From Nitrospirota bacterium (GTDB lineage Bacteria > Nitrospirota > UBA9217): 64,000 nt of DNA. The stretch is from the NCBI GenBank assembly GCA_963754875.1, contig CAVWHO010000008.1:160001-224000 (forward strand), read 5' to 3'. Under the pieces are notes generated by a model. That model ran no database searches. It saw only the letters and a program-made list of their open reading frames with translations, and was not told the DNA's origin. The position numbers and the translations under genes are program-made. Positions 1 through 64,000 of this stretch are shown here, piece by piece. The first letter of the stretch is position 1. Each line of letters begins with the position of its first letter.

Positions 1-263
1 ACGTTCGTCACGGAAGTGATCGTTGTGGTGATGTCCACCGCACCTTGGAGAAGGCTGTGCGTGCCGAAAAGATTGGCTGCCGGTCCTGCCGGACCCGCTG
101 GGCCCGTTGAGCCGGTTGGGCCGGTTAAGCCGGGCAAGCCGTTTGTGCCTGCAGCGCCGTTTGAGCCGTCGCTGCCCTTACATCCGCCTAGGACGGCTAC
201 AGTAAGGAGCACCAACATCAATACCAACAACTTTGCAACTTTGCTCTTTGTGAAACTTTGCAT
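1..263 (-). CDS. 5' part of a lipoprotein with collagen-like Gly-X-Y repeats (runs off the window; possibly an outer-surface multiheme cytochrome)
   Basis: Manual translation from ATG at 263: MQSFTKSKVAKLLVLMLVLLTVAVLGG-C-KGSDGSNGAAGTNGLPGLTGPTGSTGPAGPAGPAA..., i.e. a lipobox followed by G-X-Y repeats. Not in the ORF track because it is truncated by the window. Confidence 0.8.
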   Translation of the reverse strand, partial: MQSFTKSKVAKLLVLMLVLLTVAVLGGCKGSDGSNGAAGTNGLPGLTGPTGSTGPAGPAGPAANLFGTHSLLQGAVDITTTITSVTN

Positions 264-504
264 ACTTTTTTTCTCCTTTTCTTTAAGTTTTTTGAACCAC
301 GATCCTGCAAACTACATTTGAATCTGTTGCTGAAAAATCTGGGTATGAATTGAATAATGCCTAGCCACGGTTCCGACTCGACCTTGTATCGGCATTCAGT
401 GATTTACCGCTGACTTACTGCTCCGCGTGTATAACTCACAGAAGCCAACTTCGCCTGGTTTAATGACAAAATTATGTATAACTATTTAGTTGCGGTCATG
501 TAGA

Positions 505-520
505 TGCAACTCGAATGCCA
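505..520 (-). promoter_or_regulatory. sigma54 (-24/-12) promoter for the lipoprotein gene
   Basis: Minus strand reads TGGCA-TTCGAG-TTGCA, matching TGGCAC-N5-TTGC spacing. Confidence 0.7.
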
Positions 521-1139
521 AGCAATAAATAACTTAAAATCAAATATTTAGCAGTATGTTTATATATGTGCAAATAGAATTTAGTACTTTTTCGCTCAGA
601 CTTATTGTAGGTTTTCGCTCAAGCCGCAAGTGTTGTCGCAATATATTGCAAAATATAGGTTTTTTTGCAATTTATAGTATGCATCCAACATGAATTGTGA
701 ATCGATTGAAACTTCTCAGCAAGGTGAAAACCGTGACCACAGCTCTGCCGGAGACACGGCCTTCCCTCCGGCCTTTTTTATATCATTGGGAAAAACAACA
801 CCTCAAAAAGTACCCTCTCCGATTGCTCTAAGCTAACTGTCCAAATGCAGAAGGCAGTTCAACTACACGCTCAAACCAATATGCAGCAGGCGAAAAATGG
901 TACTACATCATTATGATCCCGCGTCGTCCGTCTTCTTCATATTTCCCATGCTTAGTATTTCTCCTTGATCCTTCTTTCAAAATGCGTTATTCTCACTACC
1001 AGAAAAATCACTACATCGGGAGAACAGTTGATAAATTTCCCCGTTTCGCCGAAAAATCTCTCGTAAAATTTAAACGCCGGGGGCAGTAGACAACTTAATC
1101 TTTACGTCTGACTGTTCGCATTAGCATCTGAAGGCGCAC

Positions 1140-1495
1140 AGGTCATAGAGACCGAAACGGACGCAGGAAACACGGAAGTGACCCGGTAAACGCCGAAGCC
1201 GCCCGGCGTGATAATAGAAGAGGTCAATATCACTCCCGCTATTTTCATCAGTGCAAAAGCAGCAAAGCACTTGGCAGCCTTAAGTTGGATGTGGAGGAAC
1301 GAGCGCGCCCGCACTTGCGGAAACATCATGCGATCAAGAGCAGGCAATGTGATTCATACGATTTACTAACAGGTCTTTGTACGAGAAGTGCGGGCTCCAT
1401 AAAGTTCCTACGACAGCCGGCTTGACAGAGGCGCGTGCTTTACGGTGAAGAACGCCGGTAAGCCATGTGAAAGCGCACGCACGGTTTGATTGTTG
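1140..1495 (+). mobile_element. Decayed 3' end of a group II intron (maturase domain X remnant plus domain V)
   Basis: Broken frames read TPKPPGVIIEEVN / YFH..SKALGSLKLDVEERARPHLRKHHAIK / FTNRSLYEKCGLHKVPTTAGLTEARALR*, resembling intron RT C-termini. They are followed by AAGCCATGTG-AAAG-CGCACGCACGGTTTGAT (domain V-like with a small deletion). Confidence 0.75.
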
Positions 1496-1581
1496 GGAGT
1501 CTTTGCGGAGAGAGTTGGTCGTATTGATCAGCCCCCCTCTCATGTAAAATTCTCTCGTGCACGGTTAAAAGGAGAAGACAA

Positions 1582-4575
1582 ATGCGGGGAAATGGCCGAA
1601 CCCTGTTCTTTTTTATTTTTACTGCTTCCGGATTTGCCGGGCTCATCTACGAATCCATCTGGTCGCACTACTTGAAGCTTTTTCTCGGCCATGCTGCCTA
1701 TGCTCAGACCCTGGTGCTCACCGTATTCATGGGCGGCATGGCGCTCGGCTCCTTGCTCTGCGCGCACTACTCGAAACGATGGGGCAACCTGCTCCTCGGT
1801 TATGCACTGGTAGAAGCGATCATCGGCATCTGCGCAGTGCTCTTTCATCCGCTCTATGTTCAATTTATCGAACTGGCGTATACGAAATTGATCCCCGGTC
1901 TTGGATCGCCTGCCGCGGTAACGATCTTCAAGTGGACAACGGCAAGCCTGTTCATCCTTCCTCAGTCAATCCTTCTCGGCATGACCTTTCCCCTCATGAC
2001 TGCAGGCGTCATTAGACGGTTTCCACAGAACGTCGGTGCAACTGTTGCCATGCTTTACTTCACGAACAGCATCGGGGGCGCCGTAGGCGTCCTTGCCGGC
2101 GGATTTCTTTTCATCGCCTGGTGGGGACTCCCGGGCACGCTGGGCATAGCAGGTGTCATCAACATTGTCGTGGCAGCGATCGTCTGGCGGAACGTTCGTG
2201 GGGACAAGCCCCTTGCCCAGCAAACAGCGAAGACGGTTGAGAGCGGCACCGATGTTGGCACGGCCTATACCTATCGGGCGCTGCTCGGAGTGGCGCTTCT
2301 GACCGGCCTATCGTCATTCATCTATGAGATCGGCTGGATACGCATGCTAAACCTGGTCCTGAGCAGTTCCACCCATGCTTTCGAACTCATGCTGTGCGCC
2401 TTTATTACGGGACTCGCATTGGGAGGTTTGTGGATACGGCGCCGCATCGATGGCTTACAGCAGCCTGTCCGGCTCCTTGCCTTTGTGCAGATGGCCATGG
2501 GGGTGCTGGCATTGGCAACCCTGCCCCTCTATGGGCATACCTTTGAGTTCATGGCGTGGCTTATCGGCAACTTGGAAAAATCCGCCCTGGGGTATGCCGC
2601 TTTCAACATAGCAAGCAACAGCATAGCACTGGTCATCATGTTGCCCGCCACCTTCTGCGCAGGAATGACCCTGCCGCTTATCACCGCTATCCTGCTTCGC
2701 GGCGGACAGGGCGAAAAAAGCATCGGTGCGGTTTACGCATTCAATACCATCGGGTGCATCATCGGCATTTTTATTGCCGTGCACGTTGCGATGCCTATGC
2801 TCGGGCTTAAAGGGATGCTCGGCCTTGGCGCCGGCATAGACATCGCGCTGGGTCTGGCGCTCGCCTGGTGGGTCTTCCCCTCGGCCCGCATTCCGGCAAT
2901 AGCAACGGCAGTGGGCGCCGCAGTGCTCCTGATCGCCATGACCGGTGTTACCTTCGAACAGAACAAGATGGCCTCGGGAGTCTATCGCTCAGGTGTTTTG
3001 CTCGATCCCGGGAAAGATGTCGTTGTTTACCATCACGATGGCAAGACTGCCACAGTCTCCGTAACGAAAACCGGCCCCTTCCTTACCATCAAGACGAACG
3101 GCAAATCCGATGCGAGCATCAGTTTGTCCGCTGAAAGTAACTTATACGACGATGAGTCTACCCAAATCATGCTTGGCGCCATGCCGCTTGTATTGCATCC
3201 GCATGCCAAGACGGCCGCGGTCATCGGCTGGGGATCCGGTATGACGACCTCAGCCCTCTTAAGTACACCGCAGCTCGCTCGTGTGGATTCCGTGGAGATC
3301 GAGCCGACCATGATTAAAGCCGCCATGCTCTTTCGTCCCCGCGTGGACCGTGCTTACATGGACACCCGAAGTCATATTCACATCGAAGATGCCAAGACCT
3401 TTTTTTCTCTTTACCACCAGAAATATGACATCATTGTTTCGGAGCCTTCCAACCCATGGGTCAGCGGCGTGGCAGGCCTTTTTTCAAAGGAGTTCTACAA
3501 AAGGATAAAGGACCATTTGCACGAAGACGGGCTGCTGGTCCAGTGGCTGCAGCTGTATGAGATCGACATGCCCCTTGTGGCCTCGGTATTCGATGCGCTT
3601 TCCTCCCAGTTCTCCGACTACGCCGTCTACGTCACGGACGATGCCGATATCATCATTCTTGCGCGTCCTTCGGGCGCGATTCCCGGGCCCGATCCGGCGG
3701 CAGTGAGCGCGAAGGGGCTTTCGAACGAATTGAAACGGGTCGGGATCAATGGTCTTCAGGACATTCTCGTCCGCAGAATCGGAAATAAACGCGCCCTGCA
3801 GCCTCTGTTCGACAGCTACAATGTACCGGCCAATTCCGATTACTACCCCCTGCTGGATCTTTATGCTGCCCGCGCGCTGTTTATGAAGACTACAGTAAAT
3901 GACCTTACGAATAATCCGGGTTTACAACTTCTGCCTGCCGTGGAGATGCTCGGACAGGAGCCGGAAAACCTGAAAAACGCAGAAATAAGCGATGCGGCTT
4001 TTAAGCGGTCGGCCAAAATCCATCTCGCGAACATGTTGTACGGATATATACTATATGGCCGCCCCTGGAAATTGGATCTTCCAGATGGGCGTTCGGCCGA
4101 GGATCTGCAACAATACGCGGATAACGTCAGGCAGGAGCTATCGGGTTGTTCCGGGAAAATGTCCTCTGACGACTGGTGGGATGGGACGTTCTACATTATG
4201 GCTCAGTGCATCTTGCCCTATTCATCGCCCGATCAATTGGCGCGCTTCTGGCAGAGGGCTGAATCTTCTTCCTGTTGGTCGCAGATATCTCCGTCTCAGC
4301 AGGACTTTGTAAAGCTGCTCAAGGCCGTGGACGGCCGAAATGCACCGATGATGGCTCAAACCGCTCGCATCCTCCTGGAAGAAATGCCCAGGGTTCATCC
4401 GGTACTCGAAGGATACATTCTGGCTGCCGGCATGCTGGGCGAACTTTCCCGTGGGAAAAAACAGGCAGCGCATGCATTATGGGAACAATACAGAAACCGC
4501 TTGAACGCAGAAAACTCGCAGACATTGCTGATGCGCCTGCTCGTCGCTCATGCCGAAAAAAATGCCCAAAAATGA
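1582..4575 (+). CDS. Multi-pass membrane domain fused to spermidine-synthase-like SAM-dependent transferase
   Basis: 997 aa ORF with many TM segments (SGFAGLIYE, GMTFPL repeated), then VIGWGSGMT, VEIEP, EDAK and YDIIVSEPSNPW motifs. Confidence 0.85.
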   Translation: MRGNGRTLFFFIFTASGFAGLIYESIWSHYLKLFLGHAAYAQTLVLTVFMGGMALGSLLCAHYSKRWGNLLLGYALVEAIIGICAVLFHPLYVQFIELAYTKLIPGLGSPAAVTIFKWTTASLFILPQSILLGMTFPLMTAGVIRRFPQNVGATVAMLYFTNSIGGAVGVLAGGFLFIAWWGLPGTLGIAGVINIVVAAIVWRNVRGDKPLAQQTAKTVESGTDVGTAYTYRALLGVALLTGLSSFIYEIGWIRMLNLVLSSSTHAFELMLCAFITGLALGGLWIRRRIDGLQQPVRLLAFVQMAMGVLALATLPLYGHTFEFMAWLIGNLEKSALGYAAFNIASNSIALVIMLPATFCAGMTLPLITAILLRGGQGEKSIGAVYAFNTIGCIIGIFIAVHVAMPMLGLKGMLGLGAGIDIALGLALAWWVFPSARIPAIATAVGAAVLLIAMTGVTFEQNKMASGVYRSGVLLDPGKDVVVYHHDGKTATVSVTKTGPFLTIKTNGKSDASISLSAESNLYDDESTQIMLGAMPLVLHPHAKTAAVIGWGSGMTTSALLSTPQLARVDSVEIEPTMIKAAMLFRPRVDRAYMDTRSHIHIEDAKTFFSLYHQKYDIIVSEPSNPWVSGVAGLFSKEFYKRIKDHLHEDGLLVQWLQLYEIDMPLVASVFDALSSQFSDYAVYVTDDADIIILARPSGAIPGPDPAAVSAKGLSNELKRVGINGLQDILVRRIGNKRALQPLFDSYNVPANSDYYPLLDLYAARALFMKTTVNDLTNNPGLQLLPAVEMLGQEPENLKNAEISDAAFKRSAKIHLANMLYGYILYGRPWKLDLPDGRSAEDLQQYADNVRQELSGCSGKMSSDDWWDGTFYIMAQCILPYSSPDQLARFWQRAESSSCWSQISPSQQDFVKLLKAVDGRNAPMMAQTARILLEEMPRVHPVLEGYILAAGMLGELSRGKKQAAHALWEQYRNRLNAENSQTLLMRLLVAHAEKNAQK

Positions 4576-4706
4576 AAAAAATACTGCGGCCACGCTTCTT
4601 CTATCTACGACACCTGCGGCGCGTATTGTACGTTTCAAGAGTTTTCGTATTTAGGTGTTCTGGCGAGGAAATGGAAACATGACTTGCTCCTCGAATCCGT
4701 TGGAGA

Positions 4707-6236
4707 CTACTTTACCAGGCCGAAGAATTCCTTGATTTTAGAGAGCATCTTTCTCGAAACGTCTTTCTTTCGCCGTTCAAGCGCCGATGCGTCGAGCCGT
4801 TCGTGCTCGGCATCGAGACTGGCCTGGCGCTCCGAGAGAATGCGACTGAGAGATTCAGCAATGGAAGGATTATTGGCGAGCGTGGAACCGAAACTGTCTT
4901 TGTCAATGACTATGAATTCGGCATCTTCTTTCACGTGAATGCTGGCAGTACGAACAGCGCCGGTAAGCAGACTCATTTCTCCGAAGAAGTTGCTTGGGCC
5001 CAAGGCGGCCACGACTGCGGTCTCTCCGGATGATTTCTCAACAACTACATTCACACTCCCGCTCTTGATGATATAGAACGAGTCTCCGGGATCCCCCTGC
5101 CGAACCGGGACCTCCCCTGTTGAGTAGGTCTCCACTCTTACATCTTTTACCAGTTTAGCGAGTTCCGCTTTGGAAAGAGGCGAGAATATCTCCACACCTT
5201 CCATCAGCACCATGACTTCGCCGTCTCGCCGATCCTGATTGGCCCGAATACTCTCAGGAGTTACGTGACTGACGTTGACGTTTCTGATCGGCATGGGGAT
5301 GTCAATCCCATTCCGCTTGAAGCGGTACCAGATCAGGTGCATGATGTCTGCGGCGATGTCGATATGACGCGAAAAATCGTCGATACAATATCTCATTTCA
5401 TAGTGGATCGAAAAGTCTCCGTACTGTATCAGACGAACAATCGGCTCAGGCAACTTGCTTACGCCTTCTACGGATGAGAGCACGTCCAGGATTACCTTTC
5501 TCACTTTGTTGGGCGGAACCAAATAACTCACGCCGACCGATAGTTTTCTCACGTGAAGCGTGTTTTGAAGGCTGTAATTCACGACCGCTTCACTCAAGAC
5601 CTTGCTGTTCGGGATGAACACTTCATTGTGGTCCATCGTCATGATCCGTGTCGAACGCAGTGTAATGTCCATGACTCGGCCCTCATGCCCGCCGGCGGAT
5701 ATCCAGTCGCCTTGTCTCAGAGGTTTTTCGAGATGGATAGTGAGGCCCGCCAGCATATTCGCCAGTGTGCTCTGAAACGCTAAACCTATTGTCGCTGTCA
5801 AGACGGTCGTGGTCGCGATAAGCGACGTAACATTAATGTCCAGAATTTCCTTGAGCAGGACCAAAGCAACAACGATGATCACCATGGTCGTGATGATGTT
5901 CTTGAACGCAGCCGGAAAGCTGCCTTGCTTCCATCGGACAACAAAGAGGTCACCGTACACGTAGAGGCCAAGCCGGAGAACTGCGAAGGTAAACACGAGC
6001 CAGGAGAAAAAATTCATCTGGCGGGAAAGTCCTGGATGGGTCTCAGCGGCCCCGAGGTGCAGGAATATCTGGAAGGACAGGAACAGCGCTATGAGCTTGA
6101 GACCCGTACCAATGGGCTTTAACAGGGCCGACTTCTTCGAAAGAAACCCTAGGGAGATGTGGCTACCGACATAAATGAGCACGCTGAGGACCAAGGCCCA
6201 TGAGAGGGACGCGGTGAGATCACTTATGATTTTCAT
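4707..6236 (-). CDS. MscS mechanosensitive channel with C-terminal cyclic-nucleotide-binding domain
   Basis: IGLAFQSTLANMLAG...GDWI...EGRV.DITLRST MscS core; QGDPGDSFYIIKSG and FGEMSLLTGAVRTAS cNMP motifs. Confidence 0.9.
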   Translation of the reverse strand: MKIISDLTASLSWALVLSVLIYVGSHISLGFLSKKSALLKPIGTGLKLIALFLSFQIFLHLGAAETHPGLSRQMNFFSWLVFTFAVLRLGLYVYGDLFVVRWKQGSFPAAFKNIITTMVIIVVALVLLKEILDINVTSLIATTTVLTATIGLAFQSTLANMLAGLTIHLEKPLRQGDWISAGGHEGRVMDITLRSTRIMTMDHNEVFIPNSKVLSEAVVNYSLQNTLHVRKLSVGVSYLVPPNKVRKVILDVLSSVEGVSKLPEPIVRLIQYGDFSIHYEMRYCIDDFSRHIDIAADIMHLIWYRFKRNGIDIPMPIRNVNVSHVTPESIRANQDRRDGEVMVLMEGVEIFSPLSKAELAKLVKDVRVETYSTGEVPVRQGDPGDSFYIIKSGSVNVVVEKSSGETAVVAALGPSNFFGEMSLLTGAVRTASIHVKEDAEFIVIDKDSFGSTLANNPSIAESLSRILSERQASLDAEHERLDASALERRKKDVSRKMLSKIKEFFGLVK

Positions 6237-6378
6237 AGGAGCTCCCTTGCACGGAGTCGTAACAGAGAACAAGATGCAGTCGAAAGAACTCAGGTTGAAC
6301 GCGAATTGACGGAGGGCACGAAGAAAGCTTGACAATTCTTTGAGGTCTTTTTGCCCGTGTCCTTTTCGCTTCTCCGGT

Positions 6379-6963
6379 TCATTTCTTCATCAGCATTGTA
6401 TTGATCTCTCCCCACAGTTCCTTCATGCCGAGTCCGCTTTTCGCAGACGTAAGGATCAACGGTCCTGTGAGGTCCAGTTCGGCGCTGACGGCCCGCCTCG
6501 CCCGCTCCGTCTCCTGCCGGTTCAGCTTGTCCGACTTGGTCAAAGCGTATATTGCCGGCAGGTCAAACTGCCGCAGCCATTCGATAAGCCGCGCGTCGCG
6601 CTCGTCCGGCGTTCGCCTGCTGTCGAGAAGCACCACGACCGCGGCGAGGCGGGGGGAGTTTTTCAAATAGCCTTCGATCATGGGCGCCCAGGCGTCGGTC
6701 ACGGCCTGCGGGACGCGCGCATATCCGTAGCCGGGAAGGTCAACGAAGTAGAATGAATCGTTAATGATGAAAAAGTTTATGAGCTGGGTCTTCCCAGGTG
6801 TCGCGCTGGTCTTCACGAGGTTTTTGCGGTGAAGCAGTGCATTGAGGACCGAGGATTTTCCCACATTCGAGCGGCCGGCGATAGCTATCTGCGGTTTCCC
6901 ATCTCTCGGGAACTGCTTCGGCCCCGGCGCACTGACGACGAATTCGGCAGAAAGGATTTTCAT
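6379..6963 (-). CDS. engB: Ribosome biogenesis GTPase YihA/EngB
   Basis: GRSNVGKSS, PGKTQ, DLPGYG and TKSDK motifs; lies downstream of clpX. Confidence 0.95.
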   Translation of the reverse strand: MKILSAEFVVSAPGPKQFPRDGKPQIAIAGRSNVGKSSVLNALLHRKNLVKTSATPGKTQLINFFIINDSFYFVDLPGYGYARVPQAVTDAWAPMIEGYLKNSPRLAAVVVLLDSRRTPDERDARLIEWLRQFDLPAIYALTKSDKLNRQETERARRAVSAELDLTGPLILTSAKSGLGMKELWGEINTMLMKK

Positions 6964-7075
6964 GGATTCGGAAGACAAAAGCCAGTTTCCGGACTCCGGG
7001 CTAAAAAAAAGATGCAAGATTACGATTTCGAATCCTGCATCTTTAATTTTATCGTCGGATTCCGTTCTCGGACAG

Positions 7076-8320
7076 CTACGCTATTTTTTCGTAGACGAGC
7101 AGGGGGTCGGCCCCTTCGATGATCACTTCTTCGTTGATTACGCACTCCCTGATGCCCGGCTGCGACGGTACGTCGTACATCACGTTCAGCATCACGTCCT
7201 CGAGTATCGCCCGGAGACCGCGTGCGCCCGTCTTTCTGGTGATTGCCTTCTTGGCAATCGCGTTCATGGCGCCTTCAGTAAAGCGCAGCTTGCACCCTTC
7301 CAGGGCGAGCAGCTTTATGTATTGTTTGGTCAACGCGTTCTTGGGCCGCGTAAGGATATCGATGAGAGCATGCTCATCGAGCTCTTCGAGCGTGGCCACC
7401 ACCGGCATCCGCCCGATGAATTCAGGGATGAGGCCGTACTTCAACAGGTCTTCGGGCTGGAGCGCTGCTAGCGTTACACTCAGCTTCCGGTCCTGTTTGC
7501 TCTGGATATCGGCGCCGAAGCCCATGGTCTTTTTGCCGACTCGCTGTTCGATGATCGATTCGATCCCCACGAAGGCCCCCCCGCAAATGAACAGGATGTT
7601 CTTGGTGTCCACCTGGATGAACTCCTGGTGGGGATGCTTGCGGCCGCCCTGGGGCGGGACGCTTGCCACCGTTCCTTCTATCAGTTTGAGGAGCGCCTGC
7701 TGGACGCCCTCCCCTGATACGTCTCGGGTAATCGAGGGACTTTCGGACTTGCGACTGATCTTATCGATCTCATCGATGTACACGATTCCGCGCTGGGCCC
7801 GTTCAACATCGTAGTTCGCGCTCTGGAGAAGTTTGAGGATGATGTTCTCCACGTCTTCTCCCACATAGCCGGCCTCGGTAAGCGTCGTGGCATCGGCGAT
7901 CGTGAAGGGTACATCAAGAATGCGCGCCAGGGTCTGGGCAAGCAGCGTCTTGCCGACGCCCGTCGGTCCAATCAGCAGGATATTGCTTTTCTGCAGCTCC
8001 ACCTCGTCGCCGATTTCCTGCTGGATGCCGATCCTTTTATAATGATTATGTACGGCCACGGACAGGATCTTCTTGGCCCGTTCTTGGCCGATTACGTACT
8101 CGTCGAGGGAGCGTTTGATTTCGGAAGGCTTCGGCAGGCGCGGTATCTTGGCCTCTTTTGCCTCCTCCCACTCCTCTGCGATGATCTCGTTGCACAGGTC
8201 TACGCACTCATTGCAGATGAACACCGAAGGCCCCGCAATGAGCTTTTTCACTTCTTCCTGCCCCTTGCCGCAAAACGAACATTTGAGGGGCGCCGTGTGT
8301 TGTTCTTTTTTCTCAGTCAT
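7076..8320 (-). CDS. clpX: ATP-dependent Clp protease ATP-binding subunit
   Basis: CSFCGK zinc finger, [23 protein letters not shown]. Confidence 0.98.
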
Positions 8321-8324
8321 ACGT

Positions 8325-8930
8325 TTACTTCTCCTTCGCAGCGCGGGACACTTTTTTGGCAATGACCTCGTCTACAATTCCGTACGTTTTTGCGTCCTCG
8401 CCTGACATAAAGAAATCACGATCCGTGTCGGTCCGGATCTTGTCGAGCGGCTGGCCGGTATGGTTCGCCAGGATGGTGTTCAGGGTGTCCTTCATGTTCA
8501 GGATCTCCCGGGCATGGATCTCGATGTCCGTGGCCTGGCCCTGGAAACCGCCCATGGGCTGATGGATCATGATGCGGGCATGGGGCAGGGAAAACCGCTT
8601 GCCCTTCGTGCCCGCAGCCAAAAGGAGGGCGCCCATGCTCGCCGCCTGCCCGATGCAAATGGTCGAGACCGAGGACTTGATGTAGTTCATGGTGTCGTAG
8701 ATCGCAAGGCCTGCCGTAACAACGCCGCCCGGCGAATTGATATAAAGGTAAATGTCCTTATCAGGATCATCGGCCTCCAGGAAGAGGAGCTGCGCGATCA
8801 CAGTGTTTGCAACGATGTCATCGATTGCCGTCCCGAGGAAGATGATCCTGTCCTTCAGGAGGCGGGAATATATATCGTACGCCCGCTCACCGCGGCTTGT
8901 TTGTTCTACAACAATGGGAATTAATGACAT
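8325..8930 (-). CDS. clpP: Clp protease proteolytic subunit
   Basis: [31 protein letters not shown]. Confidence 0.98.
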
Positions 8931-8957
8931 GATTTCTCCTCGTCTTTGTTCTTCGAT

Positions 8958-10242
8958 TCAATTATAACTCTTCTTTGCCCGGGAAAGCAAGAGACTGAGA
9001 GTCTTTTCCCGCATCAGCGAGGACCGTAAGGTTATCGAGTCCGCCGTCGAGCGATTCGTAGTATTTCTTTGACCGCTTCAGCCGTCTGTCCGGAGCTGCG
9101 GGCCATGACCGCGATCGCTGACGTGACTTCCTGGTCGGTCACGTCGATATTTTCTTTCTCTGCTATCACATCGAGCAGCAGAATGCCCTTCACGCGCTTT
9201 TCCGCCAACGGTTTGTTCTCATCGCTGAATTTTGCGAAGTCAAAGGTCTTCACGTCAACACCCTGGCGCGCCAGGCGCGTCGCATGCGACCGCGCCATGG
9301 ACTGGAGTTCCCGATCCACCATGCCCGGCGGAATGTCGAAAGTATGGGCATCTACGACTTTCGAAAGCAGTTCTTCGCGCTGTTCAGAAGCCTGGTCGTT
9401 TTTCTTCCGGTATTCGATGTCTTTTTTGATCCCCTCTTTGAGCTCATCTACCGACGCGTTGTTGCCGATGTCCTTCGCGAACTCGTCGTTCAGCTCGGGC
9501 AGCACCTTCTTTTTGATCTCCTTCAGCGTGACGGTAAAGGTTGCGTCCTTTGCCGGCCAAGTCCTTGTTGGTGTAATCAGCCGGAAACGTGACCTTGATC
9601 TCCCGTGTGTCGCCGCGGTTCATGCCCACAATCTGGTCCTCGAACCCGGGGATCAGGGAATTCGAACCGAGGGACAGCATATAATCCGCGGCCTTGGCGC
9701 CCTCTATGGTCTTGCCCTCGCGGAACCCCTCGAAATCGATGATTGCAGTGTCGTTTTTCTCGAGCGGACGGCCTTCTACAACCTCGAGCTGGGCATACAT
9801 CTCGCGTAAGCGGTCGACGGTCTGGTTGACCTCTTCGTCGGTTACCGAGACGGCCGTTTCCTTCACTTCGATGCCGTCATAGGTGCCGAGTTCAATGTTC
9901 GGCCGGACTTCGACGGTGGCCGTGAAGGTAAGCGGTGAACCTTTGGCAAAGCGTCGATACCTTGTCGATCTCGGGCATATCAACAGGATTCAAATGATGC
10001 TCCTGGATCGCCTTCAGATAGGATTCGGTGACGAGCCGGTGCACAACCTCGTTCCTCACTTCGTCGCCGTAGTGCCTCTCGACAATGTTCTTCGGCGCCT
10101 TACCGGGACGGAATCCCGGGATTTTTGCTTTCTTTCCAACGTCCACAAGTGCCTTGTCGAACTCTTTGGCCACTTCATCGGGCGCGAGTTCGATAGTTAG
10201 TTTTTTCTTTACCGTAGTAATATCTTCTATAAGAGATTTCAT
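8958..10242 (-). CDS. tig: Trigger factor (split by apparent indels)
   Basis: IPGFRPGKAP, FKBP domain IPGFEDQIVG and LPELNDEFAK spread across ORFs 9892-10242, 9444-9983 and 9032-9505. Confidence 0.92.
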
Positions 10243-10352
10243 TTTTTACCGCCTTTTTAAAAGGGTCTGTATCTATATAGTTTCCCGCGAACAATGATCC
10301 GGCAAGTTTTGTTTTGCACTCCAAGCCCCACACAGAATGAGATAATTAATAT

Positions 10353-10435
10353 TGGTGCGAGAGGGGGGACTTGAACCCCCACGGTCACCCACTGGCTTCT
10401 AAGACCAGCGCGTCTGCCAGTTCCGCCACTCTCGC
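10353..10435 (-). tRNA. tRNA-Leu(TAG)
   Basis: GCGAGAGTGGCGGAA...CTGGT-CTTAGAA-GCCAG...GTTCAAGTCC...CCA. Confidence 0.95.
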
Positions 10436-10524
10436 AGTCATGATAAAAAGAAAGCAGTGAGCATTGTGCAGCATCCCGCTCAACGGATTCCTGCCCATTA
10501 CCCACTGCTCCCTGATTTTTGTTA

Positions 10525-10600
<76 letters not shown>

Positions 10601-10724
10601 GTAAGTACTGAGAGTTCCACGTGCAAAGCGGCTACATTATACTTATCTTTGTATCTGGATGCAACAAAAAATTAAAAGCGAAGAGAAATATTTGAGGGAC
10701 TTTAGCTCTTCAGTTGTAATGATA

Positions 10725-10801
10725 TGGTGCGCCCGGCGGGAATCGGACCCACGACCTTTGGCTTCGGAGGCCAACGCTCTATCCAGCTGAGCTACGGGCG
10801 C
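10725..10801 (-). tRNA. tRNA-Arg(CCG)
   Basis: GCGCCCGTAGCTCAG...TTGGC-CTCCGAA-GCCAA...CCA; T-loop reads TCCGATT. Confidence 0.93.
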
Positions 10802-10901
10802 ATGCAAAAACAAACTCCGACGGACGATAGATGACTCTCGCTCCGCTCGTCAGGATGACAGACGATAATTCGTCCATCTTCCCTCGTTTCTTTCGTTGCT
10901 T

Positions 10902-10932
10902 CATTTTTGGTGCGCCCGGCAGGAGTCGAACC
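10902..10932 (-). repeat. 31-bp direct repeat of the 3' end of tRNA-Arg(TCG)
   Basis: CATTTTTGGTGCGCCCGGCAGGAGTCGAACC occurs at 10902-10932 and 11084-11114. Confidence 0.9.
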
Positions 10933-11089
10933 ATGCAGCCGTCGCCCGTAAAGGGCTCCCCAGAGAGGGCCTGCCCCCTCTGGTCTCTCCCCCGAATCGC
11001 AGGGGAGTCTCTCCCCTGCACCCCTCAGGCCGCAGGAGAACGACATGAATAGTTGCAGCCGAACGCTATGCTCACTTTCGTTGCATTTT

Positions 11090-11166
<77 letters not shown>

Positions 11167-11223
11167 AGTTACTGTCCTCAGAAAAACTGAGACGGCCGCA
11201 TTGGCCGTCTCTCTATAAGAAAA

Positions 11224-11300
11224 TGGGGTGAGCGACGGGGCTTGAACCCGCGGCCACCAGGGCCACAACCTGGAGCTCTACCAACTGAGCTACGCCCACC
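11224..11300 (-). tRNA. tRNA-His(GTG)
   Basis: GGTGGGCGTAGCTCAG...CCAGG-TTGTGGC-CCTGG...CCCA. Confidence 0.95.
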
Positions 11301-11422
11301 ATGAATTTAATTGAGATTGTGGATTTCGATATGCAAAATTTATTTTAATGCGTTGCCTGCTCTTTGTCAATAAACAATCAAACAATCGGACTTCGGCAAT
11401 CGTATTTCCCGGGGAATTCAAT

Positions 11423-11499
11423 TGGCGCGCCTGAAGGGATTCGAACCCCTGACCCACAGCTTAGAAGGCTGTTGCTCTATCCACCTGAGCTACAGGCGC
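11423..11499 (-). tRNA. tRNA-Arg(TCT)
   Basis: GCGCCTGTAGCTCAG...ACAGC-CTTCTAA-GCTGT...CCA. Confidence 0.95.
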
Positions 11500-11577
11500 A
11501 TTCAAAATGCGGAATTCGGAATGGCGAATTCGGAATTTGAAAGTCCGTAGCCCATGCCTCTCATTCCGCATTTAAAT

Positions 11578-11654
11578 TGGTCGGGGCGAGAGGATTTGAA
11601 CCTCCGGCTTTCTGCTCCCAAAGCAGACGCGCTACCGGGCTGCGCCACGCCCCG
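11578..11654 (-). tRNA. tRNA-Pro(TGG)
   Basis: CGGGGCGTGGCGCAGCCCGG...TCTGC-TTTGGGA-GCAGA...CCA. Confidence 0.95.
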
Positions 11655-11836
11655 AGGTACTTTGCTGCTGTTTACCCCTGACTTGTAGGCCATATAATAC
11701 TCACACTCCTGCGCATTGTCAAGCGCTATGTATCTGCCAAACAAGCAGATTCGGTCCATCCCGGCTTGTCCTTCCCGGTCGTCGGGCAATCGATTTCCCC
11801 TTGAAATGCCCTACATTTTATACTATGATTATCGCC

Positions 11837-12091
11837 ATGGAAGAACGGATAGGTTCGGTCATCAAGTTTTTCGAAAAAACCTCAATCGCGGCGATCAAGC
11901 TTGATTTCGACGATCTCGTCATCGGCGACCTGATCCGCATTAAAGGGTCGACGACCGACTTTACCCAGAGGATCGATCTTATGGAATTCGACCACAAACC
12001 GGCAGACAAGGCAAGCCGCGGCCAGTTCATTGGCATCAAAGTTTCCCATCCGGCAAAACCATTCGACCTCGTGTACAAGGTAACCGCATAA
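11837..12091 (+). CDS. Small beta-barrel protein (U32 peptidase C-terminal / EF-Tu domain II-like)
   Basis: [18 protein letters not shown]...[15 protein letters not shown]...GQFIGIKV pattern. Confidence 0.7.
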
Positions 12092-12101
12092 ACGCCTGAC
12101 G

Positions 12102-13073
12102 ATGCTCACGTATATTATAAAACGCGCGCTTCTGATGATCCCTATCCTTATCGGCATAACGGTGCTGAGCTTCGGCGTCATGCGTCTTGCTCCCGGCGGG
12201 CCGGCCGAGGCGCAGATGGATTTCTCGGCAAAAGCGTCGGCCGAAGCACGGGAGCGGCTCCGAAAGCTTTACGGCGCCGACCAGCCGTTTTATAAACAGT
12301 ATGCCACGTGGCTGGGGAAGTTCGTGACCCTTGATTTCGGCGAGGCCTTTGCCGACGGACGCAAGGTCAAAGACAAAATCCTGGAGTGCCTGCCAATCAC
12401 GCTCACGATCAACCTTCTTTCTCTCGGGCTCGTGCTTCTGATCGCCATACCCATCGGCATCATGTCCGCCACACGACAATACTCGCTCCTCGACCGTTTC
12501 ACGACCATGTTCGTTTTCGTCGGTTTTTCTACACCGTCGTTCTGGCTTGCTCTTCTGCTCATCTATCTCTTCAGCGTACAATGGGGCGTACTTCCGATTT
12601 CAGGCATCCACAGTCTTGATATTTCGGGCTTGACCTTCTGGGGCAAACTCGCAGACGAAGCAAACCACCTGATCCTTCCCGTGTTCGTCTCCGCCTTTGC
12701 AGGGCTCGCAGGGTTTTCACGGTATGTGCGGAACAACATGCTGGAAGTCATGCGCCAGGATTACATCCGGACAGCGCGGGCCAAAGGCCTCTCAGAAAAA
12801 ATCGTCATTTACAAACATGCGCTCCGGAACGCTCTCATGCCGGTAATTACCATCCTCGGCCTTTCCCTGCCGGGCATTATAGGCGGCAGCGTCATCATGG
12901 AAACGGTCTTCGGCATCCCTGGCATGGGACAACTTATGTACCTGGCAGTGCTGTCAAGGGATTATAACCTCGCCATGGGCATTCTCGTGCCCGGTGCGTT
13001 TCTGACAATGCTCGGAAATTTCTTTGCCGATGTCGCTTACGCGCTTACAGACCCGCGGGTAAGGCTGAAATAA
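12102..13073 (+). CDS. Dipeptide/oligopeptide ABC transporter permease (DppB/OppB type)
   Basis: [26 protein letters not shown] motifs. Confidence 0.92.
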
Positions 13074-13112
13074 ACTGGGTCAGGGCGTTGGTGCAAGGGC
13101 AGGTTATATCAT

Positions 13113-13135
13113 GTAGCCGCAGGCTTCAGCCTGCG
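13113..13135 (+). repeat. GTAG-type REP (GTAGCCGCAGGCTT family), copy 1
   Basis: GTAGCCGCAGGCTTCAGCCTGCG; related copies at 27479-27501 (-) and 48667-48689 (+). Confidence 0.75.
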
Positions 13136-13159
13136 TCGAGATAATCGACAGGAATGTAT

Positions 13160-14014
13160 ATGGCAAAGAACGCCGAATCCTTCATATCCCGGACTCTTCA
13201 TTATCTGATGAAGAACAAACTTGCGGTCCTCGGTGGGCTACTGGTGCTGCTCGTCTTCCTGCTTTCGATCTTTGCACCCCGGATCGCCCCCTATGACCCG
13301 TCCAAAATCGACATCAAAAACATCCTCGTCGGCCCGAGTTGGTCGCATCTTCTTGGTACCGACGATCTGGGCAGGGACGTCCTTTCAAGAATGCTGTGGG
13401 GTGGACGGATTTCTCTCGAAGTAGGGTTCGTCGCAGTCGGGATCGCGACCATCATCGGCCTTATCCTCGGTTCCCTAGCGGGATTTTACGGGGGCTGGAT
13501 CGACAGCGCCGTCATGCGGGCGGTGGACATTATGCTGAGCATCCCCACAATTTTTCTCGTGCTTGCCGTGATCGCAATACTCGAACCGAGCATCATCAAC
13601 ATCATGATCGTGATCGGCCTCACGAGCTGGATGGAGCCGGCCCGGCTCATCCGGGCGGAATTCATATCGCTCAAGGAACGCGAGTTCGTGATTGCGGCGC
13701 GCGCTATCGGCGCAGCAGACGGCAGGATCATCATGAGGCACGTCCTGCCGAACGGCCTCTCCCCGATCCTCGTCTCCGCCACCATGGGTATCGGCGGCGC
13801 CATCCTCATCGAGTCTGCTTTAAGCTTCCTCGGCCTCGGCGTCCAACCGCCCACGCCCTCCTGGGGCAGCCTCCTGTCATCGGGCAAGGACAATATCGAG
13901 ATCGCCTGGTGGCTCTCGGCCTTCCCGGGCCTCGCAATCCTTATTACCGTCCTCGGCTATAATCTGCTCGGCGAAGGGATCCGAGACGCACTCGATCCAC
14001 GGCAAAGAGAATAG
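13160..14014 (+). CDS. Dipeptide/oligopeptide ABC transporter permease (DppC/OppC type)
   Basis: HLLGTDDLGRDV, EREFVIAARAIG, SFLGLGVQPPTPSWG, GIRDALDPR. Confidence 0.92.
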   Translation: MAKNAESFISRTLHYLMKNKLAVLGGLLVLLVFLLSIFAPRIAPYDPSKIDIKNILVGPSWSHLLGTDDLGRDVLSRMLWGGRISLEVGFVAVGIATIIGLILGSLAGFYGGWIDSAVMRAVDIMLSIPTIFLVLAVIAILEPSIINIMIVIGLTSWMEPARLIRAEFISLKEREFVIAARAIGAADGRIIMRHVLPNGLSPILVSATMGIGGAILIESALSFLGLGVQPPTPSWGSLLSSGKDNIEIAWWLSAFPGLAILITVLGYNLLGEGIRDALDPRQRE

Positions 14015-14076
14015 ATAACGTTGCCCTCTGCATATTGGCAGGGAAATAGCGAACAAAAAGGGTTGAGACAAACAAT

Positions 14077-14107
14077 GAGGGGTTACGGTGCTGCCGTAAC
14101 CCCTTCG
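14077..14107. terminator. Hairpin between convergent genes (likely bidirectional terminator)
   Basis: AGGGGTTACGG-TGCTG-CCGTAACCCCT inverted repeat. Confidence 0.6.
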
Positions 14108-14140
14108 TTTTGTGCCGGATGCAAGGGATGGATCGGTTTT

Positions 14141-15230
14141 TTATTTCGACGTTGCCTGTTTCCTGGCCTTCTTTTTGTTCGACCGATACCTTCCGATGGC
14201 CTTAGCGTGAGCACCGAAATCTTTTGAGAAAAAGTGGCTGCCGTCGCCCTGGGCTACGAAGAAAAGATAGTCATCATTATCGGGATAGAGCGCGGCAAGG
14301 ATCGAGCCCTCACCGGGATTTGAGATCGGGCCCGGGGGCAGCCCCTTGTGCAGATAGGTATTATAGGGTGATTTCCGCCTGAGGTCCTGTGCCGTGACTT
14401 TCGTTATCCACGCTTTTGTTCCGTAGACCGCGGTCGGGTCCGCCTGGAGTTTCATCCCGAGTTTGAGGCGGTTCTGGTACACCGCTGCAATGAGTTTGCG
14501 TTCTGAAGGCACTTTTGCCTCTTTCTCGACGATGGAAGCCAGCGTGATGATCTGGTGTTCGCTAAAGCCGAGTTCCTCTGCCCGGTTCCGGTAACTGTCG
14601 ACAAATACAGCTTGGTAACGTTGGACCATTTTCCTGGGAATGTCTTCCAGTTTGGTCCCCTTGGGGAAAAAATAGGTGTCCGGGAAGAGATAGCCTTCAA
14701 GCGAATCGGCATCGATTCCGAGCGAATGGACATACTCCTTGTTCTTCACGAGCTTGATAAATTCCTGCGGATCGGAGACAAGCGGCGTACCGGAAAGCGT
14801 CCAGGCGATCTGGTACAGGTTGTATCCTTCGGGGATCACCACTTCGTATTCGATGATCTTGCCCTTGCGCAAGGCATCGAGCACTTCCCACAGGCTCATG
14901 TTCGTAGCTAAACCCGTAATAGCCGACCCGGACTTTGCGGCTGATGCCCTCAATCCTGCCGATGATCTCGAAGTAGCCCCGGTAGCGGATGATCCCTTCT
15001 TTCCGGAGTGTTGACGCGATCGCTTTGAAGCTCATGCCGTCGGTGATCTGGACTTCTTTCCAGACTTTCTCGTTCGTTGGCGGCACAAAGAGCGCAATGT
15101 AAAAATGGACGATGACGGTCAATATTATTGTCGAAGCGAGGAACGCCAGCCAGGGATTTTTCTTGATCCCTTTGCGCGACCGCTCCTGCCGTCGCTGCCG
15201 GCTCTGTTTATTTTCTTCTTGCACAGTCAA
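14141..15230 (-). CDS. mltG: Endolytic transglycosylase MltG (one apparent frameshift)
   Basis: IPEG, LEGYLFPDTY, LASIVEKE, LQADPT, SPYNTY..GLPPGPISNPG; N-terminal TM lies in ORF 14697-15230. Confidence 0.93.
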
Positions 15231-15287
15231 TAACCTCGCATCACGTACTCATAAGCCTGGGGAATACATCCACCGGGGATTTCTCGG

Positions 15288-16996
15288 TTATAACTGCCCC
15301 GATCTGAGTATTCCAACGAGTATCCAAAGGCCCAAAAGCGCTGCTACAACATACCCTATCAGGCCGAACATTGGCAAGCCGAAAAGCAGAGGGCCCTGAG
15401 CCGAGTGGATGATGATGGATGAAGCCACAATGATGGCCGCGGTGATGACACTGAACGCCAGCCGGTTGCTCGACTTGTCGATGTCCCTGATCAGATGATG
15501 AAGTTCCTCATGATGGATGTTGATCCGAATCTCTCCGTGAGTGACTTTTCTGAACGCCGCTTTGACCTGTCTCGGCAAGAGCATCAAGTTATCGCCGAAT
15601 TCCTCCAGGTTCTTCTTCATGTTTTGAGCAACCTTGATCGGGTTCCTCCTGCGACGAATGAGGTCCGCAACGTAGGGCGTCGCCGCCTCGAAATAATTGA
15701 ACTCGGGATCAAGCTGTTTCAAGATGCCCTCAAGGGTGATAAGCGACTTGTCCATGAGGTACAGGTTGGACGGCAGCTTCAAACGGTGCCGGAGCAAGAG
15801 GTGGGTGACGCGGTCGATGTAGGCGCCGAAATCTATCTGTTTCACCTGCATGACGTAGTAGGGTTCGAGCAGTTCGACCAGGTCTTGCTTCATCTCCCGC
15901 TGAAACTGTTCTAGTATCGACGGACGTCTCGGACACGAACCCGAGTTCCACGTACTGCCGGACAAGCGCGTCATAATCATGGTCAGCCAGGGCGAGAAAA
16001 ATGGACGCAAAATGTTCCATGTTCTCCTCGGTAACACGTCCCATGATGCCGAAGTCCACGAGCCCGAGCCTGCCGTCGGGGAGCACGAAAATATTTCCCG
16101 GGTGAGGATCGGCGTGGAAGAAACCGTCCTGCAGCACCATCTTGAAATATGCCGCGCCCCCCTTTCGGGCGATTTCCTTTCGGTCATACCCCTCGCGGTC
16201 AAGACGCTCGTACTCGTCGATCCGGATCCCCGCGATTTCCTCAAGGACAAGGACCCTCTTGCTCGACAAATCGGCGTAGACCTGCGGGACATAGAGAACC
16301 GGACTGCTGCTGAAATTCTTGCGGAGCTGGGTGGCGTTCGACGCTTCGATGAAAAAATCGAGTTCCCGTTTGATCGTGCGTGCGAACTCTTCAATAATAC
16401 CCGGCAGATCGTAGGGGGCGATCTCGGGGATCTGCGCTTCGATGAGTTCGGCAAGCCATCGCATGATGCTGATGTCCCGTTCGATGATGCGCACGATATG
16501 GGGCCGCTGGACCTTGACCATGACCGCACTGCCGTCCGGCAGCGTGGCCCGGTGCACCTGGGCGATGGACGCGGCCGCAACAGGAACACGGTCAAAGGAA
16601 GTGAACAGCGAGCTGATCGGCGCCTTGAGGTCCTCTTCAATGATCTTCGTTGCTTCAGCGGAAGGGAACGGTGCGACAGAGTCCGTCAATTTCAGGAATT
16701 CGCGGGAATATTCGATGGGCAGCATGTCCGGCCGGCACGCCAGCACCTGCCCGAATTTGATGAACGTCGGCCCCAGGTCTTCGAACATCAGCCGGAGACG
16801 TTCCGGCATGCTGACACGATGCGCAAGTGGACGGGGGCTTTTTGAACGAAATAATACGTCTGCTCAGCGAGAAGAACCGCTGAAGACCAAGCTGTTCCAC
16901 AAGATGGCCGAACCCGTGGCGGGAAGCCACAGCGATGATCCGGCCGATCCGCGGGATGTCCCGGATATGTCTTCTCCTGAAGCCGAAAAGAGGCAT
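15288..16996 (-). CDS. UbiB/AarF (ABC1) family kinase-like protein (apparent frameshifts)
   Basis: LGPTFIKFGQ, AASIAQVH, VKVQRP, GFFHADPHPGN, DFG; C-terminal TM segments. Confidence 0.9.
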
Positions 16997-17019
16997 TGGT
17001 GCCGCTCTGGGACGGGAAT

Positions 17020-17340
17020 TTAGTCCCCGCCCTTTCCGTCGCCACCCTCAAGTTTCGAGAGCCGCGCGGACAGACCCTGGATTTTTTTCTCCAGGCTCGC
17101 CATGTCGTCGCGGGTCGGGATATTGAACTTTTCAAAGGCGGCAGAAATCGCGTCCTTGACCTTGTGATCCATGTCTTTGGTGCTCTCCTCGGCCTTGGAG
17201 ACCCATTCCTTGACAAGCGTAGCGCCCTCGTTCTTGGAAAGCTCCCCTGCCTTCACCAGCTCGTCGACAAACTCCTTGGCTTTCTCTTGTGCGCCCAATC
17301 CTGCCAGCATAGCCTTCTTGATGACTTCTGCAACCGTCAT
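17020..17340 (-). CDS. Phasin-like / PHA granule-associated family protein
   Basis: LAGLGA..EKAKEFVDELVKAGELS and NIPTRDD pattern; the usual neighbour of ubiB-like genes. Confidence 0.75.
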   Translation of the reverse strand: MTVAEVIKKAMLAGLGAQEKAKEFVDELVKAGELSKNEGATLVKEWVSKAEESTKDMDHKVKDAISAAFEKFNIPTRDDMASLEKKIQGLSARLSKLEGGDGKGGD

Positions 17341-17358
17341 GGTAGCCTCCTTTAGGAA

Positions 17359-20021
<2,663 letters not shown>

Positions 20022-20264
20022 AGCAAAACTCCTTTAATACAGGGAGTGATTATTTTGCAGATAGGAAGATAACAGAAATAACGGAAGAATTCAATATTGC
20101 TGAAATGCGAACCGGGATTTGCTTCACGCTTATTTCCAATGATTATTGTTTAACGACTACAAATAATTTTTTACGGGATCTGCCGAATCAAAGCCTTATG
20201 CAGCTACTCTTCTGACAGCTCCGTTTCCGAAGTCATGAGGTTTGCGGCACGGGTCTCTCAAGTT

Positions 20265-20715
20265 TCACTCAGAATCCCCAATGGCTTCAACATCAGCCAG
20301 ATCCTTCTTCCGCCCCAATGCCTTTTTGTTGCGAAGGAACTCCCTCTTCCCGATAAAATAAACCGGGGTGTCGCCAAAATTTCCCTGTAACGCGCCCTGC
20401 TGCTGCTGCTTCCCAGGAGACCCCGGTAAGCGAAGTTATGATATCAACCCTCACTGGAGGAACGCCAAGCTGCACAACCTTGTCCAAAGCAGTGAAATCC
20501 GTAACGACAAGCCCAAGCGATCCGAAGCCGAACGAATCAAGCGCCCGAAGAATGCGTTGTCCATTTTCCGCGTCCGGCCGAATCAAGATGTCCAAATCTC
20601 CGGTATATCTCGGCGAACCGTGATAAGCTAGTGCAAAAGCACCCACGATCATATAATCTACGTTATGAGCGTTGAATAATGCGAGCAGTTCTTTGTAGTC
20701 GTTCTGAGTTTCCAT
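20265..20715 (-). CDS. Minimal nucleotidyltransferase (pol-beta fold), frameshift near the C-terminus
   Basis: VGAFALAYHGSPRYTGDLD motif; the end reads ..RKKDLADVEAI in the shifted frame. Confidence 0.75.
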
Positions 20716-20846
20716 GACGCTCTCTCCGCAGCCAGTTCGACCGCTTCAATACGCTCTTCAGAAGATTTTGACAACCAGTAGGCGAGATTCTCCTTTAGCT
20801 CCGAAATACCATGCAGGTTTGCTTTCCTTACGATTTTAGTAATCAT
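20663..20846 (-). CDS. Small partner protein of the nucleotidyltransferase
   Basis: LAYWLSKSSEERIEAVE...RLQRTARIIQRS (one indel); overlaps the NTase start. Confidence 0.6.
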
Positions 20847-20869
20847 ATTCACCATCGATCTAAGGAACG

Positions 20870-21390
20870 CTATTCTATCGTCTTTATGATGTTACGGATG
20901 ATCTCGTAGGAAAACCCTTTTCTCTCCAGGAAACCGGCAAGCCGCCGGTACTTTGTCTCCCGGTCAGCTGATTTCAGTCGAAGAGAGTTTTTTCTCCGCC
21001 GCCTTTTTCGCGGTCTCGATTTCCGTATCACCTTCGAAAACCCGGGCGAGCGTGTCGCTTACGATCGGCGTTCTATCCCTTTGTTCCCGAGTTCCCGTTC
21101 AACCCTTCGTTTGCCCAACCCGCGCAGCCTGATCCGGCTGGAAGCAAACTGCTCTGCAAACTGACGATCGTTCACGTATCCCAACCGCGACCAGATCGTC
21201 CAGGACTGCATCAATGACAACCTGCGTCAAATGCTTTGTCCTGAAGTTTTTGCCTCAGTTCAGCGCGGCTTCTCGGTCGGTACGTGAGAAGGCGATAAGC
21301 CGCATTCCTGGCCCGGACAACTATCTTGTCGTCCTTGTCCTGCCACTGTCCCGCGGCCTTTGTCCCCTCTTCTAATTCCGCATTCCCCAT
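20870..21390 (-). CDS. recX: Regulatory protein RecX (apparent frameshifts; start uncertain)
   Basis: AAYRLLTYRPRSRAELRQKL, GYVNDRQFA, RLAGFLERKGFSYEII. Confidence 0.85.
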
Positions 21391-21525
21391 ACCGCAATCG
21401 TCATCCCGGGCACTGCCTTCATTTTTCAATGCAAATTCCGTTGCACACTCGCTTTCGAGCTTGCACCCAGTGCTATGAGTGCTCGCCACGAATACAGGGA
21501 GTGCAGGGTGAAAATCCTGCATGGA

Positions 21526-22698
21526 TCACTTTTCCCCGAACCGGTCTATCTTGAATTCCGTACCGCCGCCCGGCTTCTTTGGGACGGTTTTCCGCTTCTC
21601 ATCCTCTTCCTCGGCCATATCACTCGTGGACTGGATCCCCTTGACTTTGAGGGCGAAGTCGTCAGGATTACTTGCCGTCAGCAGCGCCTCATCATAGGTG
21701 ATATATCCCTTTTTGTAGAGCATGAGGAGCGACTGGTCAAAGGTCTGCATGCCGTAGTGCGTGAGTCCTTGCGCGATGATCGACGGGATCTGGCGCGTCT
21801 TGGCATCATCGATGATGGCCTCGCGGACCGACAGGGTGCCGAGCAGGACTTCCGCGGCCGGTACGCGGCCGCTTCCGTCTGCCTTGGCAACAAGCCGCTG
21901 GGAAACTATGCCCTTGATCACCGAAGCAAGCTGCATCCGCACTTGCTTTTGCTGGTACGGCGGAAACACGGTAATGATCCGGTTGATCGTTTCAGATGCG
22001 TCCAGGGTATGGAGCGTGGAGAGCACAAGGTGGCCGGTCTCGGCCGCGGTCAGGGCCGTCGAAATGGTCTCGAAATCGCGCATTTCGCCCACGAGGATCA
22101 CGTCGGGGTCCTGGCGCAGGGAACTCCTGAGCGCGTCGCTGAAGCTGAACGTATCGCTGCCGATCTCGCGCTGGTTCACGATGCTCTTTTTATCTCTATG
22201 GAGGAATTCGATCGGGTCCTCGATCGTGATGATGTTCGCGGTGCGGGCGGTGTTGATGTAATCGATCATTGCCGCAAGGGTCGTTGATTTACCGCTTCCC
22301 GTCGTCCCCGTCACGAGAATGAGACCGCGCTGCTCGTTCGCTATCTTCTGCAGCACCGTCGGCAGCATGAGGTCCTCGAAGGTCAGGATCTTGACCGGGA
22401 CCTGTCGAAACACCATGCCCACGCTCCCGCGCTGCTGGAACACGTTCACGCGGAACCGGCCGAGCCCCGGCACGGCATAGGCCATGTCGAGCTCGTTCTT
22501 TTCCTTGAACTTGGTTTTCTGGGCCGGGTTCATGATGCTGAGCGCGATATTGAGCGCATCTTCCTGCGTCGTCCGTTTTTCGGTTTCGATCGGCACGAGC
22601 CTCCCGTCGATCCGAAGAATGGGGGGAACGCCGACTTTCAGATGCAGGTCTGACGCCCGTTTTTCAAACGTCATCTTGAGCAGATCATTCAGGTTCAT
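21526..22698 (-). CDS. pilT: Type IV pilus retraction ATPase PilT/PilU
   Basis: ASDLHL, GTTGSGKSTT, EDPIE, LRQDPDVILVGEMRD, AETGHLV.STLH, GMQTFDQ. Confidence 0.92.
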   Translation of the reverse strand: MNLNDLLKMTFEKRASDLHLKVGVPPILRIDGRLVPIETEKRTTQEDALNIALSIMNPAQKTKFKEKNELDMAYAVPGLGRFRVNVFQQRGSVGMVFRQVPVKILTFEDLMLPTVLQKIANEQRGLILVTGTTGSGKSTTLAAMIDYINTARTANIITIEDPIEFLHRDKKSIVNQREIGSDTFSFSDALRSSLRQDPDVILVGEMRDFETISTALTAAETGHLVLSTLHTLDASETINRIITVFPPYQQKQVRMQLASVIKGIVSQRLVAKADGSGRVPAAEVLLGTLSVREAIIDDAKTRQIPSIIAQGLTHYGMQTFDQSLLMLYKKGYITYDEALLTASNPDDFALKVKGIQSTSDMAEEEDEKRKTVPKKPGGGTEFKIDRFGEK

Positions 22699-22724
22699 TT
22701 ATGCCTCCGCATGTTTTTCGGATT

Positions 22725-23828
22725 TTAGTCCTTTTGCTGGTTTTCGCGCCTTTTTCCACGATGCTCTCTTTTTCCTTTGGCGCGGCTTCTTTTGCCGGCG
22801 TGCTTCGGCACTGCCGCGTCAGGCACACCGGCGCCCGGGAGCCCCGCAGCCTGCCGTACCTTCGTCTCGATCTCCTGGGCCATGTCCGCGTGATCGTGCA
22901 GGAACTGTTTTACATTCTCCCGTCCCTGGCCGATCCTCGTCCCGCTGTACGAGAACCATGCTCCGCTCTTCTCGATGATATTTTTGTCGGCACCGATGTC
23001 GATGATCTCGCCGATCTTGGAGATGCCTTCGTTGAACATGATATCGAATTCAGCGGCCCGGAACGGCGGCGCGATCTTGTTCTTCACGACCTTTACCTTC
23101 ACTCTTCCGCCGGTCACTTCCTCGCCTTCCTTGATTGCCGATATCTTGCGGATGTCGAGCCGGACCGAGGCGTAGAACTTGAGCGCGTTGCCGCCTGTCG
23201 TGGTCTCGGGGTTCCCGAACATCACACCGATCTTCATGCGGATCTGGTTGATGAAGATGAGCGTGGTATTGGACTTGCTGATCGCGCCGGTCAGTTTCCT
23301 GAGCGCCTGGCTCATGAGCCGCGCCTGGAGCCCCATATGCGCATCGCCCATCTCGCCCTCGATCTCGGCGCGGGGCGTGAGCGCTGCAACGGAGTCCACG
23401 ATGATCACGTCGATGGCGCCGCTCCGCACAAGCGTTTCGGTGATTTCGAGCGCCTGCTCGCCGGTGTCGGGCTGGGAGATGAGGAGGTCGTCCGTGCGCA
23501 CGCCGAGCTTGCGCGCATAGGTCACGTCGAGGGCATGCTCGGCATCGATGAAGGCCGCTTGGCCGCCTGCCTTCTGCGCCTCGGCGATCATGTGGAGCGC
23601 CAGCGTGGTCTTGCCCGAAGACTCGGGGCCGTAGATCTCGATGATCCTGCCCCGCGGCACGCCGCCCACGCCGAGGGCGATGTCCAGGCCCAGCGACCCG
23701 GTGGATATCGCGGGAATGCCCGCGGGAACTTCCTCCCTGCCCAACCGCATGATGGAGCCCTTGCCGAACTGTTTTTCGATCTGGCCAACCGCCAGTTCCA
23801 ATGCCTTTAACTTGTCCTTGTCCGCCAT
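22725..23828 (-). CDS. recA: Recombinase A
   Basis: [39 protein letters not shown]. Confidence 0.99.
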
Positions 23829-23909
23829 TTTCTCTCTCCTTTCGCCGCCGCGCGGCTGTCCAGTATTTAGTTTGATTACTATAACTCAGTTCTGTCTCGA
23901 AAATCGGAT

Positions 23910-23929
23910 GTTCACATTGAACGTTGAAC
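23910..23929. promoter_or_regulatory. Candidate operator upstream of recA
   Basis: GTTCA-CAT-TGAAC palindrome plus an extra TGAAC half-site, about 80-100 bp upstream of the recA ATG. Confidence 0.4.
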
Positions 23930-23936
23930 TTTGTAC

Positions 23937-24497
23937 TTATTTAAGCTCCACCTTCCCCATCTCCGTATACACCGCGCCCGATGGTTTGAGCTCGCTCTTC
24001 ATAAGGCTGACTGCTGCCACGTCGAACCCCGACAAACGGATGTCCTTGACTCCCTCAAGCGCTTTGAGCCACTTGTCGCGGGACCGGATGTACTTGATCC
24101 GTCCGAGCGTGAGGTGCGGCGTAAACGCCCGCTCATCACGCTCGAAGCCGATGCCGCTGATCGTCTCTTCGATAACTGCCTGAAGGCTGGAGAGTTTTTC
24201 AACATCGCCGGAAAGTCCGACCCATACAACGCGTGCGTTTTTGGGGCTCGGAAACGTCCCGATACCGCCGACTTCAAGCCGGAACGGCCCGGTCCCTTCA
24301 GCAGCGCGTCGCAGTCCGTTCATGATATCCGGGACCTTTAATTCCGACACCTCGCCCAGAAATTTGAGCGTCAGGTGAATTCCTTCAGGCCTGGTCCAGC
24401 TCGCGTCCACCACACCTAAATCCCTGAGATTGCGTTGGGCTTGGGTCAGTCCAGCCTTGATCTCGTCAGAAATCTCTATGGCGATGAATGTCCTCAT
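23937..24497 (-). CDS. thpR: RNA 2',3'-cyclic phosphodiesterase (2H family)
   Basis: Two HxT motifs, HLTLKFLG and PHLTLGR. Confidence 0.93.
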   Translation of the reverse strand: MRTFIAIEISDEIKAGLTQAQRNLRDLGVVDASWTRPEGIHLTLKFLGEVSELKVPDIMNGLRRAAEGTGPFRLEVGGIGTFPSPKNARVVWVGLSGDVEKLSSLQAVIEETISGIGFERDERAFTPHLTLGRIKYIRSRDKWLKALEGVKDIRLSGFDVAAVSLMKSELKPSGAVYTEMGKVELK

Positions 24498-24583
24498 ATT
24501 TTGGACCAAGGCAACCATGTTGCCGTAACTTGACCGAAGGAACCGTTTCCCGCCTGACGCCGACTCGGTCGGCTCGCTCCATA

Positions 24584-25816
24584 CTACCCGATCAGGTATC
24601 GCCTCACCATGTCGAGCGCCATCTGCGAGGCCCTCATACGTACCTGTTCCCTGTTGCCGATGAGCCGGTACTCCGCTGTTTTGGTCCCCTGCGGAGAAGC
24701 GAGTCCGATATGAACCAGTCCTATTGGTTTTTTATCAGTCCCGCCGCTCGGCCCGGCAATACCTGTAACCGAAAGCCCCAGGTCCGTGTGCGCGGCCTGC
24801 CGGATGCCCTGCGCCATGGCAGCAGCTACTTCGCTGCTGACCGCGCCAAGGCGATCGATCAGGTCAACAGGCACGCCGAGCATCTCATTTTTCGCACGAT
24901 TGCTGTACACGACCGCCCCACGCTCGAAATACTCGGAGCTTCCAGCGATGTTCGTGATCCGTGCGCCGATCAGACCGCCTGTGCAGGATTCGGCCACGGC
25001 AAGCGTGAGCCTGCGCTGTTTCAGGAGCGCGCCGACCACCTCTTCCAGTTCCACACCGTCGACCCCATAGATCGCATCACCGAGTTTTTCCCGGATGACT
25101 GCTTCGGTCCGTTCCACAAGCGTCTGGACCTGTTCTCCGCTCGTTGCGCGGGCAATGATACGGACGTCCACGCCGGTCTCTTTGACCGATAAGCCGACCG
25201 TCGGCTCATTGCGCCGCATGATGTCCTGGATGGATTGGTTCACTGCGGACTCTGATACGCCGCAGGTGCGCAGCACTCTTCGTTTGATGAATGATTTGTT
25301 GCCGAAGCGCTGTTCGAGTGCGGGTTTGAGCACTTCGCTGTACATGGCCCGCATCTCTTTCGGGACACCGGGGAGTACGGCAAGGAACGGGCCCTCTTCG
25401 TCGATATAAAAGCCCGGCGCAATTCCGGCCGGGTTCAAGAGCAGCCGCGTGCCTGCCGGGACCAGCGCTTGCCGCTCGTTCGCGATGATGACGTCCTTGC
25501 CCCTGCCCGCGAGCCTGGCGTGGATCGCCTTGCGGGCATCTTCGTTCAGGATAAGGCGCTTTTTCGTGATCTTGGCAATCACCTTGCGGGTAACATCATC
25601 TTCCGTCGGGCCGAGCCCTCCGGTGATGATCACCGCATCAACCCGTTCCAAAGCCCGCTTGAGAGCCTCTTCCATGTCCTTTTCATCGTCCCCCACCACC
25701 GTCTTAAAGGCGGTTTCAAGGCCCACGAGCATGAGCTCTTCGGAAAGGAAAACCGAGTTTGTCTCAACAGAACCGGTCAGCAGTTCGGTGCCGGTGGCTA
25801 TGATTTCTGCGCGCAT
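24584..25816 (-). CDS. cinA: Competence/damage-inducible protein CinA (MoCF plus PncC domains)
   Basis: TGGLGPTEDDVT, LPGVPKEM, AESCTGG, TGIAGP. Confidence 0.95.
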   Translation of the reverse strand: MRAEIIATGTELLTGSVETNSVFLSEELMLVGLETAFKTVVGDDEKDMEEALKRALERVDAVIITGGLGPTEDDVTRKVIAKITKKRLILNEDARKAIHARLAGRGKDVIIANERQALVPAGTRLLLNPAGIAPGFYIDEEGPFLAVLPGVPKEMRAMYSEVLKPALEQRFGNKSFIKRRVLRTCGVSESAVNQSIQDIMRRNEPTVGLSVKETGVDVRIIARATSGEQVQTLVERTEAVIREKLGDAIYGVDGVELEEVVGALLKQRRLTLAVAESCTGGLIGARITNIAGSSEYFERGAVVYSNRAKNEMLGVPVDLIDRLGAVSSEVAAAMAQGIRQAAHTDLGLSVTGIAGPSGGTDKKPIGLVHIGLASPQGTKTAEYRLIGNREQVRMRASQMALDMVRRYLIG

Positions 25817-25902
25817 ATCGGTGGGTACCTTCCATTAATCCATGGTTCTACGCGTTGGATTGTATCATCGCAACACGTGAACAGTCAACGAAAATTGACT
25901 TT

Positions 25903-26463
25903 CTACAACAGCTCATACGCCCATATCTTCCCGTCGCTGCGGACTTCCTCAACACGCTTCACGAGCCTTTTTTTGTACAAGTTCAAGAGACGCGTGCCGC
26001 TCGTGTTTGGCTCAATTTTTTTCGCGTCCGAAAGTTCCTTGGACGTGGCTTTCTTCTTTTTCACAATAAAATCGAGCGTGTCTTTGAGATAACTGTTGAG
26101 ATTCCCCAAAACACTCCTGCTGCCGTCCTTCATTTCGGCCATGACTGCTAGGTCCTTCCGCTCGACAGCGACCTCGATATTCTCCTTCTGATTCTCGTTC
26201 AGCCCAGCAAGGAGAATGTACTTGTCCCCATACTCGCCCGAGAGCAGTCTCGACACGAGCTTAGCCACGATCTCGTCAGCGCAGGAATAGTCGATCACTC
26301 CGATTTTAGAAAAGTCGAGGCTGATGACCGCGCCATCGGGTTCTTTCTCGATGTCTTGCTCGATCCGCTCCCGGATCGCCTGACCCGATGGCCGGGTCAC
26401 GAGGTCCTTGGAACCGTTGCCGAGTTCTTCTTTTAAGAGTTTATAGAGGTCATATTTCGACAT
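25903..26463 (-). CDS. STAS-like (DUF4325-type) domain fused to winged helix-turn-helix; CapS-like regulator
   Basis: N-terminal ..TRPSGQAIR..VISLDFSKIGVIDYSCADE..; C-terminal TSKELSDAKKIEPNTSGTRLLNLYKKRLVKR..GKIWAY. Confidence 0.7.
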   Translation of the reverse strand: MSKYDLYKLLKEELGNGSKDLVTRPSGQAIRERIEQDIEKEPDGAVISLDFSKIGVIDYSCADEIVAKLVSRLLSGEYGDKYILLAGLNENQKENIEVAVERKDLAVMAEMKDGSRSVLGNLNSYLKDTLDFIVKKKKATSKELSDAKKIEPNTSGTRLLNLYKKRLVKRVEEVRSDGKIWAYELL

Positions 26464-27302
26464 TAACCGTTTACTTCCTTCAATATATATCTCCCGATTG
26501 GTTCTGCATCTGCTTCGCCGGAGACATCGAATTTTTCAAGTTCCCAGCGCCCGCCCATGCCTACGGCCTTCGCTGCAAGGTGCAGATTGGCCATCGCAAT
26601 TCCGCAGTCAAGTAAATGATAATCCTTGCCCTCTCGCTCCTGGTGTTTCTTCTTGTAGACCATGATCTCTTTGTCAATAAGGATGAAGCGCCAGGGCTGC
26701 TTGTTCATCCACGAAGGCGCCCTGCGCGCGGCTTCTAGTACGCGACCCATCCGCTCGTCTGCCAGAACTTTCTCAGGCAATGGCGTGCCAGGACGTTCCC
26801 AGAAGAAAAGCTCTTCCAGCGGTTTGCGAGTTGATGAGCCGGCCATGGCCCGAAGCGAACGGCTCACAAAGCTCTGTTCTCCAACGCGGCCGATCGGGGT
26901 CAGCACCATCACGCGCCAGGAATGATCGAGCCCGAGGTTGGAACGGAGTGATGCTTCCTTGAACATGAGACCGACCCAGCAGGTGCCCAGGCCTTTGCGC
27001 GTGGCTTCGAGGACCATCTGCTCGAAACGAAAGCCCGCGTCCATAAGATAGCCTTCGCCCTCCTTCGACGCGAGGACGATGTAGTGCGGGGCGCGGATGG
27101 TCTTGCCGTAATTGCCGATTACACCCTTGACCTCTTGGCCCATCTGCTCATGGGAACGGAGAAAGAACCGCATCTCAACCTGCGTCAGGGCTTCGGCCTT
27201 TTCGCCGGCGAGCCGGATGGCTTCGAGTTCCCCCGTCGCCACGGGTGCGGGTTCATAGGTGCGTATGCTCATGCGACGGGAAATGGCTTCCAGGATGTCC
27301 AT
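26463..27302 (-). CDS. Tandem-domain nitroreductase family protein
   Basis: RRMSIRTY, GLGTCWVG, ARRAPSWMNKQPWRF, LDCGIAMANL. Confidence 0.88.
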   Translation of the reverse strand: MDILEAISRRMSIRTYEPAPVATGELEAIRLAGEKAEALTQVEMRFFLRSHEQMGQEVKGVIGNYGKTIRAPHYIVLASKEGEGYLMDAGFRFEQMVLEATRKGLGTCWVGLMFKEASLRSNLGLDHSWRVMVLTPIGRVGEQSFVSRSLRAMAGSSTRKPLEELFFWERPGTPLPEKVLADERMGRVLEAARRAPSWMNKQPWRFILIDKEIMVYKKKHQEREGKDYHLLDCGIAMANLHLAAKAVGMGGRWELEKFDVSGEADAEPIGRYILKEVNG

Positions 27303-27404
27303 GCGGCTCCTTGTACATTTGTGACTGCCCTGCTCCAATCTTAACTTAAGGTCACAGATTGTGACCTTAAGTCTGCAACCGCAAAGGAGCGAATCGCCAA
27401 ACCA

Positions 27405-27452
27405 CTTCAATTGATTCAATTGAAGTATAATAAACTGGATGGACTTTGTCAA
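27405..27452 (-). promoter_or_regulatory. sigma70 promoter with overlapping palindromic operator
   Basis: TTGACA (27447-27452), 17-bp spacer, TATACT (27424-27429); CTTCAATTGA-T-TCAATTGAAG palindrome at 27405-27425 over the start site. Confidence 0.7.
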
Positions 27453-27532
27453 GGGTTTTTTTTGAGAAAGACCGCTCACGCAGGCCGAAGCCTGCGGCTA
27501 CAATGCTGCGTGGAATGGGAGCTGAAGGAGGC

Positions 27533-28375
27533 TTACACTTCCGGCAGCATAATGTTGATCTGGCTGCCGGGGAAAAAGGTGAGATTCCGCTCCTGGTCAC
27601 GGCCCCTCGCCCATGAAGGGATGATGGAAAGACGGGCTGTGCCGGACCGAATCGAGAGCTTGCCCTGCCACTGCGTGACGAACTTACGGACCCCGGCGAG
27701 TCCGTGTCCCCTGCCCTCGTCTTCGTAGCGCGATGCGCCGTGGAGCAGGGCCTTGTCGATGGCTTCGAAATCGCTCTTCAGTTGGAACCTGTTCGCAAGG
27801 GACTTCCGGAACCCGATGCCCACGTCCATGACAGCGATCTTCACGATATTCTTTCCCATGCTCTGGTAGCGGTACTTCTGGATGCCGACGAAGCCTTTGT
27901 TCTCGCTGTGCTCGATGATGTTCTGACAAACCTCGGATAGAGCCACGATGAAGCCGTTGATCGCCCGTTCGTCGTACCGGAGGTGCGTGGCGAGAATGGC
28001 CTGGGCGCGGTCCCGGACCTTGCCGACGATGAAGTGGATGTCGTTCGATTTTTCGATGGGAGTGATTTCGAGCAGAACGTCCGAATCGGAACTGCTTTGA
28101 TACTTCCCCGGCGTGATCGTTGACGTGTGTTCGAGAGCAAAATAATTCTTTGCAAAAGTGAAGAAGTTCAGACGGTCGAGATATCTGCAGACCTCGGCGG
28201 ACCGGGGAAGGAGGATGGTTTTCCGCACGTCTTCGAGCATACAGAGCTCGCCGATTTCAAGGAGTCCCAGCATGCCGTAGGGATCGACAAAGGAGACGTC
28301 GCGAAGGTCGATCTGTTCCGAGTGGATGAAAGAGCGGAGGGTCTTCTCGAACGTATCTTCGGTTATCTGGGTCAT
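27533..28375 (-). CDS. STAS-like plus HATPase_c anti-sigma-type kinase; CapK-like
   Basis: N-terminal IDLRDVSFVDPYG (STAS-like); GHKL boxes ALSEVCQNIIEHS, DVGIGF, GRGHGL; no HisKA domain. Confidence 0.75.
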   Translation of the reverse strand: MTQITEDTFEKTLRSFIHSEQIDLRDVSFVDPYGMLGLLEIGELCMLEDVRKTILLPRSAEVCRYLDRLNFFTFAKNYFALEHTSTITPGKYQSSSDSDVLLEITPIEKSNDIHFIVGKVRDRAQAILATHLRYDERAINGFIVALSEVCQNIIEHSENKGFVGIQKYRYQSMGKNIVKIAVMDVGIGFRKSLANRFQLKSDFEAIDKALLHGASRYEDEGRGHGLAGVRKFVTQWQGKLSIRSGTARLSIIPSWARGRDQERNLTFFPGSQINIMLPEV

Positions 28376-28836
28376 CGGTTGAGCAAATAAGCAGCTATCT
28401 GGAGCAGGATGTTCGTGTACACCCCGGCCCCGATGTCGTCGAGCATCACACCAAGACCGCCGTGAACATCCTGCAAATCATGGAGCGGCCAGGGTTTCAG
28501 AATGTCGAACACGCGGAAGAGGATAAAACCTGCAGCAACATATCCCCAACCAACAGGAACCATGAACATGGAAATGAGATAGCCGGCGATCTCGTCGATC
28601 ACGATCGACGGGCTGTCCCGTTTGGCGAGTAATACTTCAGCACGGCCGGCGGCCCATGTCCCGATAATACAGACCAGGCAGGTCAGGATACTATAAGGAA
28701 GGAGACCGGCATTCTTCACCGCCACATAGAGAAGAACACCCACGAGCGTTCCTGCCGTACCCGGCGCAAAGGGGGACTTCCCGGAATACGCACCTTCTGC
28801 GATAAAAAGAATGACTGCGTTCGATGCTTTGCTCAT
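28372..28836 (-). CDS. pgpA: Phosphatidylglycerophosphatase A
   Basis: APGTAGT, IVIDEIAG, FRVFDILKPWP, GGLGVMLDD. Confidence 0.95.
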   Translation of the reverse strand: MSKASNAVILFIAEGAYSGKSPFAPGTAGTLVGVLLYVAVKNAGLLPYSILTCLVCIIGTWAAGRAEVLLAKRDSPSIVIDEIAGYLISMFMVPVGWGYVAAGFILFRVFDILKPWPLHDLQDVHGGLGVMLDDIGAGVYTNILLQIAAYLLNR

Positions 28837-28924
28837 CTGCCTCAATTCTTTGAAAATTCGGTGCATGATAGCGAGCGCTCTTGGGTGTTATGGGGCGAGT
28901 TATTAATGGTCAAAAAATGATATA

Positions 28925-29013
28925 GACCCATCCCCTTCTTCAGTCTCCCCCTTGAAGGGGGAGAAATACGGTTCCCCTCTCCTTCAAGGAGAGGGCTGGG
29001 GTGAGGATGGGTC
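28925..29013. repeat. Composite palindromic REP/MITE-like element
   Basis: GACCCATCC...GGATGGGTC ends enclose TCTCCCCCTT-G-AAGGGGGAGA and CCCTCTCCTT-C-AAGGAGAGGG hairpins. Confidence 0.7.
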
Positions 29014-29026
29014 CTGAGTGAAAGAT

Positions 29027-29608
29027 CTACATATCCCCGTTCTTATCCAGTTGCACACCACCGTCAGCGCCCTGCGGGATGGAGCACCGGAGCGCATCGA
29101 ACGCCAGGAGAACGCGCTTCTCCCGCTCCAGCTTTTCCGGGGCAATCGGTTGTAATTCTTTTCCCGATAGCATGGCGATCAACTGCTGCTTCGACGGGAT
29201 CGCATCAAACCCTTCTCCAATGACCTTACCCGTCATCGTATCGAGTATCACTGCACTCATCGGGTCCATGACCACTGCGACAGGGACGGGCAAACTGTTC
29301 AGCACGCGCGCCGCAGCCACGACATGCCGTTCCCGGGACGACAGAGAACCGGGGGCGCATTTGACCACCATCGCCTGCCTGTTGTCCACGGTCACGAGGA
29401 AGTCCACGTGTGACTCCACGGTCTCAGGCCCCAGCGTAACAGGAAAGCGGATATTTTTCCGCACATCAGCCTGGGTATATCCCTTCTCATTGAGAAGCAC
29501 ACGCTCCGCGATATGCTTTACCGCAGCCGTCATCTCTTCACCGTCAGAGATCTCCTGCTCAAGGATGGAGAGAATTTTCTTTTCCCGAGTTACAAATTCG
29601 TCTTCCAC
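29027..29608 (-). CDS. Stand-alone HsdR N-terminal-like (restriction-endonuclease-fold) protein
   Basis: LLNEKGY..., VDFLV...MVVKC, ARVL pattern. Confidence 0.6.
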   Translation of the reverse strand: MEDEFVTREKKILSILEQEISDGEEMTAAVKHIAERVLLNEKGYTQADVRKNIRFPVTLGPETVESHVDFLVTVDNRQAMVVKCAPGSLSSRERHVVAAARVLNSLPVPVAVVMDPMSAVILDTMTGKVIGEGFDAIPSKQQLIAMLSGKELQPIAPEKLEREKRVLLAFDALRCSIPQGADGGVQLDKNGDM

Positions 29609-29625
29609 GTTCTAACCTCGAATCA

Positions 29626-30219
29626 TTATTTTTTCTTCGCTGACTTCTTTGCCGAAGCCTTGCGTCCCTTGGCCGGCTTTGTTGGACGTTTCGCAGTTTT
29701 CTTAACGGTCTTTTTGACGGCCTTTTTGAGTGTTTTCTTCGCCGCTTTTTTTGCAGTTTTCTTGGCTGCTTTCTTTGCCGCTTTTTTCTTCGGAGCCGAG
29801 CGTTTCGGCGCGACAAGCTTAGCGCTTGGCATCAGCGTGGTAGAGCCGGACGCGGTCGTTCTGGCCGGGATCTGCAGCGGCGCCTGTCGCGGCTGCCTCT
29901 CCGGCAGGATCCCGAGAATGTTTCGTTCGCGCACCAGGACCAGTTCCTCGCCGTTTATGGTGTAGGTCTGGCCCGCAAACTGTTCATAAAGCACACAGTC
30001 GCCCGGCTTTACGGTCGTGGGAATGAACCGGCGGTCTTTCTTCTCGACTTTTTTCTTTCCGTACTTTTCCTCCTCCAGGGCGCCGGGGCCGATCGCCTCG
30101 ACGACGCCTTCGTGGGGCTTTTCCTTCGCCGTATCGGGAATGATGATGCCGCCCGCGGTCATCTCGTCCGCTCCGGACGGCCGTATCACGGCCCAGTCTT
30201 GCAATGGTGTAATGTTCAT
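29626..30219 (-). CDS. groES: GroES-like co-chaperonin with long Lys/Ala-rich C-terminal tail
   Basis: PLQDWAVI, TAGGIIIPDTAKEKP..GVVEAIGPG, VKPGD.VLY; tail KKKAAKKAAKKTAKK... Confidence 0.8.
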   Translation of the reverse strand: MNITPLQDWAVIRPSGADEMTAGGIIIPDTAKEKPHEGVVEAIGPGALEEEKYGKKKVEKKDRRFIPTTVKPGDCVLYEQFAGQTYTINGEELVLVRERNILGILPERQPRQAPLQIPARTTASGSTTLMPSAKLVAPKRSAPKKKAAKKAAKKTAKKAAKKTLKKAVKKTVKKTAKRPTKPAKGRKASAKKSAKKK

Positions 30220-30436
30220 AGTGTTCCTCCTGTCAGTAAGATACGGTCATGCACGTATTATACGGAAATTTGTCCCTCCTGTCAAAACAAGGGATGAATA
30301 ACCGCGGCAAAAGGCGGGACAGGCGTCGGCAGAAAAACTGCCTTGACAGCAGGGCTGCATCATTGTATAAGAATGCTGTTCGCAGCTCCTTCTGGGTGCT
30401 CGGTTTTTGAGACTATGTTTTTACGGGAGATACATT

Positions 30437-31015
30437 ATGAAGAATACCGGCCTTGCATTACTCGCAGCATGTGTTTTACTCTTGTCAGGCACCTTGGCCT
30501 TTGCAAAAACCATCAGGAGTTCATCTGCCGGATTACAAACAAGTGAAGCGGAAGTGGACGGTTCCTTCGCTTTTGCAACGGGGCCGGGGTCTTTTGATAC
30601 GGGTTACGGCCTCAATTTCGGCGCAGGTTACACGTTAGGCGAGATCGATAAGAACCTCCAGGCAAGGGTGGACATTTCGTATTTTCAGTTCTCCTACGAC
30701 TACGCTTTCGGCGGGGGCTCGACCGGCCTGAATTATACGAGGGTACCCATCACTGTCAGCGGGAGATACTACCTCCCCGTCATGGATAAGCTGAGGGTCT
30801 TTGGCCAGGCAGGACTGGAAACCAGCTTCGATCATTCTGATTATTATTCGGGCGGCAACAAGCAGTCGAAGACCGAATTGAATCTCGGCATTTCACCAGG
30901 CGCGGGCGTTGAATTCTTCGTGAACAGGCACATCAGCATCTTCGCCCTCGGCCGTGCGCATCTTATTTCAGACAGCTACTTCAGCATGCAGTTCGGCATT
31001 GCGTCGTATTTTTAG
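30437..31015 (+). CDS. Outer-membrane beta-barrel protein
   Basis: Signal peptide, alternating beta-strands, C-terminal aromatic (..ASYF). Confidence 0.8.
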   Translation: MKNTGLALLAACVLLLSGTLAFAKTIRSSSAGLQTSEAEVDGSFAFATGPGSFDTGYGLNFGAGYTLGEIDKNLQARVDISYFQFSYDYAFGGGSTGLNYTRVPITVSGRYYLPVMDKLRVFGQAGLETSFDHSDYYSGGNKQSKTELNLGISPGAGVEFFVNRHISIFALGRAHLISDSYFSMQFGIASYF

Positions 31016-31073
31016 ACTTCAAGAAGTGCCTCATTACCTAAATCTTTTTGATAAAATTTATGGCTCACGAAAA

Positions 31074-31105
31074 GAAAGCCCCGGACGTATTTCCGGGGCT
31101 TTTTT
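31074..31105 (+). terminator. Rho-independent terminator
   Basis: AAAGCCCCGGA-CGTATT-TCCGGGGCTTTTTT. Confidence 0.8.
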
Positions 31106-31166
31106 AATTAGATCGCGTTGTTGCGATGATACGATCCTTATCGTATTTCGGTCATGCGCAGCACAT

Positions 31167-31461
31167 TCAAAGAACCAAATGTGGACGATAGGCGCGCACC
31201 CAGCGCCCTCCCGACTCACTGCTCACCCCGCATTCCTGATGGATCACCGCGGCAGGAACGCTCTCCTCAAGGTACTTCTTAACTACTTGAAGCATGAAAT
31301 CGGCTCCATAACGTCTGTTTCGCTCTGGAACCTGCCTTTTTGCACCGTTCTTCTGTATACTCTTTACTGGTTCCATCGATGACACTCCTCTCGTTAACCT
31401 AAACTTGGAGTGCCACCCTATTTTCTCATATCTTTGGTATCATTAACTGGTGGCTACGACA
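31167..31461 (-). mobile_element. IS remnant (transposase N-terminal HTH only; IS3/IS481-like)
   Basis: RRYGADFMLQVVKKYLEE...ECGVS...RWVRAYR HTH ends prematurely; a possible TGT-initiated end lies at 31461. Confidence 0.55.
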
Positions 31462-31875
31462 ACAGCGTAATGACGTCTCAGGTGGGAGGGAATCGGAAAT
31501 TTATTAATTAAGAAGCAGGTTGAGCGTTCCGGATGGCGCCGGGGGCAAAAGGCGTCACAGGAGCTTGTTCCGCTTTACCGTAAGCATCCCATAAAGAGGG
31601 CCTGCGTCCATTTATTTGAGCTGTCTGAACGTCAGATGGAAAAGAGGAGGATATTCGTCACCAAGGCTGCTTTCTTCCCCGAAAACCTCGCCACTGCAAG
31701 GTCGAGTCGATATGGCTTCCGGACGCTTCTATGACACTATCGGCCTCGATAGGGAATAGAGGTTTTTTGAAAGAATGTACAAGAACGGTCGCAAAAAATC
31801 TCTGAATGTTTTTAACGGTGTATAATTAGGGGAGTTGTTCATTGCACAGCGGCTAAAGCATGCGGGAGGTCGGCC

Positions 31876-33009
31876 ATGTTCGGTAAACGCCTAAAGCTGT
31901 TTCGTCTCCTCGGGTTCGAGGTCCGCGTCGACCTGAGCTGGCTGGTTCTTGCCCTGCTCGTCACCTGGTCCCTGGCCGACGGCCTGTTCCCGAACTATTA
32001 TAAGGGCCTTGCCCGGGCCACCTACTGGTGGATGGGCGTAATCGGGGCTGTATTATTTTTCTTCTCCATCCTGTTCCATGAGTTCTGCCACTCCCTCGTT
32101 GCCCGCCGGTTCGGTCTGCCCATGCGGGGCATAACGCTCTTCATCTTCGGCGGCGTGGCGGAAATGGACGATGAACCGCCGAGCCCCAAAGCCGAATTTT
32201 TTATGGCCATAGCCGGCCCGATCTCCAGCGTCGTCCTCGGGGCCGTGTTCTATGGCGCGGCATGGCTGGCCACGACGTCCGAAGCCGCGATCGCCGCTGA
32301 AGGCGTGCTGACGTACCTGGCGGCCATCAACGGGGTCCTTGCCGCATTTAATTTGCTCCCCGCTTTTCCGCTCGACGGCGGCCGCATTCTGCGCGCGGCC
32401 TTGTGGCAATGGAAGAAAAACCTGCGCAAGGCGACACGTACTGCATCGCGTATCGGTTCGGGATTCGGCATCGCTATGATGTTCGTCGGCGTGATAAATT
32501 TCCTCTACGGCAGGTTCATCGGCGGGCTCTGGCAGTTCATGATCGGCATGTTCCTTCGCTCCGCCGCCGAGATGTCCTACCGCCAGGTCCTGCTCCGCAC
32601 GAAGCTGGAAGGCGAGACCGTGAAGCGGTTCATGAACCCGCGGCCAGTGACCGCACCGCCGTCCATTACGATCAAGGAACTGGTTGAACAGTATTTCAAT
32701 CAATACCACTACAAAATGTTTCCCGTCATTGAAGGAGAAACACTGTTGGGGTTTATCACGACCCGGCAGATAAAGGCAATTCCGCGGGAAGATTGGGGCC
32801 AAAGGACCGTGGCTGAGTCGATCGAGGGAGTTTCAGCAGGGAACGCCGTCAATCCCGGCACGAGCGTTCTCGAGGCCCTTTCGATCATGGGCAGGACAGG
32901 AAACAGCAGGCTCCTCGTCGTTGACGGAGACCATCTCGCAGGCATCATCACGCTCAAGGACATCATGGGATACCTGGCCGCGCAGATGGAGCTGGAGGAA
33001 GGAGACTAG
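31876..33009 (+). CDS. Site-2 (M50) zinc metalloprotease with CBS domains
   Basis: HEFCH, FNLLPAFPLDGG, two CBS repeats. Confidence 0.93.
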   Translation: MFGKRLKLFRLLGFEVRVDLSWLVLALLVTWSLADGLFPNYYKGLARATYWWMGVIGAVLFFFSILFHEFCHSLVARRFGLPMRGITLFIFGGVAEMDDEPPSPKAEFFMAIAGPISSVVLGAVFYGAAWLATTSEAAIAAEGVLTYLAAINGVLAAFNLLPAFPLDGGRILRAALWQWKKNLRKATRTASRIGSGFGIAMMFVGVINFLYGRFIGGLWQFMIGMFLRSAAEMSYRQVLLRTKLEGETVKRFMNPRPVTAPPSITIKELVEQYFNQYHYKMFPVIEGETLLGFITTRQIKAIPREDWGQRTVAESIEGVSAGNAVNPGTSVLEALSIMGRTGNSRLLVVDGDHLAGIITLKDIMGYLAAQMELEEGD

Positions 33010-33098
33010 ATCTTCCCGCTCCCGATGTGCGCAGCCCCCCAATGCAGCCTCGCAGCAATTCTGTTTCGCTCTTCTAGACGGCCGTTCCGATGAGGGGA

Positions 33099-34616
33099 TT
33101 ACTGTATGATCAGGGAGTCTAATTTGATCTCTCGTGCCCGGTATGCCGTTTGGCACGAATTTGAATCAACAGGGCGCTTGGGAATGCGCATATCGAAATA
33201 AATGTTCTTAGTATCATCAATGATCATGATCCTCGCTGCGGTCATCGAATCCGTGGTGGCAAAGTCCACGACATAGAGGCCTGAATCGGTCTTGAAAGCG
33301 CTGCCGCATATGGGAGAATAAAGGGTCTGATTATCATCAAAAGTCCAGATTTCGTTCGCCGTCATCTGGGACTCGTCAATTTCATACAAAGAAACCGCGC
33401 TGTAGGTGCGGCTGTCTCCCACGTAAGGAAGAGCAACGTTGCCGTACCCGTTGTTGAAAAGAAGAAGATGGTTCGGGTCTCCGACGACGAATAGTGCGTG
33501 CTGACCGATCGGCGCATTCCCGGTAATTCTGAGCGCCAGGGGCCGTAGGCTGAGCGGATAGTTCTGGTACCACTGCTTGTCCGTGTTTCCCATGATCCAC
33601 TTTATTTTCTTTGTCGAGTAATCAACCTTCAGCACGAAGTTTTCGCGGCTCGATACGATGAGGCTGTCGTCCTGGGGAATGTAGATCGCCGAATTCATAT
33701 GGAACCAATCCACGTTGTTCTCGACAAAGGCCGAAGGATCTTCGCCCGTTGAACTGATTTCTCCGCCCACGATTTCATCGAAATCCCAGGTGGTGCTGAT
33801 CCCTCCCTGCGGCGTCGTCTCGATCAATACCGATTCAGGCCTGTTTATCACATTCGCAGGGTCCGTCGTATCCAGAAAGCCCACTGTCGCGAGAAACCCC
33901 TGTTTGCCCGGTTCTATATCATGATGAAAGCCATAGTAACGCAAGTCGGCGAGCGCGTTTGATTGGGTCACATCACCGCCCAGGCTAATCCTGAATACTT
34001 TACTTCCATTCAGCTCTCCTTCAAGAAATCCGCTCCCGTCAAAATACACAGATCTGACACTCTCTCCGGCCAGGGTAGACTGCCACCTGACTTCACCATC
34101 AACGTCCAGGATGATTGGTGCGGTCGGCGTGGACTCGATAAGAAAATAGCTCACTTCCGGATTTTCATATTGTTTATTGATGACAATGCCCGTCATTTTG
34201 TAATCCGATACAAAAGCATCGGTCTGCATCGTAAGCGACGTAGTGCTGGATGTATTGTCCAGCCGGTTCACAATCAAATCGACGCTGTTCAAATACCCGG
34301 GATAGAGCCCGAATACGGGGACGTCGATGGTCCCTGAGTCGGCGTGAACATGTCCTTCTCTTTTCAGGTAATCGAGAGAGTAGGTTACATTGATATCTTT
34401 GCTCATATTACCCGGCTTTGTGTGCACGATAAAGTTGATCGAGCTGATCTGGTCTATATTCCCCGGCGTGATCTCGGCTGTCTTTGCGAAGACAAAATTA
34501 CCGACGAAGGGAGTATCAGAAGAATTGCTGCTGCAGGCTGCGACTACGGCAAGAAGCAGCAACAGGACCATATATTTTCCATATCGAATGAGGTGTTTAC
34601 TGAGAGAAGCTTCCAT
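33099..34616 (-). CDS. Aryl-sulfate sulfotransferase (ASST) family lipoprotein
   Basis: Lipobox VAAC, VPVFGLY N-domain, FHHD, DWFHMNS, SSR, GQHA, YRA. Confidence 0.8.
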   Translation of the reverse strand: MEASLSKHLIRYGKYMVLLLLLAVVAACSSNSSDTPFVGNFVFAKTAEITPGNIDQISSINFIVHTKPGNMSKDINVTYSLDYLKREGHVHADSGTIDVPVFGLYPGYLNSVDLIVNRLDNTSSTTSLTMQTDAFVSDYKMTGIVINKQYENPEVSYFLIESTPTAPIILDVDGEVRWQSTLAGESVRSVYFDGSGFLEGELNGSKVFRISLGGDVTQSNALADLRYYGFHHDIEPGKQGFLATVGFLDTTDPANVINRPESVLIETTPQGGISTTWDFDEIVGGEISSTGEDPSAFVENNVDWFHMNSAIYIPQDDSLIVSSRENFVLKVDYSTKKIKWIMGNTDKQWYQNYPLSLRPLALRITGNAPIGQHALFVVGDPNHLLLFNNGYGNVALPYVGDSRTYSAVSLYEIDESQMTANEIWTFDDNQTLYSPICGSAFKTDSGLYVVDFATTDSMTAARIMIIDDTKNIYFDMRIPKRPVDSNSCQTAYRAREIKLDSLIIQ

Positions 34617-34733
34617 TCTCCCTCCTCCTAAATTAGAACGACGAGTACTCGATGATCAAAATTGACAGGCCATTGCTCTACATGCAGCGGGCCACCTTTA
34701 CTCATCCAGCTAAAGGTGCAGCCGAGACAGGCG

Positions 34734-35165
34734 TCAATAGAGACCTGTTACCTCGAATGTCCCGTCCAATTTGTTCGACTGCCGGCCTTTGTCGTCCTTG
34801 ATGTACACCTGAAATGTGTAGTCCCCTTTTGTGGCCGTGCTCATATCAAGTCCGAAGGCAAGGGTGCCAGCCGTCCGTTGCGCGGCGTCGTCCACAGGGA
34901 GAGAGACGAAGGAAACCTCTTTACCGTGCGCATCATACGCAACGGCATTGATCGAAGCGGTCTCGCCGCTTTTATGAGTGATGTTGAATGTGCCGATGAT
35001 GGACGTTGATTTCCCCTCATCCACAGGCGCGTGCTGTGGAATATAGACCAGATTTGCTATCTTCGGCGGGCTATTCTTGTCCATCATCGGACAGCCCGAC
35101 AAACCCGTGAGCATGATCCACAGCATTGACAACGTCATGACCCGAATAAATTTAAGTGTAATCAT
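34734..35165 (-). CDS. Hypothetical lipoprotein (Ig-like)
   Basis: LSGC lipobox, beta-rich body. Confidence 0.65.
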   Translation of the reverse strand: MITLKFIRVMTLSMLWIMLTGLSGCPMMDKNSPPKIANLVYIPQHAPVDEGKSTSIIGTFNITHKSGETASINAVAYDAHGKEVSFVSLPVDDAAQRTAGTLAFGLDMSTATKGDYTFQVYIKDDKGRQSNKLDGTFEVTGLY

Positions 35166-35384
35166 ATTTCTCCGTTCCTTTCTTTTGCAAAACAAACCTT
35201 ATTTTTTCCCATGCATATATAAAAGGTATCGCTCTTCTTAAAGTTGTCAAGCCGCGCTCGATCAGTATTTTTCTTCATCATACTTAAGTTCACTTGACAG
35301 AACCATGAAGTGCGACGTTAACTAATAGTATGACTTCGGACTTTGTTGTCCTGAACAAGCAACTATTAAGAAGGTTTATTCTCT

Positions 35385-38300
35385 ATGTGGATAGTAAAAT
35401 TGGCCTTGCGGCGGCCTTATACGGTGGCCGTGATGGCTTTACTCCTCATCGTGCTCGGTGCGCTTTCGGCGAGCAGGATGATCGTAGATATATTTCCGGC
35501 CATCGATATTCCCGTGGTCGTGGTCGTCTGGAATTATCCCGGCCTGTCGCCTGAGGACATGGAGCGCCGCGTGGTGCTCATCAGCGAGCGGGCCTATTCG
35601 ACGACGGTGAACGGCATCCAGCGGATCGAGTCGCAATCGATCCCGGGCGTGGGCATGCTGAAGGTCTACTTCCAGCCGGGAAGCGACATCGGCGCGGCGA
35701 TAGCCCAGATCTCGTCGGTCTCGTTCACGATCCTCCGGATCGCGCCGCCGGGCATGCAGCCGCCCACCATCGTCCAGTTCAGCGCCACCAACGTACCCGT
35801 TGCCCAGCTCACCGTCTCGAGCAAGACCATCCCCGAGCAGAAACTCTTCGATTACGGGCTCAACTTCATCCGCGTCCGGCTGTTCACCATTCCGGGGCTC
35901 TCGACCCCCGCGCCTTTCGGCGGGAAGAACCGCCAGATCATGATCGACGTGAACCCCGACGCGCTCGCAGGCGCGCGGGCTTTCTCCGGCGGACGTGGTG
36001 AATGCGCTCCAGTCGTCCAACTCGATCATCCCCGCGGGAACGGCCCGCATCGGCGGACACGGAATACAACGTCATGCTGAATTCAAGCCCGAAGATCCTC
36101 GATCAGTTCAAAAAGATCCCGATCAAGATCGTGGGCAATGCGCCGGTCTATCTGGGCGACGTGGCAACGGTGTCGGACAGCTTTGCCGAGCAGACCAATA
36201 TCGTGCGGGTGAACGGACGGCGGGCCACGTACCTCGCGATCCTGAAGCACGCCGATGCCTCGACCCTGGCCGTTGTTGACTGCCACGCGGGAGGTGCTCC
36301 CGCAGATCCGGGAAGTGGCGCCCCAGGGCATGGAGCTCAAGATCGATTTCGACCAGTCCGTGTTCGTGCGCGGCGCGATCGAGGGCGTGGTGCGCGAAGC
36401 GATCCTGGCCTCGATCCTCGTATCGCTCATGATCCTGATCTTTCTCGGCTCCTGGCGCAGCATGGTGATCGTGTCCACGTCCATCCCGCTCTCGATCTTT
36501 GCGGCGATCATCTGCCTGAACCTCGCGGGCGACAGCATCAACATCATGACCCTGGGCGGCCTGGCCCTGGCGATCGGCATGCTCGTGGACGATGCCACGG
36601 TCGCCGTGGAAAACATCCACCGGAACCGTGCTCTGGGGAAGCCACTCACGGTCGCGGTCTTGGACGGCTCGACGCAGATTGCCGTGCCGGCGATCGTGTC
36701 CACGCTCGCCATCTGCGTGGTCTTCTTCCCGGTGGTGCTGCTCTACGGGGCCGCAAAATATCTCTTCACACCCCTGGCCCTCGCCGTGGTGACGTCGATG
36801 CTCGCTTCCTACGTCCTCTCGCGGACGCTCGTGCCCGTGCTCTCGCGCATGCTCATGAAAGGTGAACACATCGGATCCGGAATCCGGAGCGAGGAGCTGC
36901 CGCGATTCAAGCATATTGCCCTGGTTTTCAACCGCCGGCGCGACCAGATCTATGACGTCGTTCCAGGAGGCCTACGGCCGTTCCCTCGAAACGGTCCTCC
37001 ATCATCGCGTCTTCACGCTGTCCATAGCCGGTCTGCTCATCGTGATCAGCGTGATGCTGCTCTTCGTGATCGGGATGGATTTTTTCCCGACCGTTGATAC
37101 CGGGTTGATGAAACTGCACTTCCGGGCTCCTGCCGGCACGCGCATCGAGGATACGGAGCAGATGGTCGACCAGGTGGAAGAGCATATCCGCAAGATCATC
37201 CCTGGCCGGGAGATCGACACCATCAACGACATGATCGGGGTACCGATCTTTTACAACCTTGCCTTTGTCCAGACCGAAAACATCGGGGGCATGGATGCGG
37301 AGATCCTGATCTCGCTCAAGCCGGGACACCGGTCCACTGCCTTGTACCGCAAAACGCTGCGGCAGGAGCTGCCGCGGGCCTTCCCGGGATCTCGTTTCTA
37401 TTTCCAGGCAGCGGACATTGTGACCCAGGTCCTGAACTTCGGCCTCACCTCGCCTCTCGACGTGCAGGTTGAAGGCATGGATTTCAATAAATCATATGAC
37501 TATGCCCTCAAAGTCCGCGACGCTATGCGCGGGATTCCCGGCACAGCCGACGTGCATATCAACCAGGTCCTGGATTATCCCGCGCTGCAGGTGGATGTGG
37601 ACAGAACGCGCGCCGCGGAGCTCGGGATGAGCGAGCGTGATGTGGCGAACAACGCTCTGATCTCTCTTTCGTCGAGCATCCTCGTGGCGCCGTCCTTTTT
37701 CCTGAACCCGGCAAACAACGTGAACTACACCGTTGCCGTCCAGATACCGCCCGACCGCATCAACTCGCTCGACCGCCTGCGTTCGATGCCCATGACGCCG
37801 TCAGGGGCCTCCGGCCTGCTCCAGCCCGCGGTGACAACGCCGCCAACCAACACGCCCGGGGCGCAGGCACAGACGCTCGCAAACCTTTCCACGGTCTATC
37901 ATGCAGTGAGCACCGAAAACATCTCCCATTACACGGTTCAGCGGGTGCTCGACGTGGAGGCGGATGTTGAGGGACGGGACCTCGGCTCCGTCGCAGCTGA
38001 TATTGAAAAGAAGATAGACGGCCTGAAACCCCTTCCTCCGGGGACCCGGATCCATCTTCGCGGTCAGAATGAGGTGATGAACCAGTCGTTCAAGAGCCTT
38101 GCCCTGGGACTTGTTCTCGCGATCGTGCTCGTATATTTCCTGATGGTCGTGCTGTTCCAGTCCTGGCTCGACCCGTTCATCATCATGATGGCGGTCCCGG
38201 GCGCTCTTGTCGGCATCCTCTGGATGCTCGCCCTGACCGGCACGACGATCAATGTGGAGTCGCTCATGGGATCGATCATGGCGGTCGGCATCGCTACGGC

Positions 38301-38637
38301 GAATTCTATCCTCCTCGTGAGCTTTGCCAATGACATCCGGGTTGAATCAGGAGTGACTCCGTTCGAGGCCGCTGTGGAAGCAGGAAAGACGCGGCTCCGC
38401 CCCGTACTCATGACCGCCCTTGCCATGATCATCGGCATGCTGCCGATGGCCTTTGCCATGGGTGAGGCAGGCGAGCAGAACGCGCCCCTGGGCCGCGCCG
38501 TAATCGGCGGGCTGCTGATGGCGACCTTCGTGACGCTCTATGTGGTGCCGGTCATCTACACGCTGATGCGCACAAAGCCGCCGTCAAAGCATGAGCTGGA
38601 TGAGCGGTTCGAGACGGAGCTTCGAGAGGGAAGGTAA
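35385..38637 (+). CDS. RND efflux permease (AcrB/CusA family; apparent frameshifts)
   Basis: DIFPAIDIP, LAIGMLVDDATVAVEN, RLRPVLMTALAMIIG across ORFs 35385-36080, 36002-36865, 36255-37097 and 36862-38637. Confidence 0.9.
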
Positions 38638-38659
38638 AGGCGGATTTCTGTCTTTAGAC

Positions 38660-38736
38660 GTCATTCCCGCTTGTCGGGAACCGTAGTGTTTTTTAAAGCA
38701 TACTGAAACGAAATGATTCCGGACAAGCCGGAATGA
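38660..38736. repeat. GTCA-type REP doublet between RND and MFP genes
   Basis: GTCATTCCCGCTTGTCGGGAA ... GATTCCGGACAAGCCGGAATGA inverted pair. Confidence 0.65.
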
Positions 38737-38762
38737 TAACTTTATTCGAGCAGGAGGTGACT

Positions 38763-39905
38763 ATGACAAAAGAAATTTCAACAGCAAAAGGAGCACGTAA
38801 ACTTTTTATTTCGGGCATCACCCTGATCGCCCTTGCCCTCATTTTTCTCCTGGTCCTGTTCGAAAACCGAAAGGTTTATCTCATGAACGAGACTAGGGAC
38901 AGGCTGGCGGCGGTGAATGCAGGACCAGAGGTGCGTGTCACCTCTGCAAAACGTTCCCCAGGAGAACGGTTGGTATCGCTCACGGGAGAAGCCCAGCCCT
39001 ATGCAGCGGTGACCCTGTACGCCAAAGTGAGCGGATACCTGAAAAAGATCATGGTCGATAAGGGAGACCGGGTGAAGGCAGGGCAGGTCCTCGCAGTCAT
39101 CGAATCGCCTGAGCTTGACCGTCAATATGACTCCGCAGTCATTGATGCCCAGGACAAGCGCAGGGATGCAGCCCGTGAAAAAACCCTGGTCGAGAAGAAC
39201 TTGGTTTCCCGGCAGGATGCAGACCATGCCGAAGCCGCCGCCCGCGAAGCAGAGGCGAATGCAGAAGCCCTCGAGACCCAGAAAGGGTATGAAATCCTCA
39301 GCGCGCCGTTCCGCGGCACCGTGACAGCCCGCTTTGCCGACCCCGGGGCACTGGTGCAGAGCGCCGCAACCTCGCAGACAACGGCACTGCCGCTCGTTAC
39401 GCTTTCCCAGACGGACAAACTGCGGGTATACATTTATCTAGACCAGAAGGATGCGGCCTTTGTCCGCATCGGAAACCGGGCCGAAATTTCCGATTCCTCC
39501 CGACCTGACGTGAAGCATACCGCTTCCATCACCAGAATAAGTGGAGAACTGGACCCCAAGACCCGGACGCTCCTGGCGGAACTCGACGTTGATAATAAAC
39601 AGGGGCTGCTATTGGCCGGAAGCTTTGTGCAGGTGTTGCTTAAGCTCAAAACTGCGCCTGCAGTTGAAATTCCCGCCGAGGCTCTCTTGATGAAGGGTGA
39701 CGATGCGTTCGTAGCCGTTGTTACATCTGAGGGAAAAGTGAAGTTCCGGCCCGTGGTCGTTGTTGACAGCGACGGCAAGGCGGTCCGACTCAGTTCGGGG
39801 CTTGAAGACAATGAGCGCGTTGTTCTGAATCCCGGTTTCGGCATCACCGACAATGCGCAGGTCCAGCCCGTGGCTGCCTGTAGAGATGGCGAACGTGCGT
39901 GCTGA
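38763..39905 (+). CDS. RND efflux periplasmic adaptor (MFP)
   Basis: AKVSGYL...VDKGDRVKAGQVL, APFRGTVTAR, DPKTRT. Confidence 0.9.
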   Translation: MTKEISTAKGARKLFISGITLIALALIFLLVLFENRKVYLMNETRDRLAAVNAGPEVRVTSAKRSPGERLVSLTGEAQPYAAVTLYAKVSGYLKKIMVDKGDRVKAGQVLAVIESPELDRQYDSAVIDAQDKRRDAAREKTLVEKNLVSRQDADHAEAAAREAEANAEALETQKGYEILSAPFRGTVTARFADPGALVQSAATSQTTALPLVTLSQTDKLRVYIYLDQKDAAFVRIGNRAEISDSSRPDVKHTASITRISGELDPKTRTLLAELDVDNKQGLLLAGSFVQVLLKLKTAPAVEIPAEALLMKGDDAFVAVVTSEGKVKFRPVVVVDSDGKAVRLSSGLEDNERVVLNPGFGITDNAQVQPVAACRDGERAC

Positions 39906-39932
39906 GAAAAAGGGCTGATGTTGGGAGGTCGG

Positions 39933-40256
39933 TCAAGGGATATAATCTTCCCTCACGGGAGAAAAGACTTCTATTGCAACAGAATCTTCGTGTGCATGAG
40001 CATGATGAGCGACATTGCCCGGGATGCACCAGCTGTCTCCAGGCGAGACCTGATAGGTTACATTGCCGATCGTCAGGGCTATCCTGCCGGAGACCAGGTA
40101 GCCTGTTTGTTCATGAGGATGGTTGTGCTTCGGCAACATCGCCCCTTTTTCAAGCTTGAACTCAGTGAGAAGAGTTTTTTCGCCGTACACCAATGTTTTC
40201 ATCTTTATTTTGTCCAGCGGTTCCTTGTACCCATCGGCGTCACTCCTGTTGAACAT
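39933..40256 (-). CDS. Cupin domain protein
   Basis: HNHPHEQTGY.VSG, PGDSWCIPGNVAH, EVFSPVREDY. Confidence 0.9.
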   Translation of the reverse strand: MFNRSDADGYKEPLDKIKMKTLVYGEKTLLTEFKLEKGAMLPKHNHPHEQTGYLVSGRIALTIGNVTYQVSPGDSWCIPGNVAHHAHAHEDSVAIEVFSPVREDYIP

Positions 40257-40424
40257 GCAGAACTCCTTAGAAATTTATTGAGTAGCGTAAATCTGAACGT
40301 TGTTAAAATCTTACCACAGAGTTTACCGGGAAAACCAGACACGCAGAAAAAAATATTTATTTTCGCTGTTTAATTTCCCTGTTCCCGGTGATCTCTGTGT
40401 TTAAGTTATTAGGACACGTCAGTA

Positions 40425-40859
40425 TTAAGAAGCATTGCCTGCCTTGCCGCTTCCCTGGTTGTCTACGTATTTCTTAAATGCTTCCCGGCCTTCCGCATCC
40501 CACCAGGCATCATAGTGTCGCCAGTCTTCTATCTCGTGGTTTGAAGCATCTTCTTTGGAGCATCCGTGCCATGCCATGTGGTGAAACCCGTGCTTTCCTC
40601 TGCCGAAGCCATGAGGACCGCGGCCATGGTGCCCCACGCCGAAGATCAACCGTGCCAGAAGCATCAGCCCGAAAGCCTGGCCATAAGTGATCCGGCCAAG
40701 ATTAAAAATGGACGGCATCAGCCAGTTCCAGAGCATCTGCACAAAGATGCCAAATACCAGCGCGAAAGCGACGGCAATGGCGATCCCGATTGCGACACGG
40801 CCGATGAAGCGCGGTCCCCGTCTCTCGCCCCCTTCTGAATGACAATATCCTTTGAACAT
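40425..40859 (-). CDS. Small membrane protein cotranscribed with the ECF sigma factor
   Basis: LWNWLMPSIF..ITYGQAFGLMLLARLIFG; His/Gly-rich tail. Confidence 0.7.
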   Translation of the reverse strand: MFKGYCHSEGGERRGPRFIGRVAIGIAIAVAFALVFGIFVQMLWNWLMPSIFNLGRITYGQAFGLMLLARLIFGVGHHGRGPHGFGRGKHGFHHMAWHGCSKEDASNHEIEDWRHYDAWWDAEGREAFKKYVDNQGSGKAGNAS

Positions 40860-40872
40860 AGAAAAACCTCCT

Positions 40873-41418
40873 TTATTTATTTTGCAGGTCCTGCAGCTCT
40901 TTCTGCAAAGCAGCTACTGCACGGTGCTTTCTGGCGAGGAGCGTGCCAATTGGCAGGTCCCACTCTTCCGACAACTCTCGGAACGTGTACCCGTCGAGTT
41001 CAGTCGCAATCCAGATCGCTCTCTGATTCGGTTCCAGCGTATCCAAGGCTTTTATCAGGCGTTCCCGGATCTCCGATGCATCGACCTCCGCCTGCATGTC
41101 ATAGGTCGGCTCGGGAACAGTTTTCCTTCGGTCCCTGTTGTCTTCGTCAGAAACAGTATCGTCAAGAGAGACCGTCTTTTTCCTTCTCCTCAGATAGTCG
41201 ATCACCTTGTTCTGAATCGAGCGGTAGATGTAAGCGCCGATGTTCTCGACCTGATCCGTGATATCGGCCCTGTTGAACAGGTCCGTCATCAGGTCGCTGA
41301 CGATGTCTTCAATCTCCACCTCCGACAGATCGGCATATCTGCCCCGGAAGGACCTGACCAGTTTCCTGTACTGTTTGCTGAAGAAACCGGCCAAGTCCTG
41401 TTCTCGTTCTTGCTCCAT
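40873..41418 (-). CDS. ECF RNA polymerase sigma factor
   Basis: EDIVSD, YIYRSIQNKVIDYLRRR, GYTFRELS...IGTLLARKHRA. Confidence 0.88.
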   Translation of the reverse strand: MEQEREQDLAGFFSKQYRKLVRSFRGRYADLSEVEIEDIVSDLMTDLFNRADITDQVENIGAYIYRSIQNKVIDYLRRRKKTVSLDDTVSDEDNRDRRKTVPEPTYDMQAEVDASEIRERLIKALDTLEPNQRAIWIATELDGYTFRELSEEWDLPIGTLLARKHRAVAALQKELQDLQNK

Positions 41419-41621
41419 GATGATAGGATTGCGACCTTTCTCACTCTCTATGGTAATGACGAATGAAGGCACTCGTTTATTGCATATTATTTTCCAGACC
41501 AGGATTTCGAATATTTTTTACACATTTAAAACAGAACTTGAAATTGAAAACAATCATAGCAGGACTGGGAATTTTGAGAAAGGGGTGTTGTATTACGGGC
41601 AGGGGAAACGATGCGACCGCC

Positions 41622-42188
41622 TCAGCGGTAACGCTGTGCTATTTCGCGCGTTTTTAGAACAAGTTCTTCGTTCGTCGCTTTGCCCGAGGACAAGGCGAAG
41701 AAACTTACAACGTTTCCGCCCTTCTTTGTGATGCGTTCGCTCATTTTCTTGAGCGCGCCTGAAGCGTTGTCGCCTCCCATGGTCATAAATAGGACCACGT
41801 CTTTTCCGGTGAAGTCGGCCTTAGAGATAAAAGCATTGATCGGCGTGGAAGGACTCCCTCCCCATACCGGGGAGCCGACGAAGACACGGTCATAACCCTG
41901 CAAGCTGGTGTCGATCGGTTTTATTTCTGTTTCCACACCACGGATAGCTCTAAACCCGGCGCTGATATAGAACCAAAAGGAAACAGAAGGCTTCTTGACA
42001 TCTTCCACGCGCCGTATGTCCGCGTTCAGCTCCGCGGCCAGCGTCTGCGCTACGACATGAGTTTTGCCGGTCAACGAGTAGTATACGATAAGTGTCTTCA
42101 TGCTCCGCGCTCCCGGCGTGTCCGCGGTTTCTGCAGCCGCAGACACTGCGATGCAACAACAGAAGAAGACAATGAGTATCGGCTTCAT
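41622..42188 (-). CDS. Flavodoxin family protein with N-terminal signal-like peptide
   Basis: IVYYSLTGKT, VGSPVWG. Confidence 0.85.
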   Translation of the reverse strand: MKPILIVFFCCCIAVSAAAETADTPGARSMKTLIVYYSLTGKTHVVAQTLAAELNADIRRVEDVKKPSVSFWFYISAGFRAIRGVETEIKPIDTSLQGYDRVFVGSPVWGGSPSTPINAFISKADFTGKDVVLFMTMGGDNASGALKKMSERITKKGGNVVSFFALSSGKATNEELVLKTREIAQRYR

Positions 42189-42240
42189 AGTTCCTCCAGA
42201 GAGGGGTCAGGACAGTTCACAAGCCCCTTGGGAATTATAT

Positions 42241-42285
42241 CGCGCGTGAGCCGCGTCGCGGCGGACTCGACGCGCAAGTTGAAAT
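42241..42285 (-). mobile_element. Degenerate integron attC-like site downstream of the MazF gene (R' box lost)
   Basis: Minus strand TTTCAAC-TTGCGCGTCGAG...CGCGGCTCACGCGCG, an imperfect hairpin with an extrahelical base. Confidence 0.5.
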
Positions 42286-42292
42286 CACTTTG

Positions 42293-42616
42293 TCAGTAAA
42301 TGTCGAGTTGAATTTTGATCGTCTCGCTTATTTTGAGCAAGTCTTCTTCCGAGAGAACGCCGGCGCGTTTAAACAAACGCAGCTTGCTTACCGTTGCCAA
42401 CTGGTCGGCCATGGTCTTACTTTCTTTACCATTGAGGAGAACCAGCGCTTCACTCGGATAAAGACGATCTGTTTTGCCGGTAAGAGGGACGACTTGAACT
42501 CTGTTGAGGAACTTATTTGAGGCGTCATTGCTGACGATGACGGCAGGGCGTTTCTTTTTAATTTCGCCCCCGACGGAAGGATCAAAGTTTACCCACCACA
42601 CTTCACCTCTTTTCAT
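42293..42616 (-). CDS. PemK/MazF family toxin
   Basis: RGEVWWVNFDPSVGGEIKKKRPAVIVS. Confidence 0.93.
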   Translation of the reverse strand: MKRGEVWWVNFDPSVGGEIKKKRPAVIVSNDASNKFLNRVQVVPLTGKTDRLYPSEALVLLNGKESKTMADQLATVSKLRLFKRAGVLSEEDLLKISETIKIQLDIY

Positions 42617-42833
42617 GTGCTATATCCTTGAAGGTAGTCTCGGCCCATTCCAATGCGGCTGATTCCCGCTTCTTGTCTTTGGACATTTGGGAGTATGCCA
42701 ATTCCAGGTTGGGGCGCACGACGTGCGGGCGTACCAGTTCTTCAACGAATTTGCTGATTTTTCGGGGGCCGATAGTTTTATGAAGGCCTTTATATACCTC
42801 TTCGTCCACTGTTATGGTCAGTTTTTTCTGCAT
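42603..42833 (-). CDS. Antitoxin (RHH-like)
   Basis: MQKKLTITVDEEVY; overlaps the toxin; promoter TTGACA/TATACT with AATACG..CGTATT palindrome at about 42849-42887. Confidence 0.8.
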   Translation of the reverse strand: MQKKLTITVDEEVYKGLHKTIGPRKISKFVEELVRPHVVRPNLELAYSQMSKDKKRESAALEWAETTFKDIAHEKR

Positions 42834-42915
42834 TTTGTCTCTCCTTTTAATACGTGTAGTATACGTATTCCGGGAAGATATGTCAATAACGAGACCGGTC
42901 CGATCCACCCATCAT

Positions 42916-43157
42916 TCACGCTTTTTCTTTTCTTGTCCGGTAAATCATCGCCGCGATTTCTTCCACCGTGAAGGGTGGCGTTTGACTATGTATGACTGCG
43001 TGACAAGTAGGGCAGACCGGACGCAGATCATGGATTTGATCGACTTGATATTCCGCGTTTACATCAGCGAGTTGGTGCACATGATGAACATGAATCAAAC
43101 CCTGCGCAGCTTCTCCATGTCGGTCCGCGAAACTTAAACCACACGCGGCGCAGTCGC
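42916..43157 (-). pseudogene. 3' fragment of a McrA-like HNH endonuclease
   Basis: CAACG...IHVHH...DLRPVCPTCHAVIH; the 5' part is replaced by a REP doublet. Confidence 0.75.
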
Positions 43158-43242
43158 GTAGGTTGGGCAAAAAGGCTCACCTTGCCCAACAGATTCTCAG
43201 TCAAAACGTTGGGCTTTACGAAGAGCGTTCAGCCCAACCTAC
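43158..43242. repeat. GTAG REP doublet (REPIN/BIME-like)
   Basis: GTAGGTTGGGC..GCCCAAC ... GTTGGGC..GCCCAACCTAC. Confidence 0.85.
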
Positions 43243-43245
43243 GGA

Positions 43246-43312
43246 ACTAACCGGCGCGCCAAAGGAGGCGAAGCCGACTGAAGCGCGTCCGGTTGAGCCG
43301 CGTTTTAGGCCC
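43246..43312 (-). mobile_element. Truncated attC site of the cupin cassette
   Basis: Minus strand GGGCCTAAA-ACGCGGCTCAACCGGACGCGC...GCGCGCCGGTTAG; the R'' box is complementary to the cassette start GTTAGGCCC; the right end is replaced by REP. Confidence 0.7.
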
Positions 43313-43338
43313 GACCGTGTTAGATGTCGGGTCTGAGC

Positions 43339-43683
43339 TTACTCTTGCCTGACTATATCGACCGAGATCTCCACCGCCGGAATCGTTCCTCTGTTCTCAA
43401 GCCAGTGTGTGGTGTTCCTATCCTCGGGCCAGCCCACTCCCGGCCCATAGCCCGTAGCGACTCCATTTCGATGGTCAGTGATCGTTCCTTGCAGTATGTA
43501 GACGGTGCCTGGTCTGTCTTTATGGTCGTGAATCGGGCCGAAGACGCCTCCAGGCTCGATGGTCACCATACGCATTCGAAGTTGGCGCCCTGCCATGCCC
43601 TCGATCTCAGGGCCAAGATCAACCGTTGCAAGTAACTTCACCGTAACACCTTTCGTCTCGGGTGCCACCTGTTCGTTGTTCAT
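43339..43683 (-). CDS. Cupin domain protein (integron-type cassette)
   Basis: LRMRMVTIEPGG...HDHKDRPG..YILQG...HWLEN; starts 26 bp after GTTAGGC. Confidence 0.85.
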   Translation of the reverse strand: MNNEQVAPETKGVTVKLLATVDLGPEIEGMAGRQLRMRMVTIEPGGVFGPIHDHKDRPGTVYILQGTITDHRNGVATGYGPGVGWPEDRNTTHWLENRGTIPAVEISVDIVRQE

Positions 43684-43709
43684 CGTGCTCTCCTCTCTGT
43701 ACTTCCAGG

Positions 43710-43768
43710 GCCTAACGACGCGGGTTACGCGCCGCCTTTTGGCGGACGCAAGGACCGGCAGGTTGGAA
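43710..43768 (-). mobile_element. attC-like site
   Basis: Minus strand TTCCAAC...GCGTCCGCC-AAAA-GGCGGCGC...GTTAGGC (59 bp, R''/R' boxes). Confidence 0.7.
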
Positions 43769-43811
43769 TTGACTGAATGAAACCGCAGCACAGGGACCCT
43801 CATGAAAGAAA

Positions 43812-44153
43812 TTAGGGTGTAAACATCTCCTGCAAAATTGTCAGAACATTTGAGAGTGTAGAAGAAGGGATTTTGCCGAGTTTCTTAACCATACGCTCAC
43901 GATCGACTGTCCGTATCTGGTCCAGAACGATATGGCCTGCTCGACCTTGAAACCGGCATGAGATTCGAAAGGGATATTGATGACTTCCCGTGGTAAGAGG
44001 TGCGACGATGAATGTGTGCAAGTATGCGTTGAGTTCATCCGGAGAAATCACGACGCATGGTCGTGTTTTTCGTATTTCTTCTCCACGGGTTGGGGCCAAG
44101 GAGATCAGAAATACATCGCCACGGCGCACCGTATCAGGCATTACCACTTCCAA
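43812..44153 (-). CDS. PemK/MazF family toxin
   Basis: RRGDVFLISLAPTRGEEIRKTRPCVVIS, LDQIRTVD. Confidence 0.92.
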   Translation of the reverse strand: MEVVMPDTVRRGDVFLISLAPTRGEEIRKTRPCVVISPDELNAYLHTFIVAPLTTGSHQYPFRISCRFQGRAGHIVLDQIRTVDRERMVKKLGKIPSSTLSNVLTILQEMFTP

Positions 44154-44389
44154 TCCTTTTCGTCAAAACGGGTAGGATTTGACGGCATAAGCAAGGCATC
44201 CTCAGCTCGATCATGCATTGTTTTGGCTGCTTTAGCCCAGCCTTCACGAGGCGAATGTACGTTCTCTATTACTATCGCGCCATCTCTTACGCGAAGTTCG
44301 ACTTCATCGGCTAGTCCTGCCTGCGCGATAAGGGGTTTTGGTAGCCTTATGCCTCGTGAATTACCAACCTGAATCAAATGGGTTTTCAT
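44141..44389 (-). CDS. AbrB/MazE family antitoxin
   Basis: IQVGNSRGIRLPK; promoter TTGACA/TACAAT overlapping a TTACA-T-TGTAA palindrome. Confidence 0.9.
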   Translation of the reverse strand: MKTHLIQVGNSRGIRLPKPLIAQAGLADEVELRVRDGAIVIENVHSPREGWAKAAKTMHDRAEDALLMPSNPTRFDEKDWKW

Positions 44390-44554
44390 AACATCGACCA
44401 TCCTTTCACTGTGTGCTTACATTGTAATCCCATTCTGCCAGGTTGTCAATTGGTTAATGCCGTGTGTGGGACGCACGGTTTTCGCGACCCTCTCCCGGGG
44501 TTATTGGAATTATCGGTTGGGTTTCGCAGTTAAAGATTCGATACAAGGTCATTT

Positions 44555-45600
44555 GGGGTCAAATCTTTCATGTTGACAAATTTCCCTCTAATCGGCTCAG
44601 CAGCGCCCGCACCTTTCTATCTTTATTCACCTTCTCATATAATCGTTTTCTCTCCTGGCTGACCGTAGCATAATCGACCTCAAATATCAATCCAATTTGA
44701 GGACCTTTTAATCCGCCTGCGCGGTACAGTAATTCCATAACTATACGACGCAGATCACCCTTTTCGGTCTTGATCGCTGCGATATCCTTCCCTGTTTCTT
44801 TTTGAATTGCTTTAAAAACCTCTTCTTTTGATCGATGCCGATGTATCTCTCCCACTGCTGGTCTCTCTCGGTCCTTCGCTGTATCAAGATATTTGTCTTT
44901 TATCCAGCCAATAAAGGCTTCTCCTCCGAGGATGCTGCGACCAATCATGCTTTCTTTAAGATCAGACTCCTGTGCAATCTCTGCAAAGATCCGCTTCTTA
45001 TATTCCTTTCGTCCGCGATATGTATCACTACCGTATTCTCCTAGCACCATGGAGTAATCAATGTACCATTCTTTCTTTCTCTGACTCAAAAACCCCGGCA
45101 GGCTGCTCCACCGATAACGAATAAGATATTTGATTCCCTCCGGTTCCGAAAGTTTTTTCATGGCTTTTATTTTAACCGGATTCAAGTGAATGTAGCGTGA
45201 GAGAATGGAAAGATATTCGTTTTTGTCAACGAGAACGCTCTTGTACCTGCCTTGGTACAGGTGTCCTACGCGGTCGTGGCGTCGATTGTAATAACCAGTA
45301 TAGGTTATGCTAAACTTGCGCATGAATTCGGAAAGGTTGGCTTTTGGGGTTTCGAGAAGCAGATGGAAATGGTTGGACATGAAAACGTAACTGTAAAGTT
45401 TGATCGAGTAGATATTTTTCGACTGAATAAGTATCTGGAGAAACTGTTTCCGGTCTTCATCATCTTGAAAAATATCCTGACGTTCATTTCCACGGGAGGT
45501 AACATGGTACACAGCATTGGGGTACTGTATGCGGAGGGGGCGTGCCATGACCGCTCATGGCAGAAATAGGTCACATTGTTAACATGAAAGATTTGACCCC
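44555..45600 (-). mobile_element. HUH (Y1) transposase element bounded by 25-bp inverted repeats
   Basis: GGGGTCAAATCTTTCATGTTGACAA (44555-44579) and TTGTTAACATGAAAGATTTGACCCC (45576-45600). Confidence 0.85.
44568..45548 (-). CDS. REP-associated tyrosine transposase (RAYT/TnpA-REP, IS200-like) with C-terminal HTH
   Basis: MARPLRI.YP..YHVTSRGN, NHFHLL (HUH), GHLYQGRYKS, YIHLNP, RWSS. Confidence 0.92.
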   Translation of the reverse strand: MARPLRIQYPNAVYHVTSRGNERQDIFQDDEDRKQFLQILIQSKNIYSIKLYSYVFMSNHFHLLLETPKANLSEFMRKFSITYTGYYNRRHDRVGHLYQGRYKSVLVDKNEYLSILSRYIHLNPVKIKAMKKLSEPEGIKYLIRYRWSSLPGFLSQRKKEWYIDYSMVLGEYGSDTYRGRKEYKKRIFAEIAQESDLKESMIGRSILGGEAFIGWIKDKYLDTAKDRERPAVGEIHRHRSKEEVFKAIQKETGKDIAAIKTEKGDLRRIVMELLYRAGGLKGPQIGLIFEVDYATVSQERKRLYEKVNKDRKVRALLSRLEGNLST

Positions 45601-45691
45601 AATGATCACTTTCTTCGGTTTGTATTTCATATGTTTAGCCCTTTTTCCTTTGCCCCCATCGTTACGTCGACATGAGGTTCTACTAAGGGTT

Positions 45692-46651
45692 CTAAAGTTT
45701 TTTAGGTTGCTCCAATTTCTTCATGAATGATTCAATGAGCTCATTTATATAATCCGAACTATATACAATAGTTAGCCCTGCATTACTCCAGCCATTTGAC
45801 ACAATGCCTATGATATCACTCTTCGCATTCACTACTTCTAAAGAGCGTCCCATTTCATCTGCTCCAAATTTTGTACCTCTTGGAAGAACTACAGGGCCAC
45901 CACTATTGCCTGGTACAATTAATCCATCAACTAAAAATAATTTTCCGCGAATCGTCACAGATCCAGTCTTTCCATCGCATTTCTTCCATTGTGAACTGAA
46001 AGACAGTTCTTCACCCGGAGTAGCTGCAAGATAACCTGCCTTTACAATAGGCCTGTTTGTCAAAAGCGATGTTATTCCCTGAGGGTAACCAATCGCAAAT
46101 ACAAGACTCCCGATATCTGTGGCTCCGTCACGTGTACTGCCGAAGGGCTTAAGGAATTCACGGCTTAGGCATGTCAGCCTAAGTAATCCTCTATATTTGG
46201 TACCTAAGTCGATTTTGATAACTGCTACGTCAACCACAGGGTCAGGATGTAGAGCGATTTTTGAAGTATCGATTGTGCCATCCGATTTTTTCAGAGAAAT
46301 TCTTACAACGGTTGTCACTTCGGAGGAAATTGGTTTATCTAAATAAAGACGAATGTCGATCCAGTCATCCAATACAGTTTGACCATCAGCGGGAGTCCAG
46401 CAGCCCAGCATGTGTTTGTTCGTGACAAGAAACAATTCAACATGTTTTTTGTCTTTCGTAATAGCGCCGGCCAAGAATCCAGTGCCGGTATGATTAGAAG
46501 AATTAATTATCTGAATTGTGGAAATTATGATGCTGTCATTTATTACGCCTCCATTAGCGACTATCGTCGAAGTTAAATAGATAACTTCCAACAAAAGCAG
46601 AAAGATCTTAAAGCAATTTCTCAGTGATGGATTCATTGCATTAGGGGGCAT
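45692..46651 (-). CDS. Trypsin-like serine protease (AT-rich accessory gene)
   Basis: VTNKHML (His), DVAVI (Asp), IGYP, PGNSGGPV (Ser); hydrophobic N-terminus. Confidence 0.85.
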   Translation of the reverse strand: MPPNAMNPSLRNCFKIFLLLLEVIYLTSTIVANGGVINDSIIISTIQIINSSNHTGTGFLAGAITKDKKHVELFLVTNKHMLGCWTPADGQTVLDDWIDIRLYLDKPISSEVTTVVRISLKKSDGTIDTSKIALHPDPVVDVAVIKIDLGTKYRGLLRLTCLSREFLKPFGSTRDGATDIGSLVFAIGYPQGITSLLTNRPIVKAGYLAATPGEELSFSSQWKKCDGKTGSVTIRGKLFLVDGLIVPGNSGGPVVLPRGTKFGADEMGRSLEVVNAKSDIIGIVSNGWSNAGLTIVYSSDYINELIESFMKKLEQPKKL

Positions 46652-46880
46652 TTGGGGTCAAATTTTTTTATGTTGACAAAATCCCTTCTAATCGACCCAG
46701 CAGCGCCCGCACCTTTCTATCTTTATTCACCTTCTCATATAATCGTTTTCTCTCCTGGCTGACCGTAGCATAATCGACCTCAAATATCAATCCAATTTGA
46801 GGACCTTTTAGTCCGCCTGCGCGGTACAGTAATTCCATGACTATACGACGTAAATTACCCTTTTCGGTCTTGATCGCTGC
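46652..46880 (-). pseudogene. Partial duplicate of the 3' end of the HUH transposase with its terminal repeat
   Basis: 46681-46880 matches 44581-44780 with 10 mismatches in 200 nt (counted by eye); GGGGTCAAAT..TGTTGACAA end present. Confidence 0.9.
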
Positions 46881-47032
46881 GGGAACTTAGGTGACGTTGA
46901 TACTCAGCATACATTATTGGACCACATCTCATTTCATTACTACTATCGTTGCGATACCTTTGATAAAGAATATGCCGAAACTCACATGTCTATGTTTCAG
47001 CGTTAACAAAAAAACACGGCTGCCAACTTCGG

Positions 47033-47670
<638 letters not shown>

Positions 47671-47795
47671 TTAAATCCATAGTTCGTTCTGGTTATTGCG
47701 TTCGTACCTAATACCTAATATACGACCTGTTGTCTCTATTATAGAATTTTCAAGGTTTTATTCAAGAATATTTCACGTAGGGGAAAGAAAATTGC

Positions 47796-48563
47796 CTACT
47801 CCCCCTTTTCTTCCAGCTGATAATCCTTGATCTTGGTGAGGAGCGTCTTGTAGCTCACCTGAAGAATTTCCGAGGCACGGGACTTGTTCCCTCCCGTCTG
47901 TTTCAAAACCTGTCTGATTCGCCGGGATTCGGCAATGCGCGTGGCGGCAGCTGCGACCTCCTGAAGCGGGCCGTCCATGGGCACATGTTCCGCAAGCGCG
48001 TCGATGATGCTCGATTCGCTTATGCCGAGGTCCTGGCTGCGGATCACTCCGCCGTCGGCATAGATGACGGACCGTTCGATGATGTTTTCCAGTTCACGCA
48101 CATTCCCCTTCCACGGAGACTTCATCAGGATGTCCATGGCATCATCGGAGATCGTAAGCGGACCTTTTCGCACTTCGGCTGAATATTTATTCAGGAAATT
48201 CTGCGCGAGCGCGGGAATATCGTCCCTTCTTTCCCGCAGCGGCGGGATCGTAATCGGGAACACGTTCAAGCGATAAAACAGGTCTTCACGAAACAACTTG
48301 GCGCCGACTGCTTTTTCGATGTCCTTGTTCGTTGCCGCCACGACCCGGACGTCGATCTTGATCGGTTTCCCCCCGCCGACCCGCTCGATCACCTGCTCCT
48401 GCAGCACACGGAGGAGCTTGGCCTGGAGCGCGAGGTCCATATCCCCGATCTCATCGAGGAACACAGTCCCCTTGTCCGCAAGCTCCAGCTTGCCCAGTTT
48501 TCGCGCTTCCGCCCCGGTGAATGCGCCCCGTTCGTAGCCGAACAATTCGCTTTCCAGCAGTTG
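47796..48563 (-). pseudogene. 5'-truncated sigma54-dependent (NtrC/Fis) transcriptional activator
   Basis: Begins abruptly at [17 protein letters not shown]; has [23 protein letters not shown] and the Fis HTH; Walker A and the N-terminal domain are absent. Confidence 0.8.
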
Positions 48564-48632
48564 GTAGGTTGGGTTAAGCGGAGCGCAACCCAACGTCCTT
48601 TGTCGGGTTTCACTTCGTTCTACCCAACCTAC
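48564..48632. repeat. GTAG REP doublet (same family as 43158-43242)
   Basis: GTAGGTTGGGTT..AACCCAAC ... GTCGGGT..ACCCAACCTAC. Confidence 0.85.
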
Positions 48633-48710
48633 CTGGCTTTTTACACAATCAATGCATTCTGCTTTCGTAGCCGCAGGCTTTAGCCTGTGCAGATTTTTTT
48701 CAACAACCTC

Positions 48711-49775
48711 CTAAGCCTTCGCCCGTAAATACTGATTCGGCCAGGCAAGGTCGACCTTCAGGGCCTTTGCCGCCAGCATGGGCCAGTAGGGATTGCGAAG
48801 CATTTCGCGCGCAAGGACCACCGCATCGGCAAGACCCGTGGCAACGATATGCTCTGCCTGTGCGGGATCGGTGATGAGGCCGACCGCGCCGGTCGGAATA
48901 CCCACCTCCTTTTTGATTGCCGTGGCAAAAGGCGTCTGGTAACCGGGCCCCATGGGGATGACGGCGTTGTACACTGAGCCGCCTGATGAACAATCGATGA
49001 GATCGATACCGATGTCCTTCAGCCTTCGGCACAGTTCTACTGACTGCGCCAGGTCCCAGCCTCCTTCCACCCAATCAGTCGCAGATATGCGCACGAAGAC
49101 CGGCAATTCCTTGGGCCAGATATTCCGCACTGCGCGGGCAACGTTTAAGGGGAACCGCATGCGGTTTTCCAGACTGCCTCCATTCTCATCCTTCCTGTGG
49201 TTACTCAGCGGCGACAGAAACTCGTGCAGCAAATATCCATGTGCCATATGGATCTCTATGACCTGAAAGCCTGCAGCCTTTGCCCGTTTTGCGGCGTCCA
49301 CAAACTGAGTGCGGATTGTGCCCAGATCAGCTGACGTAGCCTCACGAGGCACGGGATGTTCGGATGTAAAAGGCAGCGGACTGGGAGCGATGGGTTGCCA
49401 TCCGCGATTCTCCGGTCCCAGCGGGCCTCCTCCCAGCCAGGGCCGGCTTGTGGAAGCTTTGCGGCCTGCATGGGCAAGCTGGATCCCGGCAACAGCGCCC
49501 TGCTCGCGGATGAACTGCGCGATGGGCGTAAACGCCTCTGCATGAGCGTCGCTCCAGATGCCGCTGTCATCAGGGCTGATCCGGCCCTGGGGGCTGACTG
49601 CCGTGGCCTCGACCATGACCAGTCCCGCACCGCCTACAGCGCGGCTTCCCAAATGGACCAGGTGCCAGTCAGTCGGCAGACCGTCGATGCTCGAGTACTG
49701 GCACATGGGGGACACGAAGATACGGTTCCGGAAGGTCAGGTCGCGTAATTTTAAAGTAGAAAACAATTGGCTCAT
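48711..49775 (-). CDS. NADH:flavin oxidoreductase (Old Yellow Enzyme, YqjM/NamA type)
   Basis: SPMCQYS, IQLAHAGRKAS, HMAHGYLLHEFLSPLSN, GPGYQ, QYLRA. Confidence 0.95.
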   Translation of the reverse strand: MSQLFSTLKLRDLTFRNRIFVSPMCQYSSIDGLPTDWHLVHLGSRAVGGAGLVMVEATAVSPQGRISPDDSGIWSDAHAEAFTPIAQFIREQGAVAGIQLAHAGRKASTSRPWLGGGPLGPENRGWQPIAPSPLPFTSEHPVPREATSADLGTIRTQFVDAAKRAKAAGFQVIEIHMAHGYLLHEFLSPLSNHRKDENGGSLENRMRFPLNVARAVRNIWPKELPVFVRISATDWVEGGWDLAQSVELCRRLKDIGIDLIDCSSGGSVYNAVIPMGPGYQTPFATAIKKEVGIPTGAVGLITDPAQAEHIVATGLADAVVLAREMLRNPYWPMLAAKALKVDLAWPNQYLRAKA

Positions 49776-50095
49776 CGTAAACTCCTTTTTCCCTTCACAT
49801 CATAGGATGCAAGTCGCGGGATTCACCCTTTCCCTTGAAGGTTTCAGACTTCATGAATTTCCAGAGATGACTCTTTTTTATTATAGCTCACTTGGGCAAG
49901 TGAAGGCATACATCAGAGGGATGTTATAGCTAAATATGTGCGATTGAATCGGTGCAAAAATGAGGGTACCGGCAGGAATGAATAGGAAAGAATAATACTT
50001 AAGAAAAATGTATAGCTGACCAGCCGGGCGTCCACGGAGTGAATCCGGCTAATCAGCTTAGTTGCATCTCACGAGCTGGACGCCTGCCGCATCGC

Positions 50096-50602
50096 TTATG
50101 CCTTATGCAGGACTTTGATCGCCTTCTTGTCGTCAGCCGTCTTGACCACCACGCTTGCCGTCTTGCCGGAAGTCGTTGTAGAGTAAAAATAGTAGATGTT
50201 GATGCCGGCATCCGCAATGATCCTGCATATTCTTTCCAGCGCGCCGACCTTGTTTTCCGTCTCAACCAGGATGACCGACGAATCCTGTATGTCGTCGGCG
50301 CCGATCTTGTCGAGGGCTTTTTCCGCTTTTGTGAGATCGTCCACGATCAGGGTAAAGGTCGCTTTATGGCGCGCACCGCTAGCCGAAGTGCCGGTCCCGG
50401 CGAGAATATTCACATTCGCAGCCGCGAGAGCAGCAGCGATCTTTGCCGTTAATCCGATACTATCCACGAAGGTCGCTGTAATTTCCTTTTCCGTCTTCGC
50501 GGTAAACCTGGGTCCTGTTGTTTTCCCGGCTAAAGAAACAGATTTTGCTGCCGGTTTTGCGGCTTTCTTTTTTGCAGTCGTTTTCTTCGCGGCTTTTGCC
50601 AT
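50096..50602 (-). CDS. Tandem ACT-domain protein with Lys/Ala-rich N-terminal tail
   Basis: DSIGLTAKI...ANVNI; NKVGALERI..AGINI.Y.Y. Confidence 0.8.
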   Translation of the reverse strand: MAKAAKKTTAKKKAAKPAAKSVSLAGKTTGPRFTAKTEKEITATFVDSIGLTAKIAAALAAANVNILAGTGTSASGARHKATFTLIVDDLTKAEKALDKIGADDIQDSSVILVETENKVGALERICRIIADAGINIYYFYSTTTSGKTASVVVKTADDKKAIKVLHKA

Positions 50603-50819
50603 GGGTTCGGATCTCCTTTCGGGTTTTCAGGTGCTTCCTGCGAAGAGAGTACTACAAATTTCATGGCATTGGCAAGAAAATTCTGAGGAAAGGATTTATA
50701 GAACGTTGATAGAATATGTCAGATACACATCGCAGGATGGGGTTAAAGAGAGCCCCGCTAGAGATTGCTCTCTAACGGGAATGTATTTTTTCTGTGAGGA
50801 AGATGTCCGATGTTCTGCT

Positions 50820-51425
50820 TTACATGGCCGCATGCAGGATCTTTTTCGGCGGTCTGGACATTTTTCTTTTTTCGTACCACTCCATCGTATAAAACATGGC
50901 GCCTGCAAGAATGAAGACCATTGCGAGCACAATCCAATGGTTCATGCCCAGAAATTCAGGCAGTGTCGGCTGTCCCATATCGGTCGTTTTATAGAACTTC
51001 TCAAGCCAGGGAAAGAGGACGGAGAAAAGCAAGGTCCCGCTGCCGATGCCGATCATAGTCACCAGCGCGTCGAGCCTGCCTGAAGCAAGGCCAGCCACAG
51101 CAGTACCGGGACAATATCCGCTCACGAGGTAGCCGAGCCCGAAGAGCGCGCCACCTACCAGTTGGGGCCAGAAGAACGTGGGAATGATCCAGACCTTGCT
51201 CATATCGAGAAACTTCAGGTCCGATAAGACACAGAGCCCTGTGGCTGCAACAAGGATAGCGGTAAACATGGCTTTCGGCACGGCAAAGTCGGTCAAATAG
51301 AATACTCCCGTAAGCTTGTGGGGGTTCCCCAAACCCCCGCGCTCAAGAAAGAGACCGAAGAACACGCCCAAGACCAGGGCCACGATAAGGTTGACGTTAT
51401 CGCTGAAAACAAAGGGTGCGCTCAT
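50820..51425 (-). CDS. YeeE/YedE sulfur (thiosulfate) transporter-like membrane protein
   Basis: GG.LFGLG..VSGYCPGT. Confidence 0.85.
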   Translation of the reverse strand: MSAPFVFSDNVNLIVALVLGVFFGLFLERGGLGNPHKLTGVFYLTDFAVPKAMFTAILVAATGLCVLSDLKFLDMSKVWIIPTFFWPQLVGGALFGLGYLVSGYCPGTAVAGLASGRLDALVTMIGIGSGTLLFSVLFPWLEKFYKTTDMGQPTLPEFLGMNHWIVLAMVFILAGAMFYTMEWYEKRKMSRPPKKILHAAM

Positions 51426-51928
51426 GACCATAACCTCCTGAACAGAGCGGCGAACACAAAGCCGCTAACGAACATGGCGATGACAAAAACCCATCCGGAA
51501 AGCGCGAATTGGGCACCGCCGGTGAGTGCAACGCCGCTCGTGCATCCCCGGGCGAGCCTGCTGGCAAAGCCGAGCACCACACCGCCGCCGAATGCCGTAA
51601 GCGTCCGCATTCCAATCGTCATGCGCGCGGCCCTGTCGAACCGGAACTTGAAGCGCCTGCTCAAAAGCACGCCGATGAGCGCGCCGAGCAACAGTCCGCT
51701 CACCTCGACAACGGTCCAGTCTTTGAAAGGAGACAATTCAAGGTATTTCGACAGATAGGAGAGAGTCGCGGTGTAGGCCGGGAGCAGTGCTTTCATGGCG
51801 GCGCCTGGAACAACGGTGAATGCCCGTGATGCGCCGAGCCCCTGCCCTGCAAGGACAAAGGATGCCAGAAGGGTCAGCCCAAGACCCGCTCCGGCGAGAT
51901 AAGGAGACCAGAAACCGTTCTTCTTCAT
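51422..51928 (-). CDS. YeeE/YedE sulfur transporter-like membrane protein
   Basis: WSPYLAGAGLG, GLGAS, RLARGCTSG. Confidence 0.85.
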   Translation of the reverse strand: MKKNGFWSPYLAGAGLGLTLLASFVLAGQGLGASRAFTVVPGAAMKALLPAYTATLSYLSKYLELSPFKDWTVVEVSGLLLGALIGVLLSRRFKFRFDRAARMTIGMRTLTAFGGGVVLGFASRLARGCTSGVALTGGAQFALSGWVFVIAMFVSGFVFAALFRRLWS

Positions 51929-52567
51929 AATCACCTCCATGTTTTAACCAGGGAGATTAGCCTCCGCTGGCAGCAACCGTAAAGGAGATATGCGTGTAAA
52001 AAGCACCTCCATGAGGGGAAAGGGAGAATTAAAATGCAAAAGGGGGAAACAAAATGCATTCAAAAAAAGTCGTGTAATCTTCTTTTGACGTCATTCGCCG
52101 CTCCTTATAAAAATATGATGCGGGGCTCTGCCGGCTTGTCCCGCTTGCGGGGCTTGCCTGTGGCCAGTGCTTATGAGTGCGCTGCACGAATACAGGCTAT
52201 CCGGAATCGTTTCTTCCAGTAGGTTGTAAAGCACGACGATTCCCGACTCCGTCCCGCGTCCTCGTGACATCGGAAACGGAGCGGGGCATGCGGCAATGAC
52301 GACTTTTTACGACTTCATCAAACAAGCTATTCAGTCTTTTCCCTTTTCCCCATTTCCCCGCCTTTTTTCTCCATTTCTCCTATCAAGGTTTTTGGACGTA
52401 TGAGAACAAAAGTATTACAAATAACCAAGGATCTGACGAATATTCAATTCTCCAGTTCAATAATTTCCAATCCCTGCAACTATTGGTATAATTATTATCC
52501 CGGTTCTGTCCGTTGTCAAGAGAAGAACCGAAAGCAGGCCGCAATATAACGAGGTTTGATTGCAATA

Positions 52568-52612
52568 AAAAAGCACCCCGCCGCGGGCAACAGGCCGTGC
52601 GACGGGGTGCTT
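52568..52612 (-). terminator. Terminator after htpG
   Basis: AAGCACCCCG...CGGGGTGCTT stem next to an A run (a U tail on the minus strand). Confidence 0.65.
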
Positions 52613-52659
52613 ATGCTATTTTGTATTTGCAGATTGGCGAACCTGCAAATGCTCAGGCC

Positions 52660-54576
52660 TTACGAAGTCAGCTGTTTCGCATTCTCCAGCATGAGCTTGG
52701 CCATTGTCTTTGCAAAAGCCGAGGGGTCTTTGACTTTGGAACCTTCGAGCAGGAGCGCCTGGTTATAGAGCAGACTGATGTACTCTTTCAGCATTTCTTC
52801 CTTGCCGCCTTTGGCCATGAGATCGTTCATGGCAGAAAAAACCTGGTGCCCCGGATTGATCTCCAGTATCCGTTTGTCCGTGGGCACGTCCTGGCCCATC
52901 GATTTCAAAAGCTTTTCCATCTGCGGGTCCATGCCGCCTTCGTCTGCAACGAGACAACAGGCCGAGTCCTTGAGCCTGCCCGAAAGCCGCACGTCCTTGA
53001 CCTCGTCCTTCAACTGTTCTTTTATCATCGCGAGCAGTTTCTCGAATTTTTCTTTTGATTTTTCCTTCTCTTTGTCCCCTGCCGTATCCAGGCTGATATC
53101 GCCCTTGATGACCGACTTGATCTTCTTGCCCTTGTATTCCTGGAGGGACGACATAATGATATCGTCGATATCATCGGTCATGATAAGGACCTCGTAGCCC
53201 TTTTCCCGGAACGCTTCCAGGTAGGGAGACGCCAGGACATTCTCATCGGGCTTGCCGGTGATGTAATAGATCTCGCCCTGGGCGATCGGCATGTTCTTCA
53301 GATAGTCTTCCAGGGTCGTCAGTTTCCCCGCCTCGGTCTTGGTGGACGGGAACAGCAGCAGGTCGGCGATCTGCTCCTTGCGGGAGAAATCGAAATGGAT
53401 GCCTTCCTTCAAGACCCTGCCGAATTCCTTGTGAAATGAGACGTAGGAATCGTAGGCGTTCTTTTTCATGTCCGAAAGCGTATCAAGCACTTTCTTGGTG
53501 ACGTTCTTCTTGATGATCTCGACGTGCTTGTTGGACTGCAGGATCTCACGTGATACGTTCAGCGGGAGGTCCGACGAGTCGACCACGCCTTTGATAAAAC
53601 GCAAATACTCGGGGATGAGCTGTTCGCAGTGGTCCATGATCTGGACCCGCTTGACGTACAAGGTCGGCCCGATCTTGTAGTCGCGGTACAGGATCCCGTA
53701 GGGCGCTTTTGCCGGGAGGTACAGGAGCGCGGTAAACTCCGATGTCCCCTCTGCGCGATAGTGGATCACCTTCGCGGGGTCGCCGAAATCATGGGAAATA
53801 TGTTTGTAGAATTCGTTGTATTCCTCGGGTTTGACTTCCGAGGGGTCCTTGAGCCAGATGGCCTTGCCTGCGTTCATGGTCTCTTCTTCGGTGACCTTGA
53901 TCTTCTTGTTCTTGTCCTGCGGGTCTTCCTTTTCCCGTTCAACGTCCATGACAACGGGATGCTCAATATAATCGGAGTATTTCCTGATAACGGACCTGAT
54001 CTCCCATTCGTTCAGGTAATTTTTGTCGTCCGCTTTCAGATGCAGGATGACATCGGTCCCTGCCTGTTCCTTTTCCGCTTCGTCGATGATGAACGAACCA
54101 TCGGCCGCCGATTCCCACCTCATGGCCTTTCTCGTCTTTTCCGTCGCCTTTCGGGTTATGACCGCGACCTTGTCGGACACCATGAAGGAAGAATAAAAAC
54201 CCACGCCGAACTGTCCGATGAGTTCGGGTTTGTCTTTCAGCTCCTTGCTCTGCAGGGCGCGTAAGAAATCCTTGGTGCCTGAATGGGCGATCGTCCCGAG
54301 TTCCGCGATTACCTCCTCATGGGTCATGCCGATGCCGTTGTCGCTCACCGTAAGCGTGCCCGCGGCCTTATCGACAATGATCTTTATTTTCCAGGCCCCG
54401 GTGTTCTCCAGGATGTCCTTGTTCGTGAGCGATTCAAACCGGGCCTTGTCGATGGCATCGGACGCGTTCGAAATAAGCTCCCGCAGGAAGATTTCCTTAT
54501 GGGAGTACAAAGAATGGATCATCAAATCCAGCAGCTCTTTTACTTCGGTCTTGAATTCCATTTTTTCAACAGTCAT
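52660..54576 (-). CDS. htpG: Chaperone HtpG (Hsp90)
   Basis: HSLYSHKEIFLRELISNASDA, IGQFGVGFYS, GVVDSSDLPLNVSREILQ, LEINP.H. Confidence 0.98.
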   Translation of the reverse strand: MTVEKMEFKTEVKELLDLMIHSLYSHKEIFLRELISNASDAIDKARFESLTNKDILENTGAWKIKIIVDKAAGTLTVSDNGIGMTHEEVIAELGTIAHSGTKDFLRALQSKELKDKPELIGQFGVGFYSSFMVSDKVAVITRKATEKTRKAMRWESAADGSFIIDEAEKEQAGTDVILHLKADDKNYLNEWEIRSVIRKYSDYIEHPVVMDVEREKEDPQDKNKKIKVTEEETMNAGKAIWLKDPSEVKPEEYNEFYKHISHDFGDPAKVIHYRAEGTSEFTALLYLPAKAPYGILYRDYKIGPTLYVKRVQIMDHCEQLIPEYLRFIKGVVDSSDLPLNVSREILQSNKHVEIIKKNVTKKVLDTLSDMKKNAYDSYVSFHKEFGRVLKEGIHFDFSRKEQIADLLLFPSTKTEAGKLTTLEDYLKNMPIAQGEIYYITGKPDENVLASPYLEAFREKGYEVLIMTDDIDDIIMSSLQEYKGKKIKSVIKGDISLDTAGDKEKEKSKEKFEKLLAMIKEQLKDEVKDVRLSGRLKDSACCLVADEGGMDPQMEKLLKSMGQDVPTDKRILEINPGHQVFSAMNDLMAKGGKEEMLKEYISLLYNQALLLEGSKVKDPSAFAKTMAKLMLENAKQLTS

Positions 54577-54859
54577 AGCCCCACCTCGCAATGTCCTTGT
54601 TTAAACAGCAACTATATATACCTGTGCTTTGAACGGTTGTCAAGAAGTTTTGAGGAATCCTCGTGCGCCGGGGGGATTCCTAGTCGCAGGATTTAGTCCT
54701 CAGAACAGTGTACCGAATACAAAGTACCGCATCGGGTTAAAATTTTTGTCCGCGAGAAATAAATTCCTAGTATGACTTGGGAAGAAGAAGGGGGAAATGT
54801 TCTGATGCAAACCGGAAGGTGCAGGGAAGTCTTTTCGACTTCCTCTGCAAACCAGGGGA

Positions 54860-55399
54860 TTACCGTTTACTGATCGCGACCCGTGCTGCCTGCGGCCCTT
54901 CAGTTCCCTGTTCCTCGACGAACGTCACTTCGGTGCCGAATTTCAGATGGTCGAAATCAACCTGATCGAGCACGCTGTTTCTATGAAAATAGATCTCCCG
55001 TTCGTCCGGCGTCTTTATGAAGCCGTAATCCGCCTCGGGAAAGATCCTGACGATACGCCCTGTGGGCGCCTCGGCATGGGCCTTGACGACACCGCGCAGT
55101 TGCCTGCCGTGTTCTTCGAGCAGCCTCACTGCGGCATCGAATGCGTCGCGGACCGCCACGTAAGCATCGGCATTCTCCTGGCGGCTGACCGCCAGTTCCT
55201 TGCCTGGCACGGTGATGTCGATACGAACGCTAAAAAGGTTGCCCTGATGGTGACGGCGCTGTGATTCCTCAACTACAACCCTGCAGCTCATAATACGGTC
55301 GTAAAATCTGTCAAGCTTGGACGCCTTTTCGTTGATGTTCGCCTCAATAACTGCCGAGTGCTCCATGTTCCGAAAGGTGACCTGTAAAGGAATTTTCAT
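54860..55399 (-). CDS. HPF/RaiA domain fused to cold-shock domain
   Basis: LQVTFRNMEHS..., DAYVAVRDAFD; YGFI...EIYFHRNSV...GPQAARV. Confidence 0.9.
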   Translation of the reverse strand: MKIPLQVTFRNMEHSAVIEANINEKASKLDRFYDRIMSCRVVVEESQRRHHQGNLFSVRIDITVPGKELAVSRQENADAYVAVRDAFDAAVRLLEEHGRQLRGVVKAHAEAPTGRIVRIFPEADYGFIKTPDEREIYFHRNSVLDQVDFDHLKFGTEVTFVEEQGTEGPQAARVAISKR

Positions 55400-55616
55400 A
55401 GTTATCCCTCCCGTATTGACGACCTCACTCTTCTGTTTTGAACTTATCATAAGATACTTTCACTGTCAAATAAGTGGACGCAATGCGTAAGAAGACGTGC
55501 TCATTCTCCGTCCCTATGCGACGATGTTCTCAGACCTCCTGTCTGCGGGGCGCATCCTGTCTGTCTGCCGGCTGTAGTACACCGGCAATTTCCCGGGAAC
55601 GCGATTGTTCTTATTT

Positions 55617-56249
55617 TTACCGCTCACGTTCCGGAGTGCGAGACGGCGGCGGCGTCCGCGGCCGCTCAGGGGCGACATGGACCGGTCGATTATTGTGAGG
55701 ATGGATCCACCATGCGTGTCCGTAAAAGTACGGATAAGGATAGAACCATGGCTCGAAATCATACGGCGGAGGATAGGAGTACAGGCGCTCTTTGGGCCAG
55801 AGGTATACCTGTTTGATCCGGAACACAGGATAAGCGTACTCCATTTCATCTATCTTGCCCTTCCGTATGTCGACGAACTCACCCGCGAGCGTTACCCTTC
55901 TTCCTCGTCGATACACTGCGGGGTCCAGCATCGTTCCATCCTTCGGCAGCAACGCAAGATACCTTCCTTCGGAACGGCCGCTTTCCTCGAAGTATCCCGA
56001 TCCGTCCACGGGCACATGCATTGCTTCAATCTGTGAGCCCGCTTCGAGGAGTCTCGTTCGAACGATAACGCCGCCGAGGATAAAAAGCCTCCCCTTGTAT
56101 TGGTCCGGGTTTTCCCTGAGTGCGGTAAATGAAAGAGTTCGCTCGCCCTCCTGCATATAGCCCTTGTATAATACGGGAGCGACGCAGGAAGAAAGTATGA
56201 GGGTACTCACAAATAATAAGAGGATATTCGATCTCCCCAGTCTCATCAT
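55617..56249 (-). CDS. Slp family outer-membrane lipoprotein
   Basis: LSSC lipobox, LGGVI, LDPAVYRRGRRVTLAG, Y.YPV. Confidence 0.85.
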   Translation of the reverse strand: MMRLGRSNILLLFVSTLILSSCVAPVLYKGYMQEGERTLSFTALRENPDQYKGRLFILGGVIVRTRLLEAGSQIEAMHVPVDGSGYFEESGRSEGRYLALLPKDGTMLDPAVYRRGRRVTLAGEFVDIRKGKIDEMEYAYPVFRIKQVYLWPKERLYSYPPPYDFEPWFYPYPYFYGHAWWIHPHNNRPVHVAPERPRTPPPSRTPERER

Positions 56250-56426
56250 ATTTAATTTTCTCTCCTAACTCATGTCCTGTCAAGGGTACGGCGGCAAGGA
56301 ATCAATTTGCTTGTAAAGGGAACTGGAACGAAAGCCATTTTTGATGGGGCAAAGAGCGGACACCTGCTGCTGAAAGCAAGCAGTATTTGTGTTACCTTCA
56401 CGCTGCGTGGACGTCCACGGGTGCTG

Positions 56427-57572
56427 CTATTTTTTGACGGATGAATGATTAAGATCCATGATTTTGCTGCCACCTACATACTCTTTTGTCTCATATCGTG
56501 TTATTTCACACATTTTCTGGATGATATGGTCCATCCGGTCACAGCTCTCCAAAAGCCCGTCAACGTGCTTTTTAAGCGGCTTGTTGCTCTCCAGTGCATG
56601 TTCGAGGAGGCCGGCGAGAATAATGATGATCTGCAGCGGCTGCCGAAGTTCATGGGCCGCAGCTCCGGCAACTTTCAGTGCCGCGTCGAGTTTTTCAGCC
56701 GTAACATCGTGAAACACGATGACCTCCCACAGTTCATTCGTGTCACGCAGTTCAATAAATGATGACACCACGGAAAGGACCCGTCCGCCCCAGTGCAGTT
56801 CGCAGGGCTTTTCCAGGAAGGCCCGCACCGTCCGGTAAGTTTCGCACGTGTAGCACGAGGAGCGTCGAGCAAGCGGCAGCCGGCCGATCCCTGCGTTCCA
56901 GCACCGGAAGAGATCTCGGCCTTGCGGGCACCGCGTTTCCGCTCTGCCTGTGGTGCCGGAAAGAGAGCGGGTGTAGGCCAGCTCGATGTCTGAAAGGGCC
57001 TGTCTGAGCGGTGCATCTGCGGGGAGGCCGTAAATGACGCTCCCCCTCGTTTTTTTTTCGAGATCGAGCAGCTTCGTGCACGCATGGTTGACGACGGTTA
57101 TTCTGCCTTCGGTGTCGAGAAACAGGATGCCGTCGCCGATACTGTCGAGGACGGTCTCCAGTTTTTCTTTTCTTTCCTGCAAGAGCCGCTCGCGTTCCAG
57201 GCGCTCGGTCACATCCTGAAAAACTTCCACGCCGCCGATGACGATTCCCTCCTCGTTCCGCACGGGCGCCGTCTTTACCTCTACGGCGACCCGTCTTCCA
57301 TTTTTGTGCCGGAGGTAAACGACCACCAGTCCGCGGGCCTCCCCCTCCTCGATGGAGGCCTGGAGGGGACATCGGCTGTGACAAAGCTCCATGCCATCCC
57401 TGTCCGAATGACGAAGAATGTTATCGAAACAAAAGTGGCCGATAATCTCATCCTTTCTGTACCCTGAGATCCCTGCCGCAGCATCGTTCCACACCAGGAA
57501 CCTCCTTTCCACATCGGTCACGTAAATACCTTCATTGGCCGAATCGATTATATTGGAAAGGTATTTGCTCAT
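56427..57572 (-). CDS. PAS-PAS-HisKA protein lacking the ATPase domain
   Basis: Two PAS starts (IIDSANEGI; VLDSIGDGI), H-box AAHELRQPL; ends about 70 aa later. Confidence 0.8.
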   Translation of the reverse strand: MSKYLSNIIDSANEGIYVTDVERRFLVWNDAAAGISGYRKDEIIGHFCFDNILRHSDRDGMELCHSRCPLQASIEEGEARGLVVVYLRHKNGRRVAVEVKTAPVRNEEGIVIGGVEVFQDVTERLERERLLQERKEKLETVLDSIGDGILFLDTEGRITVVNHACTKLLDLEKKTRGSVIYGLPADAPLRQALSDIELAYTRSLSGTTGRAETRCPQGRDLFRCWNAGIGRLPLARRSSCYTCETYRTVRAFLEKPCELHWGGRVLSVVSSFIELRDTNELWEVIVFHDVTAEKLDAALKVAGAAAHELRQPLQIIIILAGLLEHALESNKPLKKHVDGLLESCDRMDHIIQKMCEITRYETKEYVGGSKIMDLNHSSVKK

Positions 57573-58043
57573 ATCGAGGGGCCGTGTCGCATTCACGAAA
57601 CTGTTACTTTTTGGCCGTAGATGATCAGCCCGCTTATGTGCGGAACGATGTGTCATCGTTGATTGCTGGAAAAACCTCCTCCCTCCATGATTCACATAAA
57701 TGATAGCACAAGTTCTGAAGAACGACTGAAGAAATTATCGTGTATGCAGCGAAGACGGGAGGCGGAGGAAATTGTGCAGCAGGAAATTTTTCAGAAAAAG
57801 ATCAGAATACGGGCGATAATGTGCTTTGTGATATTAAGGAAAGAGGTCGCTACCTGAAACCAGACCAAACCATAATCGTCAAATGTCAGGGTGCCGGCAT
57901 ATCGGATTTTTCCGCCGGTGCTGGGCGATTCATTTGGCCCATTAAGCTTAAGGCAAATGGTGCGGGACCCGGCATCGTTGCATTTTTTCTTGTCGATAAC
58001 GTTCACCGTAAATAATTTAACACTGTTCCTTGCTACGACTCGC

Positions 58044-59753
58044 TTAATCTATTCCCAGTGTCTTTGACATAATGCCTATTCTGACGGCGCCCCAATGGCG
58101 TCCCTTCACGAAAATGGGCATGGAAAAATCGTTGATCGTTTCCCCCGTGTCCCTCATATAGGTCTGCAGAAGGAACGGGCTGGCATTTTTGGCAAGTGTT
58201 ATCCCGACCTTATCATTGAACATCCGCTTGTCACGCGTGTTCAGAAGGTCGTCTTCATATTTTCCCGTGGGTGGTTTTGCGAACTTGCTGTTATGGGCCG
58301 GAGCATATCCGTTTTCGTCGACGCACAGTGCATAGATGGCCCCCTTGATATCGGACAGTGCGCTGTCGTACGCCGGTCTGAGTTCTTTATCAAAGTGCTC
58401 ATCGTAGACGGTAGTAAATCTCTCCGGCTTGGAATCCGGGATAAGTTTATAGTTCCTGTCGAAAACGTCGATCCCTTTATCCGAGAGTTCCCTGATTTTT
58501 TCCTGGAAGATGTCCCGGTACTTTTCGGTTTTATCGATAAGCTCCTGAACGAGCCCCGTGCCGACCATAAAGGTCGACATGTTCATCTGCATTGCCTCGG
58601 CTGTCTGGGACAGCTCAGTGGAATATTTTCCTGACTCGTCCATCTGCTTTGTAGTCTCCGTGCTCAGCGTATGTATACCGGAAACTTTTTCGTTGATATT
58701 TTCGTTGGTCTGCGAGAGGTTTTCTATCGACGCTGCGATCCTGGTCAGCTGGGAGCTGTTATTCTCAAAGTCTTTCAGCATGTTATCAAACCCGCCGGAA
58801 GTCTTTTGCACAATACCCCGGGTATGGTCCATGTATTCATTTATCTCTTTGATTTCTGCAAGGGTCTCATGGACCTGCTCGGTCATCTCAGTAATCTTGC
58901 GGGAAATTTCCTCCGTCGATTTCTTGACCCGCTCGGCAAGCTTCCGCACCTCGTCGGCAACCACGGCAAAACCTCTTCCCTGCTCGCCGGCCCTCGCCGC
59001 CTCTATGGCCGCGTTCAGGGCAAGGAGATTCGTCTGATCTGAAATGCCCGTTATCAACGATACGATGTCCTTGATGCTTTCTGAATTTGTCTGCAGCGTT
59101 GCAACCGTAGTATTGAAAGTCAGAAGTCTTTCGTTGATCCTGTTTATCTCTTCGGTAACAAACAGCAGCTCCTTGAGAGAAGAACGCGCTGTTGTGAGGT
59201 TTTGCGACGTTGAAGACGATATGGCCTGGGCATTTTGAGAGATGTCGGTTATGGTTGAACTCGTCGTGTTGCTGAGGTTAAAGATGATGCCGGTAAGCTC
59301 GTTCTGTTTCTTCGCGCTTTCAGCAGTGCCTTTGATCCGCTTGGCCATTTGCGCGGAGCCCGCGGCCACTTTTATCGCAAGGTTCATATTGGTAGCTATC
59401 GTCAGCTTTGGCTTGTCTACGGCTTCACGTAAATGGTCCGCCAGCGCCCGGATGCGGTCATCGGTTATTGCCGCATGCTCCGATGCTTTTGATCCGTTTT
59501 TTCCAGAGATGTCGACGATACATGCCATTAGCTGGTTCGAAGGTTTTATGACTTTGCGGTAGAGATAGAGCATTGCCGCAGCAGAAGCAAGCAGAGTCAG
59601 ACCGGAGAAATAGACAAAGGCTATTCGTTTCTCATAAAAGATAAAAGCACAAAAAGTAATCGTCTGAAATGCAAATAGCGCAAGGGCTGCCGCACCAAAA
59701 TTCCAATGAACGTACGTCCGCCTCCTCTTGTCCTGTTGTTTCCGTGAATCCAT
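58044..59753 (-). CDS. Methyl-accepting chemotaxis protein with extra C-terminal domain
   Basis: [35 protein letters not shown]-terminal [10 protein letters not shown]...YMRDTG...RHWGAVRIG. Confidence 0.92.
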
Positions 59754-59861
59754 TATTGTCTCCTGTTTGACTTAATATCCTATACTGGCGAGCGCAGGAC
59801 GGGCTCGGCAGTTGAATGATTCTGAGGAGAAGTATCAGTTTGATCTGCGTCTTTGTACAAT

Positions 59862-59888
59862 TTATCGGATTGCTTATAAAAAACTTTA
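59862..59888 (-). promoter_or_regulatory. sigma28 (FliA) promoter
   Basis: TAAA-N15-TCCGATAA, with TAAAGTTT extended -35. Confidence 0.7.
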
Positions 59889-59978
59889 ACAAATTTTATG
59901 ACTTTTTCCTTGTCGATGAATTTATTGTTGTAATTTGAAAAAAGGAGAGGGCACAGAGAGATGCGGCTGAGGGGAAAT

Positions 59979-60006
59979 TAAAGTTTTTGCAGGAAAATGC
60001 CGATAC
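59979..60006 (+). promoter_or_regulatory. sigma28 (FliA) promoter
   Basis: TAAAGTTT...GCCGATAC (16-nt spacer across homopolymers). Confidence 0.65.
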
Positions 60007-60088
60007 GCTAAGAGAGAGCAAACTCCACCAAGAAGGTCAAAGACCAGCGTGCAACTCTTGGCATAGTTAGGCACTACAGAGGATCAAA

Positions 60089-61684
60089 ATGCAACTAAGA
60101 GATGTCTCAATAAAATGGAAGCTTTCCGCACCAATCATACTTCTTATCATTATTGGGGTGACAATTTCTACCCTGGTTACGGGCTACAAAACAGAGTCGA
60201 TAGTTCTTCACGAGGTTAAACAATCGACACTTACGGGGTATCGAGATACCATCCTAAACACACTGACCACAATGATGCTGGCAAACAATATTAAAGAGAC
60301 CAAAGGACCGTTTATCGAACAGATGCAGCACTTTGTTGATCTGAGGGTATTCCGTTCAGAAAACGTCGACAAAGATATGGGGAAAGGAGACATCAAAGAT
60401 TACGCTGTTGATACTCTCGATAAGGAAGTCCTGGAAACAGGCAAAGAACGAATCATCGTCGAAGGCGATTCAATCCGGGGCGTGTACCCCTATATAGCAA
60501 AAGAAAATTTCATGGGGAGAAACTGCCTATCCTGCCATAACGTAAAAGAGGGAACGGTTCTGGGGGCTATCAGCATAAAAGTGCCGCTCAAGGATTCCTT
60601 CAGCAGAATAAAGAAAATGCAGTGTCTCTATGGCCTGCTCGGACTGCTCGGCATCCTCGTAATGTCGTTCATTGTGGTTGTCCTCGGTAATCTAACGTTG
60701 CATACACCAATGAAGATCCTGACAGAGAAAGTCAAGAAGGTCGGCGAGGGCTATACAGGCACTTCCGTGTACGTGAAAGGTAAAGATGAGATAGCACAAA
60801 TATCACAAAATGTGGATCTGGTCATCCAACATTTTTCGAAAATGCTTCACACCATCATAGCCGCTTCCGCAAAGATACTGCCTGCTGTTGATATCGTAAG
60901 GAAAGACGCAGAGGCTACGTCTGAAGGCTCAAAAAAACAGGCCAGCCAGGCCCACCTGATTGCCACAGCAGCCGAGGAAATGACCCGGACGATCGTAGAC
61001 ATCGCAAAAAACGCTGCGGATGCAGCTCTGACTTCGACTGATGCCATGGAAATAGCGGAAAGTGGGAAACAGATAACGAGCATATCCGTGGACACAATTA
61101 ACGAGGTGAATGTCTCCACGCTGGAGCTGTCGAATATGGTGCAAAAGTTGAACAAAAGGGCATCGGAGATAGGCAATGTCGTGACGGTAATAAAAGGCAT
61201 AGCGGACCAGACGAATCTCCTGGCATTGAATGCCGCGATAGAGGCGGCACGAGCCGGGGAACAGGGAAGAGGATTTGCCGTTGTAGCGGACGAGGTAAGA
61301 AAGCTGGCGGAACGGACGATTCAGGCTACTGCCGAAATTTCGGCGGAAATTACCGCGGTCCAGGCAGAATCAGCCCAGACTGCGACATCCATGGCATTAT
61401 CGACTAAAGGAGTATCAAAGGCCACGGGTCATATTAAAAATCTCAACAATGTCCTTGAAACTATTGTCGACTCAATCAAACAGGTCAAAGACCAGATAAA
61501 TCAGATTGCGACGGCTGTGGAAGAACAGTCGGCTACAGCCGCGGAAGTTGCAATGAACATAGAGGCCACTTCAAACATCTCAAAAGACATGGAAAAAATG
61601 GCCGGTGATGTGACCGGAGAGGTGCAAAACCTTTCGGACATAGCCGCTGAGTTGGGAAAGGCCACCGCTAATATCAAAACATGA
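60089..61684 (+). CDS. Methyl-accepting chemotaxis protein with periplasmic c-type heme sensor
   Basis: TM, sensor with CLSCH (CxxCH), TM, HAMP, MCP signalling motif. Confidence 0.92.
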
Positions 61685-61731
61685 AACGATGCGCGCGATC
61701 ATCTGCACGCTCCCTTACGGATCAAATCGGG

Positions 61732-62016
61732 TCACGCGCCCGTCTTTTCGCGAACCTCACGCTCCCCTGCCCGCAGCTCCTCGGCCTGTTCCGCATCTGC
61801 TTTCAGCAGCAGAGCCTGGAATTCACCAACGTGGGTCTTTTCCTCCCGTGCGATGTCGTGGAGTATCTTTCGAATACTTCCCTTATGCGCCATTGCAGCC
61901 ATCTGCTCATAGAGGTTGATAGCGTCCAGTTCGGCCATGATCCCGGCGCGGAGGATCTCCTTGTCTACGTCTTCTTTTTTTATCGCTTCGAGCTGAAGGG
62001 GGATTTTCGACAGCAT
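61732..62016 (-). CDS. Short ferritin-like/rubrerythrin-family protein (EncFtn-like)
   Basis: AELDAINLYEQ, DIAREEKTHVGEF. Confidence 0.85.
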   Translation of the reverse strand: MLSKIPLQLEAIKKEDVDKEILRAGIMAELDAINLYEQMAAMAHKGSIRKILHDIAREEKTHVGEFQALLLKADAEQAEELRAGEREVREKTGA

Positions 62017-62112
62017 GCCTTTGTCTCCTTGTTAGTAAGTTTGTGGTGCACACTGCTAAAAGTATATCAGATCAGGAAAAGCAAAGTGCATGATCGCCGC
62101 GAATGACGCCTC

Positions 62113-62329
62113 TTATTCTTCCACTCTATACCCCAGCCGCTCGATGCTGTCTTTTGTGATTTTTGTCAGTTTTGCCTCGTCGATCTCGCTCTCGTCAAAT
62201 TTGACGGCGATCTTGCCGCTCTCGACGCCGATGGACTCAACCCCGTCCAGCCCTCCGATGAAACGCCGAAGCGCCATTGAACAGTCGTCGCAGAGACTGT
62301 TTATCCACCGTAAATAATGCTACTTTCAT
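62113..62329 (-). CDS. HMA-like metal-binding protein (one indel; missing from the ORF track)
   Basis: Manual translation: MKVALFTVD/NSLCDDCSMALRRFIGGLDGVESIGV...FDES...IERLGYRVEE. Confidence 0.65.
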
Positions 62330-62370
62330 GATTGGCTACCTCATTCCGGCATGACCGGGTTCAGAAGGCC

Positions 62371-62768
62371 TTACCGCACATCGACGTTAAAAGTAACTGT
62401 CGGAAGCGCCGTACCTCCACGGGTCGTGGTCACATCTACCCGCCATCCGCCTTCCATGGGGATGTTCGCGTTGAATGCATAGGCGCTTCCGCCCGTTATG
62501 GTTTGCGCAGTGTATTCCATCGGCGCCATGCCAGGCATGGCCGGCATATAGTAGCGCACCTCCACCTTGGCGTCCGTCATCGGCTTTCCCGATGAATCGG
62601 CCAGCTTGACCTTGAGCGTATTATCGCCTTTGACAGGGGATAGCTGCCGGCACTCAGAGTAACGGTTACGTCACCCGCCGACTTCTGCGTCTCATATCCC
62701 TTGGTACATCCGAATACCACCCCGACTGAGATGAGAGCAACCATCATTACCGACGAACTTTTCTTCAT
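62371..62768 (-). CDS. FixH/YtkA-like lipoprotein (one indel)
   Basis: FGC lipobox; TDAKVEVRYYMPAMPGMAPM...MEGGWRV. Confidence 0.75.
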
Positions 62769-62823
62769 TATTATACTTCCCCCTTTAAGAGTCTTCTGCA
62801 TGGATCCATGCTCCTGGTTTAAT

Positions 62824-62839
62824 AGCAACATGCATGCCG
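62824..62839 (-). promoter_or_regulatory. sigma54 promoter for the YtkA/HMA genes
   Basis: CGGCA-TGCATG-TTGCT on the minus strand. Confidence 0.6.
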
Positions 62840-63046
62840 GGACCCTTGCAATAGGAATCTTCTGGAAAATCGGGACATTATCTCACTTTTACAAATCCCG
62901 ACCCGTTTCAAGTGCCTTGTCTCATACACATCAGTGTAGCATTTGCTGCTCAATCCCTATGGCGAGCATTGCTGGAGGGTAACGAAGCGACACTCCTCGG
63001 TAAAACCACGAGCACTGCTTCGAATTCTTCGGATAAAACACGTGCT

Positions 63047-64000
63047 TCAATAGGCACTCGCGTTAGTCAGCAGCTCTATCGACTCATGGTCCAATACCAG
63101 TTTTGTCGCTTCGATGAGGGCCGTTCAATTGCTCCAGGCTCGTAACGCTGGCAGATCGGGGCAGTAACTCCGGGACGCGCCATCAGCCAGGCCAAGGGAA
63201 ACGCTCGCAGGAGTGGAATGGTATCGTTCGGCAACCTGATCCAGGGCCTTGAGAATCCGGAACCCGCGGTCATTCATGTAGAGTTTAGTTCCATGGCCGC
63301 GGATGCTCTTTGATAAATCTTTTTCCGACCGGTACTTGCCCGTAAGAAATCCGCTTGCCAGAGAATAGTACGTGATCACGCCCAGTCCCTGTTTGCGGCA
63401 GAGGGGTTCGAGTGATTGTTCATAATCGGCCCGGTCATAGAGATTATAACGGGGCTGCAGGCATTCATAAGCAGGCAATCCCTGTTGCTTGCTGACTCGC
63501 AAAGCGTCCGAAAGTCTCGCCGCGCTGAAGTTCGAAGCGCCTATTGCCCGCACTTTTCCCTGCTTGACCAGTTGTCCGTAAGCATTGAGCGTTTCTTCCA
63601 GCGGGGTGTCTGGGTCGTCGTAATGCGACTGATAGAGATCAATATGATCGATCTGCAGGCGCTTCAGCGAATCCTCCACAGCGCGGAGGATGTAGGCTTG
63701 TGAAAGCCCCCGTTTACCCGGACCCATTTCACTCCCGACTTTGGTTGCTATGACCACCTTATTCCTGCTTCCGCTCTGTTTCAGCCATTTGCCGATGATG
63801 GTCTCCGATTCGCCGCCTTTGTTGCCGGCTACCCAGCGTGAATAGGAATCTGCGGTATCGATCAGATTAAGCCCGGCAGCGACAAAAGCGTCTAATATTC
63901 TAAATGCCGTCGGCTCATCCACGGTCCATCCGAAAACGTTGCCGCCCAATGCAAGGGGCGCGACTTCTATGTCGGAATTTCCAAGTTTGCGTTTTTTCAT
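63047..64000 (-). CDS. Aldo/keto reductase (indels near the 3' end)
   Basis: LGGNVFGW, IDTADSY, IATKVG, SLKRLQ.DHIDLYQSH, GKVRAIGASN. Confidence 0.93.

Follow-up and report, generated by a model that had tools for sequence, protein, structure and literature searches.

A kinase-repressor gene pair of the CapK/CapS type, with its repressor (S) in front of cinA, thpR, recA, pilT and recX and all of these genes on the minus strand, was found in the 64-kb window (the whole stretch of Nitrospirota bacterium DNA that was analysed, 64,000 nucleotides), and the link of such a pair to recA is new. S very probably acts as the autoregulatory partner of the kinase (K) at a single promoter, P1. More tentatively, and at close to an even chance, we propose that a CapK/CapS-type switch has become fixed before cinA-thpR-recA, in which S sits at P1, K is triggered by single-stranded DNA (ssDNA) and transcription from P1 reads through. 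Following DNA damage, CapK and CapS turn on anti-phage genes (Chambers et al., EMBO J 2026, PMC13373217; PDB 9Z71-9Z73). All 443 capK genes described there are directly followed by capS, and the 13 of 14 supplements searched contained neither cinA nor Nitrospirota in the CapKS list (PMC13373217). The features of the locus are as follows.

29027..29608, minus strand, HsdR-N-type nuclease-domain gene (Pfam HSDR_N_2, E 1e-7)
28372..28866, minus strand, pgpA (Pfam PgpA), opening the pgpA-cinA-thpR-recA block
27533..28375, minus strand, K, predicted CapK/VapK-like STAS-GHKL serine kinase, 280 aa, without N-terminal HTH
27424..27452, minus strand, P1, sigma70-type promoter TTGACA-17-TATACT, 11/12 consensus match
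27406..27424, no strand, predicted S operator, 19-bp palindrome TTCAATTGA(A/T)TCAATTGAA over the -10 and start site of P1
27346..27370, no strand, second palindrome, with a similar one in ORF6N-filled slots of relatives
26463..27302, minus strand, nitroreductase, TM1586-like (Pfam E 1e-35), its stop overlapping the S start
25903..26463, minus strand, S, predicted CapS-like STAS and winged-helix repressor, 186 aa
25859..25888, minus strand, P2, operator-less promoter TTGACT-18-TACAAT, beginning 14 nt past the S stop
24584..25816, minus strand, cinA (NCBIfam, above cut-off)
23937..24518, minus strand, thpR (ligT), RNA 2',3'-cyclic phosphodiesterase (TIGR02258, above cut-off)
22725..23828, minus strand, recA (TIGR02012)
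21526..22698, minus strand, pilT/pilU-family ATPase (TIGR01420)
20870..21402, minus strand, recX (RecX_HTH1)

The sequence-only reading had rightly placed a same-orientation kinase and STAS-winged-helix (wHTH) pair upstream of cinA-recA, and had left out the nitroreductase gene that lies between K and S. The HsdR-N-type gene is a conserved neighbour that recurs upstream of K in loci of the Nitrospirota family, and the position of pgpA varies among the gene orders compared: some relatives have it before K, others after S. In the source genome recA is single copy, and recX is broken across reading frames in the assembly (tblastn pieces in three frames).

The kinship to CapK/CapS that had been proposed from the domain order is borne out for both proteins. 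S matches the CapS structures in phmmer searches (PDB 9z72, E 2e-5, residues 10-179; 9z71, E 0.16), and the alignment runs the full length with the phospho-serine in register, S60 of S corresponding to CapS S54 and being invariant in 38/38. Both expected folds, STAS and wHTH, were matched by the structure model of S in a fold search, with SpoIIAA/RsbV-type partner-switch proteins, whose D-x-S motif S has in common, as the top structural matches of the STAS domain. K is recovered by hhalign (prob 95.7, E 1e-8) against a CapK homolog of E. coli and has ∼21% identity to CapK; its N152, the equivalent of the CapK catalytic Asn N218, is invariant in 111/111 diverse homologs. By analogy, Ser60 of S is the predicted phosphorylation target of K. 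The two systems share a STAS-GHKL kinase followed by a STAS-wHTH repressor with catalytic Asn and phospho-serine in register, a palindrome over a promoter between both genes, and homologs near CBASS/Pycsar and restriction-modification (R-M) genes. Unlike CapK/CapS, however, K has no HTH, identity is ∼20-25%, the operator is TTCAATTGA-W-TCAATTGAA in place of the TTAA half-sites of CapS, no second palindrome follows S, cargo lies between K and S, housekeeping repair genes lie downstream, and the module is near-fixed in a family. The recognition-helix residues also differ, the DNA-contact residues N145 and K151 of CapS being T154 and L160 in S, which counts against a CapS-like reading; the wing Gly178 of S, where the CapS counterpart contacts are G169-G170, is kept in at least 90%. 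In contrast to the SpoIIAB and RsbW switches, no sigma factor is encoded nearby, S has its own winged helix and K its own STAS domain.

P1 lies just behind K, where it is conserved in relatives, and the palindrome between K and S covers its -10 in the manner of the narrow CapS site. The P1 site is the only perfect copy of this palindrome in the source genome. With up to 3 mismatches it recurs in 66/77 K loci, and it is present in 48/61 genomes of the Nitrospirota family, 47 of them with a single site (control, 0). S is present in 47 of the 48 operator-bearing genomes and absent from 10 of the 13 operator-less ones. On the model of CapS, S likely represses P1 via this single palindromic operator. 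Homology, the key residues, P1, the uniqueness of the palindrome, synteny and the lack of a terminator-like sequence after S are read directly from the sequence; by analogy, an S dimer would repress P1 at the palindrome, K meeting ssDNA would phosphorylate Ser60, and the derepressed transcript from P1 would span S and the cargo gene and, judging from the layout, would likely continue into cinA-thpR-recA, adding to the basal expression from P2.

P2, the promoter of cinA itself, has a strict match in 18/31 loci, 11-61 nt downstream of the S stop; the palindrome does not occur in it (sites with other spacing were searched for by eye). No terminator-like hairpin was found between S and the next gene in any of the 31 loci or in the window. 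With an operator-less P2 and no terminator, any recA control would be read-through above basal expression. From this layout the P1 transcript would probably read on into cinA-thpR-recA, control of recA is possible by no route other than read-through, and a physiologically important contribution of such read-through is conceivable but somewhat doubtful.

The strongest alternative, which we consider a serious though not the expected outcome, is that the module serves only to hold defence and mobile cargo under signal control, having landed once before pgpA/cinA and then been inherited, with recA a bystander driven by the conserved P2. The gap between P1 and S is indeed a cargo slot, holding ORF6N, toxin-antitoxin (TA) or R-M genes in relatives and the nitroreductase here. 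It is filled in 15/32 loci of the family (ORF6N in 11/15, plus TA pairs and transposases), R-M genes occupy it in other lineages, and a nitroreductase was matched in none of 80 S loci or 77 K loci. A palindrome of the second type occurs in the slot of 6 loci, every one ORF6N-bearing, and that at 27346..27370 is likely a remnant of earlier cargo. The earlier statement that no immune effector is adjacent is true of this locus, where none of the window genes put through PADLOC gave a system match, but does not carry over to the filled slots of relatives. Linkage to recA is not confined to this genome, S lying 1.4-3.2 kb upstream of recA in 44/49 genomes; as all recA-linked S fall in one clade (20 rows, SH-aLRT 99, quick tree), however, the 44 genomes count as one event, in agreement with a single landing. 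The genome G077 (89% complete) keeps groES-hsdRN-pgpA-cinA-thpR-recA intact but has lost K and S, and a repair gene was found behind S in 0/13 Planctomycetota and 0/3 Nitrospinota loci, where the module is kept with R-M cargo.

Against a bystander recA, the slot is empty in 17/32 family loci, in which K and S are adjacent and K, S and the operator are intact. In 16 of these empty-slot loci dN/dS is 0.11 for K, 0.10 for S and 0.11 for cinA, values that are rough because dS is near saturation, and on these sequence estimates K and S are under purifying selection. The module is also near-fixed in the Nitrospirota family (34/36), unlike typical defence islands. Repair genes, moreover, abut S at several independent sites: in sister lineages addAB, dinG, rmuC or mutS lies behind S, with addA starting 5-6 nt (2 loci), dinG 1 nt (1 locus) and rmuC 6-18 nt (9/18 loci) after the S stop. 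Outside Planctomycetota and Nitrospinota, cinA/recA, rmuC, mutS, addA or dinG is found within 1.5 kb downstream in 52/57 loci. The terminator-free stretch after S likewise speaks for the read-through switch.

For the trigger of that switch, ssDNA is by analogy a reasonably good candidate. F29 of K is invariant in 37/37 and shares its motif with VapK F54 (the register was set by a hand count along the sequence), and the basic hairpin is retained. Ordinary anti-anti-sigma factors commonly carry a Phe in this STAS motif, and F29 is therefore no proof of ssDNA sensing. CapK W68, the aromatic assigned to ssDNA stacking, aligns with Q3 of K in the close alignment and with F29 only in the diverse one. 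In structure searches the K kinase domain comes closest to SpoIIAB and RsbW, neither of which is known to sense DNA. K starts ∼65 residues into CapK, and the CapK N-terminal HTH is thus missing from it. That HTH was found dispensable (PMC13373217). Mutation of F54 in VapK, an HTH-less STAS-GHKL kinase like K in which this Phe is proposed to stack on ssDNA, abolished phage protection (PMC13373217). The resemblance does not extend to the three-gene VapKSC operon, with its STAS antitoxin and VapC PIN toxin: S has a wHTH, the predicted substrate of K is a DNA-binding repressor and not an antitoxin, and no attached VapC or other PIN gene was found at the window locus. It is improbable, although the low identity to CapK, the absent HTH, the ambiguous W68 position, the SpoIIAB/RsbW folds and the redox-type nitroreductase cargo would fit, that the same wiring serves another signal (e.g. 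a nucleotide, redox or energy state via STAS), in which case the operon would answer a different stress; the VapK-type Phe and basic hairpin, the mostly DNA-related cargo and downstream genes, the close homologs in front of CBASS and Pycsar, and the distant K/S pairs of the same Nitrospirota family that also lie before Pycsar and CBASS all favour ssDNA.

That S replaces LexA as a global SOS-like repressor at cinA, recA and other repair promoters is very improbable: the lack of a predicted LexA box in the cinA-recA region and the scope for degenerate S sites would suit it, but lexA is above cut-off in 51/61 genomes of the family, neither cinA nor recA has a near-match to the palindrome with up to 4 mismatches, and of 36 single half-sites just 4 are near promoter-like sequence, two of these being the operator itself. 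One palindrome per genome therefore implies no SOS-like regulon under S, and the replacement of LexA, the multi-gene regulon and the binding of S at the cinA and recA promoters put forward in the sequence-only reading are not supported, the sole predicted operator being at P1, upstream of the nitroreductase. Predicted LexA boxes are present at the lexA/dinB promoters and not found in the cinA-recA region. A missing LexA box by itself does not imply another inducer.

WYL proteins offer one LexA-independent route to recA induction. The protease route of IrrE/DdrO is another, and in Deinococcus it involves the same cinA-ligT-recA block, with one constitutive and one LexA-independent inducible start (PMC5552922). 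IrrE/DdrO acts by proteolysis of a global repressor that has many sites, whereas K/S would rely on a predicted kinase, a single site and transcriptional read-through. In Geobacter sulfurreducens and Bdellovibrio, LexA is limited to its own operons and leaves recA unbound, going by the titles of the reports (Jara 2003; Campoy 2005), which, in contrast to the pair described here, name no kinase-repressor regulator.

A partner switch built on a serine kinase has been demonstrated for immune operons only (PMC13373217). In the broadest form of the proposal, which we regard as rather less assured than the switch at this locus, a domesticated anti-phage ssDNA-sensing kinase switch may serve as a LexA- and RecA*-independent inducer of recA throughout the family and, in sister lineages, of addAB, dinG and rmuC, placing repair genes and swap-in defence cargo on one damage-inducible promoter, with RecA covering ssDNA as negative feedback. 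Should transcription from P1 read through, a core repair gene would be under a damage response based on phosphorylation, and a defence regulator would have been recruited to housekeeping; otherwise the locus is still a well-defined, family-wide regulated cargo slot with a new predicted operator sequence.

The predicted kinase-repressor pair lies on the minus strand in the order groES-like, hsdR-N-like, pgpA, K (a CapK/VapK-like STAS-GHKL serine kinase), nitroreductase, S (a predicted CapS-like repressor with STAS and winged-helix domains), cinA, thpR, recA, pilT, recX, a small unrelated gene and alaS. The same-strand order of the pair ahead of cinA-thpR-recA-pilT-recX agrees with the sequence-only reading, but a nitroreductase separates K from S. 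Genome-wide search finds one copy each of K and S.

27533-28375, minus: K, start inside the pgpA stop
27452-27424, minus: promoter P1 (TTGACA-17-TATACT), behind K
27406-27424: predicted operator of S, palindrome TTCAATTGA(A/T)TCAATTGAA, into which the P1 -10 runs
26463-27302, minus: nitroreductase, between K and S
25903-26463, minus: S, start inside the nitroreductase stop
starting 14 nt past the S stop, minus: promoter P2, before cinA
20870-21402, minus: recX, broken across several frames
about 17000-20020, minus: alaS, broken across several frames

As alaS is essential, the frame breaks in recX and alaS are likely assembly indels, not pseudogenes. Between these two genes lies a small nucleotidyltransferase-like gene (20293-20715; weak Pfam matches, below cut-off). 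Upstream of K, an HsdR-N-type nuclease-domain gene (29027-29608) and a groES-like gene (29626-30219) whose long tail is rich in Lys and Ala are conserved across this family of uncultured Nitrospirota, of which 61 genomes were surveyed.

In sequence searches, S matches both CapS crystal sequences (9z72, E 2e-5; 9z71, E 0.16), and in its AlphaFold model (pLDDT 89) residues 1-116 match STAS domains and 121-186 winged helices. By alignment, S Ser60 corresponds to CapS Ser54 and is unchanged in 38/38 sequences. CapS N145 and K151 are replaced by T154 and L160, so that the recognition helix is altered. K aligns with an E. coli CapK homolog (locus L085) with a probability of 95.7 and has no counterpart of the first ~65 residues of CapK, which include its HTH; the nearest folds to the model of K (pLDDT 78) are SpoIIAB and RsbW. 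K N152 is unchanged across 111 diverse full-length homologs (107 picked by length from 150 listed, plus four references). The counterpart of the ssDNA-contact aromatic CapK W68 is ambiguous, falling on Q3 of K in one alignment and on F29 in the diverse-homolog alignment. VapK F54 falls on F29 when counted by hand on the appendix sequence of PMC13373217, where the numbering runs 5 ahead of the listed sequence (offset set by the catalytic Asn). F29 is unchanged in 37/37 close homologs. In the pair as a whole, the kinase thus has the shape of VapK and the repressor that of CapS. These matches bear out the kinship to CapK/CapS that had been proposed from sequence.

The predicted operator occupies the same position as the CapS 'narrow' site described in PMC13373217, between the kinase and repressor genes. 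An operator-like site (≤3 mismatches) is found within 1.5 kb after K in 66/77 K loci, nearly always behind TTGACA. The perfect palindrome is the sole copy in the 4.3-Mb genome, where the next best site has 2 mismatches and a genome-wide scan allowing up to 4 found none at cinA or recA. A degenerate pattern derived from the K loci hits 48/61 family genomes, at one site each except G061, with 0 hits for the reversed pattern; S is present in 47 of these 48 and absent from 10 of the 13 operator-less genomes. S is therefore predicted to bind the P1 palindrome. In G061, a second, imperfect operator-like site (L169:3526-3544) lies, as judged by eye, between two prophage-terminase-subunit-like genes.

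Within the family, S occurs in 50/61 genomes and K in 51/61. S and recA are both present in 49, of which 44 carry them on the same strand, 1436-3243 nt apart, so the linkage to recA is not confined to this genome; in the remaining five they lie on separate contigs of assemblies of 230-510 contigs. In a phylum sample, S is found in 34/36 family genomes versus 10/114 others. In a quick tree, every cinA-linked S from the 80 loci groups with that of the window in a single clade (SH-aLRT 99), so the linkage goes back to one landing followed by inheritance. One genome (G077) has the same gene block without K or S. Of 21 loci with pgpA before K, six (L087, L090, L095, L098, L106, L113) have a further P2-like promoter ahead of pgpA, which suggests that the promoter was copied when pgpA moved.

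Downstream of S, 79 loci with complete S were surveyed, leaving out six with <1.5 kb of downstream sequence. Outside Planctomycetota and Nitrospinota, 52/57 loci carry cinA/recA, rmuC, mutS, addA or dinG in the same orientation no more than 1.5 kb past S, compared with 0/13 Planctomycetota and 0/3 Nitrospinota loci. The distance from the S stop to the start of the next gene is ≤18 nt for addA, for dinG and for half of the rmuC genes, and mutS loci have a -10-like hexamer directly at the S stop. Kinship among loci points to perhaps three or four such landings, and rmuC may itself be carried along as part of the mobile element. Two family genomes also have distant K/S pairs (28-37% identity) ahead of Pycsar and CBASS, which links the lineage to the canonical use next to immune systems. 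At L168:3816-8016 an HTH-less K/S pair and an LRAT-like small gene precede Pycsar; at L170:2459-7507 the same arrangement precedes CBASS with patatin and E2.

The slot between K and S lacks an ORF of at least 70 aa in 17/32 family loci and carries cargo in 15, with ORF6N in 11 of these, as well as MazF/PIN toxin-antitoxin pairs and transposases (56/61 cargo ORFs scanned). In other lineages it holds methyltransferases and restriction nucleases (74/126 recurring cluster representatives scanned). The window has a palindrome (27346-27370) of a type found in relatives' ORF6N-bearing slots, here without an ORF6N gene and likely a leftover; similar letters also occur inside ORF6N coding sequence. K-operator-cargo-S modules at 65-76% identity in the anammox Brocadiae (Brocadia, Kuenenia, Jettenia, Scalindua) and in Nitrospinota (L017-L080) point to movement between phyla. 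Across 16 loci with an empty slot, K, S, cinA and recA have median dN/dS values of 0.11, 0.10, 0.11 and 0.06, although dS is close to saturation; selection thus seems to preserve the switch where it has nothing but itself and the genes downstream to control, but a slot emptied recently would give the same picture.

The pair, predicted to act like CapK/CapS, departs from the published system in several traits and so counts as a variant of it, not an ordinary member: the kinase HTH is missing, the operator sequence differs, a second operator is absent, cargo lies inside the module and no immune operon follows. What is new is the genome-wide uniqueness of the operator, the recA linkage across the family and its independence of the predicted LexA sites; searches within an open-licence library returned no description of a CapKS-type switch at recA.

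The proposal that the module acts in place of LexA is not supported, as lexA lies above cut-off in 51/61 family genomes. The window's genome has two lexA genes, and each of their operons (dinB-lexA and the second lexA; G000 C9:13327-13355 and C13:26905-26936) has a predicted LexA box, GTGAAC-N4-GTTCAC, between its -35 and -10. Genome-wide there are only these two perfect sites and one with a single mismatch, and none with ≤2 mismatches within 19900-30500. Among 29 related loci, four have the core motif between S and recA, always inside coding sequence. Promoter-embedded boxes occur in 43/61 family genomes, with 1-4 sites per genome, from which the LexA regulon seems to be very small. LexA is thus retained but, with its box assigned from position, is unlikely to control recA; a similar split is reported in the titles of papers on Geobacter and Bdellovibrio cited by PMC8565304.

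The strict P2 pattern recurs in 18/31 loci, 11-61 nt past the S stop, with near-matches in about four more; no operator copy was found at P2. All 31 of 31 loci lack a terminator-like hairpin in the stretch from S to the gene that follows, so that P1 transcripts could extend into cinA-thpR-recA. A resembling two-start design, basal plus inducible, is described for Deinococcus cinA-ligT-recA under IrrE/DdrO (PMC5552922). Induction of recA through P1 is a tentative reading, somewhat less likely than not, in which the recA block would combine basal expression from P2 with inducible expression from P1.
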